Shown here piece after piece: positions 1 through 64,000 of a stretch of 64,000 nucleotides of DNA (the first letter of the stretch is position 1; every line of letters begins with the position of its first letter). Location: positions 1,408,001-1,472,000 of the forward strand of contig CAVQYR010000001.1 in assembly GCA_963718235.1 (NCBI GenBank), read 5' to 3'. The notes under the pieces are model-generated. The model was given only the letters and a program-made list of their open reading frames with translations, made no database searches and had not been told where the DNA came from. The stretch is from an uncultured Actinomycetota bacterium (GTDB lineage Bacteria; Actinomycetota; Actinomycetes; JAHEKZ01). The translations under genes were made by a program, and so were the position numbers.

Positions 1-112
1 CGGGTGTGGCCCGCCTGGTCGGATACGCTCCCGGCCACGCGACAGCCCTCACGGAGGAGTACCGAAGGGCCAGCCGTCGCGCCAGGGGGGTCGTCGAAAG
101 GGTGTTCTACGG

Positions 113-1399
113 GTGAGCCGACCGTCTGCGCGTGGAGAGCTCCACGCCCGCGGCTCCTACCGAAGACTGCTCGACAACCGCGAGATCCTCGGCGTCTTGT
201 CCTGGCGGGGCCTGTCCTCGATGGGCGACCAGGTGGCGCGGGCGGTCCTGGCCCTGGTGGTCCTCCAGCGAGCCGACGGAGGTCCGGTCCTCAGCGCTCT
301 CGTGCTCGCGATCGGCTACCTCCCGATCACCTTCGGGTCGGCGATCCTCGGCTCCCTCGCCGACCGCTTCCCCCGGCGCACGGTGATCCTGGTCTGCGAA
401 GCAGCCCGGGCCGTCCTCGTGGCGGGCCTGGCGCTCATGGTGTCCCAGGATGCGACGCTGGGGTCGATCCTGCTGGTCCTCCTGGTCGCCGAGATGTTCA
501 GTCCTCCCTCGGCCGCGGCGTCGCAGTCGCTGCTGCCCGACCTCGCGCGCGACCATGCGGAGTACCAGACCGCGTACGCCGCACGGGGGACCATCGACCA
601 GACCATGCAGGTCCTGGGGTTCGTCCTCGGCGGCATCGCACTCCAGCTGTGGTCCGCGGAGTGGGCCCTGCTCTTCGACTCGCTCACCTTCGTCGGTGGC
701 TTCTTGATCGTCGTGGTGTTCGTTCGGCGTCGCCCGGCCGCTGACGTCGCAGGCACGTCGGTCCGCCGCATCTTCGGCGACATGAGACTCGGCGCCCAGA
801 CCATTCGGTCCTCGGCGGCGCGCAGCTGGCTGGCCGTCCTGGCCTGGACGTCGGCCGCCTTGCTCGTGGCCACCGACGGTGTCGCCCTGCCCTATGCCAG
901 CACCCATGGCGCTTCGGACGCGGTGGCCACTGCGCTCCTGGCCGCCACGCCGGCCGGAGCGGCCATCGCCTCGGTGTTCGTCGGGCGCCTCTCGATGGCC
1001 CGACAGCTGACCGTGCTGTTCCCGCTTGCCGGTGCCTCGACGATCCCCATGGTGGTCACCGGGTTCGACCCACCGGTGTGGGTGGCCTGGGTGCTCTGGT
1101 TCGGCGTCGGGCTCTGCCAGGGGTACGTCGTCACGGTCATGACCCTCACCGTGCTGCTCACCCCGCTCGAGCAGCGGGGTCGGGTCACCGGACTCGTGGC
1201 CGCAGGGTTCAACGCAGTCGCTGCCCTGACCCTGCTGGTGATGGGCGCGCTGACCCAGGCGGTGACGGCGGCGTTCGCCCTGTCCATCACCGGGTCGCTG
1301 GGCCTGGTGGCCGTTCTGGTGCTCTGGATCCTGTGGCCGCAGCGGGCGATCAAGCAGGCGGTCCGGACCACGTATGGTGCGACATCTCGCCGGGGATGA
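113..1399 (+). CDS. MFS transporter (MFS_3/H+ antiporter-like)
   Basis: 428 aa with about 12 hydrophobic segments and MFS motif A ([10 protein letters not shown]); immediately upstream of tdh. Confidence 0.85.
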
Positions 1400-1409
1400 G
1401 GGGACACAC

Positions 1410-2450
1410 ATGAAGGCGATCGTCAAACCGGGGTCCGCGCCGGGGCTCGAGCTGCAGGACGTCCCTGTCCCGCCGGTGGGGGGTGGTGACGTCTTGATCA
1501 AGGTCCTGCGCACCGGCATCTGCGGCACCGACCTGCACATCCGGAGCTGGGACGCCTGGGCGGCCGACACGCTCCGTCCGCCACTCGTCATCGGCCACGA
1601 GATCGTCGGCCGGATCGTGGAGGTGGGTGCGGGCGTCGACTCGGTGAGCGTCGGCGAGGTGGTCAGCGTCGAAGGGCACATCGTCTGCGGGCGTTGCCGC
1701 CACTGCCGTGCCGGTCGACGCCAGCTGTGTCCGAACACCATCGGCGTGGGTGTCGACAGGGACGGTGGGTTCGCGGAGTACATCGTGGTTCCGGTCACCA
1801 ACGTGTGGCGGCACCGGGAGGGGATCGACCTCGACGTGGCCGCGATCTTCGATCCGTTCGGCAACGCGGTCCACTCCGCACTGTCCTTTCCCGTGCTGGG
1901 TGAGGACGTGCTGGTCACCGGCGCCGGACCGATCGGCGTCATGGCGGCCGCGGTGGTGAGGCACGCCGGCGCGCGCCATGTCGTGGTCACCGACGTGAAC
2001 GACTTCCGGCTGGGGCTCGCCGAGAAGATGGGTGCCTCGCGCGTGGTCAACACCAGCACGTCCTCGCTCGACGACGTCGTGACCGAGCTCGGCATGGTGG
2101 AGGGGTTCGACGTCGGACTGGAGATGTCCGGTGCCGCGCCCGCGCTGCACGGGATGCTCCAGGCGATGGCCAACGGGGGGCGGGTGGCGCTGCTCGGGCT
2201 TCCCGGCGGGTCGAGCGAGCAGTTCGCCTTCGACTGGGTCCGCGTCATCACGTCCATGCTCACGATCAAGGGCATCTACGGCCGGGAGATGTTCGAGACC
2301 TGGTACGCCATGTCGGTGCTCGAGGCAGCCGGGCTCGACATCAGTCCCGTGATCACCCACCGGTTCCGGTACGACCAGTTCGAGGAGGCGTTCGACGTCG
2401 CCGTCGAGGGGCAGTGCGGCAAGGTCGTGCTCGACTGGTCGGAGGCCTGA
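1410..2450 (+). CDS. tdh: L-threonine 3-dehydrogenase
   Basis: MKAIVK start after GAGGGG; [11 protein letters not shown], Zn cluster [34 protein letters not shown]; next to kbl. Confidence 0.96.
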
Positions 2451-2451
2451 G

Positions 2452-3636
2452 ATGCTCGACGACCTGCGCGCCGAGCTGACCACCCGGATCGAGGAGATGC
2501 GCTCCACCGGGGTGTACAAGCCGCAGCGGGTGCTCTCCACGCCGCAGGGGGTCCATGTCCGCGACGACCACGAGCGGCCGATCCTGAACCTGTGCGCCAA
2601 CAACTACCTGGGGCTGGCCGACGACCCTCGGGTCGTGTCGGCAGCACATGCCGCCCTCGACCGCTGGGGGTTCGGCATGGCCTCGGTGCGCTTCATCTGC
2701 GGCACCCAGGAGATCCATACCGAGCTCGAGGGGCGACTCAGCGAGTTCCTCGGGACCGAGGACACGATCTTGTTCGGCTCCTGCTTCGACGCCAACGGCG
2801 GCGTGTTCGAGGCGCTGCTCGACGAGCGTGACGCGGTAATCTCCGACGCGCTGAACCACGCGAGCATCATCGACGGCGTTCGCCTGTGCAAGGCCCGCAG
2901 GTACCGGTACGCCAACCGTGACCTGGCCGAGCTGGAGGCGCGGCTGAGGGAGTCGTCCGACGCGCGTTACCGGCTCGTCGTCACCGACGGTGTGTTCTCG
3001 ATGGACGGCTACCTGGCGCCGCTGGACGAGATCTGCGCCCTGGCCGACCGGTACGACGCCCTGGTCATGGTCGACGACTCCCATGCGGTCGGGTTCGTCG
3101 GCCCCACTGGGCGTGGCACGCCGGAGCTGTTCGGGGTGGCCGACCGGGTCGACATCGTCACCGGCACGCTGGGCAAGGCGCTGGGAGGTGCCAGCGGGGG
3201 CTACGTCGCCGCGCGCCGGGAGGTCGTCGAGCTGCTTCGGCAGCGGGCCCGGCCGTACCTGTTCTCCAACAGCGTCGCGCCGGCCGTGGTCGGAGCCTCG
3301 TTGGCCGTGCTCGACCTGCTCGAAGGCAGCAGCGAGCTGCGCGAGCGGGTGCACCACAACGCCGCGCGGTTCCGCGCCGCGATGAGCGACGCCGGGTTCG
3401 AGCTCCTGCCGGGGGAGCACCCGATCGTCCCGGTGATGTTCGGCGACGCGGTCGTGGCCAGCGCGGTGGCCGAGGCGCTGTGGGCACAGGGGGTGTACGC
3501 GGTCGCCTTCTCGTTCCCGGTGGTCCCGACCGGACAGGCCCGGATCCGGGTGCAGCTGTCCGCGGCGCACACCGACGACGACGTGGACCGGGCGGTGGAG
3601 GCGTTCGTCCAAGCGGGCGCCGAGGTCGTTTCGTGA
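2452..3636 (+). CDS. kbl: Glycine C-acetyltransferase (2-amino-3-ketobutyrate CoA ligase)
   Basis: [42 protein letters not shown] (PLP lysine), RPYLFSN. Confidence 0.96.
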
Positions 3637-3654
3637 CGGTTCGTCCCGTCGCAC

Positions 3655-5343
3655 CTACAGCTCGTCCTCAAGGTCGGTGATGCGTCGCTGCGCCTCTTCG
3701 TGGGCCACCTCGTGGGCCGACGAGGACCCGGTCACCGCCTCGAGGAACGGCTCGCGCTCCAGCGTGTAGACGCGGACCGCGACCTTGAGCCGTCACCGTC
3801 GCCGTACGTGGGACATCGCGCAGCAGGGCGATCTCCCCGAAGTAGCCGCCCTCTCCGGTCGACGTGATGACCTGACCGTCCTTGACGATGTCCACGGTGC
3901 CCTGGGCCACCAGGTAGAACAGGTCGCCTTCGTCACCCTGGCGCACGATCTCGGCGTCGGCGTCGAAGTCGACGGCGACCAGATCGCGGGACAGCTGCTC
4001 GAGCGTGGGCTGGGGGAGGAGCCCGAACATCGGTACCGACTGCAGCAGCGCGAAGCCTGGTCCGGGAAGCATCGCCTGGGCATCGAGGGGCCGGATGCGG
4101 GCCCAGAACGACAGCCCGATCGCCGGCAGCAGGGCACCGGTGGCGAGGAACGCACCGCGGGGTCCGAACAGGTGGACGAGGATCGGGGCGATGGCCGAGC
4201 CGACGGCCTGCCCGCCCATCAGCAGGCTCTCCTGCACGCCGAAGATCCGCGGGAGAGCACGTCGGGTCGGACCGTCCGTTGCAGAAGCGTGCGGCCGGCG
4301 ACGTCGACGAAGGACTTGCCGAGACCTGACACGGCGAGTAGCAGCCAGGCCACGAGCGGGAGGGTGTCCAACGCGACCAGCATCAGCGGAACGCCGGTTG
4401 CCAGCATGCCCAGCGCGATCGGCGGGGGCCAGCCGACGACGTCCGATCAGCACGATGGTCGATGCAGCGCCGACCAGGGCTCCGATGCCGATGGCGGACA
4501 CGAACAGCCCCGGGGAGCTCGGCCCCAGGTCGAGGATCTCGATGCCGAGAACGACGGTGAGGATGTCCAGGATGCCAATGACGACGAACTGGGCACCCAC
4601 GACGCCCGTCAGCATCAACGCGCCTGAGTCGGTGCGGAGCTCGCGCAGGCCGGCGAGGGTCGCCGCGACCGGGCTCTCGCCGGACTCGTCCGGCTCGAAG
4701 GTGCGTTGCAGCCGAAGCGACCGGGTGATCAGCGCCGACCCGACGGTCAACGCGCCCATGATCAAGAACACTTCCCCCGGGCCGGAGAGCCCCAGGACCA
4801 GCGCGGCCAGTAGCGGACCCACGAACAACGAGGCACCCTCGACCGTGCTGGACGCTGCGTTTCCGGCGGTCAGCTGCTCGGGGGTCTCGGCGATCTCGGG
4901 GATGATGGCGTTGTGCACCGGACGAGTCAGCACGATCGAGGTCGCCGCGCACGCCGCCAGCACGTACACCGCAGGTCGCGGCAGGCCGGCGACCAGCCCG
5001 ACGCCCGTGGCGATCATCGTGACCGCCTGGATCGCGTACCCCAGTGACAGGGCGTGGTCACGGCGCATCCGGTCCCCGATCACCGAAGCGAACGGCGCCA
5101 CGAGGGTGGCAGGGACGAGCTGTATCACCGCGATGAGACCGGCCGCGGCAGCTCCGCCGGTGTCGTAGGCCCACACAAGGATGGCGACCCACGTCGCCCA
5201 CTCGGTGGTGTTGAACACGAAGAACGCCAGCAGAACCCGCCGCAGTGACCCACTCTGAAGCACCGCGACGAGCGGGTGAGCGCGATCGTCCGGCGTGGCG
5301 ACCGCGCGGGCGGCTCCGGGCCGTTCGCGTTGGCTGGGTCCAC
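3655..5343 (-). CDS. MFS transporter fused to a C-terminal cyclic-nucleotide-binding domain (about 4 apparent frameshifts)
   Basis: MFS helices followed by IVRQGDEGDLFYLV...YFGEIALLRDVPRTATV (CNB phosphate-binding cassette). Frame changes near 5270, 4425, 4250 and 3785; reconstructed end ...RITDLEDEL* at 3655. Confidence 0.8.
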
Positions 5344-5460
5344 GCCGTCCCCTGCGTCATCGGTCGAGGGCGATGGTGATCGTCAACGGGCGGCCGCGCA
5401 CCTCCCCACACCGCGGACATGGGGGAGACTGAGGACGTGCGACGACACGAAGGGGTGGAC

Positions 5461-6606
5461 ATGGCTGACGAGGTCGGGGCGTTCGCGAAGCTGGCGGGGA
5501 TCCATCCGCCACGGGGCCGCTACGCGGTGCTCGTCGACGCCGGGTACCTGATCTCCAGCACCGGCGAGCTGGTCGTCGGGACGGCGCGCCGCCGCGACCT
5601 CACCGTCGACGTCACCGGCCTGATCGGCTCGGTGATGGCCCGGGTGACCGAGCAGTACGGCGAAGACCTCCTGCGCGTCTACTGGTACGACGCGGCACGG
5701 GACCGGGTGCCGACCGTCCAGCAACGGCAGATCGCCGCGCTGCCCCACCTGAAGCTGCGGCTTGGGAACGTCAACCGGGCAGGGGTCCAGAAGGGAGTCG
5801 ACGCCCTGCTGCGCGTCGACCTCGTCGGCTTGGCGGCGACCCGCGCGGTCGGCGACGTCGTGCTCGTCGCCGGGGACGAGGACATGCTCGAGGCGGTGGA
5901 GTCCGCGCAGGCGCACGGCGTCCGGGTGCACCTGTGGGGGATCGAGCCGCCGTTCGGGGTCAACCAGTCCGAACGGCTCGTGTGGGAGTCCGACACCGTG
6001 CACGTGCTCAGGCGCGACGCGGTCGAGGACTACGTCCGGGTCCGGGTGCCCCCTGGGGACCGGGCCACCCGTGAGGCCATGGCCAAGGTCGCCGCTGCGA
6101 TCGAGGAGGCGCCGGCGACGGTCGACGTGGCGCCGCCGCTGCCTGTTCCCGTCGAGGCCGCCCCGGCTGCCACCGAGCCGGCCCCGACCGCAGCCGAGGA
6201 GGTGGTGCCCGCCCGCCCGACCCCGGCGCAGGTGGCGGCGAGCTTGGGCGTGCAGGGGACACCGGCTCCGCCACGCCAGCCACGGACTCCTCCGCCCGTG
6301 CGGGTCGGGCTACCGGTGCCGGTCGACCTCACCGGGTCGCTGTCGGTGCCCGCGGAGGAGCTACGGTCGTTGGGCCAGGAGATCGCCGGTCGCTGGCTCG
6401 TCGAGCGTGGCCGGGAGAACCTCGCCGACCTGCTCCCGGGTCCAGACCTGCCAGCGGTGATCGACCAGGAGCTGCTCGTTGCGGCCGAGGGTCAGGTCGG
6501 GTTCGGCCTGCGCGCGTACGCCGAGGCGCGTGAGGCGTTGCGGACCGGGTTCTGGGAGCGGCTGTACGAGGAGTTCGACCTGCACGTCGGGGTCTCCGAC
6601 CACTGA
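5461..6606 (+). CDS. NYN (LabA/DUF88-like PIN fold) domain protein with a Pro/Ala-rich linker
   Basis: YAVLVDAGYL, LRVYWYD, QKGVD, LVAGDEDM acidic motifs. Confidence 0.85.
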   Translation: MADEVGAFAKLAGIHPPRGRYAVLVDAGYLISSTGELVVGTARRRDLTVDVTGLIGSVMARVTEQYGEDLLRVYWYDAARDRVPTVQQRQIAALPHLKLRLGNVNRAGVQKGVDALLRVDLVGLAATRAVGDVVLVAGDEDMLEAVESAQAHGVRVHLWGIEPPFGVNQSERLVWESDTVHVLRRDAVEDYVRVRVPPGDRATREAMAKVAAAIEEAPATVDVAPPLPVPVEAAPAATEPAPTAAEEVVPARPTPAQVAASLGVQGTPAPPRQPRTPPPVRVGLPVPVDLTGSLSVPAEELRSLGQEIAGRWLVERGRENLADLLPGPDLPAVIDQELLVAAEGQVGFGLRAYAEAREALRTGFWERLYEEFDLHVGVSDH

Positions 6607-6621
6607 CTCCCAGGGCCTGGC

Positions 6622-6846
6622 TCAGCGGTTGACGGACGCACCGCGCAGGCTCTCCAGCGCGGTGCCGACCAGCGGCACGACCGCGTCGGGGTCCTGGTCG
6701 ACCAGGTCGATCAGGTCTTGGCGCATCGCGGGGGTCCAGAAGCTGCGCAGGTGCGTGGCCACGGCGTCTGCGGCCTCGTCGGCGGGCAGGTGACCGACGT
6801 TGGCCGCGATCTGGTTGGCCATCCGGACCAGGCTGGAGTCGGTCAC
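6622..6846 (-). CDS. fdsD: NAD-dependent formate dehydrogenase delta subunit (FdsD-like)
   Basis: GTG overlaps the fdsA stop (GTGA); LVRMANQIA...HLRSFWTPAMR signature; 74 aa. Confidence 0.88.
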   Translation of the reverse strand: MTDSSLVRMANQIAANVGHLPADEAADAVATHLRSFWTPAMRQDLIDLVDQDPDAVVPLVGTALESLRGASVNR

Positions 6847-9665
6847 TGGGCGGCACCGGCCACGGGGGCTTCGTCGGCCACCGGGTCGGACTCGACCGGG
6901 GCGGTCACCCGCTGCACCTGCACGGCGGTGACCTTGTACTCGGGGCAGTTGGTGGCCCAGTCCGAGTACTCGGTGGTGACCACGTTGGCGCCGCTCACCG
7001 GGTGGTGGAAGGTCGTGTAGACGACACCGGTGGGCATCCGGTCGGCGATCTTGGCCCGCATGGTCGTGTCGCCGACCCGGCTGACCAGGCGCACCCAGTC
7101 GCCGTCGTTGATCCCTCGGTCCTCGGCGTCGTGCGGGTGGATCTCCAGCACGTCCTCGTGGTGCCACACCACGTTGGCCGTACGGCGGGTCTGCGCACCG
7201 ACGTTGTACTGGCTCAGGATCCGACCCGTGGTGAGGATCAGCGGGAAACGTCGGGTGCTGCGCTCGTCGGTGGGCACGTAGGGCGTCTCGACGAAGTTGC
7301 CTTTGCCCCGGACGAACCCGTCGACGTGCATGATCGGCGTGCCCTCGGGCGCGGCGTCGTTGCACGGCCACTGCACACTGCCGAGCTTGTCGAGCTTGTC
7401 GAACGAGACGCCGGCGAAGGTGGGCGTCAGTGCCGCGATCTCGTCCATGATCTGGCCGCTGGTGTCGTAGTGCATGGGGTAGCCCATGGCCGCGGAGATG
7501 GCACAGGCGACCTCCCACTCCTGCATCTCGCACTGGGGCTTCATCACCGGGCGCACCCGGTTGATCCGTCGCTCGGCGTTGGTGAACGTGCCGTCCTTCT
7601 CCAGGAACGACGTGCCGGGCAGGAACACGTGGGCGAACTTGGCCGTCTCGTTGATGAACAGGTCCTGGACGACGAGCAGGTCGAGTGCGGCCAGTGCGGC
7701 CTTGACGTGCTTGGTGTTGGGGTCGGACTGGGCGATGTCCTCACCCTGCACGAACAGCCCACGGAACGTGCCGTCGACCGCGGCGTCCAGCATGTTCGGG
7801 ATGCGCAGGCCGGGCTCGGACTCCAGCGGGCGTCCCCACACCTGCTCGAAGACCTCGCGGACGACGTCGTCGGACACGTGCCGGTAGCCGGCGAGCTCGT
7901 GGGGGAAGGAGCCCATGTCGCACGAGCCCTGCACGTTGTTCTGCCCGCGCAGCGGGTTGACCCCGACCCCGTCCCTCCCGATGTTGCCCGTGGCCATGGC
8001 GAGGTTGGCCATGCCCATGACCATGGTCGAGCCCTGGCTGTGCTCGGTGACCCCGAGGCCGTAGTAGATGGCGGCGTTGGGTGCACCGGCGTACAGGCGG
8101 GCTGCCTCGCGCAGCTCGGCGGCCGGAACGCCACTGACCGACTCGGTGGCCTCCGGGCTGTTCTCCGGGCCGGCGATGAACGACGCCCACCGGGCGAAGG
8201 CCTCGGTGTCGCAGCGCTCGTCGACGAACTGCTGGTCGACCAGGCCCTCGGTGACCACGACGTGAGCCAGGGCGTTGACCACGGCCACGTTGGTGCCCGG
8301 CTGCAGCTGGAGGTGGTGCTCTGCCTCCACGTGGGGGGAGCGCACGAGGTCGATCCGACGTGGGTCGATGACGACCAGCGAGGCGCCCTCGCGCAGCCGC
8401 CGCTTCAGCCGCGAGGCGAAGACGGGGTGCCCGTCGGTCGGGTTGGCGCCGATCACGACGACGACGTCGGCCTTGGCCACCGACTTGAAGTCCTGGGTGC
8501 CTGCGGAGGTGCCGAAGGTCTGCTTGAGTCCGTACCCCGTGGGGGAGTGGCAGACCCGGGCACAGGTGTCGACGTTGTTGTTGCCGAACGCAGCGCGGAT
8601 CATCTTCTGGACGACGTACACCTCCTCGTTGGTGCAGCGGGAGGAGGTGATGCCGCCGATGGCCTGGTCACCGTGCTGCTGCTGGATCTCGCGCAGCCGG
8701 CGTGCGGTGTAGTCGATCGCCTCGTCCCACGAGACCTCGCGCCACGGGTCGGCGATCGTGTCGCGGACCATCGGTGACAGCACCCGTTCCTGGTGGGTGG
8801 CGTAGCCCCAGGCGAAGCGTCCCTTGACGCAGGAGTGGCCTTCGTTGGCCCCGCCGTCCTTGTACGGAACCATCCGCACGACCTGGTCGCCGCGCAGCTC
8901 GGCCTTGAACGAGCAGCCGACACCGCAGTACGCGCAGGTCGTGAGCACCGAGCGGGTGGGGATGCCGAGCTCGATGACCGTCTTCTCCTGAAGGGTCGAG
9001 GTGGGGCAGGCCTGCACACAGGCACCGCAGGAGACGCACTCGCTGTCGATGAACGACTCGCCGGCGCTCGCCGCGACCTTCGACTCGAACCCGCGGCCCT
9101 CGATGGTCAGGGCCAAGGTGCCCTGGACCTCGTCGCAGGCGCGCACGCACCGCGAGCAGGCGATGCACTTGCTGGCGTCGAACGAGAAGTACGGGTTGGA
9201 GGCGTCGGTCGGCGCGTCGAGGTGGTTCTCGCCGGCATAGCCGTAGCGGACGTCGCGGAGCCCGACGACACCCGCCATGTCCTGCAGCTCGCAGTCCCCG
9301 TTGGCCGGGCAGGTGAGGCAGTCGAGCGGGTGGTCGGAGATGTACAGCTCCATGACCCCGCGGCGCAGCTTCTCCAGCTTCGGGGTCTGGGTGCGCACGC
9401 TCATGCCGGGCTCGCACAAGGTGGTGCAGGACGCAGGGGTGCCCTTGCGGCCGTCGACCTCGACCAGGCACAGCCGGCAGGAGCCGAACGACTCGAGGGA
9501 GTCGGTGGCACACAGCTTGGGTACCTCGACCCCGGCCAGGGCTGCGGCGCGCATCACCGACGTGCCGGCCGGGACGGTGACGTCCATGCCGTCGACGGTG
9601 ACCGTGACGTCGACGTCGCTCTCGCGGGCAGGCGTGCCGAGGTCGGGCTCGCGCAACAGCGTCAT
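6843..9665 (-). CDS. fdsA: NAD-dependent formate dehydrogenase alpha subunit (molybdo-bis-MGD, FdsA/FdhF type)
   Basis: Start MTLLREPDLG; 2Fe-2S (CRLCLVE), HPLDCLTC, CIACSRC, CVSCGAC, CAYCGVGC, active-site CARVCHSPT, RGQNNVQG, CPEYKVTAV. Confidence 0.95.
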   Translation of the reverse strand: MTLLREPDLGTPARESDVDVTVTVDGMDVTVPAGTSVMRAAALAGVEVPKLCATDSLESFGSCRLCLVEVDGRKGTPASCTTLCEPGMSVRTQTPKLEKLRRGVMELYISDHPLDCLTCPANGDCELQDMAGVVGLRDVRYGYAGENHLDAPTDASNPYFSFDASKCIACSRCVRACDEVQGTLALTIEGRGFESKVAASAGESFIDSECVSCGACVQACPTSTLQEKTVIELGIPTRSVLTTCAYCGVGCSFKAELRGDQVVRMVPYKDGGANEGHSCVKGRFAWGYATHQERVLSPMVRDTIADPWREVSWDEAIDYTARRLREIQQQHGDQAIGGITSSRCTNEEVYVVQKMIRAAFGNNNVDTCARVCHSPTGYGLKQTFGTSAGTQDFKSVAKADVVVVIGANPTDGHPVFASRLKRRLREGASLVVIDPRRIDLVRSPHVEAEHHLQLQPGTNVAVVNALAHVVVTEGLVDQQFVDERCDTEAFARWASFIAGPENSPEATESVSGVPAAELREAARLYAGAPNAAIYYGLGVTEHSQGSTMVMGMANLAMATGNIGRDGVGVNPLRGQNNVQGSCDMGSFPHELAGYRHVSDDVVREVFEQVWGRPLESEPGLRIPNMLDAAVDGTFRGLFVQGEDIAQSDPNTKHVKAALAALDLLVVQDLFINETAKFAHVFLPGTSFLEKDGTFTNAERRINRVRPVMKPQCEMQEWEVACAISAAMGYPMHYDTSGQIMDEIAALTPTFAGVSFDKLDKLGSVQWPCNDAAPEGTPIMHVDGFVRGKGNFVETPYVPTDERSTRRFPLILTTGRILSQYNVGAQTRRTANVVWHHEDVLEIHPHDAEDRGINDGDWVRLVSRVGDTTMRAKIADRMPTGVVYTTFHHPVSGANVVTTEYSDWATNCPEYKVTAVQVQRVTAPVESDPVADEAPVAGAAQ

Positions 9666-11206
9666 GACGGCTGCACCTCCGGGACGAAGTCGTCGGTGAA
9701 GTGCTGCAGGGCGCTGCGCACGGGCATGGGTGTCAGGCCACCGAGGGCGCACAGCGACCCGTCGACCATGAGCTCGCACAGGTCGTCGAGCAGCACGAGG
9801 TTGGCGTCGCGGTCGGTACCCGCCGCGATCTTGTCGATGACCTCGACCCCACGGACGGCGCCGACCCGGCACGGGGTGCACTTGCCGCAGGACTCCTCGG
9901 CGCAGAACTCCATGGCGAACCGTGCCTGCTGGAGCATGTCGACGGTGTCGTCGAAGACGACGATGCCGCCGTGGCCGACCATGGCACCGATCGCGGCGAA
10001 CGCCTCGTAGTCCATCGGGGTGTCGAGCTGGTCGGCGGGCAGGTAGGCGCCGAGCGGGCCGCCGACCTGCACGGCACGCAGCGGACGGCCGGACGCGGTG
10101 CCGCCCCCGTAGGTCTCCACGAGCTCGCGCAGGGTGATCCCGAACGCCGTCTCGACGATCCCGCCGCGGGCGACGTTGCCCGCCAGCTGCCACACCTGCG
10201 TGCCGAGCGAGCGCCCGACGCCCAGCGCGGCGTAGGCGGCCGCGCCGTCGGAGAGGACCACCGGCACGCTGGCCAGGGTCAGCACGTTGTTGACCACGGT
10301 GGGCTTGCCGAACAACCCCTTCAGTGCGGGCAGCGGCGGCTTGGCCCGGACCATTCCCCGGCGTCCTTCGAGGCTCTCCAGCATGGAGGTCTCCTCGCCG
10401 CAGATGTAGGCCCCCGCCCCGGCCCGCACGTGCAGGTCGAAGGCGTGTCCGCTGCCGAGCACGTCGTCACCGAGCCAGTGCTGGTCACGGGCCGCCTCGA
10501 TCGCACTGGTCATCGTGGTGATGGCGTCGGGGTACTCGGAGCGGATGTAGAGGTACCCCTGGGTCGCCCCGACGGCGATCCCGGCGATGGTCATCCCCTC
10601 GATCAGCAGGAACGGGTCGTCCTCCATCACCATCCGGTCGGCGAAGGTGCCGCTGTCGCCCTCGTCGGCGTTGCACACCACGTACTTCTGGTCGGCGTCG
10701 GCCCCGAGGACGGTGTTCCACTTGATGCCGGCGGGGAAACCGGCGCCGCCGCGCCCTCGCAGTCCGGAGGCGGTGACCTCGGCCACGATCTCGTCGGCGG
10801 AGAGCTCGAGCGCCCGGCGCAGGCCGCGCATGCCACCGTGGGCCAGGTAGTCGCTGGCCGACAGCGGGTCGGTGACACCCACCCTGGCGAAGATCAGCCG
10901 CTGCTGGTCGCGCAGGTAGGGGAGGTCCTCCGGAGCTCCCACCCGCAGGGGGTGGTCGGCGCCGTCGAGCAGCCCGGAGTCGAGCAGGGCCGGGACGTCG
11001 TCGGTGGCGACGGGTCCGTAGCCGACGCGTCCTTCCGGCGTGTCGACCTCGACCAGCGGCTCGAGCCAGAACAGACCGCGCGACCCGTTGCGCGTGACGG
11101 TGAGCTCCAGGCCGCGCAGGTCGGCATGGACCTGCAGCGCCGCGGCGACGTCGTCGGCCCCCACCGAGCGGGCGCCGGAGTCTCGGGGTACGTAGACGGT
11201 CGTCAC
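9662..11206 (-). CDS. fdsB: Formate dehydrogenase beta subunit (NuoF-like FMN/NADH-binding, FdsB)
   Basis: RGRGGAGFP, CNADEGDSG, GAYICGEET, ESCGKCTPCR, SLCALG; translationally coupled to fdsA and fdsG. Confidence 0.93.
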   Translation of the reverse strand: MTTVYVPRDSGARSVGADDVAAALQVHADLRGLELTVTRNGSRGLFWLEPLVEVDTPEGRVGYGPVATDDVPALLDSGLLDGADHPLRVGAPEDLPYLRDQQRLIFARVGVTDPLSASDYLAHGGMRGLRRALELSADEIVAEVTASGLRGRGGAGFPAGIKWNTVLGADADQKYVVCNADEGDSGTFADRMVMEDDPFLLIEGMTIAGIAVGATQGYLYIRSEYPDAITTMTSAIEAARDQHWLGDDVLGSGHAFDLHVRAGAGAYICGEETSMLESLEGRRGMVRAKPPLPALKGLFGKPTVVNNVLTLASVPVVLSDGAAAYAALGVGRSLGTQVWQLAGNVARGGIVETAFGITLRELVETYGGGTASGRPLRAVQVGGPLGAYLPADQLDTPMDYEAFAAIGAMVGHGGIVVFDDTVDMLQQARFAMEFCAEESCGKCTPCRVGAVRGVEVIDKIAAGTDRDANLVLLDDLCELMVDGSLCALGGLTPMPVRSALQHFTDDFVPEVQPS

Positions 11207-11688
11207 GACCGGGCCTCACCGAGCAGGGTGTCGAACCGGTCCGGGTCGACCCGCCCGTGCAGGCGACCGTCGACCATCACGGCCGGGGCGAGGGCGCAGT
11301 TGCCGAGGCAGAACACCTGGTTCAGGGTCACGCTGCCGTCGTCGGTGGTCTCGCCCACCCCGATTCCGAGCTGGGTCGTGGCGTGGTCCACGAGGGCGCG
11401 GGCGCCGCGGCTCTGGCAGGCCTCGGCCCGACAGACCTGGACGTGGTGCCGACCGGGTGGGGAGGTGTGCAGGTCGGTGTAGAAGGTCAGGACGCCGTGC
11501 ACCTCGGCCCGGGACACATTCAGGACGTCGGCGATGACCGGCAGGGCGAGGGAGTCGACGTAGCCGAACTCGGCCTGGACGGCCTGCAGGGCGAGCAGCA
11601 CCGGACCGGGCTGATCAGCCACGGCTCCAACCACGCCACGGACGGCGTGCTCGGAGATCGGGTTGGCCGCAACGGCCCCGGTCGACAC
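11203..11688 (-). CDS. fdsG: Formate dehydrogenase gamma subunit (NuoE-like 2Fe-2S, FdsG)
   Basis: SRAEVHGVLTFY, CRAEAC, CLGNC; GTG start 6 nt after a TATCAT -10 box. Confidence 0.9.
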   Translation of the reverse strand: MSTGAVAANPISEHAVRGVVGAVADQPGPVLLALQAVQAEFGYVDSLALPVIADVLNVSRAEVHGVLTFYTDLHTSPPGRHHVQVCRAEACQSRGARALVDHATTQLGIGVGETTDDGSVTLNQVFCLGNCALAPAVMVDGRLHGRVDPDRFDTLLGEARS

Positions 11689-11802
11689 CCCTCGATGATA
11701 GGTCGGCATCAAGAGAAATCGGCACCATGTGGTACGGCTGTTCCACATGGTGGACCGCGGCCTGCCCTCGGGAGGGCTCCTGCGGTCGGGCAGGATGGTG
11801 CC

Positions 11803-13605
11803 GTGGCGCCGCGCAACGTGATCAACGTCCAGGGCGCCCACAAGTCCTACGGGCGGCACCCGTTGCTGGACGACGTCTCACTCGGGGTCGCCGAAGGGGA
11901 GCGGATCGGCGTCGTCGGCCGCAACGGTGGCGGCAAGAGCACGCTGCTGCGCGTGCTGGCCGGGGCAGAGTCCCCGGACGCGGGACGGGTGACCCATACG
12001 GGCAGCCTCGCGCTCGGCATGCTCGCCCAGGCGGAGCTGATCGACCCGGCATCCACCGTTCGCTCGTTCGTCGTCGCCGACCGGGACGAGCACGAGTGGG
12101 CGTCGCAGCCACGGACGCGCGAGGTGCTCACCGCGCTGCTCGGTGGGTTCGACGACGCCGTGCTCGACCGACCCATGGGACCGCTGTCGGGGGGCGAACG
12201 GCGTCGGGTCGAGCTGTCCACCCTGCTGCTGCGTGACCTCGACGTGCTGCTGCTCGACGAGCCCACGAACCACCTCGACGTGGAGGCGGTGGCCTGGCTG
12301 GCGGCCCACCTGCGGGGTCGGAGGGGCCTGGCATTGGTGGTGGTCACCCACGACCGGTGGTTCCTGGACGAGGTGAGCGACCGGACGTGGGAGCTGGTCG
12401 AGGGTCGGGTCGAGCAGTACGACGGCGGGTACTCCGCGTTCGTGCTGGCCAAGGCCGAACGGGCGCGTCAGGCAGCCTCGTCGGAACAGCGGCGCAGCAA
12501 CCTGCTGCGCAAGGAGCTCGCCTGGCTGCGCCGCGGCCCGCCCGCACGGACGTCGAAGCCGAAGTTCCGGATCGATGCCGCCAACGAGCTGATCGCCGCC
12601 GAACCGCCCGCACGCAACGACGTCGAGCTCCTGGCGTTCGCCGGGGCCCGGCTGGGCAAGAAGGTGGTCGAGCTGCACGACGTGTCCCTGGTGCTGGGCG
12701 ACCGGGTGCTGTTCGACCGGGTGACCTGGAACATCGGGCCCGGGGACCGGGTCGGCATCGTCGGCGCGAACGGGGCGGGCAAGACCTCGCTCGTCCGGAT
12801 GCTCCTCGGCCGGCTGCGTCCCACTGCCGGGCGGGTCGTCACCGGCAGCACGGTGAGACCGGCGTACCTGTCCCAGCACCTGGAGGAGCTCGACCAGACG
12901 TGGCGGGTGCTGGAGGCCGTGCAGCACGTCGCGCACCAGGTCGAGATCGGGGGCGGGCGCGAGCTGTCGGCGTCCCAGCTGTGCGAGCGGCTCGGATTCG
13001 CCCCGGACCGTCAGCGCACGCCCGTCGCCGACCTCTCGGGCGGCGAGCGGCGCCGGCTGCAGCTGACTCGGCTGCTCATGGGTGGACCCAACGTCCTCGT
13101 GCTGGACGAACCCACCAACGACTTCGACGTCGAGACGCTCACCGCGCTGGAGGACCTGCTCGACTCCTTCGCCGGGACCCTGCTGGTCATCTCGCACGAC
13201 CGCTACTTCGTCGAGCGGGTCTGCAACACCTTCGTCGGCCTGCTGGGCGACGAACGGCTGCGGGACCTTCCGGGAGGCATCGACCAGTACCTGCGGCTGA
13301 GGGCAGCAGAGGGCGCGTCGGCATCAGGTGTCGCTGGAGCGTCCGCTGGTCACAGCAACCTGCTGGTGCAGCCTTCGGTTGCGCCGTCGGCCGCGCAGCA
13401 GCGGGCGGCGAAGAAGGACCTGGCCCGCCTGGAGCGGCTGATCGCACGGACCGAGGCGGAGGAGGCCAGGCTGCACGCGGCGTTCGACGAGCATGCCACC
13501 GACCACATGAAGGTCGCGGCGCTCAAGGCGCAGCTGGACGACGTGCTGGAGCAGCGTCGCGAGGCCGAGGAAGCCTGGCTGCACGCCGCCGAGACCGCCG
13601 ACTGA
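11803..13605 (+). CDS. ABC-F family ATPase (Uup-like)
   Basis: Two ABC domains (GRNGGGKS, LSGGE, LDEPTN; GANGAGKT, LSGGE, LDEPTN), no transmembrane segment, C-terminal coiled coil. Confidence 0.92.
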   Translation: MAPRNVINVQGAHKSYGRHPLLDDVSLGVAEGERIGVVGRNGGGKSTLLRVLAGAESPDAGRVTHTGSLALGMLAQAELIDPASTVRSFVVADRDEHEWASQPRTREVLTALLGGFDDAVLDRPMGPLSGGERRRVELSTLLLRDLDVLLLDEPTNHLDVEAVAWLAAHLRGRRGLALVVVTHDRWFLDEVSDRTWELVEGRVEQYDGGYSAFVLAKAERARQAASSEQRRSNLLRKELAWLRRGPPARTSKPKFRIDAANELIAAEPPARNDVELLAFAGARLGKKVVELHDVSLVLGDRVLFDRVTWNIGPGDRVGIVGANGAGKTSLVRMLLGRLRPTAGRVVTGSTVRPAYLSQHLEELDQTWRVLEAVQHVAHQVEIGGGRELSASQLCERLGFAPDRQRTPVADLSGGERRRLQLTRLLMGGPNVLVLDEPTNDFDVETLTALEDLLDSFAGTLLVISHDRYFVERVCNTFVGLLGDERLRDLPGGIDQYLRLRAAEGASASGVAGASAGHSNLLVQPSVAPSAAQQRAAKKDLARLERLIARTEAEEARLHAAFDEHATDHMKVAALKAQLDDVLEQRREAEEAWLHAAETAD

Positions 13606-13662
13606 CTGGTCCTGTGGAGCATTCACCGCGCTCAGGGCGGCGAACGCACCACGAGGTGCGGG

Positions 13663-13956
13663 TCAGGAGGTCAGCGCGTCCAGGAAGGTGGTGATCCGGT
13701 CGTCGGTCCACTCGTCCTCCAGAGAAGCCGCCACCACTCCCGCGAGCTCGGCGTGGTCACCTTCGCCAACAGTCCAGGGGGTCCGGGTCCAGCCGTCGAG
13801 GTAGGCATCCGACGACGTCTCGCCCAACCGCATGGCGGCTTCGTCGATCGCTTCCTGGAATCGCGCTGCCAGCTGGATCTTGGTGACGTCGTCACCGTCA
13901 CGTGCCACCACCATCGAGGGCAGCTCACGCCATGAGGTGACCTGGTACTCCGCCAT
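13663..13956 (-). CDS. Small 'Virulence factor' (Virulence_fact/CvfC-like) domain protein
   Basis: YQVTSWRELPSMV...RFQEAIDEAAM...DAYLDGW pattern recalled for this family; TAGGGT -10 box 7 nt upstream. Confidence 0.7.
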   Translation of the reverse strand: MAEYQVTSWRELPSMVVARDGDDVTKIQLAARFQEAIDEAAMRLGETSSDAYLDGWTRTPWTVGEGDHAELAGVVAASLEDEWTDDRITTFLDALTS

Positions 13957-14095
13957 GGCGGTCACCCTACGACCTCCGCCGACTCGGGGCGCAGGAAGCG
14001 GCATGCAGCCAGCGGTGGCGCTCCGCGGAAGGCACTTCGGCACTTCTGGGTGAGTGCGCACGGTGCTGTACTGAAGGTGACGAAAGGGGTGCGTC

Positions 14096-14713
14096 ATGCG
14101 CAAGAACCTGCAGATCGTCGCACTCTCGCTGATGGGCGCCCTCGGGCTGTTCATCGGCTTGTTCATCATCGGAGAGACCATGAGCGACCCCGGTGGCTGG
14201 CGGGGGATCGGGCTGGTCGCGCTCTGGCTGGTGCCGCTGCTGGCCGCCGTCGCGCTGGCCTGGCTGCGGCCGGACTGGGCCAAGTGGTTGCTGGCTGTCC
14301 TCACGGTCGGCGTCACCGGACTGCTGCTGTGGTCGGTGGTCGCGCCGCAGCCGTGGAGCGACTTCGAGAACCGCAACGGGCCGATCCTGGCCATCGCCGT
14401 GTTCGCCCTCGCGATCCCGCTGACCGTGCTCGGCTGGCGACAGCCGCTGCCGGCCGGTTCGATGCTGCTGGTGCTGGGACTGACGCCGGTCGTCGGCCTG
14501 CTGTTCCTCGCGGCCACCGGCGGCGTGCACGGCGACGGTGCCGGCATTCCGCCGCAAGCGGGTCTCGTGGTCCTCAGCGTCCCCCTCGTCCTGGTGGGCG
14601 CGCTGCTGCTGATCGCCGGTCTGAGTGACCGTGGTGCGGCGCCTCTGCCCCCGGCGACTCCGCCGACCGCCCGGCTCGGGGGCTCGGCTACCGGACTGCC
14701 GAAGCTGGTCTGA
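14096..14713 (+). CDS. Hypothetical integral membrane protein (about 6 TM)
   Basis: Multiple hydrophobic helices; AGGGG RBS upstream. Confidence 0.75.
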   Translation: MRKNLQIVALSLMGALGLFIGLFIIGETMSDPGGWRGIGLVALWLVPLLAAVALAWLRPDWAKWLLAVLTVGVTGLLLWSVVAPQPWSDFENRNGPILAIAVFALAIPLTVLGWRQPLPAGSMLLVLGLTPVVGLLFLAATGGVHGDGAGIPPQAGLVVLSVPLVLVGALLLIAGLSDRGAAPLPPATPPTARLGGSATGLPKLV

Positions 14714-14768
14714 CGCGCAGCCACCGTTTGGTCGTGAGCGGTTGTCCAACGCCCTAGCCTGCATGCCC

Positions 14769-15947
14769 ATGGCCGACCGTGACCTGCTCCCGAGGAATGC
14801 CTCGGTGGTCGTGGTCGGCGGTGGGGTGATGGGCACGAGCATCGCCTTCCACCTGGCGGAGTCGGGCGTGTCCGACGTGGTGCTCCTGGAACGCAACGCC
14901 CTGGGCTCGGGTTCGACCTCGAAGGCTGCCGGGGGAGTGCGGGCTCAGTTCTCCGATGCAGTCAACATCGCTCTGGGGGCCCGCAGCCTGGATGCGTTCG
15001 AGCAGTTCGGTCGACGCCCTGGACAAGACATCGACCTGCGTCAGGTCGGATACCTGTTCCTGCTCACGAAACCGGACGACGTGGTGGCGTTCGAGGCGTC
15101 AGTGGCCCTGCAGAACGAGCTCGGTGTGCGCAGCCGGATCGTCGACCCGGCTGAGGTCGCCGCGCAGGTCCCGGTCGCCCGCACCGACGACGTCCTGGCA
15201 GCAGCGTTCCACCCGCGCGACGGTGTGTGCTCCCCGGAGTCGGTCGTGCTCGGGTACGCGTCGGCGGCGCGGCGGCTGGGGGTGTCCATCCGCACCGGAG
15301 TGACGGTGGAGGCGGTCGAGACCTCGGGGTCGGACGTCAGTGCCGTGCTGACCTCGGCCGGTCGGATTCGGACCGAGGCTGTCGTGTGCGCCGCTGGTGC
15401 GTGGTCGCAGGCTCTGGCCGCGACGGCGGGGGTCGACCTTCCGGTCTCACCGCTGCGCCGGCAGATCCTGGTCACCGAGCCCCTCGACGCCGACCTGGCA
15501 GCACTCGTGCCGGACACCACGCCGATGACCGTCGACGCGTCCTCGACCTTCTACCTGCACCGTGAGGGCGACGGCGTGCTGCTGGGCATGTCGTACGCCG
15601 GAGAGACCGCCGGCTTCCGACTCGATCGTGACGACGCGTGGCTGCCCGATCTCACCGCCGCGATCGAACGTCGGGCGCCTCGCCTGCTGGACGTCGGGAT
15701 CGCCCATGGGTGGGCCGGGCTGTACGAGGTGACGCCGGACCACAATGCCCTGATCGGCCGGGACGGTCGACTGTCCGGCTTCTTCTACGCCACGGGTTTC
15801 TCCGGCCACGGGTTCCTGCAAGGCCCAGCAGTGGGCGAGGTCGTGCGCGACCTGTACCTGGGGCGCCCGCCGTTCGTCGACGTCTCCGGTCTGTCGGCAA
15901 AGAGGTTCGCCGACGGCACGCTGCGCCCTGAGCGCAACATCGTGTGA
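14769..15947 (+). CDS. FAD-dependent oxidoreductase, DAO/sarcosine oxidase beta-like
   Basis: VVVGGGVMG Rossmann motif, GSTSKAAGGVR, CAAGAWS, WAGLYEVTPD, GFSGHGF. Confidence 0.88.
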   Translation: MADRDLLPRNASVVVVGGGVMGTSIAFHLAESGVSDVVLLERNALGSGSTSKAAGGVRAQFSDAVNIALGARSLDAFEQFGRRPGQDIDLRQVGYLFLLTKPDDVVAFEASVALQNELGVRSRIVDPAEVAAQVPVARTDDVLAAAFHPRDGVCSPESVVLGYASAARRLGVSIRTGVTVEAVETSGSDVSAVLTSAGRIRTEAVVCAAGAWSQALAATAGVDLPVSPLRRQILVTEPLDADLAALVPDTTPMTVDASSTFYLHREGDGVLLGMSYAGETAGFRLDRDDAWLPDLTAAIERRAPRLLDVGIAHGWAGLYEVTPDHNALIGRDGRLSGFFYATGFSGHGFLQGPAVGEVVRDLYLGRPPFVDVSGLSAKRFADGTLRPERNIV

Positions 15948-15960
15948 CTCGGCGTCCGTG

Positions 15961-16272
15961 CTACGAGCGCCGGGCCGTCCCCTTGCCACCGGACACGGTG
16001 AACTCGGTGCGCCCGACCAAGCCAGAGATCAAGGGTCGGGCCCGCTGGATCACGACCCGGACGTCGTCGGGGTCGAGCGATGCTGCGTGGGCCTCCCGGT
16101 CGGTCCAGATCTCGCTGACCCAGACGACATCAGGTTCGTCCGACGTGCCGACGGCGTAGACGAGGCAGTCGAGGTTGCCCCCGAGCAACGAGGCGGCCTC
16201 CAGCAGGAGGCTCTCGAGCTGGTCGCGCTGCCCGGGCTGGACCCGGAATCCGCCAAACAGTCCATAGGTCAT
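15961..16272 (-). CDS. Antibiotic biosynthesis monooxygenase (ABM)/putative quinol monooxygenase
   Basis: 103 aa; PGQRD, CLVYAV, VWVSEIW..REAHAASL; leaderless TAGCCT-N6-ATG. Confidence 0.82.
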   Translation of the reverse strand: MTYGLFGGFRVQPGQRDQLESLLLEAASLLGGNLDCLVYAVGTSDEPDVVWVSEIWTDREAHAASLDPDDVRVVIQRARPLISGLVGRTEFTVSGGKGTARRS

Positions 16273-16347
16273 GGGACCAGGCTAGGTGGACGGTCTGACG
16301 ATTCCCCAGGAAGACGCTGGTGCGGGGCCCTGTGGCAGGGTGACGGC

Positions 16348-18156
16348 GTGACTGAACACATCCCCCGATGGGAGCAGCGGGTCCGGGCGCCGTCCTTGAT
16401 GTCGTTCAGCCTGCTCGGCCCTCCCGCCTCGTGGGCGGGTCGCCGGGCCGACCGTGGCGTGGTGCTGGCCAACCCCAGCGGGCGCACCGAGGTGTACGCC
16501 TTCGACGCGTCCGCCTCACCGGCGACGCTGACCCAGGTCACCGACCGCCCGCAGGGCACGGTCGGTGCGTCCGTCGCGCCGGACTCCTCGGCGGTGTTCT
16601 GGTTCGACGACGCCGCCGGAGACGAGGTCGGCCGCTGGCAGCGGAGCTCGCTCGACGGTCAGGACGTCGGACCGCCGGTCGCGCTGCTCCCCGGCCTGGC
16701 GCCGTCGTACAGCTGCGGCATCGTCCCCTTGGACGACGGTGGCGCCGTGATCGGACGGTTGGTCGACGACGGGTTCGAGCTGGCCGTCGCCGACTCCACC
16801 GGCGCGGGCCAGGTCAGGTACCGGTCCGATGACCAGGCCGACCTGTGCGACGCGACCAGTGACGGCACGCACGCGCTCATCGCGTTCGCACCTGGTGGCG
16901 ACTGGCTGCACCTCGGGGTTCGGGTGGTGCGGCTGTCCGACGGTGCGGTGGTGGCCGAGCTGGTGGACCAGGGACGCCACCTCGGCCCGGTCGCCTTCCA
17001 CCCCTCGGACCCGGGCCAGGTGCTCGTCGTCCACGAGCCCGATGACCGGGCCGTACCCATGGTGTGGAGCACCCAGACCGGTGCGCGCGACGACGTCGTG
17101 ACCGGGCTCGACGGTGACGTGAGCGCCGACTGGTACCCCGACGGCGAGGCGCTGCTGCTCACGGTGCTGAAGGACGCCCGCCAGCAGCTCGTCCGGCTCG
17201 ACCTCAGCTCTGGTGAGCTGACGCCCATTGCCGGACCGTCGGGCGCCGTCTCGGCCGCATCCGCGCGGCCCGATGGATCGGTCCACGTCCTGGTCTCGCG
17301 GTCGGACCTGCCGGTCTCGCTCATCCGGGTGCACGGGGAAGACGTGACCCAGCTCATCGAGCTGCCCGGAGCCACACCGGCAGCCACGGTGGCAGCCGGC
17401 GACGTGTTCGCCGAAGGGCCGGGGGGTCGAGCACACGCCCTGGTCTACCTGCCGCCGGATCGCCCCGGCCCACACGCGACCGTGTTCGCAGTCCACGGTG
17501 GCCCGACCGGCCAGGACCTCGACGCGTGGAACGACACGGTGGCCGCGTACGTGGACCTCGGGTACGCCGTCGTGCGGGTCAACTACCGCGGGTCCACCGG
17601 GTACGGAGCCGCCTGGCGGGAGGCTCTCCACCGCAGGCTCGGGTTCATCGAGCTGGAGGACGTCACCGCGGTGCGCGAGCAGCTCGAGGCGGACGGGATC
17701 GTCGACCCCGAGCGGGTCTCGATCGCGGGCGGCTCGTGGGGCGGCTTCCTCACCTTGATGGCGCTGGGCACCCAGCCGACCCGGTGGCGTTCCGGTGCCG
17801 CGCTCGTCCCGCTGGCCGACCAGGTCACGTCTGCGGAGGACGCACCCTCGTTCATGAAGGCCTACGACGCGGCACTGATGGGCGGCACGATCGAGGAGAT
17901 CCCCGACGTCTACGCGGCCGCCTCCCCGATCACCTACGCCGACGCCGTGCAGGCGCCGGTGTTCGTGACCGCCGGTGAGAACGACCCCCGGTGCCCCGTG
18001 CGCCAGGTCGACACCTACGTGGCGGCCCTGCGGGCGCGCGGACGCGACGTCCGCTACGACCGGCTGGCCACCGGGCACGGCCTGCCCGACCTGGACATGA
18101 AGGTCACCGAGCTGCGCAAGATCCTGGACTTCCTGACCGAGACCAACCCTGCCTAG
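16348..18156 (+). CDS. S9 family (prolyl oligopeptidase/acylaminoacyl peptidase) serine peptidase
   Basis: N-terminal propeller; VHGGP, NYRGSTGYG, nucleophile GGSWGG, NDPRC Asp, TGHG His. Confidence 0.9.
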   Translation: MTEHIPRWEQRVRAPSLMSFSLLGPPASWAGRRADRGVVLANPSGRTEVYAFDASASPATLTQVTDRPQGTVGASVAPDSSAVFWFDDAAGDEVGRWQRSSLDGQDVGPPVALLPGLAPSYSCGIVPLDDGGAVIGRLVDDGFELAVADSTGAGQVRYRSDDQADLCDATSDGTHALIAFAPGGDWLHLGVRVVRLSDGAVVAELVDQGRHLGPVAFHPSDPGQVLVVHEPDDRAVPMVWSTQTGARDDVVTGLDGDVSADWYPDGEALLLTVLKDARQQLVRLDLSSGELTPIAGPSGAVSAASARPDGSVHVLVSRSDLPVSLIRVHGEDVTQLIELPGATPAATVAAGDVFAEGPGGRAHALVYLPPDRPGPHATVFAVHGGPTGQDLDAWNDTVAAYVDLGYAVVRVNYRGSTGYGAAWREALHRRLGFIELEDVTAVREQLEADGIVDPERVSIAGGSWGGFLTLMALGTQPTRWRSGAALVPLADQVTSAEDAPSFMKAYDAALMGGTIEEIPDVYAAASPITYADAVQAPVFVTAGENDPRCPVRQVDTYVAALRARGRDVRYDRLATGHGLPDLDMKVTELRKILDFLTETNPA

Positions 18157-18189
18157 CCTCGCGCCGAGAAGCGCCCGATTCGGGCCCGA

Positions 18190-19368
18190 TCAGCCGCGAA
18201 GTGGACCCGACGGTGCCTCGCGGGGTCGCAGTGAGCCATGGGTGGAGGCATCGAAGAAGTGGAGCTTCTCGGCTGCCACGGACAAGGTGAGCCGGTCTCC
18301 GACTCGCGGCCGGGCGTCCGGACCGAGCCTCGCCACGAAGCGGGCCTTCCCTGCGGTGAGCACGTCTTCTGGGACCTCCTCGTCGGTGGCCTCCAGGGCG
18401 GCGGCGACCGGTGCCGCGTCGACCGCGAAGAACACGTGGCTCTCGGTTCCCAGCGCCTCGACTGCGGAGAGGTCGACGGCCATGGTCGCGGCCCCGTGAT
18501 CGGCGACCGCCACGTCGAACCACTCGGGCCGGATGCCGATGATCACCCGTGAGCGCCCCTGCAGGGCCCGCTGCTGGACGTCGTTCAGCGGCAGGGTGAA
18601 CTGCCCGAACCGGAGGATCGTCTCCTCGACCACCGCTTCGACCACGTTCATGGACGGCGAGCCGATGAACGTCGCAACGAAGAGGTTGGCCGGCGCGCGG
18701 TAGAGCTGCTGGGGCTCGTCGACCTGCTGGACGGTGCCGCCCTCGAGCACGGCGACTCGCTGCCCCAACGTCATGGCCTCGACCTGGTCGTGCGTCACGT
18801 AGACCGTGGTGACACCTAGCCGGGCGTGCAGGTTGGTCAGCTCCCCGCGCATCGACACCCGCAGCTTCGCGTCCAGGTTGGAGAGAGGCTCGTCCATGAG
18901 GAACGCCGTGGGCTGCCGAACGATGGCCCGTCCCATGGCGACCCGCTGGCGCTGTCCTCCGGAGAGCTGGCCCGGTCTGCGGTCCATCAGCTCGCTGAGG
19001 CCAAGCATCGCCGCAGCGTCATCGACCCGCTGGGTCAGCTCGCCCTTGGGCATGTGTCGGACCCGCAGTGAGAACCCCAGGTTGTCGCGTACCGACATGT
19101 GCGGGTAGAGCGCGTAGTTCTGGAACACCATCGCCACGTCGCGGTCGCGTGGGGCAGCCCGGGTGATGTCGTGGTCCCCGACGATGATCCGGCCGGACGT
19201 GGTCTCCTCCAGTCCGGCGATCATCCGCAGCACCGTGGACTTGCCGCACCCCGAGGGCCCGACCAGGACCATGAACTCGCCGGACTCGATGGTCAGGTCG
19301 ATGCCGCGGACGGCGGCGGTGCCGTCGGGATAGACCTTCTCGATCGCGTCCAGGACGATCGACGACAT
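18190..19368 (-). CDS. Carbohydrate ABC transporter ATP-binding protein (MalK/MsiK/UgpC type)
   Basis: GPSGCGKS, VFQNYALYPHM, LSGGQRQR, DEPLSNLDAKLR, C-terminal TOBE domain. Confidence 0.94.
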   Translation of the reverse strand: MSSIVLDAIEKVYPDGTAAVRGIDLTIESGEFMVLVGPSGCGKSTVLRMIAGLEETTSGRIIVGDHDITRAAPRDRDVAMVFQNYALYPHMSVRDNLGFSLRVRHMPKGELTQRVDDAAAMLGLSELMDRRPGQLSGGQRQRVAMGRAIVRQPTAFLMDEPLSNLDAKLRVSMRGELTNLHARLGVTTVYVTHDQVEAMTLGQRVAVLEGGTVQQVDEPQQLYRAPANLFVATFIGSPSMNVVEAVVEETILRFGQFTLPLNDVQQRALQGRSRVIIGIRPEWFDVAVADHGAATMAVDLSAVEALGTESHVFFAVDAAPVAAALEATDEEVPEDVLTAGKARFVARLGPDARPRVGDRLTLSVAAEKLHFFDASTHGSLRPREAPSGPLRG

Positions 19369-19392
19369 GGTGACCTCATTTCCGGAGCGATC

Positions 19393-19479
19393 GTTTCAGT
19401 CAATCATGACCCGTGTTTCCGCTCGTTTCTAGCCTCAAGCTGGAAGTTCTTGACAGAGTCGGTCAGAAGCGAGCACGAT
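19393..19479. promoter_or_regulatory. Divergent promoter with probable DeoR operator repeats
   Basis: TTGACA 19450-19455 with CACGAT 19474-19479 (18-nt spacer, 8 nt before the ATG at 19488); GTTTC at 19393, 19415 and 19425; near-inverted repeat gctcgtttct/agaagcgagc. Confidence 0.6.
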
Positions 19480-19487
19480 CAAGCATC

Positions 19488-20273
19488 ATGGTTGGTCGAT
19501 CCTCGCTACGCGTCCACCGACTGGCGCAGATAGAGCAGATGTTGGCCGTCGGTGACCCGGTCACGGTTGGTGAGCTCACCGACCGGCTCGGCGTCAGCGA
19601 GGCCACCGTGCGGCGCGACCTGGACTCGCTGCAGGAGTCCGGGGTGGCCCAGCGCACCCATGGCGGCGCGGTCCCGGCGCCGGGCAGCTTCAAGGAGCGA
19701 CCGCTCCCGGAGCGCGGCAACGTGCAGGTCGCCCAGAAGCGCGCCATCGCCCATGAGGCGGTCACGATGGTCCGACCCGGCGACACGGTGTTCATCGGTG
19801 GCGGTTCGACCACGCTGCACCTGGCCCAGCGGCTGGGCGGTGTCGATGTGACCGTGGTGACCAACTCGCTGCCCGTCGCGAGTGAGCTGTCGAGGTGTGA
19901 CCGCATCGACGTCATCGTGATCGGTGGCAACCTGCGCACACCCGAGCTGTCCATGATTGGTCCGCGAGCTGTCGAGGCCATTCGTTCCTACCGCGCGGGT
20001 ATCGCGTTCCTTGGCGTGCCGGCGCTGGACGGTGAGCACGGGTTCACAGCCGACGGTGACGCCGAGGCAGCCACGGATGCGGCGTTCATCTCCATGGCGC
20101 GCCGCACGGTGGTGCTGGCCGATCACACCAAGCTGGGTGAGGTGAGCACGACGCACGTCGTCCCGCTCTCGTCGATCGACACGGTGATCACCGACGACGG
20201 GGCTGCTGCCGACGTACTGGCGGACCTGCGGGAGTCAGGGACCCAGGTCGTAGTTGCGGAGGTGTCGCGATGA
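19488..20273 (+). CDS. DeoR/GlpR-family transcriptional regulator (AgaR-like)
   Basis: VSEATVRRDL HTH, RTHGGA, GGGSTT, VVTNS, LADHTK. Confidence 0.93.
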   Translation: MVGRSSLRVHRLAQIEQMLAVGDPVTVGELTDRLGVSEATVRRDLDSLQESGVAQRTHGGAVPAPGSFKERPLPERGNVQVAQKRAIAHEAVTMVRPGDTVFIGGGSTTLHLAQRLGGVDVTVVTNSLPVASELSRCDRIDVIVIGGNLRTPELSMIGPRAVEAIRSYRAGIAFLGVPALDGEHGFTADGDAEAATDAAFISMARRTVVLADHTKLGEVSTTHVVPLSSIDTVITDDGAAADVLADLRESGTQVVVAEVSR

Positions 20274-21298
20274 CCGGTCCGAGCCATACCGAGCGCGAGA
20301 TCATGTCACAACCTGAGGTCTGGAGCGACACACTCGCGTCCTGCGAGACATCCAGACTACGAGAGGGCTTCGACAGCTCTCCGCGCGACGTCGTCGTCAC
20401 CGGGTGCGGGTCGACCCACTACCTCGCACTCACCGTTGCCTCTCTTCTCCGCGACGCGGGGGTCCGGGCCTGGGCCGCTCCTGCGTCGGAGCTGCTCCCC
20501 GGTGCGCAGACGCAGGTTCTCGACCCAAGTCGCACGCTCATGCTGGCCTTCTCGCGGTCCGGGACCACCACGGAGACGGTCCTCGCCGTCGAGCACTTCC
20601 GGCGCAGGGGCGGCCTGAAGGTGGTCGCTGTGACCTGCCACCCCGAGTCGGCACTCGGCCAAGCCGCCGACGTCACCTGGCAGGCAGAGTCCGCCACCGA
20701 GCAGAGTGTGGCGCAGACCCGCTCGTTCTCATCGATGCTCCTGCTCGGGCAAGCGATCGCGGCAGCCGTCGGCGGGCATGACGCGTCCGCGCTGCAGGAC
20801 CTACCAGGACACGCGGCTCGGCTTCTCGACCTTGCGCGGGCGCCTATGGCCCACATTGCCCGCGACCCGGGGTACACGAGCTTCTTCTTCCTGGCGTCGG
20901 ATCCGCTCTTCGGCGTCGCGTCCGAGGGGATGCTCAAGCTCAAGGAGATGTCCCTGACGGCCAGCGAGGCCTACCACACGATGGAGTTCCGGCATGGCCC
21001 CATGTCCATGTGCAGCCCGGACGTCGTCGTGCTCGGACTGGTGTCTGCCGAGCGTGCGGCTCGCGAGCTGGCCGTCCTGGACGACATCTCGCCGATGTCC
21101 GGGCGCGTCGTGAAGATCGGCGACCGGCTCGAGCACCACATCCCGTCGTCCCTGCCGATCTGGTCACGGCCGGTGCTCCACCTGCTCCCGCTGCAGCTGC
21201 TCGCCCTCGAGCGTGCGCTGGGCAAGGGGCTCGACCCAGACAGCCCACGCCACCTGACCGCAGTCATTCACCTGGACGTCTCAGCCGAGACGGTCTGA
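20270..21298 (+). CDS. Two-SIS-domain sugar-phosphate isomerase/deaminase (AgaS/GlmS C-terminal-like)
   Basis: EIMSQP, TGCGST, SRSGTTTET, EGMLKLKE, EFRHGP, GLDPDSPRHL. Confidence 0.88.
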   Translation: MTGPSHTEREIMSQPEVWSDTLASCETSRLREGFDSSPRDVVVTGCGSTHYLALTVASLLRDAGVRAWAAPASELLPGAQTQVLDPSRTLMLAFSRSGTTTETVLAVEHFRRRGGLKVVAVTCHPESALGQAADVTWQAESATEQSVAQTRSFSSMLLLGQAIAAAVGGHDASALQDLPGHAARLLDLARAPMAHIARDPGYTSFFFLASDPLFGVASEGMLKLKEMSLTASEAYHTMEFRHGPMSMCSPDVVVLGLVSAERAARELAVLDDISPMSGRVVKIGDRLEHHIPSSLPIWSRPVLHLLPLQLLALERALGKGLDPDSPRHLTAVIHLDVSAETV

Positions 21299-21311
21299 CG
21301 AGGAGGAACCG

Positions 21312-22601
21312 ATGAAACGCTCACGCAGCCTCGCTCTCGGGGTGGCAACGCTGGCCCTGCTGGCAACGGCATGCACCTCCTCTGGCAGCGGGGGAGGGGA
21401 CGCAGACGCAACCGGGGGAACGATCAGGGTCTGGACGCACGTCAACAAGTCGTTCAACAAGGCCTACGGCGAGCTCGCCGACGCGTACATGGCCGAGAAC
21501 CCTGACGTCGCGATCGAGTTCGAGACCTTCGACTACGACACCTACATCCAGACCCTGCAGACGTCGCTGCCGGCCGGAACGGAGGCCGATGTGCTGCAGA
21601 TGTTCGGCAGCTGGACCTGCAGCTACTCGTCGAACCTCGCCCCGGTGCCCAACTCGGTGATGAGCCAGTCGGAGGCGGAGAAGACGTACTTCCCCGGGCC
21701 TCTGGGCGGGTACCTGTGCGAGGACCAGATCTACGGCCTGCCCCAGGAGTCGAACATCGAGTACGGCGCGACGCTGGTGAACACCGCGATGGCAGGTGCG
21801 GCGGGTGTCGGACTGGACGGCTGGGACTCCTTCGATGACTTCAAGGCGGACGCGAAGAAGCTCACGGTCACCGAGGACGGCGTGATCACGCGCGCCGGGT
21901 ACCACTTCACGACCAACGACGGGATGGCCTACACGTTCTTGTCGCTCATCCTCCAGAACGGTGGCAGCTACCTGAGCGACGACGGCACCTTCTCCTTCCA
22001 GACCCCCGAGGCTCAGGCATCGATGGAGCTCATGAAGAGCTACGTCACCGAGGGCATCATCGATCCGACGCTGTTCACCGACACCACGAACTGGGTCGGG
22101 GACTGCTACTTCACCGAGCTGTGCGCGATGGGCCTGGTCGGCCCGTGGGTCGTTCCAGAGTACGCCGCGGACTTCCCGGAGGTCACCGCAGACACCGTGT
22201 TCGTGCCGCTACCGACGCTGGAGAACCCCTCGTTCGCGGCCGACTCCGGATGGGGCCTGACAGTGTCATCGAACAGCCAAGAGCAGGAGCTTGCGTGGGA
22301 CTTCGTGTCCTACGTGGCCGCGAACGACAGCAACGCCCTGCAATGGAACGTCGACACGGGCACGCTGCCTGCGCTTGCGGCGAACGCAAAGGGTTCTGGC
22401 GCCAAGGAGCTGTTGTCCAACGCGGCCTACCTGGAGCCATTCCTGGGCATCCTCGGGAACGCTCAGTACCTCGGTAGCCTGCCCGACCGCGACCGGCTCT
22501 TCTACAAGATCATCGTCCCGAACACCCTCGATGTGCTGACCGACCAGGCAACGGTCGACGAGGCGCTGGCGAAGATCGAGCAAGAGGCGAACCAGCTCTG
22601 A
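21312..22601 (+). CDS. Carbohydrate ABC transporter substrate-binding lipoprotein
   Basis: Lipobox LATAC; GAGGAGG RBS; SBP family 1 features (IYGLP, GPW, GWGLTV). Confidence 0.92.
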   Translation: MKRSRSLALGVATLALLATACTSSGSGGGDADATGGTIRVWTHVNKSFNKAYGELADAYMAENPDVAIEFETFDYDTYIQTLQTSLPAGTEADVLQMFGSWTCSYSSNLAPVPNSVMSQSEAEKTYFPGPLGGYLCEDQIYGLPQESNIEYGATLVNTAMAGAAGVGLDGWDSFDDFKADAKKLTVTEDGVITRAGYHFTTNDGMAYTFLSLILQNGGSYLSDDGTFSFQTPEAQASMELMKSYVTEGIIDPTLFTDTTNWVGDCYFTELCAMGLVGPWVVPEYAADFPEVTADTVFVPLPTLENPSFAADSGWGLTVSSNSQEQELAWDFVSYVAANDSNALQWNVDTGTLPALAANAKGSGAKELLSNAAYLEPFLGILGNAQYLGSLPDRDRLFYKIIVPNTLDVLTDQATVDEALAKIEQEANQL

Positions 22602-22620
22602 CTCAGGGGAGTTCACGCAC

Positions 22621-23619
22621 ATGACAGCGGACACGTCGGTGGTCCCGGGCACGCAGCGGGCTGCCCGGGGGATCGACGCACCGCAGCGGAGGTTCCGCTG
22701 GTCGGTGCTGATGCCGTCGGTCGGCTATCTCCTGTTCTTCACCCTGCTGCCGATCGTGTGGGTGTTCGCGCTGTCCTTGTTCAGCTACAGCCCCCGGCGC
22801 GAAGGTGCGGGCCTCGGCGGGCTGGGAGGGGACAACCCGTTCGTTGGCCTGGACAACTTCCGGTTGATGTTCGACTTCTCGGGCAGCTCCCAGCTGGCGG
22901 AGACGTTTCGCCTGTCGGTGGTCACGACGCTCATATTCGCGTTCATCGTGCTGCCACTCAACCTGCTCATCACACTGCCCCTCGCCGTGATGATCGAGTC
23001 GGTCGCGCGCAGGCTGCGGCCACTGCTGCGCACCGTGTTCTTCATGCCCGTGCTGGCGTCGGCGGTCGCGGTGGCCGTGATCTGGCAGTACGTACTGAAC
23101 CCGCAGTACGGACTGGCCAACGCACTCATCAGCAAGGTGACCGGACATGTCACCGCGATCGCCTGGCTGAACGACCCGAACATCACGGTCCTGGGCGTTC
23201 CCGTGGCGTTGGGGGCGGTGACGGTCGCCTACCTGTGGATGGACATCGGCTACAACCTGGTGATCTTCATTGCCGCGTTGCAGGGGATCCCCCGGTCACT
23301 CACCGAGGCAGCCGACCTGGACGGCGCCAACGCGTGGCAGCGATTCTGGCTGGTGACGCTCCCGTTGCTCAGGCCCACGATCCTGCTGACGGCCGTACTG
23401 ACGATGATCTCCTCCTTCCAGGCGTTCGACCTCTTCCAGGTGATGACCGTGGGCGGTCCGGACAACCAGACCCGCGTGCTGTCCCTGGACATCTACGAGA
23501 ACGCCTTCCGCTTCCAGTCGATGGGGTGGGCGGCCGCCGAGTCGCTGGTCCTTCTGCTCATCGTCCTCCTCATCACCCTTATCCAGGCACGCCTGCTGCG
23601 GACGAAGTGGTCGTACTGA
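22621..23619 (+). CDS. Carbohydrate ABC transporter permease (MalF-like)
   Basis: FVGLDNF; EAA loop EAADLDGA..WQRF..VTLP. Confidence 0.93.
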   Translation: MTADTSVVPGTQRAARGIDAPQRRFRWSVLMPSVGYLLFFTLLPIVWVFALSLFSYSPRREGAGLGGLGGDNPFVGLDNFRLMFDFSGSSQLAETFRLSVVTTLIFAFIVLPLNLLITLPLAVMIESVARRLRPLLRTVFFMPVLASAVAVAVIWQYVLNPQYGLANALISKVTGHVTAIAWLNDPNITVLGVPVALGAVTVAYLWMDIGYNLVIFIAALQGIPRSLTEAADLDGANAWQRFWLVTLPLLRPTILLTAVLTMISSFQAFDLFQVMTVGGPDNQTRVLSLDIYENAFRFQSMGWAAAESLVLLLIVLLITLIQARLLRTKWSY

Positions 23620-23620
23620 C

Positions 23621-24520
23621 ATGGTCACCGACACCGACACCGACACCGAGTCGTTCGGGGCGCAGGACACCGTCACCGTCATCGCGCGGCCGCGTCGCCG
23701 GCTGCCGGTTGGTCGGGTACTGCTCTATGCCGTCCTTCTCGTTGCGGGAGTCATCGCCGCACTGCCGTTCTTCTGGATGGTCTTCGGCTCGTTCAAGACC
23801 GGTGCCGAGATCCGTCAGGTTCCGCCCACCTTCGTGCCGCAGGCGTGGACCCTCGACAACTACCGTCAGATCCTCGAGGACCCAACCCTGCCGCTGACGA
23901 CCTTCTACCGGAACTCCCTGTTCGTCGCCGTGCTCAACGTCGTCTTCTCACTGTTCATGGCGTCGCTTCTGGGGTTCATCTTCGCGAAGTACCGGTTCCG
24001 GGGGCGTCAGTTCCTCTTCTGGTACCTGATGGCGCTGATGATGGTCCCACCGAGCGTGGTGATGATCCCCAACTACCTGATCCTCAGCCGACTCGGACTG
24101 CTCAACAACCTGTGGGGCCTGATCATCACAGCGGTCATCGACCCATTCGCGGTCTTCGTGATGCGGCAGTTCATCATGGCGCTGCCCGACGAGCAGATCG
24201 AGTCAGCCAGAATCGATGGGGCCTCCGAGTGGCGCATCTACCGGTCGATCGTGGTTCCTCAGATCAAGCCGGCCCTCGCGACCCTCGGGCTGCTCACGTT
24301 CATGTTCAACTGGAACGCCTACCTGTGGCCCCTCATCGTGCTGACCGAGAACCAGAACCGCACCATTCCGGTGATCCTGACGTGGTACTCCTCCCAGCAC
24401 TCCGCTCAGCTCAACCTGGTCATGGCGGCCTCGGTGCTCATGGTTGTGCCCGTGCTCATCTTCTTCCTCGTCACTCAGAAGTGGATCGTGGCGGGACTCA
24501 CGCTGACCGGAGGCAAGTGA
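23621..24520 (+). CDS. Carbohydrate ABC transporter permease (MalG-like)
   Basis: GSFKT, TLDNY, ESARIDGASE, FNWNAYLWP. Confidence 0.93.
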   Translation: MVTDTDTDTESFGAQDTVTVIARPRRRLPVGRVLLYAVLLVAGVIAALPFFWMVFGSFKTGAEIRQVPPTFVPQAWTLDNYRQILEDPTLPLTTFYRNSLFVAVLNVVFSLFMASLLGFIFAKYRFRGRQFLFWYLMALMMVPPSVVMIPNYLILSRLGLLNNLWGLIITAVIDPFAVFVMRQFIMALPDEQIESARIDGASEWRIYRSIVVPQIKPALATLGLLTFMFNWNAYLWPLIVLTENQNRTIPVILTWYSSQHSAQLNLVMAASVLMVVPVLIFFLVTQKWIVAGLTLTGGK

Positions 24521-24521
24521 C

Positions 24522-25829
24522 ATGACCGTCGTGACCATCATCGGCGCCGGGAGCACCGTGTTCGCAGCCGAGCTGATCACCGACTTCCTGCTGACCCCAC
24601 CGTTGGAGTCCGGGGAGTTCCGGCTGGTCGACATCGACGCCGACCGGTTGGCCCTGGCCCATGAGTTCGCCGAGCACCTGATCGAGCGGTCTGGCCGCTC
24701 GTGGACGGTGCAGTCGTCGACCGACCGCACGGCGCTGCTGCCGGGCTCGGACGTCGTGATCAGCACGATCGAGGTCGCCGGGCTCGCCACCGTCGGGTTC
24801 GACTACGACATCCCGATGAAGTACGGGGTCGACCAGTGCATCGGCGACACCATCGGCCCGGGGGGCCTGTTCAAGGCTCTGCGGACGATCCCGACGATCC
24901 TGGAGATCCTGGCCGACGTCGAGCGGCTGTGCCCGTCGGCGCTCATGCTCAACCACACCAACCCGATGTCGATGACGGTGCTGGCGGCGGCCCGGTCCTC
25001 GCGGCATCCGTTGTGGGGGATGTGCCACTCCGTCCACTACACCGTCGAGCAGCTGGCTGAGTACCTGGAGCTGGACAAGGCGCAGATCGAGTTCCGCGCT
25101 GCGGGCGTCAACCACCTGGCCTGGCTCACCGAGCTGACCCGCGGCGGTGAGGACCTCTACCCGCTCCTGCGCGAGCGCGGCCACGTGCCGGCGGTGTTCG
25201 AGCAGGATCCGGTGCGGTTCGAGCTGATGTACCAGCTCGGTGCCTTTCCCACCGAGAGCAGCGGGCACGTGTCGGAGTACCTGCCGTACTTCCGGACGCA
25301 CCCCGACGTCGTCAAGCGCTGGCAGGGCAAGGAGTACATCGGCGAGTCCGGCTTCTACGCCCACCAGTGGCCGACCTGGCGGCGCGAGAACGACGAGCAC
25401 CTGCGTCGGGTGCTGGCCGGCGAGGCGGAGTACCCCATGGAACGGGGAGGCGAGTACCCGTCGCACATCGTCGAAGCGATGGTCACCGGCAAGCCGACGA
25501 CGGTCTACGTCACGACCGTGAACCATGGCTTCGTCGACAACCTCGACCAGGACAACGCGATCGAGGTGGCTGCCCTGGTGGACGAGAACGGGATCCACCC
25601 GCAGTCGTTCGGCGCGCTGCCGGCGCACCTTGCCGCCCTCGTGAGACGGCACCAGGAGTTCAACGACCTGGCAGTCACCGCGATCGTCGACCAGGACCGT
25701 GAGGCCGCGGTGCACGCGTTGATGCTCGACCCACTGACCGCGGCCGCCTGCGAGCTGCAGCAGATCCGTGACATGTTCGACGAGATGGTGGCCGCCCAGC
25801 GCGAGTACCTCCCCTCGTTCCTCCACTGA
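24522..25829 (+). CDS. Family 4 glycoside hydrolase (NAD+/Mn2+-dependent alpha-galactosidase, MelA-like)
   Basis: IIGAGSTVF, QCIGDTIGPGG, HTNPM, GMCHSV, GVNH, TESSGHVSEY, MLDPLTAA. Confidence 0.9.
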   Translation: MTVVTIIGAGSTVFAAELITDFLLTPPLESGEFRLVDIDADRLALAHEFAEHLIERSGRSWTVQSSTDRTALLPGSDVVISTIEVAGLATVGFDYDIPMKYGVDQCIGDTIGPGGLFKALRTIPTILEILADVERLCPSALMLNHTNPMSMTVLAAARSSRHPLWGMCHSVHYTVEQLAEYLELDKAQIEFRAAGVNHLAWLTELTRGGEDLYPLLRERGHVPAVFEQDPVRFELMYQLGAFPTESSGHVSEYLPYFRTHPDVVKRWQGKEYIGESGFYAHQWPTWRRENDEHLRRVLAGEAEYPMERGGEYPSHIVEAMVTGKPTTVYVTTVNHGFVDNLDQDNAIEVAALVDENGIHPQSFGALPAHLAALVRRHQEFNDLAVTAIVDQDREAAVHALMLDPLTAAACELQQIRDMFDEMVAAQREYLPSFLH

Positions 25830-25841
25830 GGAAGGAACTCC

Positions 25842-26804
25842 TTGAGCGAGCTCGACCTCTTCGTCCTCGGCGACGTCAACCCCGACGTCATCGTGTCCGG
25901 CACGCAGCTGTCGCCTCGCTTCGACCAGGTCGAGCAGCTCGTCGACCGTGCGGCACTGGTCGTGGGCGGATCGGCGTCCATCACCGCGGTCGCGGCGGCC
26001 CGGCTGGGGCTCTCGGTGGGGCTGTGCGGCGTGGTCGGGGACGACGACCTCGGTCGGTTCATGATCGACCGGCTCACGGCCGCCGACGTCGACCTGGGAC
26101 ACGTGCGCATCGACGCGTCGACACCAACCGGTCTCTCGGTCATGCTCGACCGCGGACCCGACCGCGCGATCCTCACGGCACCCGGCACCATCGCCGCCCT
26201 GTCGCCGGCCGACCTGGAAGGGCTGGCCGACCGTCCGGCTCGTCATGTCCACGTCGCCTCGTACTACCTGATGTCCGACGCGTACCGCCAGGCGTTGCCC
26301 GCCGCGCTGCGGCGGTTCCGCGGGGCCAGCGTGACGACGTCGTTGGACACCAACTGGGACCCAGGCGGCACGTGGGACCTCGAGGCGGTGCTGGCCGAGA
26401 CCGATGTGTTCCTGCCCAACCGGGCCGAGCTGCTGGCCGTCACCGCGTGTGCCTCGGTCCCCGCGGCCCTGGACGCCATGGCCGCACACGGCTGCGACGT
26501 CGTCGTCAAGCTGGGCGAGGTCGGCGCCACGGCTCGTACGCCGCGGGGGACCGTTCACGTGGCAGCGACGAGACCACCCAGCCTCGCCGACGCGGTGGGA
26601 GCGGGGGACACCTTCGACGCCGGCTTCGTCGCCGGTCGGCTCTGCGGCCTCGACGACGAGCAGGCGCTGCGCCTTGCCGTGGCCGCCGGAACGCTCTCCA
26701 CGCGCGGGGTCGGTGGCACCGCGACGCAGCCGGACCGATCCGAGGCGCAGGCCTGGGCCGACCGGCTCACGGCGACCAGCGGCGCAGCGGAGGATGACCG
26801 GTGA
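25842..26804 (+). CDS. PfkB-family carbohydrate kinase
   Basis: GGSASITA, GVVGDD, LPNRAE, VKLG, DAVGAGDTF. Confidence 0.92.
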   Translation: MSELDLFVLGDVNPDVIVSGTQLSPRFDQVEQLVDRAALVVGGSASITAVAAARLGLSVGLCGVVGDDDLGRFMIDRLTAADVDLGHVRIDASTPTGLSVMLDRGPDRAILTAPGTIAALSPADLEGLADRPARHVHVASYYLMSDAYRQALPAALRRFRGASVTTSLDTNWDPGGTWDLEAVLAETDVFLPNRAELLAVTACASVPAALDAMAAHGCDVVVKLGEVGATARTPRGTVHVAATRPPSLADAVGAGDTFDAGFVAGRLCGLDDEQALRLAVAAGTLSTRGVGGTATQPDRSEAQAWADRLTATSGAAEDDR

Positions 26805-28085
26805 GTGAGCACGTGCTCGACCAGCTGGTGCGGGCGCAGCATGCGGGTCGACGCGGTCGGGATCACGTCGGTGTGCTCGGCGCACCCCGTCGTGCTCGAC
26901 GAGGCGGTGCGTCATGGTGCGCAGGGGGAGCACGTCGTCCTGATCGAGGCGACCTGCAACCAGGTGAACCAGGACGGCGGGTACACCGGCATGCAGCCGA
27001 TCGACTTCCGCCGTGCGGTCGAACGGCTCGCTGAGGAGCACGAGCTGCCCGCGGAGCGGCTGGTGCTCGGCGGCGACCACCTCGGTCCGAACCCCTGGAA
27101 GCACCTGTCCGCCGAGACGGCGATGGCCAAGTCGGCCGAGCTGGTCCGGGCCTTCGTCATGGCCGGCTACACCAAGATCCACCTCGACACCTCGATCCGG
27201 TGCGCCGATGACCCGCCAGGGGCGATGCACCCGGCGTTGGTGGCCGAACGTGCGGCCCGGCTCGCCGTCGTCGCCGAGGAGGCCGCGGCCGAGGCCGGTC
27301 TCGAGCCCCGCTACGTGATCGGCACCGAGGTCCCGGTGCCCGGCGGGGGAGTCGGTCGGCGCGCACGGCATCCACGTGACGACCACGGTCGACGTCGAGG
27401 AGACGATCGACCTCACCCAGGCCGCGTTCGTGTCTGCCGGGTGTCGGCGACGCGTGGGAGCGGGTTCGGGCCGTCGTCGCGCAGCCGGGCGTGGAGTTCT
27501 CCGACGCGGAGCTGTTCGGCTACGTGCCCGGGCAGGCGGCGCACCTGTCCCGGTTCATCAGCGCCGAGCCGTCGCTGGTCTTCGAGGCGCACAGCACCGA
27601 CTACCAGACCCCGCAGGCGCTGCGCGGGCTCGTGCGGGACCGGTTCGCGATCCTCAAGGTCGGGCCCGGGCTGACCTTCGCCTACCGCGAGGGGGTGTTC
27701 GCCCTGTCGTTCATCGAGGACGAGCTGCTGGGCGAGGCGGCGTCCGGCTGTGCGAAGGGTGCTCGACCAGGCGATGGTCGACAACCCGACGTACTGGCAG
27801 CCGTTCTACCCGAGCGACCCGGCTCTGGCCGCCCGGGCCCGCAGGTACTCCCGGAGTGACCGTTCCCGGTACTACTGGCCGGTGCCGTCGGTGCAGCAGG
27901 CGGTCGACCTGATGGTCGCGAACCTGCGACGCACAGGGATCCCGGGCGAGCTGCTCAGCCAGTTCCTCCCGGTGCAGAGTCGCCGGGTCGCCGCAGGGGC
28001 GCTGGACGACGACCCCAGCGCCCTGCTCGGTGACACAGTGCGCGTGGTGCTCGACGACTACGCGGCGGCCACTGCCGAGCGCTAG
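26801..28085 (+). CDS. GatZ/KbaZ-family protein (tagatose-6-phosphate 4-epimerase / aldolase accessory subunit); several apparent frameshifts
   Basis: GITSVCSAHP, IEATCNQVNQDGGYTG, LGGDHLGPNPW, KIHLDTS, YVIGTEVPVPGG, VVAQPGVEF, FEAHSTDYQ, LKVGPGLT, SDRSRYYW spread over shifting frames (about 26850, 27355, 27450, 27750). Confidence 0.88.
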
Positions 28086-28141
28086 CTTCGGCCCAGCCGG
28101 TCGGTTGGCCCAGTCGGTTGGCCGGTTCGGTCGACGCTCGG

Positions 28142-29716
28142 TCAGGCGGCGAACAGCCGGGCGAGGGCGGACTCGACCCTGCTGTGCGTCGACCCGGGGA
28201 GATCGGCTCCGGGCTCCGAGGTCGGACGGTGACGGCGCAGCGCCTTCGCGGCGTCGACCAGAGCCTGGTCGACGCCGGGGTCGACCAAGGGCGGCGGTTC
28301 GACGGTGTGCTGGTGCCCGGTGGGAAGCGTCCAGAACAGAGCGCCGTCCGGGAGGGGTTGCAGCGCAGGAGGTGGTGGCTGGCTGCGGCTGCGCGCGAGC
28401 TTCTGCTGCAGCCCGTCGCCGTCGTACAGGTCGTCACGGTGCTTGAGCAGGTGGTGGCGTCGGCACTCCGGGGCCAGGTTGGTGAGGCTGGTCGGCCCTT
28501 CGGGGTGGCGAACGACGTGGTCGAGGTCGCAGCGCTCGGCACGTGCGCCACACCCGGGGAAGACGCAGCGTTGGTGACGCAGCTGGACGGTTCGGACGAG
28601 GGGAGTGCCTGGGCGGTAGGTGGTGGTTCCGACGTCGGTGACCCGGCCCCCCTCGTCGGTGAGGATGCGTCGCCACGTGGCGTCCTGCGCCAGCAGGCGC
28701 GCCAGCGAGGCCGGGATCGGTCCGTGTCCCTGCAGGTCGCCGGGGGCATCGCTCAGGCCGAGTAGCACGCTGGCGGGCACGGAGACGTTGACCCGCACCG
28801 GGGACCGGCCGGGGGTGCCGAGGTCAGCTGGGGTCTCGCCGTCGAGCGTCCCGGTGCGCAACGCCTGGACGAACGGCAGGGCCAGCGCCTCGGCGCGCCA
28901 CTGGTCCAGGGTGCGTGGGTCGGCCGGGCCGGCTGCTGACTTCAGACGCTTGGCGACCGCGTGCACGACCGTCTCGATGGCCACCGAGTGCTCGGCCGGC
29001 AGCTGCGCCCACAGCTCGGCGACGCCGTCGCCCTGCGGAGTGACGATGACACGTGACTCCGAGCGTCGCGCCTTGCTGCGCTGTTCGGCCGCGTCGGGGT
29101 CGATGGCCATCACGAGTCTCTGGGCGAGCGCACGCAGGCGCGGAGGCGTGAGCTCCGCTGCTCGTGCCAACAGCCGGTCCTGCAGCTCGTCGAGGTGTTC
29201 GCGTTCCACCGAGCTGCACTCGTCGACGATGACCCGGGCCTTGCTGACGTCAATGCGTCCGTGGGCGAGCGCGTCGGCGGTCTGCGCGAACTGGTCGGCC
29301 AGGCCGACGGCGAGCCTCAGCCGGATCGAGGCGGCGACCCTGGAGACGGCCAGCTGGGCACCGATCTCGTCGTCGGGGCGGTTGCGCAGGACCGTGCCCA
29401 ACGGTGCACGGGCGACTCGGGCGAGCTCGGGGTCGGCACCGAGCACGTCGGGTCGCCGGGCGAACTCGGCCACTGCGGCCAGCTGTTGGGCGCTGACCCA
29501 CGACGACACCCGCTCCCACGCGGAGACCAGCTCGAGCACGTCGTAGTCGGAGTCGAGTGCCTGTGCCTCGATGCTGAGCAGATGAGCCAGCAGAGCCGCC
29601 GCCGCAACCGTGCCGTCCTCGTGGTGAGGCAGCCGGTCGATCCCCGGGACGTCGAGGCCATCGACGTCGATTCCGAGCACCCGCGTCGTGCGGGGCGGGG
29701 CGTTCGAGGAGGACAT
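28142..29716 (-). CDS. DUF222/HNH endonuclease (13E12-repeat family)
   Basis: DUF222-like helical region, then CVFPGC...CDLDH....NLAPECRRHHLLKH; leaderless TACGTT-N6-ATG. Confidence 0.88.
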   Translation of the reverse strand: MSSSNAPPRTTRVLGIDVDGLDVPGIDRLPHHEDGTVAAAALLAHLLSIEAQALDSDYDVLELVSAWERVSSWVSAQQLAAVAEFARRPDVLGADPELARVARAPLGTVLRNRPDDEIGAQLAVSRVAASIRLRLAVGLADQFAQTADALAHGRIDVSKARVIVDECSSVEREHLDELQDRLLARAAELTPPRLRALAQRLVMAIDPDAAEQRSKARRSESRVIVTPQGDGVAELWAQLPAEHSVAIETVVHAVAKRLKSAAGPADPRTLDQWRAEALALPFVQALRTGTLDGETPADLGTPGRSPVRVNVSVPASVLLGLSDAPGDLQGHGPIPASLARLLAQDATWRRILTDEGGRVTDVGTTTYRPGTPLVRTVQLRHQRCVFPGCGARAERCDLDHVVRHPEGPTSLTNLAPECRRHHLLKHRDDLYDGDGLQQKLARSRSQPPPPALQPLPDGALFWTLPTGHQHTVEPPPLVDPGVDQALVDAAKALRRHRPTSEPGADLPGSTHSRVESALARLFAA

Positions 29717-29797
29717 GTGCCGAACGTAGAGGCCGGGTCTGACAGTCTCTGCTGCCCGCCCAAGGTCTCCGCCCCGGTTGCGGCGTAGCGTGGTCGC

Positions 29798-30289
29798 ATG
29801 GTCGATGCGTGGGCGGACGACGTCACATCCGAGGAGGTTCTGCCGCGAATCCCTGCGTCGGCCGGCGCGTTGGTGTGGGACCGCAAAGGTCGGCTGCTCA
29901 TCCTGAACCCCACCTACAAGGGTGGCTGGACGCTGCCCGGCGGCGTGATCGAGGCCGACGGGGAGACACCCTGGGAGGCGTGCCGCCGGGAGACCCTGGA
30001 GGAGTGCGGGCTGCACGTGCGACGCGGGCGGCTCGTGTGCGTCGACTTCCTGCGCCCGCGGCCGAACCGGCCAGGGGGCATGCGCTTCCTGTTCGACTGT
30101 GGGACGTTCGACGACGAGGCGCTGGACTCGATCGTGTTGCAGGACGAGGAGATCTCGGAGTACCGGCTGGCGCGCACCGACAAGGCCCTGAAGAAGCTCA
30201 GCGGTCCTGTCCGGCGCCGGGTCGCCGCTGCCGTGGCCCACCCCAGGCGGACGCAGTACCTGGAGGACGGCGTTCCGCACAGGCGCTGA
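29798..30289 (+). CDS. NUDIX hydrolase
   Basis: LPGGVIEADGETPWEACRRETLEECG Nudix box; PTYK motif. Confidence 0.92.
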   Translation: MVDAWADDVTSEEVLPRIPASAGALVWDRKGRLLILNPTYKGGWTLPGGVIEADGETPWEACRRETLEECGLHVRRGRLVCVDFLRPRPNRPGGMRFLFDCGTFDDEALDSIVLQDEEISEYRLARTDKALKKLSGPVRRRVAAAVAHPRRTQYLEDGVPHRR

Positions 30290-30338
30290 GCGCGTCGGGC
30301 CTCTGTGCCAACGCGCGCCTGCGCCCTAGCCTGGGCTC

Positions 30339-31586
30339 ATGTCTGCCGTCTCGTCTCGAGTCCCGGGTCTGGTGCTGACCGAACGCACGTTCGCCGTCCC
30401 ACTCGACCACGCCGAGCCGGCGGGTGAGCAGATCGAGGTGTTCGCCCGGGAGGTCGCCGCCGCCGAACGCGTGGACGACGACCTGCCCTGGCTGCTGTTC
30501 CTGCAGGGCGGCCCCGGGTTCGAGGCGCCGCGCCCGCTCCGGCAGCACACGCCTGGCTGGCTGGAGCGGGCCCTCAAGGAGTTCCGGGTGCTGATGCTCG
30601 ACCAGCGTGGGGTGGGTCGCTCCTCACCCGTCGGACCAGAGTCCGCCGCGCAGCTCTCGCCGCTGCAGCTTGCCGATCGGCTCACGCACTACCGTGCGGA
30701 CTCGATCGTGCGCGACGCCGAGCACCTTCGTCGCGAGCTCGGTGTCGAGAAGTGGGCGGTGCTCGGCCAGAGCTTCGGCGGCTTCTGTGTGGTGAGCTAC
30801 CTGTCCCTGCACCCCGAGTCGTTGTCCATGGCGCTGCTCACCGGTGGGCTGCCGCCTCTCGACCGCGCCATCGACGAGGTCTATGCCGCCACCTACCGCC
30901 GCACTGCCGAGAAGGTGGCCGGTCACTATGCCCGCTACCCGGAGGACCACCGCAGGGTCAGCACCATCGTCGAAGCCCTCGAGGCCGACGACGTCCGGCT
31001 GCCGTCGGGTGACCGCCTCACTCCGCACAGGTTCAGGCAGCTCGGCATCCTGCTCGGCCGGGGCGACGGCTCCGAGGAGCTCCACCACGTGCTCGAGCTG
31101 CCGTTCGGAAGTCCGGCCTTCCTGCACGACGTCGAGGCGTCGTTGCTCTTCTCGCGCAACCCGCTCTACGCCGTCGTCCATGAGTCGTGCTACGCGCCCG
31201 GTCTGCCCACCCGCTGGGCCGCACAGCGACTGCTACCAGACGAGTACGGCACCGACCCGTCGCTCCTGACCGGCGAGCACGTCTTTCCGTGGATGTTCCA
31301 GGAGTACGCCGGTCTGCGGCCCTTCGCCGACGCCGCCGAGATCCTGGCTCAGCACGAGTGGGGCGAGCTCTACGACGTCCAGCGACTTGCCGCGAACGAG
31401 GTGCCCTGCGCAGCCGCCGTCTACGCCGACGACATGTACGTCGAGCGCGAGCTCTCCGAGCAGACTGCGGCCCGGATCAGTGGTCTACGCATGTGGCTGA
31501 CCAGCGAGTACGAGCACGACGGGCTAACGGCGAGCGGCGGCAAGGTCCTCGACCGACTGCTGGACCTGGCCCGCGGCCGGGTGTGA
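30339..31586 (+). CDS. Proline iminopeptidase-like alpha/beta hydrolase (S33)
   Basis: VPLDH, QGGPG, DQRGVG, GQSFGG, TGEH, DDMYV, EYEHDG. Confidence 0.88.
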   Translation: MSAVSSRVPGLVLTERTFAVPLDHAEPAGEQIEVFAREVAAAERVDDDLPWLLFLQGGPGFEAPRPLRQHTPGWLERALKEFRVLMLDQRGVGRSSPVGPESAAQLSPLQLADRLTHYRADSIVRDAEHLRRELGVEKWAVLGQSFGGFCVVSYLSLHPESLSMALLTGGLPPLDRAIDEVYAATYRRTAEKVAGHYARYPEDHRRVSTIVEALEADDVRLPSGDRLTPHRFRQLGILLGRGDGSEELHHVLELPFGSPAFLHDVEASLLFSRNPLYAVVHESCYAPGLPTRWAAQRLLPDEYGTDPSLLTGEHVFPWMFQEYAGLRPFADAAEILAQHEWGELYDVQRLAANEVPCAAAVYADDMYVERELSEQTAARISGLRMWLTSEYEHDGLTASGGKVLDRLLDLARGRV

Positions 31587-31653
31587 CGCACGTTCGATCC
31601 TGGCCCGGCGCTGCACCGCAACCAGGGTCGGATCCTCCGGCAGACTCCCATCC

Positions 31654-32664
31654 ATGCCTGGAAAACTCATCGGCCGCGCGCTTCCGGCCCATCAGCGACG
31701 CACTCTCGACGAGCTCACCAACGACCTGGACCTGACGGCTGGTGACGCCAGCTCCAAGAAATCGGCCTTCTGGACGATGCTCCTCTTGTCCGCCGTCATC
31801 GCGGCGGCCGGTGTGCTGGCCGACTCGACCGCGACGGTCATCGGCGCCATGATCATCGCGCCGCTCTCGACGCCGATCATGGGCGTCGCCCTCGGAGTCG
31901 TCCTCCGGGACGGCCGGATGACCCGCAGGGCGGCCCGATTCACCTTCACCGGAGCGGCATCCGTCGTCGGCGTCGGTGTCGTCTTCTCGTTCCTCGTGCC
32001 CGGTTCGGAGGATCTGCTCGCCAACAGCCAGATCACCGGTCGGGTCACTCCGGGACTGGTCGACCTGATCGCTGCCGTGGCTACCGGGTTCGCCGGAGCG
32101 ATCGCCCTCTCCAGGCGAGACGTCGCGGCCGTGCTGCCCGGCGTGGCCATCGCCATCTCCCTGGTGCCACCCCTCGTGGTGGTGGGGGTGTGTCTCAGCC
32201 AGGGGGCGATCGCACTTGCGTTTGGAGCCCTCGTGCTCTTCACGTCCAACTTCGTCGCCCTGGTGCTCGCGGGGACGCTGGTCTACGCAGCGGCGGGCTA
32301 CGCGGCCGAGTCCCACGCGGCTGAGGAGCTCTCTCGCCGCAAGTCGGTGCTTGCGATCAGCCTGTTGCTCGTGGTCGTCCTCATCCCACTGCTCGGCAAC
32401 TCGGTGGCCGTGTACGCGGTCTCCGTCTGGACCGGCCGCGTGGAAACCGCTGCCGAGCAGTGGGTCAGCGAGGTGCCCGGTGCGTCGGTCCAGAAGGTGG
32501 AGATCGCCTCGAACGCGGTCTACGTCCACATTCAGACCCCCCGGGACCTGCCCCCGACCGACCGTCTGGTCGCGGACCTCCAGGGGCGGATCCCCAACGG
32601 CATCCCGGTCGTCGTGACGACGAGCCTGGGTGAGCAGATCGAAGCCGGGACCGTGGGCGGCTGA
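31654..32664 (+). CDS. DUF389 membrane protein
   Basis: DSTATVIGAMIIAPL..PI and LPGVAIAISLVPPL repeats. Confidence 0.88.
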   Translation: MPGKLIGRALPAHQRRTLDELTNDLDLTAGDASSKKSAFWTMLLLSAVIAAAGVLADSTATVIGAMIIAPLSTPIMGVALGVVLRDGRMTRRAARFTFTGAASVVGVGVVFSFLVPGSEDLLANSQITGRVTPGLVDLIAAVATGFAGAIALSRRDVAAVLPGVAIAISLVPPLVVVGVCLSQGAIALAFGALVLFTSNFVALVLAGTLVYAAAGYAAESHAAEELSRRKSVLAISLLLVVVLIPLLGNSVAVYAVSVWTGRVETAAEQWVSEVPGASVQKVEIASNAVYVHIQTPRDLPPTDRLVADLQGRIPNGIPVVVTTSLGEQIEAGTVGG

Positions 32665-32690
32665 CCGCTCGACCGCGCCGGTCCCGACCG

Positions 32691-33221
32691 CTACGCCGTG
32701 CGTGCGTGCATGCGCCCCACGAGCATCAGCGTGACGCCCTCGACGATTGCCTGGATGCCGAGCAGGACGCCGAGGACGACGAAGGATGCCTCGACGATGT
32801 TCAGCAGGACGATCAGGCCCAGGCCGACCGAGATCAGACCACTGATGACGAGGATCCAGCGCGCCTCCGGGTGGTCGGGCGCCGCGGCGATCCGGACGAT
32901 CCCACCGACCAGGAACAGTGCGCCCGCCACGAGCGTGAGCGCCACAGCGGTCGCGGCTGTGTTCCGCAGGATCACCACGCCCAGCACGAGCAGCAGTCCG
33001 CCGCCCAGCGCGGTCGACCAGAACTTGCCCTCAGCGATCCGGAAGAACGCGGAGATCAGCTCGATGGCACCGCCGATGAGGGCCACCCACCCGATGAACT
33101 TCACCGACACGGTGGTGGCAACAACCGCATCGCCCAGGATGAGGACTCCGGCGATGATGAGCAACAGCCCGAAGACGATGTCCCATCCGCTGCGGCGCCG
33201 TTCGATGACGATCTCGGACAC
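32691..33221 (-). CDS. HdeD/DUF308 membrane protein
   Basis: About 6 TM with repeated G-LLL.G/GW pattern; GTG start after GAGGAGG. Confidence 0.8.
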   Translation of the reverse strand: MSEIVIERRRSGWDIVFGLLLIIAGVLILGDAVVATTVSVKFIGWVALIGGAIELISAFFRIAEGKFWSTALGGGLLLVLGVVILRNTAATAVALTLVAGALFLVGGIVRIAAAPDHPEARWILVISGLISVGLGLIVLLNIVEASFVVLGVLLGIQAIVEGVTLMLVGRMHARTA

Positions 33222-33286
33222 GTGGCCCTCCTCGAGGGATGCGAAGGCAGGACTCTCGTGCCGCACGGTACCGGACCGCGCTGCGT

Positions 33287-33946
33287 TCACGGCGTATCTG
33301 AAGGGCGCAAGGACCTGACGAGGATGTCCAGGCTGAGCAGCAGGACCCACGCAGGAAACACGAGCTGCACCCACCGGGTGCCGGGCGGCATGAGGAGCAG
33401 GGCAAGCGCGCTGACGTAGCCGACCACCGTGAGCCAGCGTGGGGTGAGTCCCATTCGGTGGCCGACGGTGGTCACCACGAGCGTGAACACGGCCGCCATG
33501 CGCGCCCCGAACGTCGCGAGCAGGGTGGACGTCAGGGCACCCGCCAGTCGGATCGTGTCGTCGGAGGCGCCGTTCGGGTCGTCGTAGACGACGAGGAGAC
33601 TCCCCAGGACGGCCGCGGCACTGAACAGCATGGCGACGAACAGCAGGCCCGAGCCCAGCAGGACGGTGGCGAAGAACCTGTCCTCGCGCTCCCCGAGGCG
33701 GCTTCGGATCACGCCGATGAACCACAGGAACGCGATGCCGGCGAAAGGGACCAAGGTCAGGGCGAGGCCCACCGATTGTCGTCGAGAGGCACTCGAGATC
33801 CACCCGGTCGGGTCACTGCCGACCGAAGCCGCAGCGGAGTGCAGCATCACGATGACCGTGCCGAGGATGAGCGAGAAGGCCAGTCCGGCAATGGCCGCCG
33901 CGCGCGGGGTCCGCAGCTCTCGGCGGACCGTGATCGGTTCGGACAT
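33287..33946 (-). CDS. Conserved actinobacterial membrane protein
   Basis: LRTPRAAAIAG, PFAGIAFLWFIGVIR.RLGEREDRFFATV; multiple TM. Confidence 0.75.
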   Translation of the reverse strand: MSEPITVRRELRTPRAAAIAGLAFSLILGTVIVMLHSAAASVGSDPTGWISSASRRQSVGLALTLVPFAGIAFLWFIGVIRSRLGEREDRFFATVLLGSGLLFVAMLFSAAAVLGSLLVVYDDPNGASDDTIRLAGALTSTLLATFGARMAAVFTLVVTTVGHRMGLTPRWLTVVGYVSALALLLMPPGTRWVQLVFPAWVLLLSLDILVRSLRPSDTP

Positions 33947-34101
33947 GACCCTCCGGTGTCAGGCGGGGTACCCCGATGACTTCGTTCGTTCCGCGGGCGA
34001 TGATGGCACACGCCAGCGGGTTCTCGACCGGGCCCGGCTCAGTCGTCGCACCCTTGTAGCGTGCGGTTCGTGCGGCTGCCTACCCCACTGAGAGGAAACC
34101 C

Positions 34102-34677
34102 ATGACACTGACTGCTGACCGGGCCTTCGTAGACGGCCTCGGCTTCTTCGGCTCGGTGGTCGACCGGCTGGGACCGGACGACTGGGGGCGGGCGTCGGCC
34201 TGCGCGGGCTGGACGGTGCTCGATGTCCTCGGCCACCTGAGCACGGCGGTGGAGATGGGGATCAGCGTGCTGCAGGGGGCGCAGCCGACCTGGCCGGAGG
34301 TCGCACGCCCCGCGGAGCATGTCGTGGGCGATCCGCTCACCCACTGGCAGGCGCTGGAGTCGCGCGCCAGGGCGGCTCTGGTGGGGGCTGACCTCGACCT
34401 CGAGATGGACACGCCGATGGGTCCTCGCACGGTCGCCGATCGGCTCGCGTTCCCGGCCATCGACCTGTACGTGCACGCCTGGGACGTCGGCGCTCCGTGC
34501 GGGGTACCGGTCGAGCTCCCCACCGAGGTGATCGACTTCAGCCATGCCCAGCTCGACCCCTTCCCGGCCGAGATGATGCGCGGTGATCAGGGGGCGTTCG
34601 GACCGGAGGTGCCGGCACCCGCCGACGCCACGACCAGCGAGGCCTTCCTCGCCTGGACGGGCCGCTCGCCCCGCTGA
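34102..34677 (+). CDS. Mycothiol-dependent maleylpyruvate isomerase N-terminal/TIGR03086-family metal-binding protein
   Basis: CAGWTVLDVLGH, VHAWD, LAWTGR; GAGG RBS. Confidence 0.85.
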   Translation: MTLTADRAFVDGLGFFGSVVDRLGPDDWGRASACAGWTVLDVLGHLSTAVEMGISVLQGAQPTWPEVARPAEHVVGDPLTHWQALESRARAALVGADLDLEMDTPMGPRTVADRLAFPAIDLYVHAWDVGAPCGVPVELPTEVIDFSHAQLDPFPAEMMRGDQGAFGPEVPAPADATTSEAFLAWTGRSPR

Positions 34678-34707
34678 ACGGACTCCCGGGAGGGGCTCCG
34701 GGACGGC

Positions 34708-34735
34708 TCAAGGGCCTCGCGCTTCGCGTCGATGA
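34708..34735 (+). promoter_or_regulatory. Putative sigma28/WhiG-type promoter of the GGDEF-EAL gene
   Basis: TCAA (34708-34711), 16 nt, GTCGATGA (34728-34735), ending 30 nt before the ATG at 34766. Confidence 0.6.
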
Positions 34736-34765
34736 CTGCTGCGACGGCCAAACTGGGGGTACCGC

Positions 34766-36769
34766 ATGCGCCGATGGGGGCTGACCGCGACCTTCGCGGT
34801 GGTGAGCCTCCTTGCCATGGCCGCTGTGGGGATCCTTCTCGTCGTGGCGATTGGCAAGCAGGCGCGCGAGTACGCCCTCGACGAGGCCGTGCGCACGGCC
34901 GAGGCCTACGTCTCCGCCGGAGTTCTGGACGTCGCTTCGGTGGAAGCCCTGACCGGGCGGGATGTCCTGCTGGCGCAGGACCGCATGCAGATCACCGACC
35001 TGGCAGCACCAGACGACGACCTCCTCGCGCTGCGCCTGTGGACGGCCGACAGCCAGCTCGTCTTCGGGACCGACTCGCAGGACGGTCGCTTTCCCGACGG
35101 GATCCGGCTCGACCAGGCGCTGACCGGGGTGCCGGCACCCCGGGTCGTCGACGACCTGGGGAATGATGGACGGGTCCAGGGTCGTGCCTTGTCGGTCTAC
35201 CTGCCCGTGCGTGACGAGCGGACCGGGAACCCGGTGGGGGCGGCCGAGGTCGTCCTGGACTACACCGAGACCGAGGCGGCCGTCTCCAGGGCGGTCGGGA
35301 TCGTGGCCCTGCTGGTCGTGGCCGGGCTCGGTCTGCTGTGGCTGCTGCTCTTCCGGACGGTCTCCAATGCGAGCCGGCGGCTGCGCAGTCACGCCACCGA
35401 GAACGCCCGGCTCGCGCTCCTCGACCCCCTCACCGCCCTGCCGAACCGCCGACTGCTCTCCGAGCGGATCGACCGAGCGGTGACGGCCGCCACCAGGTCC
35501 GAGCACTCGATGGCCCTGCTCCTGCTCGACGTCGACGGGTTCAAGGAGGTCAACGACACCCTCGGCCATGACTTCGGGGACAAGCTGCTCGTCGAGGTGG
35601 CCGGCCGGGTCCGCGCGGTGGCCCGGCAGACCGACACGGTGGCCCGTCTGGGAGGCGACGAGTTCGCCATCCTGATGCCTTACGTCCATGACGTGGAGGA
35701 TGCCTCGGCCCTGGCCCGTCGGGTGCTGGGCGTGTTCGGGGACGCGTTCTCCCTGGGCGGCATGACGCTCCACGTGGACTCCAGCATCGGTGTGGCCCTG
35801 CTGCCCGACCACGCCGACGACCAGATGACCCTGATGCGTCACGCCGACGTTGCCATGTACGCCGCCAAGCGGGCCAAGCTCGGGTACGCCGTCTACTCCC
35901 AGGAAGGCGACCACCACAGCGCTCAGCGGCTCACCCTGATGGGGGACCTGCGCCGGGCCCTGACCGCCGACGACCAGCTGGCCCTGCACTACCAGCCCAA
36001 GATCAACCTGCGCACCGGACGGGTCGCTGGGCTCGAGGCGCTGCTTCGGTGGAACCACCCCGAGGTGGGCAGTGTCTCTCCGGCCGACTTCATCCCGCTC
36101 GCCGAACAGACGGGAATGGTCAGCGACCTCACCCAGTGGGTGCTGGAGCGGGCCGTCGAGCAGCTGGCCGTATGGGAGGGCGACCGAGCGGGGTTCCCTC
36201 TCGATCTTGCGGTCAACCTCTCCGCCCGCAACCTGCACGAGACCGAGCTGTCCGCACGGGTGCGCCAGCTGCTCCAGGACGCCCGGGTCAGCCCGGCCTG
36301 CCTGGAGCTGGAGATCACCGAGAGTGCCATCCCGGCCGATGCGGGCCGGGCCCAGGACGCGATGGCCGAGCTCTCCGAGCTCGGCGTCCGGCTGGCGGTC
36401 GACGACTTCGGTATCGGCAACACCTCGATCAGCCAGCTGCGCAGCATCCCACTGCGCACGCTCAAGATCGACCGCTCGTTCATCGCGCCGCTCACCACCG
36501 ATGCCGGAAGCATCGTCCTGGCGAGAGCAATCATCGACCTGGCCCACGAGTTCGGGCTGGTCACGGTCGCCGAAGGCGTGGAGGACACTGAGACGGCGAC
36601 GATCCTTCGTGACCTCGGCTGCGACCTCGCTCAGGGGTTCCTCTGGTCTCCCGCGGTGTCGGCCGCCGACCTCGTCGCCGTCGCCCGGGAGATCGACGCC
36701 AAGGCCTACGACGCGGTGCCCGTCACCAGTGGTTCTGCGCGTAGAGCTCGGCCACGTCGCTCGCGGTGA
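34766..36769 (+). CDS. Membrane-bound diguanylate cyclase/phosphodiesterase (2 TM with extracellular sensor, GGDEF, EAL)
   Basis: DPLTALPNR, DVDGFKEVND, I-site RQTD five residues before an intact GGDEF; EALLRW, VNLS, LEITE, DDFGIG, KIDRSF, AEGVE, QGF. Confidence 0.94.
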   Translation: MRRWGLTATFAVVSLLAMAAVGILLVVAIGKQAREYALDEAVRTAEAYVSAGVLDVASVEALTGRDVLLAQDRMQITDLAAPDDDLLALRLWTADSQLVFGTDSQDGRFPDGIRLDQALTGVPAPRVVDDLGNDGRVQGRALSVYLPVRDERTGNPVGAAEVVLDYTETEAAVSRAVGIVALLVVAGLGLLWLLLFRTVSNASRRLRSHATENARLALLDPLTALPNRRLLSERIDRAVTAATRSEHSMALLLLDVDGFKEVNDTLGHDFGDKLLVEVAGRVRAVARQTDTVARLGGDEFAILMPYVHDVEDASALARRVLGVFGDAFSLGGMTLHVDSSIGVALLPDHADDQMTLMRHADVAMYAAKRAKLGYAVYSQEGDHHSAQRLTLMGDLRRALTADDQLALHYQPKINLRTGRVAGLEALLRWNHPEVGSVSPADFIPLAEQTGMVSDLTQWVLERAVEQLAVWEGDRAGFPLDLAVNLSARNLHETELSARVRQLLQDARVSPACLELEITESAIPADAGRAQDAMAELSELGVRLAVDDFGIGNTSISQLRSIPLRTLKIDRSFIAPLTTDAGSIVLARAIIDLAHEFGLVTVAEGVEDTETATILRDLGCDLAQGFLWSPAVSAADLVAVAREIDAKAYDAVPVTSGSARRARPRRSR

Positions 36770-37664
36770 GTGCCCGGTTCTGCCAGACGGCGACCTCGTC
36801 GACTCGTCCGGAGAGCTGGTCACGGGTCGGTGCGCCCGGGCCGAACCCGGTCGTGGCGTCGTAGCCGACCCGCCAGTAGCCGTGGCCGTCGGGAGTCGGC
36901 GGGACCGCCGGCGGGGGAGGGTCGGTCGGCTCGTTGCCGGTGTAGACCGCCCCTGACGTGAGCGTGGGGTCGGAGTCCACCTCGACGCCGTCCACGTACA
37001 GGACCGTTCCCGATGGGCCGACCGTGGCGACGAGCAGGTGCGGCACGTCGTCGTTGACGGGGGTGGCTCCCTGCACGGTCGTCCGAGGGGCCAGGCCCAC
37101 GGTGAATGCGGGCCGCCCGTCCGGTCGAAGGTAGAGCACCCGGTCCCGGTTGACCGACGTCCCCCACCGGGCCGATCCCATGCCCAGGACCCAGCCACCC
37201 TGGTCGGAGGTCGTCTGGACCCAGGCGCTGATCGTGAAGGTGTCCGGGTTGGGCACCGCGGTGGGCTGGACCAGGAACTGGCTGCTCGTCGGCGTGCCCG
37301 GCAGGTCGAGGGAGTAGGTGTCGTCGCACTCGATGAGCCCAGCGCTGGTCGGCCCGAAGGTCAGCCCGACGTCCTGGACGGTGGCGTCCAGGTCGTTGGC
37401 GGTCGAGTCCTGCACGGAGGTCACCGCGGGCGGTGCCTGCTCGCCGAGCCGCCAGTAGAACGAGGGGTTGGCGGCGAGCACGGCGGCCGCGTACGACGGT
37501 CCGGTCGAGCAGGCGGAGCGCGTGGTCATCGTGTTGCCGACGACGACGGCGGTGTCGTTGAACTGCGCCGTGGCCGTCATCGGCGGCTGCACCCCCACGG
37601 CCAGGCCGGTCAGGGTGGCTGCTACCGCGAGACCGGCGCCCCTAGACCACAGCGTGGGCGACAT
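36723..37664 (-). CDS. Secreted LamG/concanavalin-like domain protein with a SipW-cognate signal peptide
   Basis: Signal ...ATAQFNDTAVVVGNTMTT (A-x-F-x-D...N); YWRLGE, FTISAW, DRVLY, VNDDVPH, LYVDG, GYWRVGYD, GRVDEVAVW. Confidence 0.82.
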   Translation of the reverse strand: MSPTLWSRGAGLAVAATLTGLAVGVQPPMTATAQFNDTAVVVGNTMTTRSACSTGPSYAAAVLAANPSFYWRLGEQAPPAVTSVQDSTANDLDATVQDVGLTFGPTSAGLIECDDTYSLDLPGTPTSSQFLVQPTAVPNPDTFTISAWVQTTSDQGGWVLGMGSARWGTSVNRDRVLYLRPDGRPAFTVGLAPRTTVQGATPVNDDVPHLLVATVGPSGTVLYVDGVEVDSDPTLTSGAVYTGNEPTDPPPPAVPPTPDGHGYWRVGYDATTGFGPGAPTRDQLSGRVDEVAVWQNRALTASDVAELYAQNHW

Positions 37665-38283
37665 CTTCGTGCCTTTGTCCCGGTCGGCGCTGCTGCGGCT
37701 CGTCGGTCAGGACGGGTGCGGGCGCCGGCCGCCACGACCAGAGCTCGGCCAGCAGCAGGAGCAGGAAGGGGGGAGCGAAGAGGACGAGCTTGCCGACGAA
37801 CGTTCTCGACCACAGGAGCCAGGCACCCCACCCGGCGTAGCCGTCGACCACGAGGTAGCGCACCTGACCCACGGGGGTGAGGTTGGGGTCCGGGTCCTCG
37901 TTGTTCTGGCCCTTGGTCTGCACGTAGTGGTCGGTCTCGATCCGACCAGACGGGCCGTACACCGGTGAGCCGTCGACCCCGGTTCGCGGCAGGGTCTTGA
38001 GGGCCACGATCTCGTGGGTGACGTAGGTGTGGCTCTCGAGGCTCTCCTTGAACGTGATCACCTGACCCACCTTCAACTGGTCTGGGGTCACCTGTTCGGC
38101 GACGACGACCGAACCGGCCGGATAGGTCGGGGCCATGCTGCCGCCGGTGAGCACGAGCAGGGTCTGGCCGCGCAGCTCGTAGACCAACGGACCGCCGTAG
38201 GCGAGCAGGGCACCGGCGAGGGAGGCGAGCAGGAGGCCCCGAAAGGCCCACCGCCGCGCCCTGGTCCTCGCCGGCGCCGTCAT
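37642..38283 (-). CDS. sipW: Signal peptidase I, SipW/ER type (S26B)
   Basis: N-terminal TM, GGSMAP (Ser), VGQVITF, VTHEIV (His), TKGQNNEDPD, C-terminal TM; lies between two SipW-cognate substrates. Confidence 0.87.
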   Translation of the reverse strand: MTAPARTRARRWAFRGLLLASLAGALLAYGGPLVYELRGQTLLVLTGGSMAPTYPAGSVVVAEQVTPDQLKVGQVITFKESLESHTYVTHEIVALKTLPRTGVDGSPVYGPSGRIETDHYVQTKGQNNEDPDPNLTPVGQVRYLVVDGYAGWGAWLLWSRTFVGKLVLFAPPFLLLLLAELWSWRPAPAPVLTDEPQQRRPGQRHEDVAHAVV

Positions 38284-38285
38284 GC

Positions 38286-38918
38286 TCAGTTGTTGACGGT
38301 CTGCTCGGCGTCGAACGTCAGCGTGATCGTGCTGGTGGCGTTCTGGTACGCGTTGCCGGTAGCCAGGGGCAGAGCCACCCGGAAGCAGAGGTTCTCGGTG
38401 TCGCCGGCGATCAGCGACCGGTCGCCGGGCTGCAGACCCTGGGCGTTGTCACCGATGAGGTTCGCTGGGCTGCTCAGGTCGGTCGGACCACCCTCGAGGG
38501 TGCCCAGCGAGACATCCCCCGCTGCACACGCGATGGGCGCCACACCGCTGTAGACACTGATCCGCAGCTGGGTGCGCAGCGCCTTGGCGTCCGGGTTGTC
38601 CGCGGACGCGGTCAGGGCGTAGCGCAGCCGCAGCGATCCGTTGTTCTCGACCCGCACGTTGCCGTACACGTCGTCCCCAGGTGCCATGTTCCCGGCCGTG
38701 AGCGCGGCCGTGCCAGGGGTGGTTCCCAAGCGGACCGTGCCCGTGGTGATGTCGCTGGCGCCCAGCGTCTGGGAGTCGGTGAACAAGGCGCTGGACAGCC
38801 CGATCCCCACGAAGGCGAGAGCGGCCAGCGCGGTCGCGGCCCCGACCCGGCGCCTTCGATCTCGTTGGCCTTGGTCGTCCGGCCGGTCTCTCTCGAGCTC
38901 GGTCCACAGGTCGTTCAT
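38286..38918 (-). CDS. TasA/CalY (camelysin M73)-like SipW-processed fibre subunit
   Basis: Signal ...SSALFTDSQ..ITTGTV; NMAPGD, VENNGSL.LRY, GNAYQNA....TFDAEQ. Confidence 0.82.
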   Translation of the reverse strand: MNDLWTELERDRPDDQGQRDRRRRVGAATALAALAFVGIGLSSALFTDSQTLGASDITTGTVRLGTTPGTAALTAGNMAPGDDVYGNVRVENNGSLRLRYALTASADNPDAKALRTQLRISVYSGVAPIACAAGDVSLGTLEGGPTDLSSPANLIGDNAQGLQPGDRSLIAGDTENLCFRVALPLATGNAYQNATSTITLTFDAEQTVNN

Positions 38919-38982
38919 GTCGGCCCCCCGGGGTCGTCGGTCGGAAGGGCCGACGCTTGTTCGTCGTCCTCCCGTGTCCGCG

Positions 38983-39010
38983 TTATCGGCAGCGGAGGAC
39001 GCATGGTTGA
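38983..39010 (-). promoter_or_regulatory. Putative sigma28/WhiG-type promoter of the tasA-like operon
   Basis: Minus strand TCAA (39010-39007), 16 nt, GCCGATAA (38990-38983); the -10 equals the FliA/SigD/WhiG consensus. Confidence 0.75.
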
Positions 39011-39029
39011 GCGCTTGCGCCAAGCAGGC

Positions 39030-39045
39030 TCACCCGATCGGCCCA
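39030..39045 (-). promoter_or_regulatory. Putative BldM/WhiI-like response-regulator binding site
   Basis: Minus strand TGGGCCGATCGGGTGA fits TGnnCCGnnCGGGTGA (consensus as recalled), about 20 nt upstream of the -35. Confidence 0.45.
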
Positions 39046-39059
39046 GCGGGGCGACCCCG

Positions 39060-39106
39060 GACGACCGAAGGCCCGGACCGAGGGGAGGTCCGGGCCTTCG
39101 GTCGTC
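39060..39106. terminator. Intrinsic terminator-like hairpin after the first PKD gene
   Basis: Perfect 20-bp stem gacgaccgaaggcccggacc / ggtccgggccttcggtcgtc with a 7-nt loop, about 10 nt after the stop at 39116. Confidence 0.85.
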
Positions 39107-39115
39107 TTGTGGTGG

Positions 39116-42100
39116 CTAGGTCACGGTGACAGTTCGAGTGGTCGTGCTGGACCGGTTCCACCCGTCCGTGACGGTCAGGGTGATCGTGTACGTGCCCGGA
39201 GCGGTGTAGGTGCGCGACGGTGACGCCGCGGTACTGGCCGCCGAGCCGTCGCCCCAGTTCCAGGAGTACCGGATCACGTCACCGTTGGGGTCGCTCGTGC
39301 CGAAGCTGTTCATCTGGCACACCCTGAGCGTGCAGCTGGCGGTGAAGGTCACCGTCGGCGGCTGGTTGGCAGCTGGTTCGATCAGCACGACCTGTCGGGT
39401 CGTGCTGGCTGCCTTGCCCCATCCGTCGGTGGTGGTCAAAGTGATCGTGTACGTGCCCGGAATTGCGTAGGTGTGAGCCGGTGCGGTGCCTGTGCCGGTC
39501 GCCGTGCCGTCTCCCCAGTTCCACACATATGCGATCGTGTCCCCGACGTTCGGGTCGACCGTTCCCGTGCTGCTCGTGGAGCAGGCCAGCGCGATGACAG
39601 CTGGTGAGGAACGTCGGAACCGGTGCCACGTTGCCGGCTGGCTCGGTGATGGTCACCGACAGCGCGGCCGTTGAGGTGACGTTCCACTCGTCCCTCACTG
39701 TCAGCACCACCGAGTAGGTACCCGGCGCGGTGTAGGTCTTGATCGGGATCGGCCCGCTCCCCGTGCCTTGGTTGGTACCGAAGTTCCAGGAGTAGACGAG
39801 CGCCGTCGGGTTCTCGTCGGTCGAGCCGCGACCGTCGAACGAGCAGACGTTCTGCGCGCACGAGACTGTCGCGGAGGCGACCGGCGGGTTGTTCACCGGG
39901 TGGGTCACCACGATGCCCACCGAGGTGCGGGTTTCCCCGATCTGGTCGTGGTGGTCGGTCGGTCGCACCAGGACGCTGTAGGTGCCGTCCGGGATCACCG
40001 GTGTGGTGTACGAGAAGTTCGACCCAGGGCTGCCGGGGCTGTTCAAGAACGCCTGCCGCCAGCTCGGCGTCGTGCTGGTGAACGTGCCCGTCGAGCTCAT
40101 GTACTGCCCCGCCGAGTTGACGATCCCGACCTCGACCCGGGCGATGCTGATGTCGTCGATGGCTCGGCCACTGACGACGATCTTGCCCTCGGTGAAGGTG
40201 GAGCCGTCGACCGGCTGACCCAGTGCCGCCTCGAAGGCGGGCGGAAGGTCACCGGGGTAGTAGCGGTAACGAGCGGTCGCCCCCGTCGTGGACGGGTCCT
40301 GCTGTCCTGACGTGTCGAAGGCGAAGGCGGTGATGCTGTAGTCACCTCCGGTGGGCAGAACGATGGGCAGCGTCCAGGCCGTACTGGTCGCACCGGGCGC
40401 AGCCAACGTCGCGTTGACCCGGTTGTAGCCGGAGAGCATCTGCCCGTTGTCCTGCATGTACCGACCCGTGTCGTTGTCGAACACGGTGAGCTCCACGCTC
40501 TGCACGCCCTTGTCGTCGGTGGCCGTTCCGGCCAGGTTGAGCTCAGGCACAGTGACCGTGAACGTCCCCGTCGGGTTGATCAAGCCGTCGGGCAGGAGGT
40601 CGCCGGGCACCTGGGCGCTGACGGTCAGCCGCCCCTGGTTCGCGGACGATGTGACGAGGTCGTCGTTGTCCGTCGCCCGAACCGTGAAGGTGTACGTGCC
40701 TGGGACTCAGGTTGAACGGCGTCGTGTACGACCAGTTGTAGCTGGCCGCGTTGATGTTGACCGGTGAGACCCGGTAGTTGCCAGCCGCGATGCCGACTCC
40801 CCAGGTGCCGTCGGCTCCCAGGTTCTCCCGGGTCGTGGTGTTCCGCAGAGTGATCTCCACGTTCTTCAGCCGGTCGTCGTCGGACGCGGTTCCGGAGAAC
40901 GTCATCGGCGAGCCCGGGTTGGCCACCACAGTCGGCACCGCGAACGGCGGGGTCATCGACACGGGCTGGCTGATGCTGACCGTCGGTGCCACGGCGTTCG
41001 AGTTGACCTGAAGTCGCGGACCGCGCTCCGCAGGTCAGCCTGGCCAGCCGTGTCCACTGCGGTGGCGCTGCCCCGCCAGACGCCCTCGTGGGGGAGGGTG
41101 ACCTCGTACGACCAGGTGGCCGACGTTGCTCCGACCACGTCTGGAACGCCGCGGAACGTGTTGAAGATCGGGTCCGACCGTGCCGTCGTTCTGCAGGTAG
41201 TTCTGGTTCTCGTCGCGGAACCAGTAGGTCAGCGAGTTGACCCCGTGGTCGTCGGTCGCCGTTCCCGTCATCGTGAAGGTCGTCGACGTCTGGATCCCAC
41301 TCGGACCGGTGATGTTGGTCGTCGGCGTCTGGTCGTCGAAGCTGAACGACTCGATCTTCTTGACTGCCTTGGTGGCATCGTTCGTGCCGTTGGTGCCGTA
41401 GGTCTTTGCCATGATCTGCAGGTTGTGGTTGCCCGTGATGGTGACTGGCAGAGACCACGGCGTCACGCCGCCACCGGGCGTACCCAGCGTGGCGTAGATG
41501 TTGTTGCTCCCACCCCAGGTGACACCGTCGTCCTGCAGGTAGCGCTTCGTGTCGCGGTCCTGGATCTCGACCTGTACCCGGCGGATCCCCTGGGGGTTCT
41601 TGGCCGTCCCCTGGATCGTGAATGGCACGCCCGAGGTGACCACGCGACCCTCAATCGGTGAGGTCGATCGTGGTGTCGGTGGTCGAGGGTGCTGGAACGG
41701 AGTTGAAGTCGTAGAAGGCGACACGTCCAGTGCGGACCCCGCCTTGGAACATTCCGTCGCCGGCGACGAAGAGCCCGCGTGAGGTCGCCTCCATGGCCTT
41801 GTTGCCCTCGAACGAGTTCGAGCCAGGGTTCCACTCGAGTGCCGTGCCGGTCGTCGGGTCGAGCGCGCCGATGTGGTCGCGACGCACGACCTGGTCACCG
41901 AGGCCGTAGCCGGACAGGCCCTGGCCGGTGCCGTAGCCGACGTTGTCAAGCCCGGGCCACGGCTGGTTCGCCGTCGGCGACTCGTTCCAGCTGAAGTGTC
42001 CACCGACGTAGACAGCGCGCTCGGTGATCGCGATCGAGTAGATGCTGTCGAAGCAGCGGGCGATCCACAGCGGCTCGACGTTGTCACCACCTGCGATGGG

Positions 42101-43072
42101 ATAGGCGATCGCGGTGTCGCTGATCGGTGGTCGGTCGCCGCCGGAGCCACTGCCGACCACGAAGTACTGGTCGTTCGGGGCGATGTCCCCGGCGTAGATG
42201 CGCTGGATGCCGCCGACGATGGCCAGGTTGTCGTCCCAGAGGCGAGTACGCCAGGGGAGGAGCTGCTTGGTCTGGGTGTTGATCAGGCCGATGCCGAGGC
42301 GGTCCTGTCCGGCGATCTTGCGGCCGGTGTGGACGACGAGGAGCTTGCTGTCGTCGTGGGTCAGCTTGAGCTGCTGCACGGTGAGCGCGCCGTCGACGCC
42401 GATACCGCCGGAGATCGAGTTGTCGAAGGAGAGGTCGACCGCCCCAGTGGTGCCGTTGAGGGCGGCTAGGCCCGTGCGCAACTGACCGTTGATCCGGCTG
42501 AACCGGCCGCCGACGTAGACCGTCGAGTTTGTTGCGGCCAGGGCGGTGGCGTAGTTGTTGGTGCTCTGCGTCACGGCGAAGTTCGCAACCGGGGCCCCGG
42601 TCGTGAGATTGAGGCTGGCGACCTTCTGCCGTGCCACTCCGTTGACCGTGCTGAAGGAGCCGGCGACGTACAGCTTGGTGCCGTCGGGTGAGGCCTCGAC
42701 TGCGTTGACGCCGCCGTTGAACGTCGGCCGGAACGTGGTGTCGATCAAGCCGGTGTTGATGTTGTAGGACGCCAGATAGCGCTGGTTGATCGTGGCGGTG
42801 GGGGCGATGGTGTTGGCCAGTGAGGTGAAGGACCCCGCGATGAACACTCGGTTGCCCACGACCTCCATGTCCCAGATCTCACCGTTGCTGATCCGGGGCG
42901 TGTCCTTGCGCGGCACAGACGGCACGAGACCGGTGTGGCCGGGGAGCGCCTGGGCGGCGAGGACGGACGGCCCGACGAGGGCTGCCTGCGCGGGAGCGGC
43001 CACCAGCGGAACACCCATGACCCCGACGGCCACGGTCAGGGCACTGGCCCAGAAACGGTTGCGTACCGACAT
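39116..43072 (-). CDS. Large secreted protein, paralog 1: Sec signal, beta-propeller, about 5 Ig-like repeats, 3 PKD domains (about 1300 aa; about 5 apparent frameshifts)
   Basis: MSVRNRFWASALTVAVG..APAQA signal; VYVGG.F/LYVAG.F blades; PKD motifs YSWNF/WNWGDG..H.Y..PGTY.ITLTVTD; pieces join across frames near 41660, 41170, 41005, 40700 and 39595 and are colinear with paralog 2. Confidence 0.85.
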
Positions 43073-43346
43073 TCGGTGACCCCTCATCTTGGCTCGCGGG
43101 AAGCTCAGAGCCGACCCCCCGGCGCCCACCTACTCAACGGAGAGGCCATCCTCGCAGCCGTTCCGGGCGGCCGCCAAAGAGTTCCGGGAAGTCGCCTCGG
43201 CTGACTACTGAGAGTGATCGAGTGGTCCGTGAGGGTCACCCTTGCTCGGGAACCTTCCTGGTTCGGTCCGTGCGATGGTCCGGCCGCGGCCGGGACTGTC
43301 AGACCCTCGCGAGACGGTCGTGGCGTCGAGATGGGGTGAGCGTCTG

Positions 43347-43796
43347 GTGGAGACGGCAACGTTGCTGAGAGGGCATGTCGAGCGGGTGCTGCAGGAGCAC
43401 TGGCACCAGCACCATCTGGTCGTCGACGGCGACGGCGACTACCCGTTCCGGGCCGGCCAGGCGATGTGCTGGGTCAGCGTGCAGAGCGATCCTGCGGCCG
43501 TGCAGGTCTTCGCCCAGGCCGTACGTGGCGTCAAGCGGTCGGCCAAGCTGCTGGCGGAGGTCAACGAGCTGTCCGGCAGCGCTCGCTGGGTGAAGGTCTT
43601 CTGGCACGACGGCACGGTCTTCGTCAGTCGGATCCTCGACGTCGACGGGGCCGACGCCGGCTCGATCCGCCGCGCCTGCGACACCGTGGCGACGGTCGCC
43701 CAGGACATCGCTCCGATGCTGGCGGCGGTGTTCGGCGGGGAGCCGCCCCTGCCGCCCGAGATCGAGCACGCAGACGGCGAGCGCGAGCTCGGCTGA
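43347..43796 (+). CDS. YbjN/T3SS-chaperone-like (TY-Chap) small protein
   Basis: DGDGDYPFRAG, V.VFAQA, KLLAEVNEL, A.VFGG pattern of the actinobacterial YbjN-like fold. Confidence 0.65.
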   Translation: METATLLRGHVERVLQEHWHQHHLVVDGDGDYPFRAGQAMCWVSVQSDPAAVQVFAQAVRGVKRSAKLLAEVNELSGSARWVKVFWHDGTVFVSRILDVDGADAGSIRRACDTVATVAQDIAPMLAAVFGGEPPLPPEIEHADGERELG

Positions 43797-43805
43797 CGAC
43801 CCGGT

Positions 43806-44954
43806 TCACGGGCGCGTCGAGTGGGTACCCTCCGAGGCGGTCACCGCCCACAGTCGCGGTGGGCGATACCCATGCGCAGCTGCGACCGTGCGTACGGCCG
43901 TCGTCACCTCGGCCGACGCCTGCTGATCGGTCAGCACCACCACGCAGCCGCCGAAGCCGGCTCCGGTCAGCCGAGCACCGAGCGCCCCGGCGGAGACTGT
44001 GGCGGCCACCACCCTGTCCAGGGCGGGCGTACTGACCTGGTAGTCGTCGCGCAACGACGCGTGCGATGCCAGCATCACCGGACCGACCTCCCGGATCCTT
44101 CCGGCCCGCAGCAGTGCCACCGTGCGACGCACCCGGTCGTTCTCCGTCACCACGTGGCGCGCCCGGGACTCCAGCAGAGGGTCACCGATCCTCCGGAGGT
44201 CGCCCTCGGCAGCATCCCGCAGGGTCGAGACCCCCAGAAGCCGGGCGGCGTCGTGGCACTCCCGAACCCGCTGTGCGTACCCTTCACCCGTGGTTCGGTG
44301 ACCCTCTCCGGAGTCGACGACCAGGAGCGCGAGTCCCTTGTCCCCGAGAGGCAACGGCACCGGTGTGGTGGCGAGCGAGCGCAGGTCGACGGACAACGCA
44401 TGGCCACGTTTCGCTTCCATGGCGACGAGGTGGTCCATCAGACCGACCGGGGCTCCGACGTACTCGTTCTCGACGCGCCTCGCAGCGAGCGCGACCCGTC
44501 GGCCGTCCCACGTCTGCCCGGCAAGCTCGAGCAGTGCGGCCATGGTCGAGCAGATGAGAGAGGCGGACGACGACAGGCCCGCACCAAGTGGGACGTCACC
44601 GTGCACGAACACCTCTGCTCCGCGCAAGGACACCCCCTCGTCGGCGAGCACCCAGGCGACTCCTTCGACGTAGGCTGCCCACGAAGCTGCGTTGGGGGAG
44701 AGGCTTGACAAAGGAGCCGATCCGGCCTTGGCGCCCTCCTGGCTCGAGGCCACCGCCAGGACGCCGTCGTCGCGGGGTGCCGCGTACGCGGTTGTGCCGA
44801 GCTGGAGGGCCAGGGGGAGCGCGAGGCCCTCGGAGTAGTCGGTGTGGTCCCCGATCAACGTGACCCGGCCCGGCGCCCACCAGGCCACCGTCGGCGGATG
44901 CCCGAAGGTGTCCTCGAAGTGCGTCCGTTCCGGTCGCCGACCGCCCTGACTCAT
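43806..44954 (-). CDS. galK: Galactokinase (GHMP kinase)
   Basis: APGRVTLIGDHTDY, PLGAGLSSSAS, GLMD, RHVVTENDR, GARLTGAGFGG. Confidence 0.88.
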   Translation of the reverse strand: MSQGGRRPERTHFEDTFGHPPTVAWWAPGRVTLIGDHTDYSEGLALPLALQLGTTAYAAPRDDGVLAVASSQEGAKAGSAPLSSLSPNAASWAAYVEGVAWVLADEGVSLRGAEVFVHGDVPLGAGLSSSASLICSTMAALLELAGQTWDGRRVALAARRVENEYVGAPVGLMDHLVAMEAKRGHALSVDLRSLATTPVPLPLGDKGLALLVVDSGEGHRTTGEGYAQRVRECHDAARLLGVSTLRDAAEGDLRRIGDPLLESRARHVVTENDRVRRTVALLRAGRIREVGPVMLASHASLRDDYQVSTPALDRVVAATVSAGALGARLTGAGFGGCVVVLTDQQASAEVTTAVRTVAAAHGYRPPRLWAVTASEGTHSTRP

Positions 44955-45050
44955 GTCTGCAGTGTGCCCGGTCGGGCGTACCCTGGAGCTGAGCCCGAGG
45001 TCCGGACGAGCCCGGCGCCCGCGACTCGTCGATCGCGCGGAGGTGACGCG

Positions 45051-45974
45051 ATGACTCGCGTCGGACGTGCCCTGGTTGTCGCAGTCCTCGCCCTCGCCGT
45101 GGTGGTGCCGCTCGGCGTCGTACCCGCGGGGGCCGCAATGCCGGGCGCGGCCGTGAGAGCGGGCTCTCCGGTGCGGCTGACCCGGCTCGTCGGCGTCCGT
45201 GCGGTGCACCGCGGGGGCGTCGGTGGGGTCGACCGGGTCGTCTTCGAGTTCGACCGGGGGCTGCCGAGACCGACGACGGCGCGTTACGTCAGGGCGCTGA
45301 CCCGTGGGCAGTCCGGGCTTCCGCTGCGGGTGCCCGGTCGCGCTCTCCTGCGAGTCACCATGCGTAACGCTGACGGACACGACAGCCATGGGCCACTCGT
45401 CCCTGGGCGCACTGCTTACGCCCTGCCGAACGTGATGACCGTGGTGTTGTCCGAGGACTTCGAGGGCTTCGTCACCTTCGGGATCGGTCTGGCCGCGCAT
45501 CGACCGTTTGGCCTCACCGTCCGGCGTCACCCGAGCCGGGTCGTCCTGGAGGTCGGTACCCGATTCGCCCGGGTCACGAAGCGGGTGTCCTTCCTCGACC
45601 AGCCGAGCTTCGCCGCAGGGCACCGCCCCTACGTACGGGCCGTTCGGCGTCCGGTACGCGCCAAGAACCCCGCGGTAGGCCTGATGGACCGACTGTTCGC
45701 CGGACCGACGGTGAGTGAGCGTCATGACGGCCTACGCCTCGTGCGGTCGAGCGCCCAAGGGTTCACCCGGCTTCGGGTCGCGCACGGCATCGCGCGGGTC
45801 CAGCTGACCGGTGGGTGCAGCAGCCGAGGATCGACCTTCACCGTTGCCGACGAGATCATTCCCACCCTGCGCAGGCTGAGAACCGTCGACTTCGTCAAGG
45901 TCTACGACCCGGCGGGCCATACGCAGGCGCCGACCGGACGCACGAACTCGATCCCCACCTGCCTTGAGCCCTGA
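45051..45974 (+). CDS. Secreted AMIN-like plus GerMN domain protein
   Basis: Signal peptide; DRVVFEF, DFEG.VTFGIG, PSRVVL (AMIN-like); LFAGPT..E...G, CSSRGS, IP.CLEP (GerMN). Confidence 0.75.
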   Translation: MTRVGRALVVAVLALAVVVPLGVVPAGAAMPGAAVRAGSPVRLTRLVGVRAVHRGGVGGVDRVVFEFDRGLPRPTTARYVRALTRGQSGLPLRVPGRALLRVTMRNADGHDSHGPLVPGRTAYALPNVMTVVLSEDFEGFVTFGIGLAAHRPFGLTVRRHPSRVVLEVGTRFARVTKRVSFLDQPSFAAGHRPYVRAVRRPVRAKNPAVGLMDRLFAGPTVSERHDGLRLVRSSAQGFTRLRVAHGIARVQLTGGCSSRGSTFTVADEIIPTLRRLRTVDFVKVYDPAGHTQAPTGRTNSIPTCLEP

Positions 45975-46048
45975 GCCGCCAAGACCGGCCCTGCCAAACG
46001 CACCGAACCATGGTGGACCGGACGTTCAGCAGGACAGGTCGGCTTGGC

Positions 46049-46220
46049 TCAGTCGCGGTTGGACGGCGCAGCGAGGCGACCGGTGACCAGGGAGTTCTTG
46101 CCGAAGGGGACGTACAGCGTCTGGATCGAGCTGACGGTCTGCACTGATGCCGGCGGCTGCCGTCGCGGCGTCCGAGGTGAGGGCCGTCGCACCGGTGTCG
46201 ACCTTGGTGCGGGTGACGAA
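46049..46220 (-). pseudogene. Possible 3' gene remnant
   Basis: Minus strand reads FVTRTKVDTGATALTS.. then VQTVSSIQTLYVPFGKNSLVTGRLAAPSNRD* with gene-like GC3 bias but no convincing start. Confidence 0.3.
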
Positions 46221-46250
46221 CCTACGACCAGGAGTGGGGAGGGGAACCCC

Positions 46251-47519
46251 TTAGGGCGCCTGCCACGCGAAGACGCGCTGGAGGCGGTTGCCGGTGCCCG
46301 ACGCCAGGTTCTGCGCCGTCGATGTGAAGGCCACGGTGTCCGCGTTCCGGTCTACGAACGGCAGCCCGGATCCTGCACCTGCGCCAGCGGGGTATCTTCC
46401 TTGACGGTTTCGAACGATCGCCGTAGCTGAGTCGGTCGCTCGGTCGTACACGTAGACCGTCGTCACTGCCGGTACGCCGTCCACGATGTCCGTGGCCGAG
46501 GAGGAGAACGTCACGAACCGGCCGTTCCCGCTGATCTGTGCGTGGCCACTGTCCCCGTTGGCCATGCCACCTTCGGCAGTGTGGCTCACCAGGTCCGTCG
46601 AGCCGGACTTGGAGTCGTAGACGTAGGCGCCGTACCCGCCGGCATGATTGGCCGCACTGAACGCAATGAATCGGCCGCGGTTGCTCACTGACGGGTCGGA
46701 GAAGGCGTCGGCGTAGAAGTAGGCGGGTGCGGAAGTGGCGATGGTCTGCCTTGACTTGTCTCTCATGTCGATCCGTACCATCCGGAACGGTGTCAACCGC
46801 TCGGTGGGCTGCGTCGCACGGATGAAGACGATGAATCGGCCCGACGCGCTGACCGACGGGATAGCCGCGTTGTTGGGGGCATCAACGGAGCCACCCAGCC
46901 TGCCCTTGACCACACGCTGGGTGGCTCCGGTGCGCCCGTCATAGCGATAGAGCCGCGTCTCGAACGTCGACCCGTCCGACGTCGTCGTACGGGTGTAGAC
47001 CACATAGCGGCCGTTGTCGCTGATTCCCACCGTGAACCAGTCGACTCCCTTGTGGTCGGCGGCTGCGGGTGTGCTGATGATCTTCGTCGTTCCGGTCGTC
47101 TGGTCGAAGAGCCGTAGTGCTGACGGCTTGTCCGGCCGCTCGTAGCTGCCATAGACGACGTACCTACCGTCCCCGCTGATCGCGGCATTGCCCAGCAGGT
47201 AGCCCTGGTCTCCGTGGCTGACCCGGGTGGTCACCTCCGCGGTGAGGTCGCGTAGGTAGACGTAGCGGCCGATGCCGTCGGCTTGGTCTGTAACCACCAG
47301 GTTCGGTTGTTCGCTGGCGAAGGCGACGTAGCGTCCGTCGTCGCTCACTCCCTGGGTGTAGCTGCCGTTGCTGGTGCCGAAAGCCTCAGGTGAGGCAACG
47401 CTCACCAACACGATCGAGTTGTCGACCGCTGCCTGAGCCGATGAGCCCGCCGCCACAATGCCCAGCGTGAGTGAGCCCGCGACGAGACAGCCCAGGGCCG
47501 ATCGCCGCAGCTTCGCCAT
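46251..47519 (-). CDS. Secreted TolB-like/PD40 beta-propeller protein
   Basis: Signal MAKLRRSALGCLVAG..AQA; repeated S.DGRYV.F/Y blades (SDDGRYVAF, SGDGRYVVY, SDNGRYVVY, SASGRFIVF, SNRGRFIAF, SGNGRFVTF). Confidence 0.85.
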   Translation of the reverse strand: MAKLRRSALGCLVAGSLTLGIVAAGSSAQAAVDNSIVLVSVASPEAFGTSNGSYTQGVSDDGRYVAFASEQPNLVVTDQADGIGRYVYLRDLTAEVTTRVSHGDQGYLLGNAAISGDGRYVVYGSYERPDKPSALRLFDQTTGTTKIISTPAAADHKGVDWFTVGISDNGRYVVYTRTTTSDGSTFETRLYRYDGRTGATQRVVKGRLGGSVDAPNNAAIPSVSASGRFIVFIRATQPTERLTPFRMVRIDMRDKSRQTIATSAPAYFYADAFSDPSVSNRGRFIAFSAANHAGGYGAYVYDSKSGSTDLVSHTAEGGMANGDSGHAQISGNGRFVTFSSSATDIVDGVPAVTTVYVYDRATDSATAIVRNRQGRYPAGAGAGSGLPFVDRNADTVAFTSTAQNLASGTGNRLQRVFAWQAP

Positions 47520-47688
47520 GTCGGTCACACTGCGTTCTGGCGCCTTCGGTGTCAACCGGATCGCCGCAACCGATGCCCCGGGGCACGGCGCCTGCGGCGG
47601 TTACGTGATGCATCACACCGTGAGAGGCTTCGGCCTCTGTTCACCGCTCGGGTATCGGAACACCCTGGAGGTGATGCGGAGGTGGGCT

Positions 47689-48039
47689 ATGAGTGCCCCC
47701 GATCGAAGCCCACGGTCGGCCGGGGTTCGATGGCTACGTCGGGCCTGGATCTGCGTGGCCGTGACCCCGCTGTTCTTCCTCCTCGCCGGCGCCGTGGGTT
47801 TCGGCATGCTCAAAGCAAGCAGCACGCAGCGTGGGTTCACGGACGCCCCGGGTCTGGTCGTCGCGATGACGGTGGTACTCACCACGGTGATCTTCCTGGT
47901 CCCGTGCGCCGGAGCCGTGGTCTACGGCGGCAGGGCTTGCGGAGCTGGAGACAGCCGCGGCCGGCTCCCTGTCGTCATCGGGTGGATGGCCGCAGGCGTC
48001 TACGTGGGTCTCAACGTCCTCGCGTTCCTCATCGAGTAG
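47689..48039 (+). CDS. Small hypothetical membrane protein (3 TM)
   Basis: GGAGG RBS; three hydrophobic helices. Confidence 0.6.
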   Translation: MSAPDRSPRSAGVRWLRRAWICVAVTPLFFLLAGAVGFGMLKASSTQRGFTDAPGLVVAMTVVLTTVIFLVPCAGAVVYGGRACGAGDSRGRLPVVIGWMAAGVYVGLNVLAFLIE

Positions 48040-48084
48040 GGCCAACGACCGCGGTCGACGCCTGGCTCCGTCGCGAGCGAGCGA

Positions 48085-49116
48085 TCAGCGAAGGCGGTTG
48101 ATGAAGACCGGTTTGCGCAGCCAGGAGCGATAGGCGCTGATCTTGTTGCTGGACTCGTCAAGCGGCCAGTAGACGTCGGGTGCGGAGTAGGCCGTCGAGT
48201 TGAAGTACGAGATGGCGGTCACTGTGTTCCGGTGTCGCGAGGCCCAACGCAGCGAGGCATTCAGCCATGAGGCCGCCGACTGGTTCCCGAGGCCGTTCGT
48301 CGCCCCCGTCTCACCGACTCCGATCATCATGCCGGGGTGGCCATGTCGGTTCAGCCAGCGGTCGACCTGGCGGATGCGGCTTCCGAAAGACTCACCTTTC
48401 CAGTTCTGGTAGATGTCGACGGCCAGGAACGATGTGCGTCGAAGGACACTCGGGGGAAGCCACTTGGCGGGGTTCTGGTCATTGAACCGGCTGAACAGCC
48501 ACGAGGCATGGATGGGTGCGAGCGAGACATGCTTGAGCGCGTGTGCCCGCCTCAGCACGTCGTGAAAGCGGTTGAAGCCGCGCGCCCACCAGCTGCCCTG
48601 GGAGTCGGGGGCCTTGTTGGACATCTCGTGGTCGAACGAGAGGAAGATGGGCTGCCCGTCGTGACGCCTCAGGACCTGCGCAAGCTGCCGGATCTGACGG
48701 TCGTAGCCGCCCCGGCCGACGTCGAGCCAACCGGACGGGGCGCCACCCCTGGGGCCTTCGATCGAGATCCAGCTACGGCGGTGCTTGCGGCGGTCCTCCT
48801 GCAGCGCCTTGGCCACGCCACGCCAGTTGCCCCACTGCTTGAACCAACGCTTCAGGCCGACGTTCGTGCCGAGCTGCGACTCCTTCTGCGCACAGAACTC
48901 ACCACAGGACATCCCGAGGTAGATGCGGCCAGGACGATGTCCGGCGAACTTGGGTCGCGCGACCGTGGACGCCTTCGGCTGCGTGGCTGACTGGCGGTCT
49001 TGTGCGAGAGCAGATGACGTCGCCTCGCTGGTGTTCGCGGCGCCAGGCACCGCGAGTGAGAGCACCAAGAGGCTGCTGATGAACATGACGATGAGGGTTC
49101 TTGAGTCGTGCGACAC
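48085..49116 (-). CDS. Secreted GH26-like (clan GH-A) glycoside hydrolase
   Basis: Signal peptide; G.YD..I, FLSFDHEM (acid/base), AVDIY, VGETG (nucleophile), ISYFNS. Confidence 0.65.
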   Translation of the reverse strand: MSHDSRTLIVMFISSLLVLSLAVPGAANTSEATSSALAQDRQSATQPKASTVARPKFAGHRPGRIYLGMSCGEFCAQKESQLGTNVGLKRWFKQWGNWRGVAKALQEDRRKHRRSWISIEGPRGGAPSGWLDVGRGGYDRQIRQLAQVLRRHDGQPIFLSFDHEMSNKAPDSQGSWWARGFNRFHDVLRRAHALKHVSLAPIHASWLFSRFNDQNPAKWLPPSVLRRTSFLAVDIYQNWKGESFGSRIRQVDRWLNRHGHPGMMIGVGETGATNGLGNQSAASWLNASLRWASRHRNTVTAISYFNSTAYSAPDVYWPLDESSNKISAYRSWLRKPVFINRLR

Positions 49117-49407
49117 GGGAGTCTCCTGGCCGGTTGCGATCAGTCTGGCTCGGGTAGCGCCCAACGACGCTCAGTTCACACCACCATGCCAAACGCGGAC
49201 GGCCGATCCAAGTCGGTTGGGGAAGACCCCAGGTCAGCGCCGTTTTCGGCGTGTCGCGGAGGCGCTGCGTCGTCATGGGGAGGGCCGAGCCGTTGGTGTT
49301 CGAAGTCCGACCGAGCGGAGTGGGCAGCGAGTGCGCACGAGGACCCGAGTGCCTTGACATACTGACGCGGCACCCCACATCAGTCGTGGGATGAGAGGCG
49401 GTGGGCG

Positions 49408-52400
49408 TTGACCTGCTCGAGCTGCGGGACGAACAACGAGCCCCATCGCAAGTTCTGCCGCGAGTGTGGCGAACGGCTTGTCCAGCGTGTGTGTGGCTTG
49501 CGGTGCCCCCAATGCAGCCGATGACAAGTTCTGCGGCGAGTGCGGCGCGCCGATGTCGGCGGAGTCGTCAGGCCCTGTCGGCGCACCGTCCGAGAACCAG
49601 CAGCGGTCAGAGGGAGGAGCCGAAAGCACCGAACGCCGGCTGGTCTCGGTCTTGTTCGCCGACCTGGTGGGCTCCACCCCGTTCGCCGAGGGGCACGACC
49701 CCGAAGACGTCCGAGCGATGCTCACCGCGTACTTCGAGATCGGCGTCGAAGGCCATAGAACGCCACGGGGGAGTAGTGGAGAAGTTCATCGGTGATGCCG
49801 TGATGGCGCTCTGGGGTGCGCCCACCGCACATGAGGACGACGCAGAGCGAGCCGTGCGGGCCGCGCTGGACATCGTGGACCGAGTCGCCGCCCTGGGCGC
49901 CGAGCTCGGGGTGACGCTGCAGGCGCGGGTGGGCGTGCTCACCGGCGAGGCGGTCGCCACGGTCGGAGCGGTCGGTCAGGGCTTGGTGGCCGGCGACCTG
50001 GTGAACACCGCGGCGCGTCTCCAGGGGGCTGCCGACCCGGCACGGTGCTCGTCGGCGAGAGCACGTGTCGCGCTGCCTCCATGGGGGTGGTCTTCACGCC
50101 CATCGAGCCGCTGATCCTCAAGGGCAAGCAGGACAAGGTGCCAGCCTGGCGTGCGCTGCGGGTGGTGAGCGAGCTGGGTGGCTCGGGGCGAGGGCTTGCG
50201 CCCGAGCCACCGTTCGTCGGCCGCGATGAGGAGTTGCGGCTGACCAAGGAGCTGCTGCACGCGACAGGTCGGGAGGGTCGGCCGCGCCTGCTGACGGTCA
50301 CCGGGGTCGCCGGAGTCGGCAAGTCGAGGCTTCTCTGGGAGCTGCGCAAGTATGTCGACGGTCTTACCGAGGACACGTACTGGCACCAGGGCCGCTGCCC
50401 CGCCTACGGCGAGGGGGTCTCGTTCTGGGCCTTCGCCGAGATGGTGCGGGGCCGGGCCGGCATCGCCGAGACTGACGACGAGGCCACACAACGTTCGGCG
50501 CTGGCGACCTGTCTCACCGATCTGGTCGCCGACGACGACGAGCGTCGTTGGATGGAGCCCCGCCTCGGTCACCTGCTCGGCCTTGATCCAGCGCCGCCGG
50601 GTGGCCGCGAGGAGCTCTTCGGCGCGTGGCGACGCTTCGTCGAGCGAGTGGCCGAACGTGGAACAACGGTCATGGTCTTCGAGGACCTGCACTGGGCCGA
50701 CCCAGGACTGCTCGACTTCGTCGAGTCCTTGCTGGCCTGGTCGCGCCAGTCGCCGGTGCTCGTGGTCTCAGCGGCCCGCCCGGAGCTGAGCGAGCGTCGA
50801 CCGACCTGGGGTGCCACCGCACGGGCATCGTCCGGCCTGCACCTCGACCCCCTTCCCGTCGAAGACATCCGCGCCTTGGTCACCGGCTACGTCGAGGGGC
50901 TGCCCGACGACGCTCTGGAGCGCCTCCTCGAGCGTGCGGAGGGCATCCCCCTCTATGCAGTCGAGACGGTGCGCATGTTGGCCGATCGCGGCTTCCTCGA
51001 GCAGGACGGCCCGATCTACCGAGTAGTGTCCGAGCTCGCCTTCACTCTCGAGGTGCCTGAGACCTTGCACGCCCTCGTGGCGGCGCGGCTTGATGCATTG
51101 CCGGAGGCTGAGCGGAGCCTGGTGCTCGACGCTGCCGTGACCGGTCACAGCTTCACCCTCGGCGCCGTCTGTGCTGTCTCCGGACGTCCGGCTGAAGAGG
51201 TCGAGCCGCATCTGCGCGTGCTCGTCGTCAAGGAGGTCTTCGACCAGGAACAGGACCCGCGGTCGGCGGAACGAGGACAGTTCCACTTCGTCCAGTCGGT
51301 GATCCAGGAGGTCGCCTACTCGACGTTGAGTAAGGCAGCGAGGCGCAGCAAGCATCTGGTGTGCGCTCAGTGGTTCGCGGGTCTGCACGAGGAGGAGATC
51401 GCCGGGCTCGTGGCCGTCCACTACCTCGAGGCGTTCCGCGCCGAGCCCTCCGCGGCAGACGCTGAGGAGGTCGCCGGGCGCGCTCGACACTGGCTGCGGG
51501 TGGCCGCTGAGCGGGCGTTCTCGCTCGGCTCCCCTGAGACGGCCTTCGACTATGCGGTTCTCGGGCTGACCCTTGCGACGACACCGAAGGACCGGGCCGC
51601 CCTCCACGCGACGGCCGCGCGAGGCGCCCGGTACAGCGGTCGGCTCGAGATCGCCTGGGAGCACATCGCCGCTGCCTCCGACGCGTACCGCCTGGTCGAC
51701 GATGCGGACAGCGAAGGTCAGATGCTCTCGGGGGCGACCCCTGGCTTCGAGGGTGCGGCGCGTGCGGACGTCCTGCATCGGCTGGAGGAGGTCGACGGTC
51801 GACTGGACGGGCCCGGCCCGACCAAGGTGCTGGTCTTGGCGGCCCTGTCCAAGGCGGCGTCGATGGACGGTCGCCCCGAGGCGGCACTGCGCTGGTCGGA
51901 GGAGGCGATGGTCCGCGCGCAGTCGATCGACGACGACGAGGCGCTCATCGAAGCCGCCGGCGCTCGGGCCTACGCCCTGTTCAACGCCGACCGGCAGTTC
52001 GAAGCTGCGCTGCTCAGCGAGGGCAGGATGAACCTCGCGCGGCGCAGCGGCAGTGTCCAGGCGTTGCTCGGTGCAGCCATGGAGGGTGGGGTGATGCTGG
52101 CCACGTCGGAACCCCGTCGGGCCCTCGAGGCCTTTAGCGAGGCGGCCGACTGCGCGGCTCGTGCCGGGATCGGACCGGCGCAGAGCATGGCCCTGGCCAA
52201 CGCGGCGGAGGCCGCGATCGACCTGGGCGAGCTGGACACCGCTCAGCGCTGTCTTCGCGAAGCTGGCGAGATCGACGGCGGCGACCGGCTCGACCAGGAC
52301 GGGATCGCCCTGTGCCACGCCCTGCTGGACGCCTACCGCGGCGACGTGGAGACCGTGGACGACGCTCTTGACGAGCTCGAGGCGAGGCGCCGAGGGGCGT

Positions 52401-52885
52401 GGGAAGCGGTGCAGATGACCACCTGGTTCCTGCGCACGCGAAGCGCCGTACGACTGCTGCAGGGCGAGTGGGCTCGCGCGTTGGCAGACGCGACCGAGGC
52501 CATCACCTTGGACCCGTCGGGGGCGAACTCCTCTACCGCGCTGTGGCAGGGAGTCCACGCTGCAAGTCGTCTCCACGATGCCGCAGGGATCACCGGACTG
52601 CTGGACGCCACGTCAGGGCTGCGCGGCGAGTGGGTGGGCCTCGTGCGAGACACTGCACAGGCGGTGCTGCTCAGCCTGGACGGCGACACAGCCTCGGGCG
52701 CCGACGCGATGACCGCCGTGCTCTCGAAGTGGCGCGACCGTGACTTCCCCCTCGACCACGCGTTCGCGACCGCGATCGCGACGCGCGCGCTCTCCGAGGA
52801 CGTCGTCCCACGGGCGGAGGTCGAGGCAGCCCGCACCTACCTGACGGGGATCGAGGCGGACGGCCTGCTCCAGCTGCTCGGTTGA
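49408..52885 (+). CDS. Class III adenylate/guanylate cyclase with double zinc ribbon, STAND-type AAA ATPase and TPR region (3 apparent frameshifts)
   Basis: CSSC..FCREC / CVAC..FCGEC; ERRLVSVLFADLVGST, EKFIGDAVM, GDLVNTAARLQ; FVGRDEE, GVAGVGKS, FEDLHWAD, GIPLY; shifts near 49478, 49745 and 50040. Confidence 0.88.
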
Positions 52886-52992
52886 CCCCTGCCCCATCGG
52901 GCGCCACGTGTACCGGTGGCGCACAAAGTGAGCTCCATGCGATGGGCTGGCCCGGCAAGGTCACGGCTCGATGGTCCGTCATGGACCGACGG

Positions 52993-53042
52993 TCAACTGG
53001 CGAGGACCCGCTCGCTTCGGCGAACGGGTCCTCGCCAGTTGA
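52993..53042 (-). terminator. Intrinsic terminator-like hairpin after the second PKD gene
   Basis: 18-bp perfect outer stem tcaactggcgaggacccg / cgggtcctcgccagttga plus an inner 4-bp stem joined by a U-G pair on the minus strand; directly after the stop at 53046. Confidence 0.85.
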
Positions 53043-53045
53043 GCC

Positions 53046-56000
53046 CTAGGTGACGGTTACGGTCCTGCTCACGCTGGCAGCACGGCCCCAGTTGTCGGTG
53101 ACTGTCACGGTGATCGTGAACGTCCCCGGCGCCGCGTAGAGGTGTGCCGCCGGAGCGGCGCCAGTGCTCGGCGTCGTGGCGTCTCCCCAGTCCCACGAGT
53201 ACGACCTGATCCCGTCCGGGTCCGTGGTGCCGACGCTGCTGACCGCGCAGGACCGGCCAGTGCAGATCGGTTGGGGGAAAGTGATGGTCGGCGCAGTGTT
53301 TCCAACCGGCTCGGCTGGGGTCGTCGCAGTGCGGGTGGCCGGAACGCCCGCCCTTCCCCACGCATCGCTCACCGTGAGTGTGACGGTGTAGGTGCCTGGT
53401 ACGGCGTAGACGTGGCTCGGGACTGGCCGTCGTGCTGTCCGGCGTACCGTCGCCCCAGTTCCACAGGTACCGCAGGGGAGTGTTGCCCTCCGGGTCCGTG
53501 ATCGCGGCGCTGTTCGTCACGCACGTCGTGTTGGTGGTGCACGTGACGGTGAACGTGGCGTTGGGGCCTAGGTTGCCGGCCGGCTCGGTCATGGTCACCA
53601 CCCGGGTGACCGGTGCACCGGACCTGTTCCACGAGTCGGTGGCCGTCAAGGTGATGGTGTAGGTGCCGGGCGTCGCGTAGGTGTGTGAGGGCGAGGCGCC
53701 GGTGCCCAGCGCCGTGCCGTCACCCCAGTTCCACGAGTAGCCCTTGATCGTGTGCCCCTCCGGGTCGACCGTCCCGGTGCTGTTCATCGCACACACCAGC
53801 ACAGTGCACGTGGCGGTGAAGGTGGCGACGGGTCCGGTGTTGCCGGCCGGCTCGGTCATGGTCACGTCGTGGGTGACCGTGCTGGTCTTGCCCCAGACAT
53901 CGGTGACCGTCAGGACGACCGTGTACGTGCCAGGTGCGGTGTAGATGCGCGACGGGTTCGCCGCCGTGCTGGTGGTGCCGCCGTCACCGAAGTTCCACAG
54001 GTACCTAATCGCGTCACCGTCGGGATCGATAGTCCCGGCGCTGTTCATCTGGCAGGTCGTGTACGTCGGGCAGCTCGCGGTGAACATTGCACTTGGCGCC
54101 TGGTTGCCCGGCGGCTCGGTCAGCGTCACGCTGCGGGTGGTCGACGCCGCCTTGCCCCACCCGTCCGTGGTCGTGAGTGTGATCGTGTAGGAGCCGGCAG
54201 CTGCGTAGACGTGGGCCGCGGGCGAGGCGCCGGTGCTCAGCGCCGTGCCGTCACCCCAGTTCCACGAGTACGCGATGGTGTCCCCGATGTTGGGGTCCGC
54301 CGTGCCCGCACTGCTCACCGAGCAGGTGAGGCCCTGGCAGCTCTGGATGAACGTCGGGACCGGGGCGCTGTTGCCCGGGGGCTCGACGATCGTCACGCTC
54401 TGGGCCGCCGAGGTGTTGGTCAACGTCCACTCGTCCCTGACCGTCAGGGTCACCGGGAAGGTGCCCGGCGCCGTGAAGGTCTTGGTGGGCAGCGGACCGG
54501 TCGCCGTCCCCTGGGTGCCGAAGCTCCATGAGTAGGTCAGCGAGTTGGCGTTCTCGTCCGTCGAACCCCGTCCGTCGAAGGTGCACACGTTCTGGGTGCA
54601 GGTGTAGGTGAAGATGGCCACGGGTGGGTTGTTCGACGGCTGGGTCACCGTCACCCCGGTGGCAGCGCGCGGCTGGTCACCAGCGGTGAGGGGGTCACTG
54701 TCGCTGAGCTGGCCGACGACGTCGACCGACTGCACGAGAACGGTGTACGTGCCCGCCGGGATGACCGGCGTCGTGAAGGAGTAGTTCGACCCTGCGCTTC
54801 CAGGACTGTTGAGGAAAGCCGTGCGGAAGCTGGGGGTCGTGCTGGTGAAAGTGCCGGTCGAGCTCATGTACTGACCGGCGGAGTTCACGACCCCGATCCG
54901 TACCGACGCGATGCTCGCATTTGCGTCGGGAGCGTCCTCCGCGCGTCCGGTGACCACGATCTTTCCATCAGCGAACGAAGCGCCGTTCTGCGGCTGCCCG
55001 AGCGTGTCGCTGAGTGTCGGGGGACCGTCGTTCGGGTAGACCGCATAGGTCGCGGTCGCCGCGCTTGGGTCCTGCTGGACCCGGTCGAACGCCAGCGCGC
55101 GGAACTGCCAGTTGCCGCCCGTCGGGAGGGTGATGGTCGGCAGTGACCACGCCGTGCTGGTCGCATTGGGCGAGCTCAGGGTGGCGTCGCGGTACGCGAG
55201 CGAGGCCGCCATGGTGCCGTTGGCCTGCAGGTAGCGGCCGGTGCCGCGGTCCTGCAGGCTGACCCGCACCCGCTCGACGCCGATGTCGTCGGTGGCGATC
55301 CCAGACAGGTTGACCGTCAAGGATTCGTCGGTCGGAGCGACGAAGGCCATCGTGGCGTCCGGAGGCAGGTCGCCGGCGTACTGGGCGTTGATGGTGAGCT
55401 GGCCCCGGTTGGTCGACGAGGTCGTCAGATCCTCGTCGTCGGTTGCCCGCACCGTGAAGCTGTAGGTGCCCGGCGACAGGTTGAACGGCGGGGTCCAGCT
55501 CCAGTTGTAGTTGGCCCCGGCGATGTCCACGGGTGAGACCCGACAGGCGCCGGCGCTCACCTGAGGGCCCCAGGTGCAGTCGTTGCCGAGGTTCTCACCG
55601 GTGGAGCTGTTGCGCAGGGTGACTTCGACGTTCTTCAACCCCTGGTCATCGGACGCGGTGCCGGAGAAGGTGATCTGTCCACCTGGCTCCACGGTGAGCG
55701 CCGGGACCGTGAACGGCGGCGTCATCGCCACCGGCTGGCTGATGGCGACGGTCGGCGCCACAGCGGTGGAGTCGACGGTCCAGTCCCGGGTCGCGCTTCG
55801 CAGGTCGGCCTGGCCGATGGTGTCGGTGGCCGTGGCACTGCCGCGCCAGACGCCCTCATGCGGCAGCGTGACCTCATAGGACCAGGTCGCGTTGGTGGCC
55901 CCGATGACGTCCGGAACACCACGGAAGGTGTTGAAGATGGGGCTCACGGTGCCGTCGTTCTGCAGGTAGCGCTGCTGCTCGTCACGGAACCAGTAGCTCA

Positions 56001-58784
56001 GCGAGTTGACGCCCTTGTCGTCGTTCGCGGTCCCGGTCATGGTGAATGTGGTTGACGTCTGGACGCCGCTCGGTCCGCTGATCGACGTCGTGGGGGTCTG
56101 GTCCTCGGTGCTGAAGGACTCGAACCTCTTGGTCGCTGGGGTCGAGTCGCTCGTGCCGCCGGTGGCCGCGGTGAACGCCTGGGCCTGGACCTGGAGGTTG
56201 CGGTTGGTCGTGATGGTGGCTGGGATCGACCAGGTCCGGGTCGTTCCCGTGCCGGAGAGCGTCGCGTTGAGCGTGTTGGCGGTGGTACCAAAGGTGGTGA
56301 AGGCGGTGCCGTTGTCCTGAAGGTACTGGCCGCTGTCGCGGTCACGCACCTGCACCTGCACCCGTCCGACCGTGCCGCTGGCAACCCTGGCCGTCCCGGT
56401 GACGTCGAACGGCACGTTGTTCTGGACGACGCGGCCCTCGATGGGCGTTGTGATCGTGGTGTCCGGCAACGCTGCCGGGAACGTGACGGTGTTGAAGTCG
56501 AAGAACGCGACGCGCCCGGTGCGCACTCCACCCTTCCACTGCCCGTCGCCGCCGACGAACAGGCCGCGGGGCGTGGCCTCCATCGCCTTGTCGCCCTCGA
56601 AGGAGTTGGACCCGTCCAGGGGGTACCACTCCAGGGCCTTGCCGTTGGCGGGGTCGATGGCCGCGATGTGGTCGCGACGGACCACCTGGTCGCCGAGGCC
56701 GTAGCCCGCGAGGCCCTGACCGGTGCCGTAGCCGACGTTGTCCAGTCCGGGCCACGGGTCGTCGGAAGTCTGCGACTCGATGAAGCCGAAGTGGCCACCG
56801 ACATACACCGCGACCTCGGTGATGGCAATCGAGTAGATGCTGTCGAAGTGTCGGGCGATCCACAGCGGCTGGACGTTATCCTCGGTACCCGCAGGCGCGT
56901 TGATCGGATACGCGACCGCTGTGTCGCTGATCGGTGGCGAGTCGCCACCCGAGCCGCTGCTCACGACGAAGTACGAGTCGTCGGGCGCGATGTCACCGGC
57001 GTAGATGCGGGTGACGCCGCCGACGCGGCCCAGATTCTCGTCCCACAGCTGGCTGCGCCAGGGCAGGAGCTGCTTGGTCGCCGTGTCGATGATGCCCATG
57101 CCGTAGCGGTCCTGGCCGTCGATCTGCCGGCCGGTGTGCACCACGAGCAGTTTGCTCTGGTCGTGGGTGAGCTTGAGCTGTGGCACGCCGAGCTGGCCGT
57201 CGACGCCGATGCCGCCGGACAGCTGGTTGTCGAAGGACTGGTCGACAACTCCAGACGCGGTGTTCACCGCGGCGAGACCGGTGCGGAGCCTGCCGTTGAT
57301 CCGCGTGTATCGGCCACCCACGTAGAGCGTGCTGTTGGTGGCGGCCAGCGACGTCGCCTGGTTGTTCGTGCTTTGGGTGAAGCGCGAAGGTGCTGAGGGG
57401 TGCACCGGTGGTGAGGTTGAGGCTGGCGACCTTCTGCTCGGTAACGCCGTCGACGGTGTTGAAGGGCCGCCGACGAAGAGCTTGGTGCCGTCGGGATTGG
57501 CCTCGACCGCGTTCAGCGCCGCCGCCGAAGGTCGGGCGGAACTCGTGTCGATCAGACCGGTCTGGTAGTTGTAGCTGAGCAGGTCGGGCTGGTTCATCAT
57601 CGTGGTGGCGCGATGGTGTTCGGCGCTGAGGTGAAGTTGCCGGCGATGAAGACCCGGGCTGCGTTTCCGGTCCCCACGACCTCCATGTCCCAGATCTCAC
57701 CGGTGCTGATCCGCGGCGTGTTGGTCCTCGGCTTGTCGGGGACGAGGCGGGTGTGCCCGGGCGCGGTCGGTGGGGGCGCGGTAGGGTTGACGGTGCGGGT
57801 CGTCGCCGTCGATGCGAGTCCTTGGTTGTCGGTGACCACCAGGGAGATCGTCTTCGACCCGGCTGGTCGCGTAGGTGTGCGTCGCTGTCACACCGGTGCC
57901 GGTGGAGCCGTCCCCGAAGTCCCATGCGTAGGAGGCGACCGTGCCGGGTGGCGTGTCGGTGGAAGCCGATGCGTCGACCGTGCAGGTCGGCTGTGGGCAG
58001 CTGACCGTGAATGACGCCGTCGGGCGCAACGTTCGGGTCCGAGCGTCTGGTCGGGCTTGAGCACGACGGTCCACATCGTCGCTTTGCCCGATAGGCACCG
58101 GCGGTGGCGGTGCGCGCAGGCGACGCGCCGGTTGCCGCCGGCTGGTTCAGGTCGGAGGCAACGGAGGTGATGCGGCCAGGACCAGTGCCGAGGGACGATG
58201 CTGCGCTGGGTCTGACCGGCCGGGAGGGTCCAGCCGGTGGTGGCGGAGGACTTGTCCGCCCAGTAGGAGACGACATAGGAACCTGCGGTCCCCACAGTTG
58301 GCGACGGGTGTCGTGTGCGTGGCCCGGTTGGTCGTCTCGGCGGCCGAGGTGAAGGCGGAGACGGCTGGGTCGGTGGCGGTGCCGTCGTAGGCGAGCAGGG
58401 TCAGGCTGGCCTTGGTGGTCGCGGTGAAGTCGACCGCCTGGCTCCTGCCGGCGTCGGCTGGCGGTCGCGACTTTGGTGTAGAGGATGGTCTCCGTGTCCG
58501 TGCTGGAGAGCCGCGTGCCGACGAGAGTCCAGCCGGCGGGCGTCGCCGGTGACCGACGCCAGGGCCTTGTTGCTCGTGACGAAGAGCAGCAGGCCGTCGG
58601 TCTCCCGGACGGCACGCAGGGATGGTCACCCGGTGCGGTGATTTGGTTCGACCGCCGCCTGGGCCGCCGCGCGGAACGTGATGGTGTCGGCGGCGCCCGC
58701 CGGCGCCACGGTGGCCCCGACCACCCCCATCGACACGGCCAGGCTGGCCACGACCAGACCGACGAACTGCTTGCGTCCCCGCAT
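53046..58784 (-). CDS. Giant secreted protein, paralog 2: Sec signal, extra N-terminal domain, PKD, beta-propeller, about 5 Ig-like repeats, 6 PKD domains (about 1900 aa; many apparent frameshifts)
   Basis: [23 protein letters not shown] signal; colinear with paralog 1; six EP.GN..P...F...C....C..D....Y.WNWGDG-type repeats ending TVTVT*; frameshifts near 53420 and clustered at 57350-58660. Confidence 0.85.
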
Positions 58785-59027
58785 AATGATTCCCCCACCT
58801 TCGACTGCGCGCAGTATCAAGCGACGGTGTGAGCCACCGCAAGCCGATCGGCCGGATCCTGCCCGTTCCGACCGTTTGTCAAGCCGAACGGGGCACGCGG
58901 TCACGCTGAGTGTGACTCCGGTCACTGTGGGGAGTGTCCCCGTCGCTTGGTCCCTGAGCGCATGGGGCTGCTTAAGGACTGGGCCGACAGACGCGCCGCG
59001 TCGGGGCCGGGAAGAGGCTCAGTCGAC

Positions 59028-60452
59028 TCAGATGTCGTAATAGAGCTCGAACTCATGCGGCGTGGGTCGCAGCTGCACGGGCTTGACCTCGTTCTCCCGC
59101 TTCCAGTCGATCCAGGTCTCGATCAGGTCCTCGGTGAACACGCCACCCTCGGTGAGGTAGTCGTGGTCGGCCTCGAGGGCGTCGAGCACCTGCGGCAGTG
59201 TGCCCGGAACCTGGGGGATGTCGTGACGCTCCTCCGGCGGCAGCTCGTAGAGGTCCTTGTCGACCGGCTCTGGCGGCTCGATCTTGTTCTTCACGCCGTC
59301 GAGACCGGCCATCAGCATGGCCGAGAACGCGAGGTAAGGGTTTGCCGACGGGTCGGGAACGCGGAACTCGATCCGCTTGGCCTTGGGGTTCGAGCCGGTG
59401 ATCGGGATCCGGATGCACGCCGAGCGGTTGCGCTGCGAGTACACCAGGTTGACCGGCGCCTCGTATCCCGGCACCAGGCGGCGGTAGGAGTTCACCGTCG
59501 GGTTGGTCCAGGCGAGCAACGACGGCGCATGCGTGAGCAGGCCACCGATGTACCAGCGAGCCATGTCCGAGAGCCCGCCGTAACCGAGCTCGTCGTAGAA
59601 CAGCGGCACTCCGTCTTTCCACAACGACTGGTGGACGTGCATGCCGGAACCGTTGTCACCGAAGATGGGCTTGGGCATGAACGTCGCGGAGTGACCGTTG
59701 CGCCAGGCCACGTTCTTGATGACGTACTTGAACAGGTTCACCTGGTCGCCGGCGTGCAGCAGCGTGGAGAACTTGTAGTTGATCTCCGCCTGGCCGCCGG
59801 TGCCCACCTCGTGGTGCGCACGCTCTACCTCGAGACCGACCTGCTGCAGGGCCAGGGTCATCTCGTCGCGCAGGTCGGCGAAGTGGTCGACCGGCGGGAC
59901 GGGGAAGTACCCACCCTTGTACGCGGTCTTGTAGCCGAGGTTGCCGCCCTCTTCCTCGCGCCCGGAGTTCCACTTGCCCTCGACCGAGTCGAGGAAGTAG
60001 TAGCCGGCGTTGGACTTGGTCTCGAACCGGACGTCGTCGAAGACGTAGAACTCGGCCTCTGGGCCGAAGTACGCGGTGTCGGCGATCCCCGTGCCCTTGA
60101 GGTACGCCTCGGCCTTGGCAGCGATGTTGCGCGGGTCGCGGCTGTACGGCTCGTCGGTGAACGGGTCGCGGATCGAGAAGTTCATGACCAGGGTCTTCTC
60201 GTCGCGGAAGGGGTCGACGTAGGCAGTGGTGGGGTCGGGGATCAGCTTCATGTCCGACTCGTGGATCGCCTGGAAGCCGCGGATGCTGGAACCGTCGAAC
60301 ATCAACCCGTCGTTGAAAGCGTCCTGCCCGAACGCGGTCGCCGGCATGTTGAAGTGCTGCATCACACCCGGCAGGTCACTGAACCGGACGTCGATGAAGA
60401 CGACCGCTTCATCGCGGATGAACTTGAGGATGTCGGCGGCGCTGGAGAACAT
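59028..60452 (-). CDS. glnA: Glutamine synthetase type I (GSI-beta)
   Basis: [48 protein letters not shown], adenylylation site [11 protein letters not shown]; 474 aa. Confidence 0.98.
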
Positions 60453-60492
60453 CTGGGCGGCTCCCGTTCGGATCGGCTGATCGACCTGCCGG

Positions 60493-60546
60493 ACGCTACG
60501 GACGGTCGGTTTCTCGTCGGTGTCCCTCATGTTTCGTCCACGTTAC
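60493..60546 (-). promoter_or_regulatory. glnA promoter with a tandem GlnR box
   Basis: Minus strand GTAAC-N6-GAAAC-N6-GACAC-N6-GAAAC (60546-60509), then -10 TAGCGT (60498-60493). Confidence 0.85.
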
Positions 60547-60562
60547 GCCGGTTGGGCCGAGG

Positions 60563-60972
60563 TCATCGGCACCCGTTGGCCAGACTCGGCAGATCCACAC
60601 CGCGCAGCTTCGCGTCCCACTTGGCAAAGGCCTTGGGGTTGTCGAAGGTCACCGCGGTGACCCACTGCCGAGCGACCTGGGCGAGGTCGGCAAGGTCAGC
60701 CGCCGAAGGCCCCGTACGGCACTGCGCCACCAGCGCGTCGAGTGCCGCCAGGTAGGCCGGGAGGTCCCCGACCCGCCTGGCTTGGGTCGCCTGCTCGGCC
60801 AGCTCGACCGGTGATCCGGCCGGGGCGGCCGGTGCCGCAGGCGGCCGGTCGCGGCCGGTGTCGCGGTGCGACCGGCTTCCGTGGGGCCGCCGCTGCATCC
60901 GGTCAAGGAGACGGTCAGCATCGCCGTGCCCCACAAGGCCGCGAACGTTGCCCTGGCCCCGGTTCTGGTCAT
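60563..60972 (-). CDS. Hypothetical lipoprotein (apparent frameshift near 60850)
   Basis: Lipobox LTGC, Pro/Ala linker, helical C-terminal part (…ALVAQC…ANGCR*) in a second frame. Confidence 0.6.
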
Positions 60973-61093
60973 ACGACCATCAAACGCGAGCCCGACCCGC
61001 TCCGCGATTCCTCGGCCGGGTCCGGTCCGCGGTGGAGCGACTCCCGCGGGTTCCGAAGTCGCCGGTCGAGGGCCCTCCGTCTACCGTGGCGGC

Positions 61094-61567
61094 ATGGAAC
61101 GTGACGACCTCGGCTCCTGGCTGTCCGGCCCGCGAGCGGCGGCGGAGTCGGCTGGGGTCGACCTGGGCTACCCGGGGCAGCGCCTCGGCCTGCCCCCACA
61201 CGGTCCGGGGTCGGTGGCCGGGTGGGGACGCCGGTTCGTCGCCCTCTTCGTCGACTGGCTGGTCGCCACCGGGATCACCATGCTCTTCCTGCCCGACGTC
61301 GAGCCCTCGAGCCTCGGGTACAGCTTGACCGTGCTGGGCGTCTTCGCCGTCGAGGTGGGGCTGCTCACGGCCCTGCAGCACGCCAGCTTCGGACAGCGGG
61401 TCATGGGTCTGCGCGTGGTGCCCCTAGCCAGCCCGTCACTTCGCGCCGTCCAGGCGATCCTGCGCACGGTACTGGTCGCCACGGTGCTGCCGGCCCTGCT
61501 CTACGACCGAGACCGGCGCGGTCTGCCCGACTACGCGGCGAAGACGGTCCTGGTCACCACCCGTTGA
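61094..61567 (+). CDS. RDD family membrane protein
   Basis: GSWLSG, YPGQRLGLP..GPGS.A.WGRR..A..VDW, DRDRRGL; conserved neighbour of glnA; leaderless TACCGT-N6-ATG. Confidence 0.9.
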   Translation: MERDDLGSWLSGPRAAAESAGVDLGYPGQRLGLPPHGPGSVAGWGRRFVALFVDWLVATGITMLFLPDVEPSSLGYSLTVLGVFAVEVGLLTALQHASFGQRVMGLRVVPLASPSLRAVQAILRTVLVATVLPALLYDRDRRGLPDYAAKTVLVTTR

Positions 61568-61590
61568 GCGCGCCGGACTAGGGTCCTCGG

Positions 61591-62427
61591 ATGGCCGGGT
61601 GGTACCAGGAGGCGCTCGTCGCAACGGGGCGCTCGGCTGCACTCTGGCTGCTGATCGGCTTCCTGGTCACCTTCGGCGCCACGCGGTGGATCACCCTGCG
61701 GATCCGGGCGCGCGAGGCCTGCGACGAGGGCGAGGCTGACGCCAGGGGTGCCATCAAGGACGTGTACATCGGCGGGGTGCACATCCACCACCAGGTCTGG
61801 GGGATCCTGCTCGTGCTGGTCGTCGGGCTGCTGGAGTTCCGCTTTCGCCCCGACTCACCGTGGCAGGAGGTCCTGGCCGCCTTGTTCGGCGTGGGCGCGG
61901 CGCTGGCCCTGGACGAGTTCGCCCTGTGGCTGCAGTGGAGGACGTCTACTGGAGCCGAGGAGGGCCGCAAGTCGATCGACGCCGTCATGGTGGCGCTCGT
62001 CGTCGGGGTCGCGCTGCTGCTAGGCACCTCGCCGATCGGCCTGGATGCCGGCACCGTGGAGACCAACGGTCTGCTGTTCGCCTCGGCCGCGGTGGTGCTG
62101 CACATCTCCTACACGATCGTCTGTCTGCTCAAGGGCAAGCTCGTGACCGGGCTGGTCGGCCTGCCGATCCCGCTGTTGGGGCTGGTGGGGGCCATCCGCC
62201 TCGCCAAGCCGTCGTCGTTCCGGGCCCGACGCTTCTACTCCGAGGCCAAGATGGCGAAGGCGCAGGATCGCGAGCGGCTCGGCACACGCTCCAAGGCGCC
62301 CGGGAGCACGGCGCGACTGCTGTGCTGGAGTCTGCTGAGCGCGGTCAGTGCTTCTTGGTCGACGGGATCACCGACGACTCGTTGCCCGACCCCGACTTCA
62401 GCCGCTTGTCGGCCCGCTTCTCCTTGA
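61591..62427 (+). CDS. Conserved actinobacterial membrane protein (3' end uncertain)
   Basis: GGVHIHHQVWG, LALDEFALW; EDVYW appears in another frame before EGRKSIDAV (two compensating indels near 61935-61960); LLKGK, GAIRLAKP. Confidence 0.75.
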   Translation: MAGWYQEALVATGRSAALWLLIGFLVTFGATRWITLRIRAREACDEGEADARGAIKDVYIGGVHIHHQVWGILLVLVVGLLEFRFRPDSPWQEVLAALFGVGAALALDEFALWLQWRTSTGAEEGRKSIDAVMVALVVGVALLLGTSPIGLDAGTVETNGLLFASAAVVLHISYTIVCLLKGKLVTGLVGLPIPLLGLVGAIRLAKPSSFRARRFYSEAKMAKAQDRERLGTRSKAPGSTARLLCWSLLSAVSASWSTGSPTTRCPTPTSAACRPASP

Positions 62428-62479
62428 TCGACTTGCCCGACTTCTTCGACATCGACTGGCGTGGCGACTTGTCGCCCAT
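62345..62479 (-). CDS. 44-aa lysine/serine-rich small protein (below the ORF track cut-off)
   Basis: MGDKSPRQSMSKKSGKSIKEKRADKRLKSGSGNESSVIPSTKKH*; GAGGGAG RBS; TACTGT -10 upstream; strong GC3 codon bias. Confidence 0.75.
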   Translation of the reverse strand: MGDKSPRQSMSKKSGKSIKEKRADKRLKSGSGNESSVIPSTKKH

Positions 62480-62585
62480 GGTGGCTCCCTCATCCGGGAG
62501 TCTGGACGGCTCCGTCAGTGCGACAGTACGCCCTACCCGTCGAGAAGCGGGTCATTCCGATGGCCGCGGCTCCACGTTCGACGGG

Positions 62586-63251
62586 TCAGCTTGGGGTTAG
62601 GTCGGTCGGTGTCGGGTGCAACAGCAGGCGCTGCCACGCGTCGGCCAGCCAGTCGGCGTAGTGCCGGGGGGTCGACCCGCGCTGCTGCACCAACAGCAGG
62701 TACAGCTCGGCTGAGTTGGTGGCCCAGATGACGTCGGCAGCCTCCTCGGCCGGGACGGCGAGGTCTCCGGTCTCGGCGAGCTCTGCCGCCAGCCGGCGCA
62801 TGTTGGCCGCCCGACGCTCGGTGATCTCGTGCCACAGGTCGGCGAGCTGCGGTTCGGCCGACGATGCGGCCTGGAGCACGGTCACCAGCGGCGCAAGCCG
62901 CGCATGGAGCGTCGGCAGGACGTGCGCATAGATGGTGAGCTTGCCGTTGGCGGTGGGCTCGGCGTGGATGCGCCGCACGTACTCGCGCTCCTCCGCCGGT
63001 ACCGCGTCGTCCTGACCTGAGATCGCGGTCTCGATGAGCAGCCGGAACAGCGCGGGCTTGCGGCCGACCAGCTCGTACACCGTGTCGACCGCGACGTCGG
63101 CCCGGTCGGCCACGGCGGCCATCGTCGTGCCGAGGTACCCGTGCTCCACGAACATCGCCCGTGCGGTCTCGAGGACCCTCGCCCGACGTTGCTCGGACGC
63201 GGAGCGTCTTCGGCTGTTGTCGTACCCGCGAGGCTTGACGAGGTCGGTCAT
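62586..63251 (-). CDS. TetR/AcrR-family transcriptional regulator
   Basis: R.Y.NSRR, FVEHGY..TTM..VA.RA.VA..TVY...G.K HTH; AGGAG RBS. Confidence 0.9.
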   Translation of the reverse strand: MTDLVKPRGYDNSRRRSASEQRRARVLETARAMFVEHGYLGTTMAAVADRADVAVDTVYELVGRKPALFRLLIETAISGQDDAVPAEEREYVRRIHAEPTANGKLTIYAHVLPTLHARLAPLVTVLQAASSAEPQLADLWHEITERRAANMRRLAAELAETGDLAVPAEEAADVIWATNSAELYLLLVQQRGSTPRHYADWLADAWQRLLLHPTPTDLTPS

Positions 63252-63269
63252 GACTCCTATCTTATTTCT

Positions 63270-63288
63270 ATCCGAAGTACTTCCGGAT
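63270..63288. promoter_or_regulatory. Probable TetR operator in the divergent promoter
   Basis: atccgaagtacttccggat, one G short of the perfect palindrome ATCCGGAAGTACTTCCGGAT, in an AT-rich 55-bp spacer. Confidence 0.55.
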
Positions 63289-63306
63289 CAATTCTGGAGG
63301 ACCAAG

Positions 63307-63613
63307 ATGTATGCCTTCGAACAAGACGTGCCGATCGACGCAGCGGTGTACGCACGGATCACCGACGGCCTGGGGGCCACGCCTCCCGACGGGCTCCTGG
63401 CCCACATCGCCCTCGAGCGCGCGGACGGGCACTTGTACTACCTGGACGTGTGGCAGAGCCGGGAGGACGACCGGACACCGAGAGCGACTGCACGCCGTGG
63501 TCGGGCCGGTGCTGGCGGGGGCCGGAGTCCGCGTTGACGAGGATCCAGCCCGGCGCACGGTCACGGTCGTCGACCTGTGGGGCGAGGCGTTTCCGCGTCG
63601 GGCCACCGTCTGA
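63307..63613 (+). CDS. Small hypothetical protein, ABM/dimeric alpha-beta barrel-like (apparent frameshift near 63470)
   Basis: GGAGG RBS; PDGLLAH..., YLDVWQSRED, continuing RERLHAVV...VDLWG in a second frame. Confidence 0.6.
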
Positions 63614-63621
63614 AGGGGTGC

Positions 63622-64000
63622 TCAGCGGGGCATCTTCGGCATGCGTGAGCCCTTGGGCAGCGGACCCTTGGGGATCGGGAGCATCCCCTGGGTGCTCTCC
63701 AGTGACTTCAGCCGCTTGTTGACCTCACGGACCTGGGCCTGGGTCAGCGCCCTCGGAAGCTTCTGCACCGCCCGGACCAGCTTCGGCAAGGGGGTGAGCC
63801 CCTCTCCCTCGCCGACGATGAACTCGTGGACGGGGGCTTCCGGTGCCACCCGGCTCACCCGCTTCTTCTCCTGGATCATGAGGTGCTTCACCCGGTTGGG
63901 CTGCCCCTCGCCGATGAGCACGACGCCCGGTCGGCCGGTGGCCCGGCTGATGTAGGACTGGTAGCGGTCGACGGCGACGGCCGGTGTGGTCGTCCAGCCG
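63622..64000 (-). CDS. DUF4191 family protein (3' part; 5' end outside the window)
   Basis: GW...PAVA..., GRPGVVLIGEG, VGEGEG..PL.KL, PIPKGPLP; usual position near RDD-glnA. Confidence 0.88.
   Translation of the reverse strand, partial: GWTTTPAVAVDRYQSYISRATGRPGVVLIGEGQPNRVKHLMIQEKKRVSRVAPEAPVHEFIVGEGEGLTPLPKLVRAVQKLPRALTQAQVREVNKRLKSLESTQGMLPIPKGPLPKGSRMPKMPR

Follow-up and report, generated by a model that had tools for sequence, protein, structure and literature searches.

Four adjacent genes within the window (the whole 64,000-nucleotide stretch of DNA analysed here) probably build a Bacillus-like surface fibre, and a sigma factor under the control of c-di-GMP most likely switches the set on. 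Three of them, encoding a TasA-family protein, a SipW-like signal peptidase and an exported LamG protein, lie together on the minus strand, and the fourth, encoding a membrane GGDEF-EAL protein, converges on them from the plus strand. The gene families, the folds, the promoter match and its conservation, the presence of WhiG and RsiG and the synteny were computed directly. The system is small (about 4.3 kb) and bears on whether actinobacteria make TasA-like fibres at all. Nearly identical DNA occurs in freshwater-sediment habitats, and the sequencing runs listed as containing the locus include no RNA run. The features, with nucleotide positions in the window, are as follows.

34708-34735 (+): WhiG-like promoter of the GGDEF-EAL gene, TCAA-N16-GTCGATGA, ending 31 nt before the ATG
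34766-36769 (+): membrane GGDEF-EAL protein gene, 667 amino acids, Pfam GGDEF and EAL
36723-37664 (-): gene for an exported protein with a LamG/ConA-like lectin fold, 313 amino acids, Laminin_G_3, E 4e-14
37642-38283 (-): sipW-like gene, archaeal/ER-type signal peptidase I, 213 amino acids, TIGR02228
38286-38918 (-): tasA/camelysin-family gene, 210 amino acids, PF12389 above the gathering score
38983-39010 (-): tasA operon promoter, WhiG/sigma-28 type, TCAA-N16-GCCGATAA, with 65 nt between its end and the ATG
39055-39112 (-): 20-bp GC-rich hairpin, terminator-like boundary of the tasA unit, just after the stop codon of the PKD region

The tasA-sipW-lamG operon and its upstream boundary

The original prediction described tasA, sipW and lamG as a tight operon, and both the coordinates and the profile matches confirm this: 2 nt separate tasA from sipW, and sipW overlaps lamG by 23 nt. 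The TasA-like protein scores 31.4 bits against PF12389 (gathering score 22.5), a match that covers profile positions 8-79 of 196 only, and the same domain is present in 118/120 homologues among the matches listed. The start codon at ATG 38918 corresponds to the aligned methionine in 17 of 22 family members. The protein begins with an arginine-rich region, followed by a transmembrane segment, an ALFTD motif and a jelly-roll domain of ~165 amino acids. We take ALFTD, or more generally A.[FY][TSN][DES], to be the SipW-class cleavage motif; an ALFTD-type motif was seen in 21 of the 22 aligned TasA-family members. The AF2 model has a pLDDT of 74 overall, with all ten-residue blocks from residue 61 onwards at 75 or above and mostly at 84-94, and this monomer model leaves residues 45-56, the predicted mature N-terminus, without structure. 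In a Foldseek search of the PDB the best matches were to Bacillus subtilis TasA (5OF2/5OF1, E 1.5e-6, with a modest TM-score of 0.39-0.43), and the fibre form of TasA, 8AUR, was also matched (E 1.1e-3).

The SipW-like protein matches TIGR02228 over residues 26-145 (58.2 bits, cut-off 51.85), and the motifs GGSMAP and VTHEIV, which we presume to be catalytic, can be read in its translation. The gene adjoins tasA in most of 80 related loci. Against the equivalog models for B. subtilis TasA (NF046066; 24.6, cut-off 450) and Bacillus SipW (NF046067; 36.3, cut-off 190) both proteins score below the cut-off; they are distant family members, not Bacillus orthologues.

The LamG protein has its own signal peptide followed by a TasA-like N-terminal block (AQFND...MTTR). 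By our reading the N-terminal sequence ...TATAQFND... would be a SipW-class signal, and 9/18 aligned LamG orthologues carry A.[FY][TSN][DES] in its strict form. The AF2 model has a pLDDT of 81.5, with the signal (residues 1-30) below 50 and the two ten-residue blocks of residues 31-50 at 52; its Foldseek matches were generic lectin-like beta-sandwiches. Long stop-to-stop frames in related loci L032, L040, L047, L053 and L081 had suggested a SipW-LamG fusion, a candidate that was rejected because the LamG genes each possess a separate start and signal peptide.

A large PKD protein gene had been described just upstream, and this part of the description did not hold. The minus-strand region concerned, 39116-43129, lacks a single continuous reading frame: at least five frame changes emerge from its stop-to-stop ORFs and from an analysis of GC3 by frame. 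They may reflect a pseudogene or an assembly error, and no homopolymers of six or more bases were found in the frame-change zones. There were no tblastn matches to the PKD gene in the 80 related loci and it is syntenic in none of them. The hairpin that separates it from tasA is strong (-47.6 kcal/mol, z -7.2; none of 200 shuffles as stable), although it was not listed by the consensus terminator scan as it has no U-tract. On the basis of this hairpin and of the absence from the related loci we rejected the PKD/propeller gene as a member of the system.

WhiG-type promoters and the RsiG-WhiG pair

Both units carry the TCAA-N16 motifs exactly as they had been described. The tasA promoter is an exact 4+8 match to the published WhiG2 consensus T(A/C)AA-N16-GCCGATAA, with 8/8 positions in the -10 element. 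The search rule of Denis et al. (2026) is T(A/C)AA-N16-GCCGA(TAA) in intergenic DNA at most 200 nt from a start codon; the -10 element of the GGDEF-EAL promoter (GTCGAT) has one mismatch, which is allowed under this rule. The pattern formed by the two sites had no match in 100 shuffles, but it was composed from these same sites and the test is therefore not independent of them; independent support comes from the orthologues. A promoter scan found no sigma-70-like site in 34500-39300.

In 15 of 20 tasA-sipW-lamG loci the 200 nt upstream of tasA contain a match to the published rule, exact in 10 of them; the count becomes 15/19 if one locus with no upstream DNA is set aside; as the loci are kin (L016, L019 and L088 are near-identical upstream), such counts overstate independence. 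The corresponding figures are 2/60 for other TasA loci and 2/101 for neighbouring control genes of the same loci, one of these two being the partner GGDEF-EAL gene. The tasA promoter is thus conserved in relatives, and it tracks RsiG: the tasA matches are confined to RsiG-positive genomes (15/16, compared with 0/8 RsiG-negative genomes). The -35 and -10 elements are kept in the orthologous tasA promoters and the spacers vary, as do some -10 boxes (GCCGAGGG, GTCGAGAG, ACCGACAT). The GGDEF-EAL promoter occupies the same position in orthologues, as CTCA-N16-GTCGATGT (L013), TCAA-N16-GTCGATAC (L014) and TTAA-N16-GTCGATAT (L015); L015 has TTAA in both of its promoters, which the published rule for the -35 does not admit. 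Upstream of the -35 element, 6/16 promoters share a further conserved box, ATCgGGTGa. Searches against Rfam gave no family at the gathering score, either in the window or in eight related loci, and the idea that the conserved upstream boxes belong to a riboswitch or leader was given up.

The genome, which is 95% complete, encodes WhiG, which scores above the cut-off with 283 bits and reaches 367 bits against 6PFJ_A, a crystallised WhiG chain. It also encodes an RsiG with a pair of E..S..R...Q...D motifs, whose match to 6PFJ_T extends along the full length. The sigma-28-family gene and the rsiG gene that were sought are thus both present, and type IV pilus genes were found behind WhiG-type sites; flagellin, the other appendage gene sought, was not found in the genome. 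A genome-wide scan gave a divided answer. In its full form, TCAA-N16-GCCGATAA, the tasA site is the sole occurrence in 3.17 Mb (GCCGATAA itself occurs seven times), and the sole other T[AC]AA-N15-17-GCCGATAA lies 6 nt before a second GAF-GGDEF gene. The published rule is not specific, having 218 exact matches, of which 19 are intergenic and well placed. This is at or below the number predicted by the genome-wide rate, and in the absence of enrichment the predicted regulon list is only suggestive. It includes two MCP genes, pilM, a pilin gene and a Wzy-like gene in the pilus region, as well as one gene each for a GAF-GGDEF protein, a GGDEF-EAL protein and a response regulator of LuxR type, and the DUF4388 gene that adjoins rsiG; some of the exact intergenic matches (clpC, zwf, maf) are probably due to chance. 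Taken together, the promoter, the WhiG/RsiG pair and the conservation provide computational support for the predicted sigma-28-type control of the fibre operon.

The GGDEF-EAL gene and its linkage to the operon

As originally described, the operon runs head-on into a GGDEF-EAL gene, which overlaps the 3' end of lamG by 47 nt. Both Pfam domains are above the cut-off (GGDEF, 152.5 bits, 1e-44; EAL, 247.3 bits, 2e-73). The protein has a transmembrane segment, an extracytoplasmic domain of ~145 amino acids, a second transmembrane segment, GGDEF with an I-site, and EAL. The GGDEF motif is preceded, five residues upstream, by an RxxD I-site, and EALLR, DDFGIG, KID and EGVE are present as well; judged by the motifs that count as catalytic in GGDEF and EAL domains, its catalytic motifs are intact and it is a predicted c-di-GMP enzyme. 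In the ESM Atlas the sensor region falls in clusters that are mostly unnamed, with sCache_3_2 in 36% of the members of one cluster; a relation to sCache_3_2 is a lead only.

The predicted linkage of this gene to tasA-sipW-lamG is kept in relatives. Full-length orthologues, with 45-76% identity that includes the sensor domain, adjoin tasA modules in three gene orders: convergent, in the window and in L013-15; leading the operon, in L030, L044, L074, L076 and L092; and trailing it, in L066 and L090. Where GGDEF-EAL leads the operon, only two of the five loci have a one-mismatch promoter match, and those genomes are without RsiG. All linked loci fall in one TasA clade (support 95/95), which indicates that the link arose once; it has since outlasted at least two rearrangements, across TasA proteins that are merely 41-47% identical. 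Within the family, only three genomes have an orthologue of the sensor domain (68-73% identity), and they are the ones with the close tasA orthologue; the remaining genomes have only a paralogue of 30-37% identity. In 18/19 family genomes the GGDEF-EAL orthologue and tasA are either both present or both absent; G001 departs from this pattern, with a divergent tasA that lies at the end of a contig.

Proposed model and comparison with known systems

From these data we infer that WhiG reads the tasA promoter, that fibres form, and what the role of the LamG protein and the sign of the feedback might be. We propose that the TasA-family subunit and the LamG protein are both exported via SipW-class signal peptides and cleaved by the operon's own archaeal-type signal peptidase. 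The TasA-like subunit would then most likely polymerise outside the cell by donor-strand exchange to form a surface fibre, in which the LamG protein could be a minor subunit, serving as initiator or as adhesin. Transcription of the operon from a sigma-WhiG promoter would mean that it is on at low c-di-GMP, when RsiG releases WhiG, and that type IV pilus, chemoreceptor and several GGDEF genes are on simultaneously. The GGDEF-EAL protein, with its extracytoplasmic sensor domain and its own weaker WhiG-type promoter, may feed back on the c-di-GMP pool that controls RsiG-WhiG. We hold this scheme of a four-gene, WhiG-controlled fibre module with feedback, taken as a whole, with moderate confidence. 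In a more tentative extension, a 'matrix-type' fibre would be made at low and not high c-di-GMP, opposite to classical matrix genes, as part of a WhiG 'surface exploration' regulon with type IV pili and chemoreceptors. The GGDEF-EAL protein would sense the state of the fibre or of a LamG ligand outside the cell, reset c-di-GMP and re-arm RsiG, making the set a self-limiting, portable cassette; we regard this as possible, though speculative.

Other explanations of the data were considered. The TasA-like protein could be a monomeric secreted or wall protein, either a camelysin-like protease or a coat protein, with LamG an independent exported lectin or enzyme module and SipW only processing both. 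This would fit the family name (Peptidase_M73/camelysin), the label 'spore coat-associated protein N' on relatives and the lack of a TapA homologue. We consider it unlikely, however, as the best structural matches of the predicted model are to B. subtilis TasA, the fibre form included, residues 45-56 are modelled without structure, as a donor strand would be, and no HExxH motif was seen on reading the TasA-like sequence; a dedicated SipW beside a TasA-family gene is also how described fibre operons are arranged (PMC9245690).

Alternatively, the secretion module might be real and the WhiG-like motif non-functional, with transcription left to a housekeeping or another (e.g. ECF) sigma factor and no c-di-GMP control via WhiG. 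Chance-level matching of the published rule across the genome and the variable -10 boxes of the orthologues point this way, and the ATCgGGTGa box hints at another regulator. Nevertheless, the -10 element is perfect and the site unique in the genome, orthologous loci far exceed control genes in matches, the motif goes missing precisely in genomes without RsiG and WhiG, and the nearby DNA offers no sigma-70-like alternative; we think this explanation distinctly improbable. Less probable still, in our judgement, is that the GGDEF-EAL gene is a mere neighbour, which takes part in c-di-GMP turnover at large and is not tied specifically to the fibre module. Half of the tasA-sipW-lamG loci found by tblastn (10/20) have no GGDEF-EAL gene within 8 kb, and every linked locus belongs to one clade, as a neighbour would allow; against it speak the linkage kept through rearrangements and TasA divergence, the gain and loss shared with tasA, and the promoter conserved at -58. 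We therefore retain the fibre module with its own c-di-GMP enzyme as the preferred reading, and the locus suggests a portable four-gene cassette wired into the RsiG-WhiG switch in several uncultured actinobacterial lineages.

Filaments built by strand donation are described in archaea, as bundling pili (AbpA/AbpB) and the Tat-dependent Tafi pili of haloarchaea (PMC9245690, PMC12337348). They share with the present system a TasA-like fold or assembly logic and an accessory protein proposed as fibre starter and adhesin, and Tafi pili also have a dedicated signal peptidase; they differ in belonging to another domain of life and in that these accounts describe no link to sigma-28 or c-di-GMP. PF12389 homologues in Actinobacteriota and Chloroflexota are reported as a survey result only (PMC9245690). 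A close parallel is the tapA-sipW-tasA biofilm fibre operon of B. subtilis (PMC9245690), whose TasA forms donor-strand fibres (PMC9674648, PMC10151520). As there, a TasA-family subunit with a predicted TasA-like fold, a dedicated SipW-type peptidase and a putatively SipW-processed accessory protein share one operon. In contrast to B. subtilis, the genes are ordered tasA-sipW-lamG, the accessory is a LamG lectin-fold protein and not TapA, and TasA and SipW are not equivalogs of the Bacillus proteins; the locus bears on how a lectin-fold accessory would do the work of TapA. Also different are the sigma-28/WhiG-type promoter, the membrane GGDEF-EAL gene and the high-GC actinobacterial host.

The proposed control has a counterpart in Streptomyces venezuelae and Rubrobacter radiotolerans, namely the RsiG-(c-di-GMP)2-WhiG switch (PMC7005675, PMC8325347). 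The genome's WhiG and twin-motif RsiG resemble the crystallised pair (6PFJ) closely, and its WhiG is very similar to that of S. venezuelae. As in Rubrobacter (PMC8325347), WhiG-type promoters precede type IV pilus and DGC/PDE genes. Phylum-wide WhiG regulons have been predicted (Denis et al. 2026, bioRxiv 10.64898/2026.01.14.699351; final version PMC13595943), and their categories (pili, chemotaxis, regulators and c-di-GMP enzymes as feedback) match the sites in this genome; that search covered genera with named representatives, whereas the lineages here are uncultured. The original prediction that a c-di-GMP enzyme might feed back on its sigma factor stands as a proposal for this locus, but the idea of WhiG transcribing DGC/PDE genes was already in print (PMC8325347; Denis et al. 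2026). What the locus bears on is whether a dedicated membrane GGDEF-EAL protein closes such a loop. None of the texts searched describes a WhiG-targeted TasA-type fibre module accompanied by a GGDEF-EAL partner of its own. 'TasA', 'camelysin' and 'signal peptidase' do not occur in the main text of PMC8325347, and TasA, SipW, camelysin, peptidase and fibre/fiber are absent from the main texts of Denis et al. (2026; preprint and PMC13595943), whose supplementary target tables may list such genes. RsiG-WhiG is described as the only known sigma/anti-sigma complex directly targeted by c-di-GMP, with spores, type IV pili, flagella or chemotaxis, and c-di-GMP enzymes as its outputs (PMC8325347, Denis et al. 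2026). Unlike these, the predicted target here is a TasA-type fibre operon, and with this fibre, served by a signal peptidase of its own, the outputs of WhiG would gain a third kind of surface filament.

The tasA module and its products

The window has a GC content of 70% and belongs to a 3.17 Mb genome in two contigs, the nearest relatives of which are MAGs labelled uncultured Actinomycetota. Gene limits were set by codon-position GC analysis and profile searches, which gave four genes:

34766-36769, +, GGDEF-EAL gene
36723-37664, -, LamG gene (lamG)
37642-38283, -, archaeal/ER-type signal peptidase gene (sipW-like)
38286-38918, -, TasA/camelysin-family gene (tasA-like)

The tight tasA-sipW-lamG operon running head-on into a GGDEF-EAL gene, as originally predicted, was borne out: tasA and sipW are separated by 2 nt, sipW and lamG share 23 nt as read from the sequence, and lamG and the GGDEF-EAL gene, which converge, have 47 nt of their 3' ends in common (36723-36769). 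The mRNA ends would thus be complementary and might give rise to antisense effects or transcriptional interference. The same 47-nt overlap occurs in the related TasA locus L013 (10144-10190), and that in L014 is apparently larger. An aligned Met at ATG 38918 begins the protein in 17/22 relatives, which makes a 245-aa TTG-initiated frame from the mechanical listing unlikely. Two overlapping tblastn pieces each in L014 (11708-11793, GGDEF-EAL) and L015 (9730-9992, LamG) look like frameshifts or assembly indels.

The TasA-like protein matched PF12389 above the cut-off, although the match is confined to the profile's N-terminal third; PF12389 is present in 118 of its 120 listed homologues. In its AF2 model residues 1-56 are unstructured and all ten-residue blocks from residue 61 have pLDDT values of at least 75, mostly 84-94. 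The best PDB matches are Bacillus subtilis TasA (5OF2/5OF1, E 1.5e-6, TM 0.39-0.43), and the TasA fibre 8AUR was also matched (E 1.1e-3). By profile cut-offs, neither the TasA-like protein nor the peptidase is an equivalog of its Bacillus counterpart (TasA and SipW, respectively). Residues 1-26 (38841-38918, -) form a cytoplasmic N-region, MD..x.ELE ... RRRR, that precedes the hydrophobic core and is conserved in most relatives; its Arg run could be Tat-like, by analogy with haloarchaeal Tafi pilins. The LamG protein model (pLDDT 81.5) has generic lectin-like beta-sandwiches as fold neighbours (9-18% identity). In each of the 18 aligned LamG orthologues, a signal peptide of its own leads into a block similar to the N-terminus of TasA; the strict A-x-[FY]-[TSN]-[DES] motif is present in 9/18, as against 21/22 TasA relatives. 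From this signal peptide and block we infer a TapA/AbpB-like role for the LamG protein, as initiator or adhesin.

The large PKD gene noted just upstream of the tasA unit does lie there. This gene (39116-43129, -; ~1,300 codons) would encode a secreted protein with a Sec signal, beta-propeller, Ig-like and three PKD domains, but its coding sequence passes through at least five reading frames in succession. The frame-change zones contain no homopolymer of six or more bases and one run of five, and the breaks reflect either a pseudogene or assembly error. Overlaps of >30 nt affect 117 of the 2585 neighbouring same-strand gene pairs in a crude gene call of the genome, which would be consistent with some indels introduced by assembly. 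A 20-bp hairpin lies just after the PKD stop codon (-47.6 kcal/mol, z -7.2) and the gene pieces had no tblastn match in any of the 80 related TasA loci; the gene was therefore dropped as a member and is regarded as a neighbour only.

WhiG-type promoters and the WhiG-RsiG switch

The WhiG-type promoter proposed upstream of tasA, TCAA-N16-GCCGATAA at 38983-39010, is an exact match to the WhiG2 consensus that Denis et al. (2026) cite. It occurs once in the genome, and GCCGATAA seven times in all; there is just one further T[AC]AA-N15-17-GCCGATAA, 6 nt ahead of a GAF-GGDEF gene. Under the published rule (T[AC]AA-N16 or CTCA-N16-17, then GCCGA; no more than one mismatch, which may not fall in CGA; up to 200 nt from the start), matches were found in 15 of 20 tblastn-defined tasA-sipW-lamG loci (10 exact; one of the 20 lacks upstream DNA), compared with 2/101 control genes, the latter being other genes, each preceded by 60 nt or more of non-coding DNA, in the same 19 loci. 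One of these two is the partner GGDEF-EAL gene. The upstream regions of L016, L019 and L088 are near-identical and amount to a single observation. Other TasA loci, mostly from Chloroflexota, gave 2/60 matches, both with one mismatch. When the promoters were aligned on the -10, the boxes kept constant spacing while the spacers diverged.

A second conserved box, approximately ATCgGGTG(a/g), precedes the -35 at a distance that varies; upstream of tasA it is present in the window (39030-39045, -) and in L013, L014, L025, L032 and L090, and it may be a regulator site. The predicted ~58-nt tasA 5' leader (38925-38982, -) has a weak stem-loop (-26.3 kcal/mol, z -2.2), for which no feature is claimed.

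A sigma-28-family gene and rsiG were indeed present in the same genome. One WhiG-family sigma factor exceeded the cut-off, with a score of 367 bits to the 6PFJ WhiG chain, and the anti-sigma factor RsiG has both c-di-GMP-binding motifs and aligns end to end with the RsiG chain of the same structure. No flagellin was found in this genome (95% complete). Among RsiG-positive genomes with evaluable tasA-sipW-lamG loci the promoter is present in 15/16, the lone exception being L015, with TTAA in its tasA and GGDEF-EAL promoters alike; directly upstream of tasA it is present in 0/8 RsiG-negative genomes, three of which also lack a WhiG above the cut-off. Flagellin was found in 0/5 RsiG-positive genomes sampled versus 2/5 of the RsiG-negative group. 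Among the other genomes of the family, WhiG is present in 18/19 and the tasA module in 4/19; the switch is thus conserved, and the module is an accessory cassette added to it.

Across the host genome the rule gave 1088 matches (218 exact), of which 47 (19 exact) were intergenic and no more than 200 nt from a gene on the same strand. As the intergenic matches do not exceed the overall rate, this list of sites is only suggestive. The 19 include two chemoreceptor genes, pilM, a pilin gene and a Wzy-like gene of a pilus region, a GAF-GGDEF gene, a second GGDEF-EAL gene, a LuxR-type response regulator and an rsiG-adjacent DUF4388 gene, along with likely chance matches (clpC, zwf, maf). These target categories are those given for Rubrobacter (PMC8325347) and phylum-wide (Denis et al., 2026). 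Outside the window, tandem GAF-GGDEF genes (G000:C1:831290-834725; 547 and 554 aa) have one such site apiece, TCAA-N16-GCCGATGG and, 6 nt before the ATG of the second, TCAA-N17-GCCGATAA, so that the latter transcript may be leaderless. A type IV pilus region (G000:C1:1932893-1947491; pilM, pilin and Wzy_C-like genes) has three exact sites, as described for such a region in Rubrobacter (PMC8325347). A gene for an 894-aa DUF4388 protein (G000:C2:36841-41101), divergent to the adjoining rsiG, has CTCA-N17-GCCGAAGG.

The GGDEF-EAL partner

In the GGDEF-EAL protein two TM segments flank a ~145-aa outside domain, and the claim of intact motifs held, with GGDEF, an RxxD I-site, EALLR, DDFGIG and EGVE all read; both domains look intact. 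The WhiG-type promoter predicted for this gene, TCAA-N16-GTCGATGA, was also recovered, and the three closest orthologues keep the site in a matching place (-58 to -60). The published rule is passed by two of them; L015 has TTAA.

Synteny of the module in relatives was confirmed as adjacency. Full-length orthologues, sensor domain included, adjoin tasA modules in three orders:

Convergent with the tasA module: window, L013-15
Leading the operon: L030, L044, L074, L076, L092
Trailing the operon: L066, L090

The L044 order, by Pfam, is GGDEF-EAL, TasA, a 402-aa peptidase-containing frame and LamG. The second conserved box described above for tasA promoters lies upstream of GGDEF-EAL in L030, L044, L076 and L092, taking the GGGTGAAAT form in the operon-leading group. 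The 11 linked loci form one clade on the TasA tree (support 95/95); the link arose once and has outlasted two or more rearrangements. Within the family, only G003, G006 and G012, the genomes with the close tasA orthologue, have the sensor-domain orthologue (68-73% identity); the remainder have just a 30-37% paralogue. GGDEF-EAL is absent within 8 kb at 10/20 tblastn-defined tasA-sipW-lamG loci, and the partner is thus clade-specific.

Proposed circuit and known systems

RsiG releases WhiG at low c-di-GMP in Streptomyces and Rubrobacter (PMC7005675; PMC8325347), and by extension would do so in this host. WhiG-RNAP would then transcribe tasA-sipW-lamG, the GGDEF-EAL gene more weakly, and pilus and chemoreceptor genes alongside. 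SipW would cleave both exported proteins, after which the TasA-like protein would polymerise. The membrane GGDEF-EAL protein would alter c-di-GMP and so re-tune RsiG-WhiG; as both domains look intact, this feedback could have either sign.

PF12389 homologues in Actinobacteriota and Chloroflexota have been surveyed (PMC9245690), and WhiG-driven DGC/PDE feedback is already in print (PMC8325347; Denis et al., 2026). 'TasA', 'camelysin' and 'signal peptidase' do not occur in Schumacher et al. (2021; PMC8325347), nor do these terms or 'SipW' in the main text of the Denis et al. (2026) preprint, or 'TasA', 'camelysin', 'peptidase', 'fibre' or 'fiber' in the main text of its final version, although supplementary target tables may bear on how new the arrangement is. 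Literature joining TasA, c-di-GMP, GGDEF and sipW yielded nothing on Actinobacteria, and the matches listed for TasA, SipW and Actinobacteria were reviews or Bacillus work only. Judged from comparative evidence, the locus is well supported as a new variant that combines known kinds of system: a TasA/SipW fibre operon, a WhiG regulon and c-di-GMP feedback.
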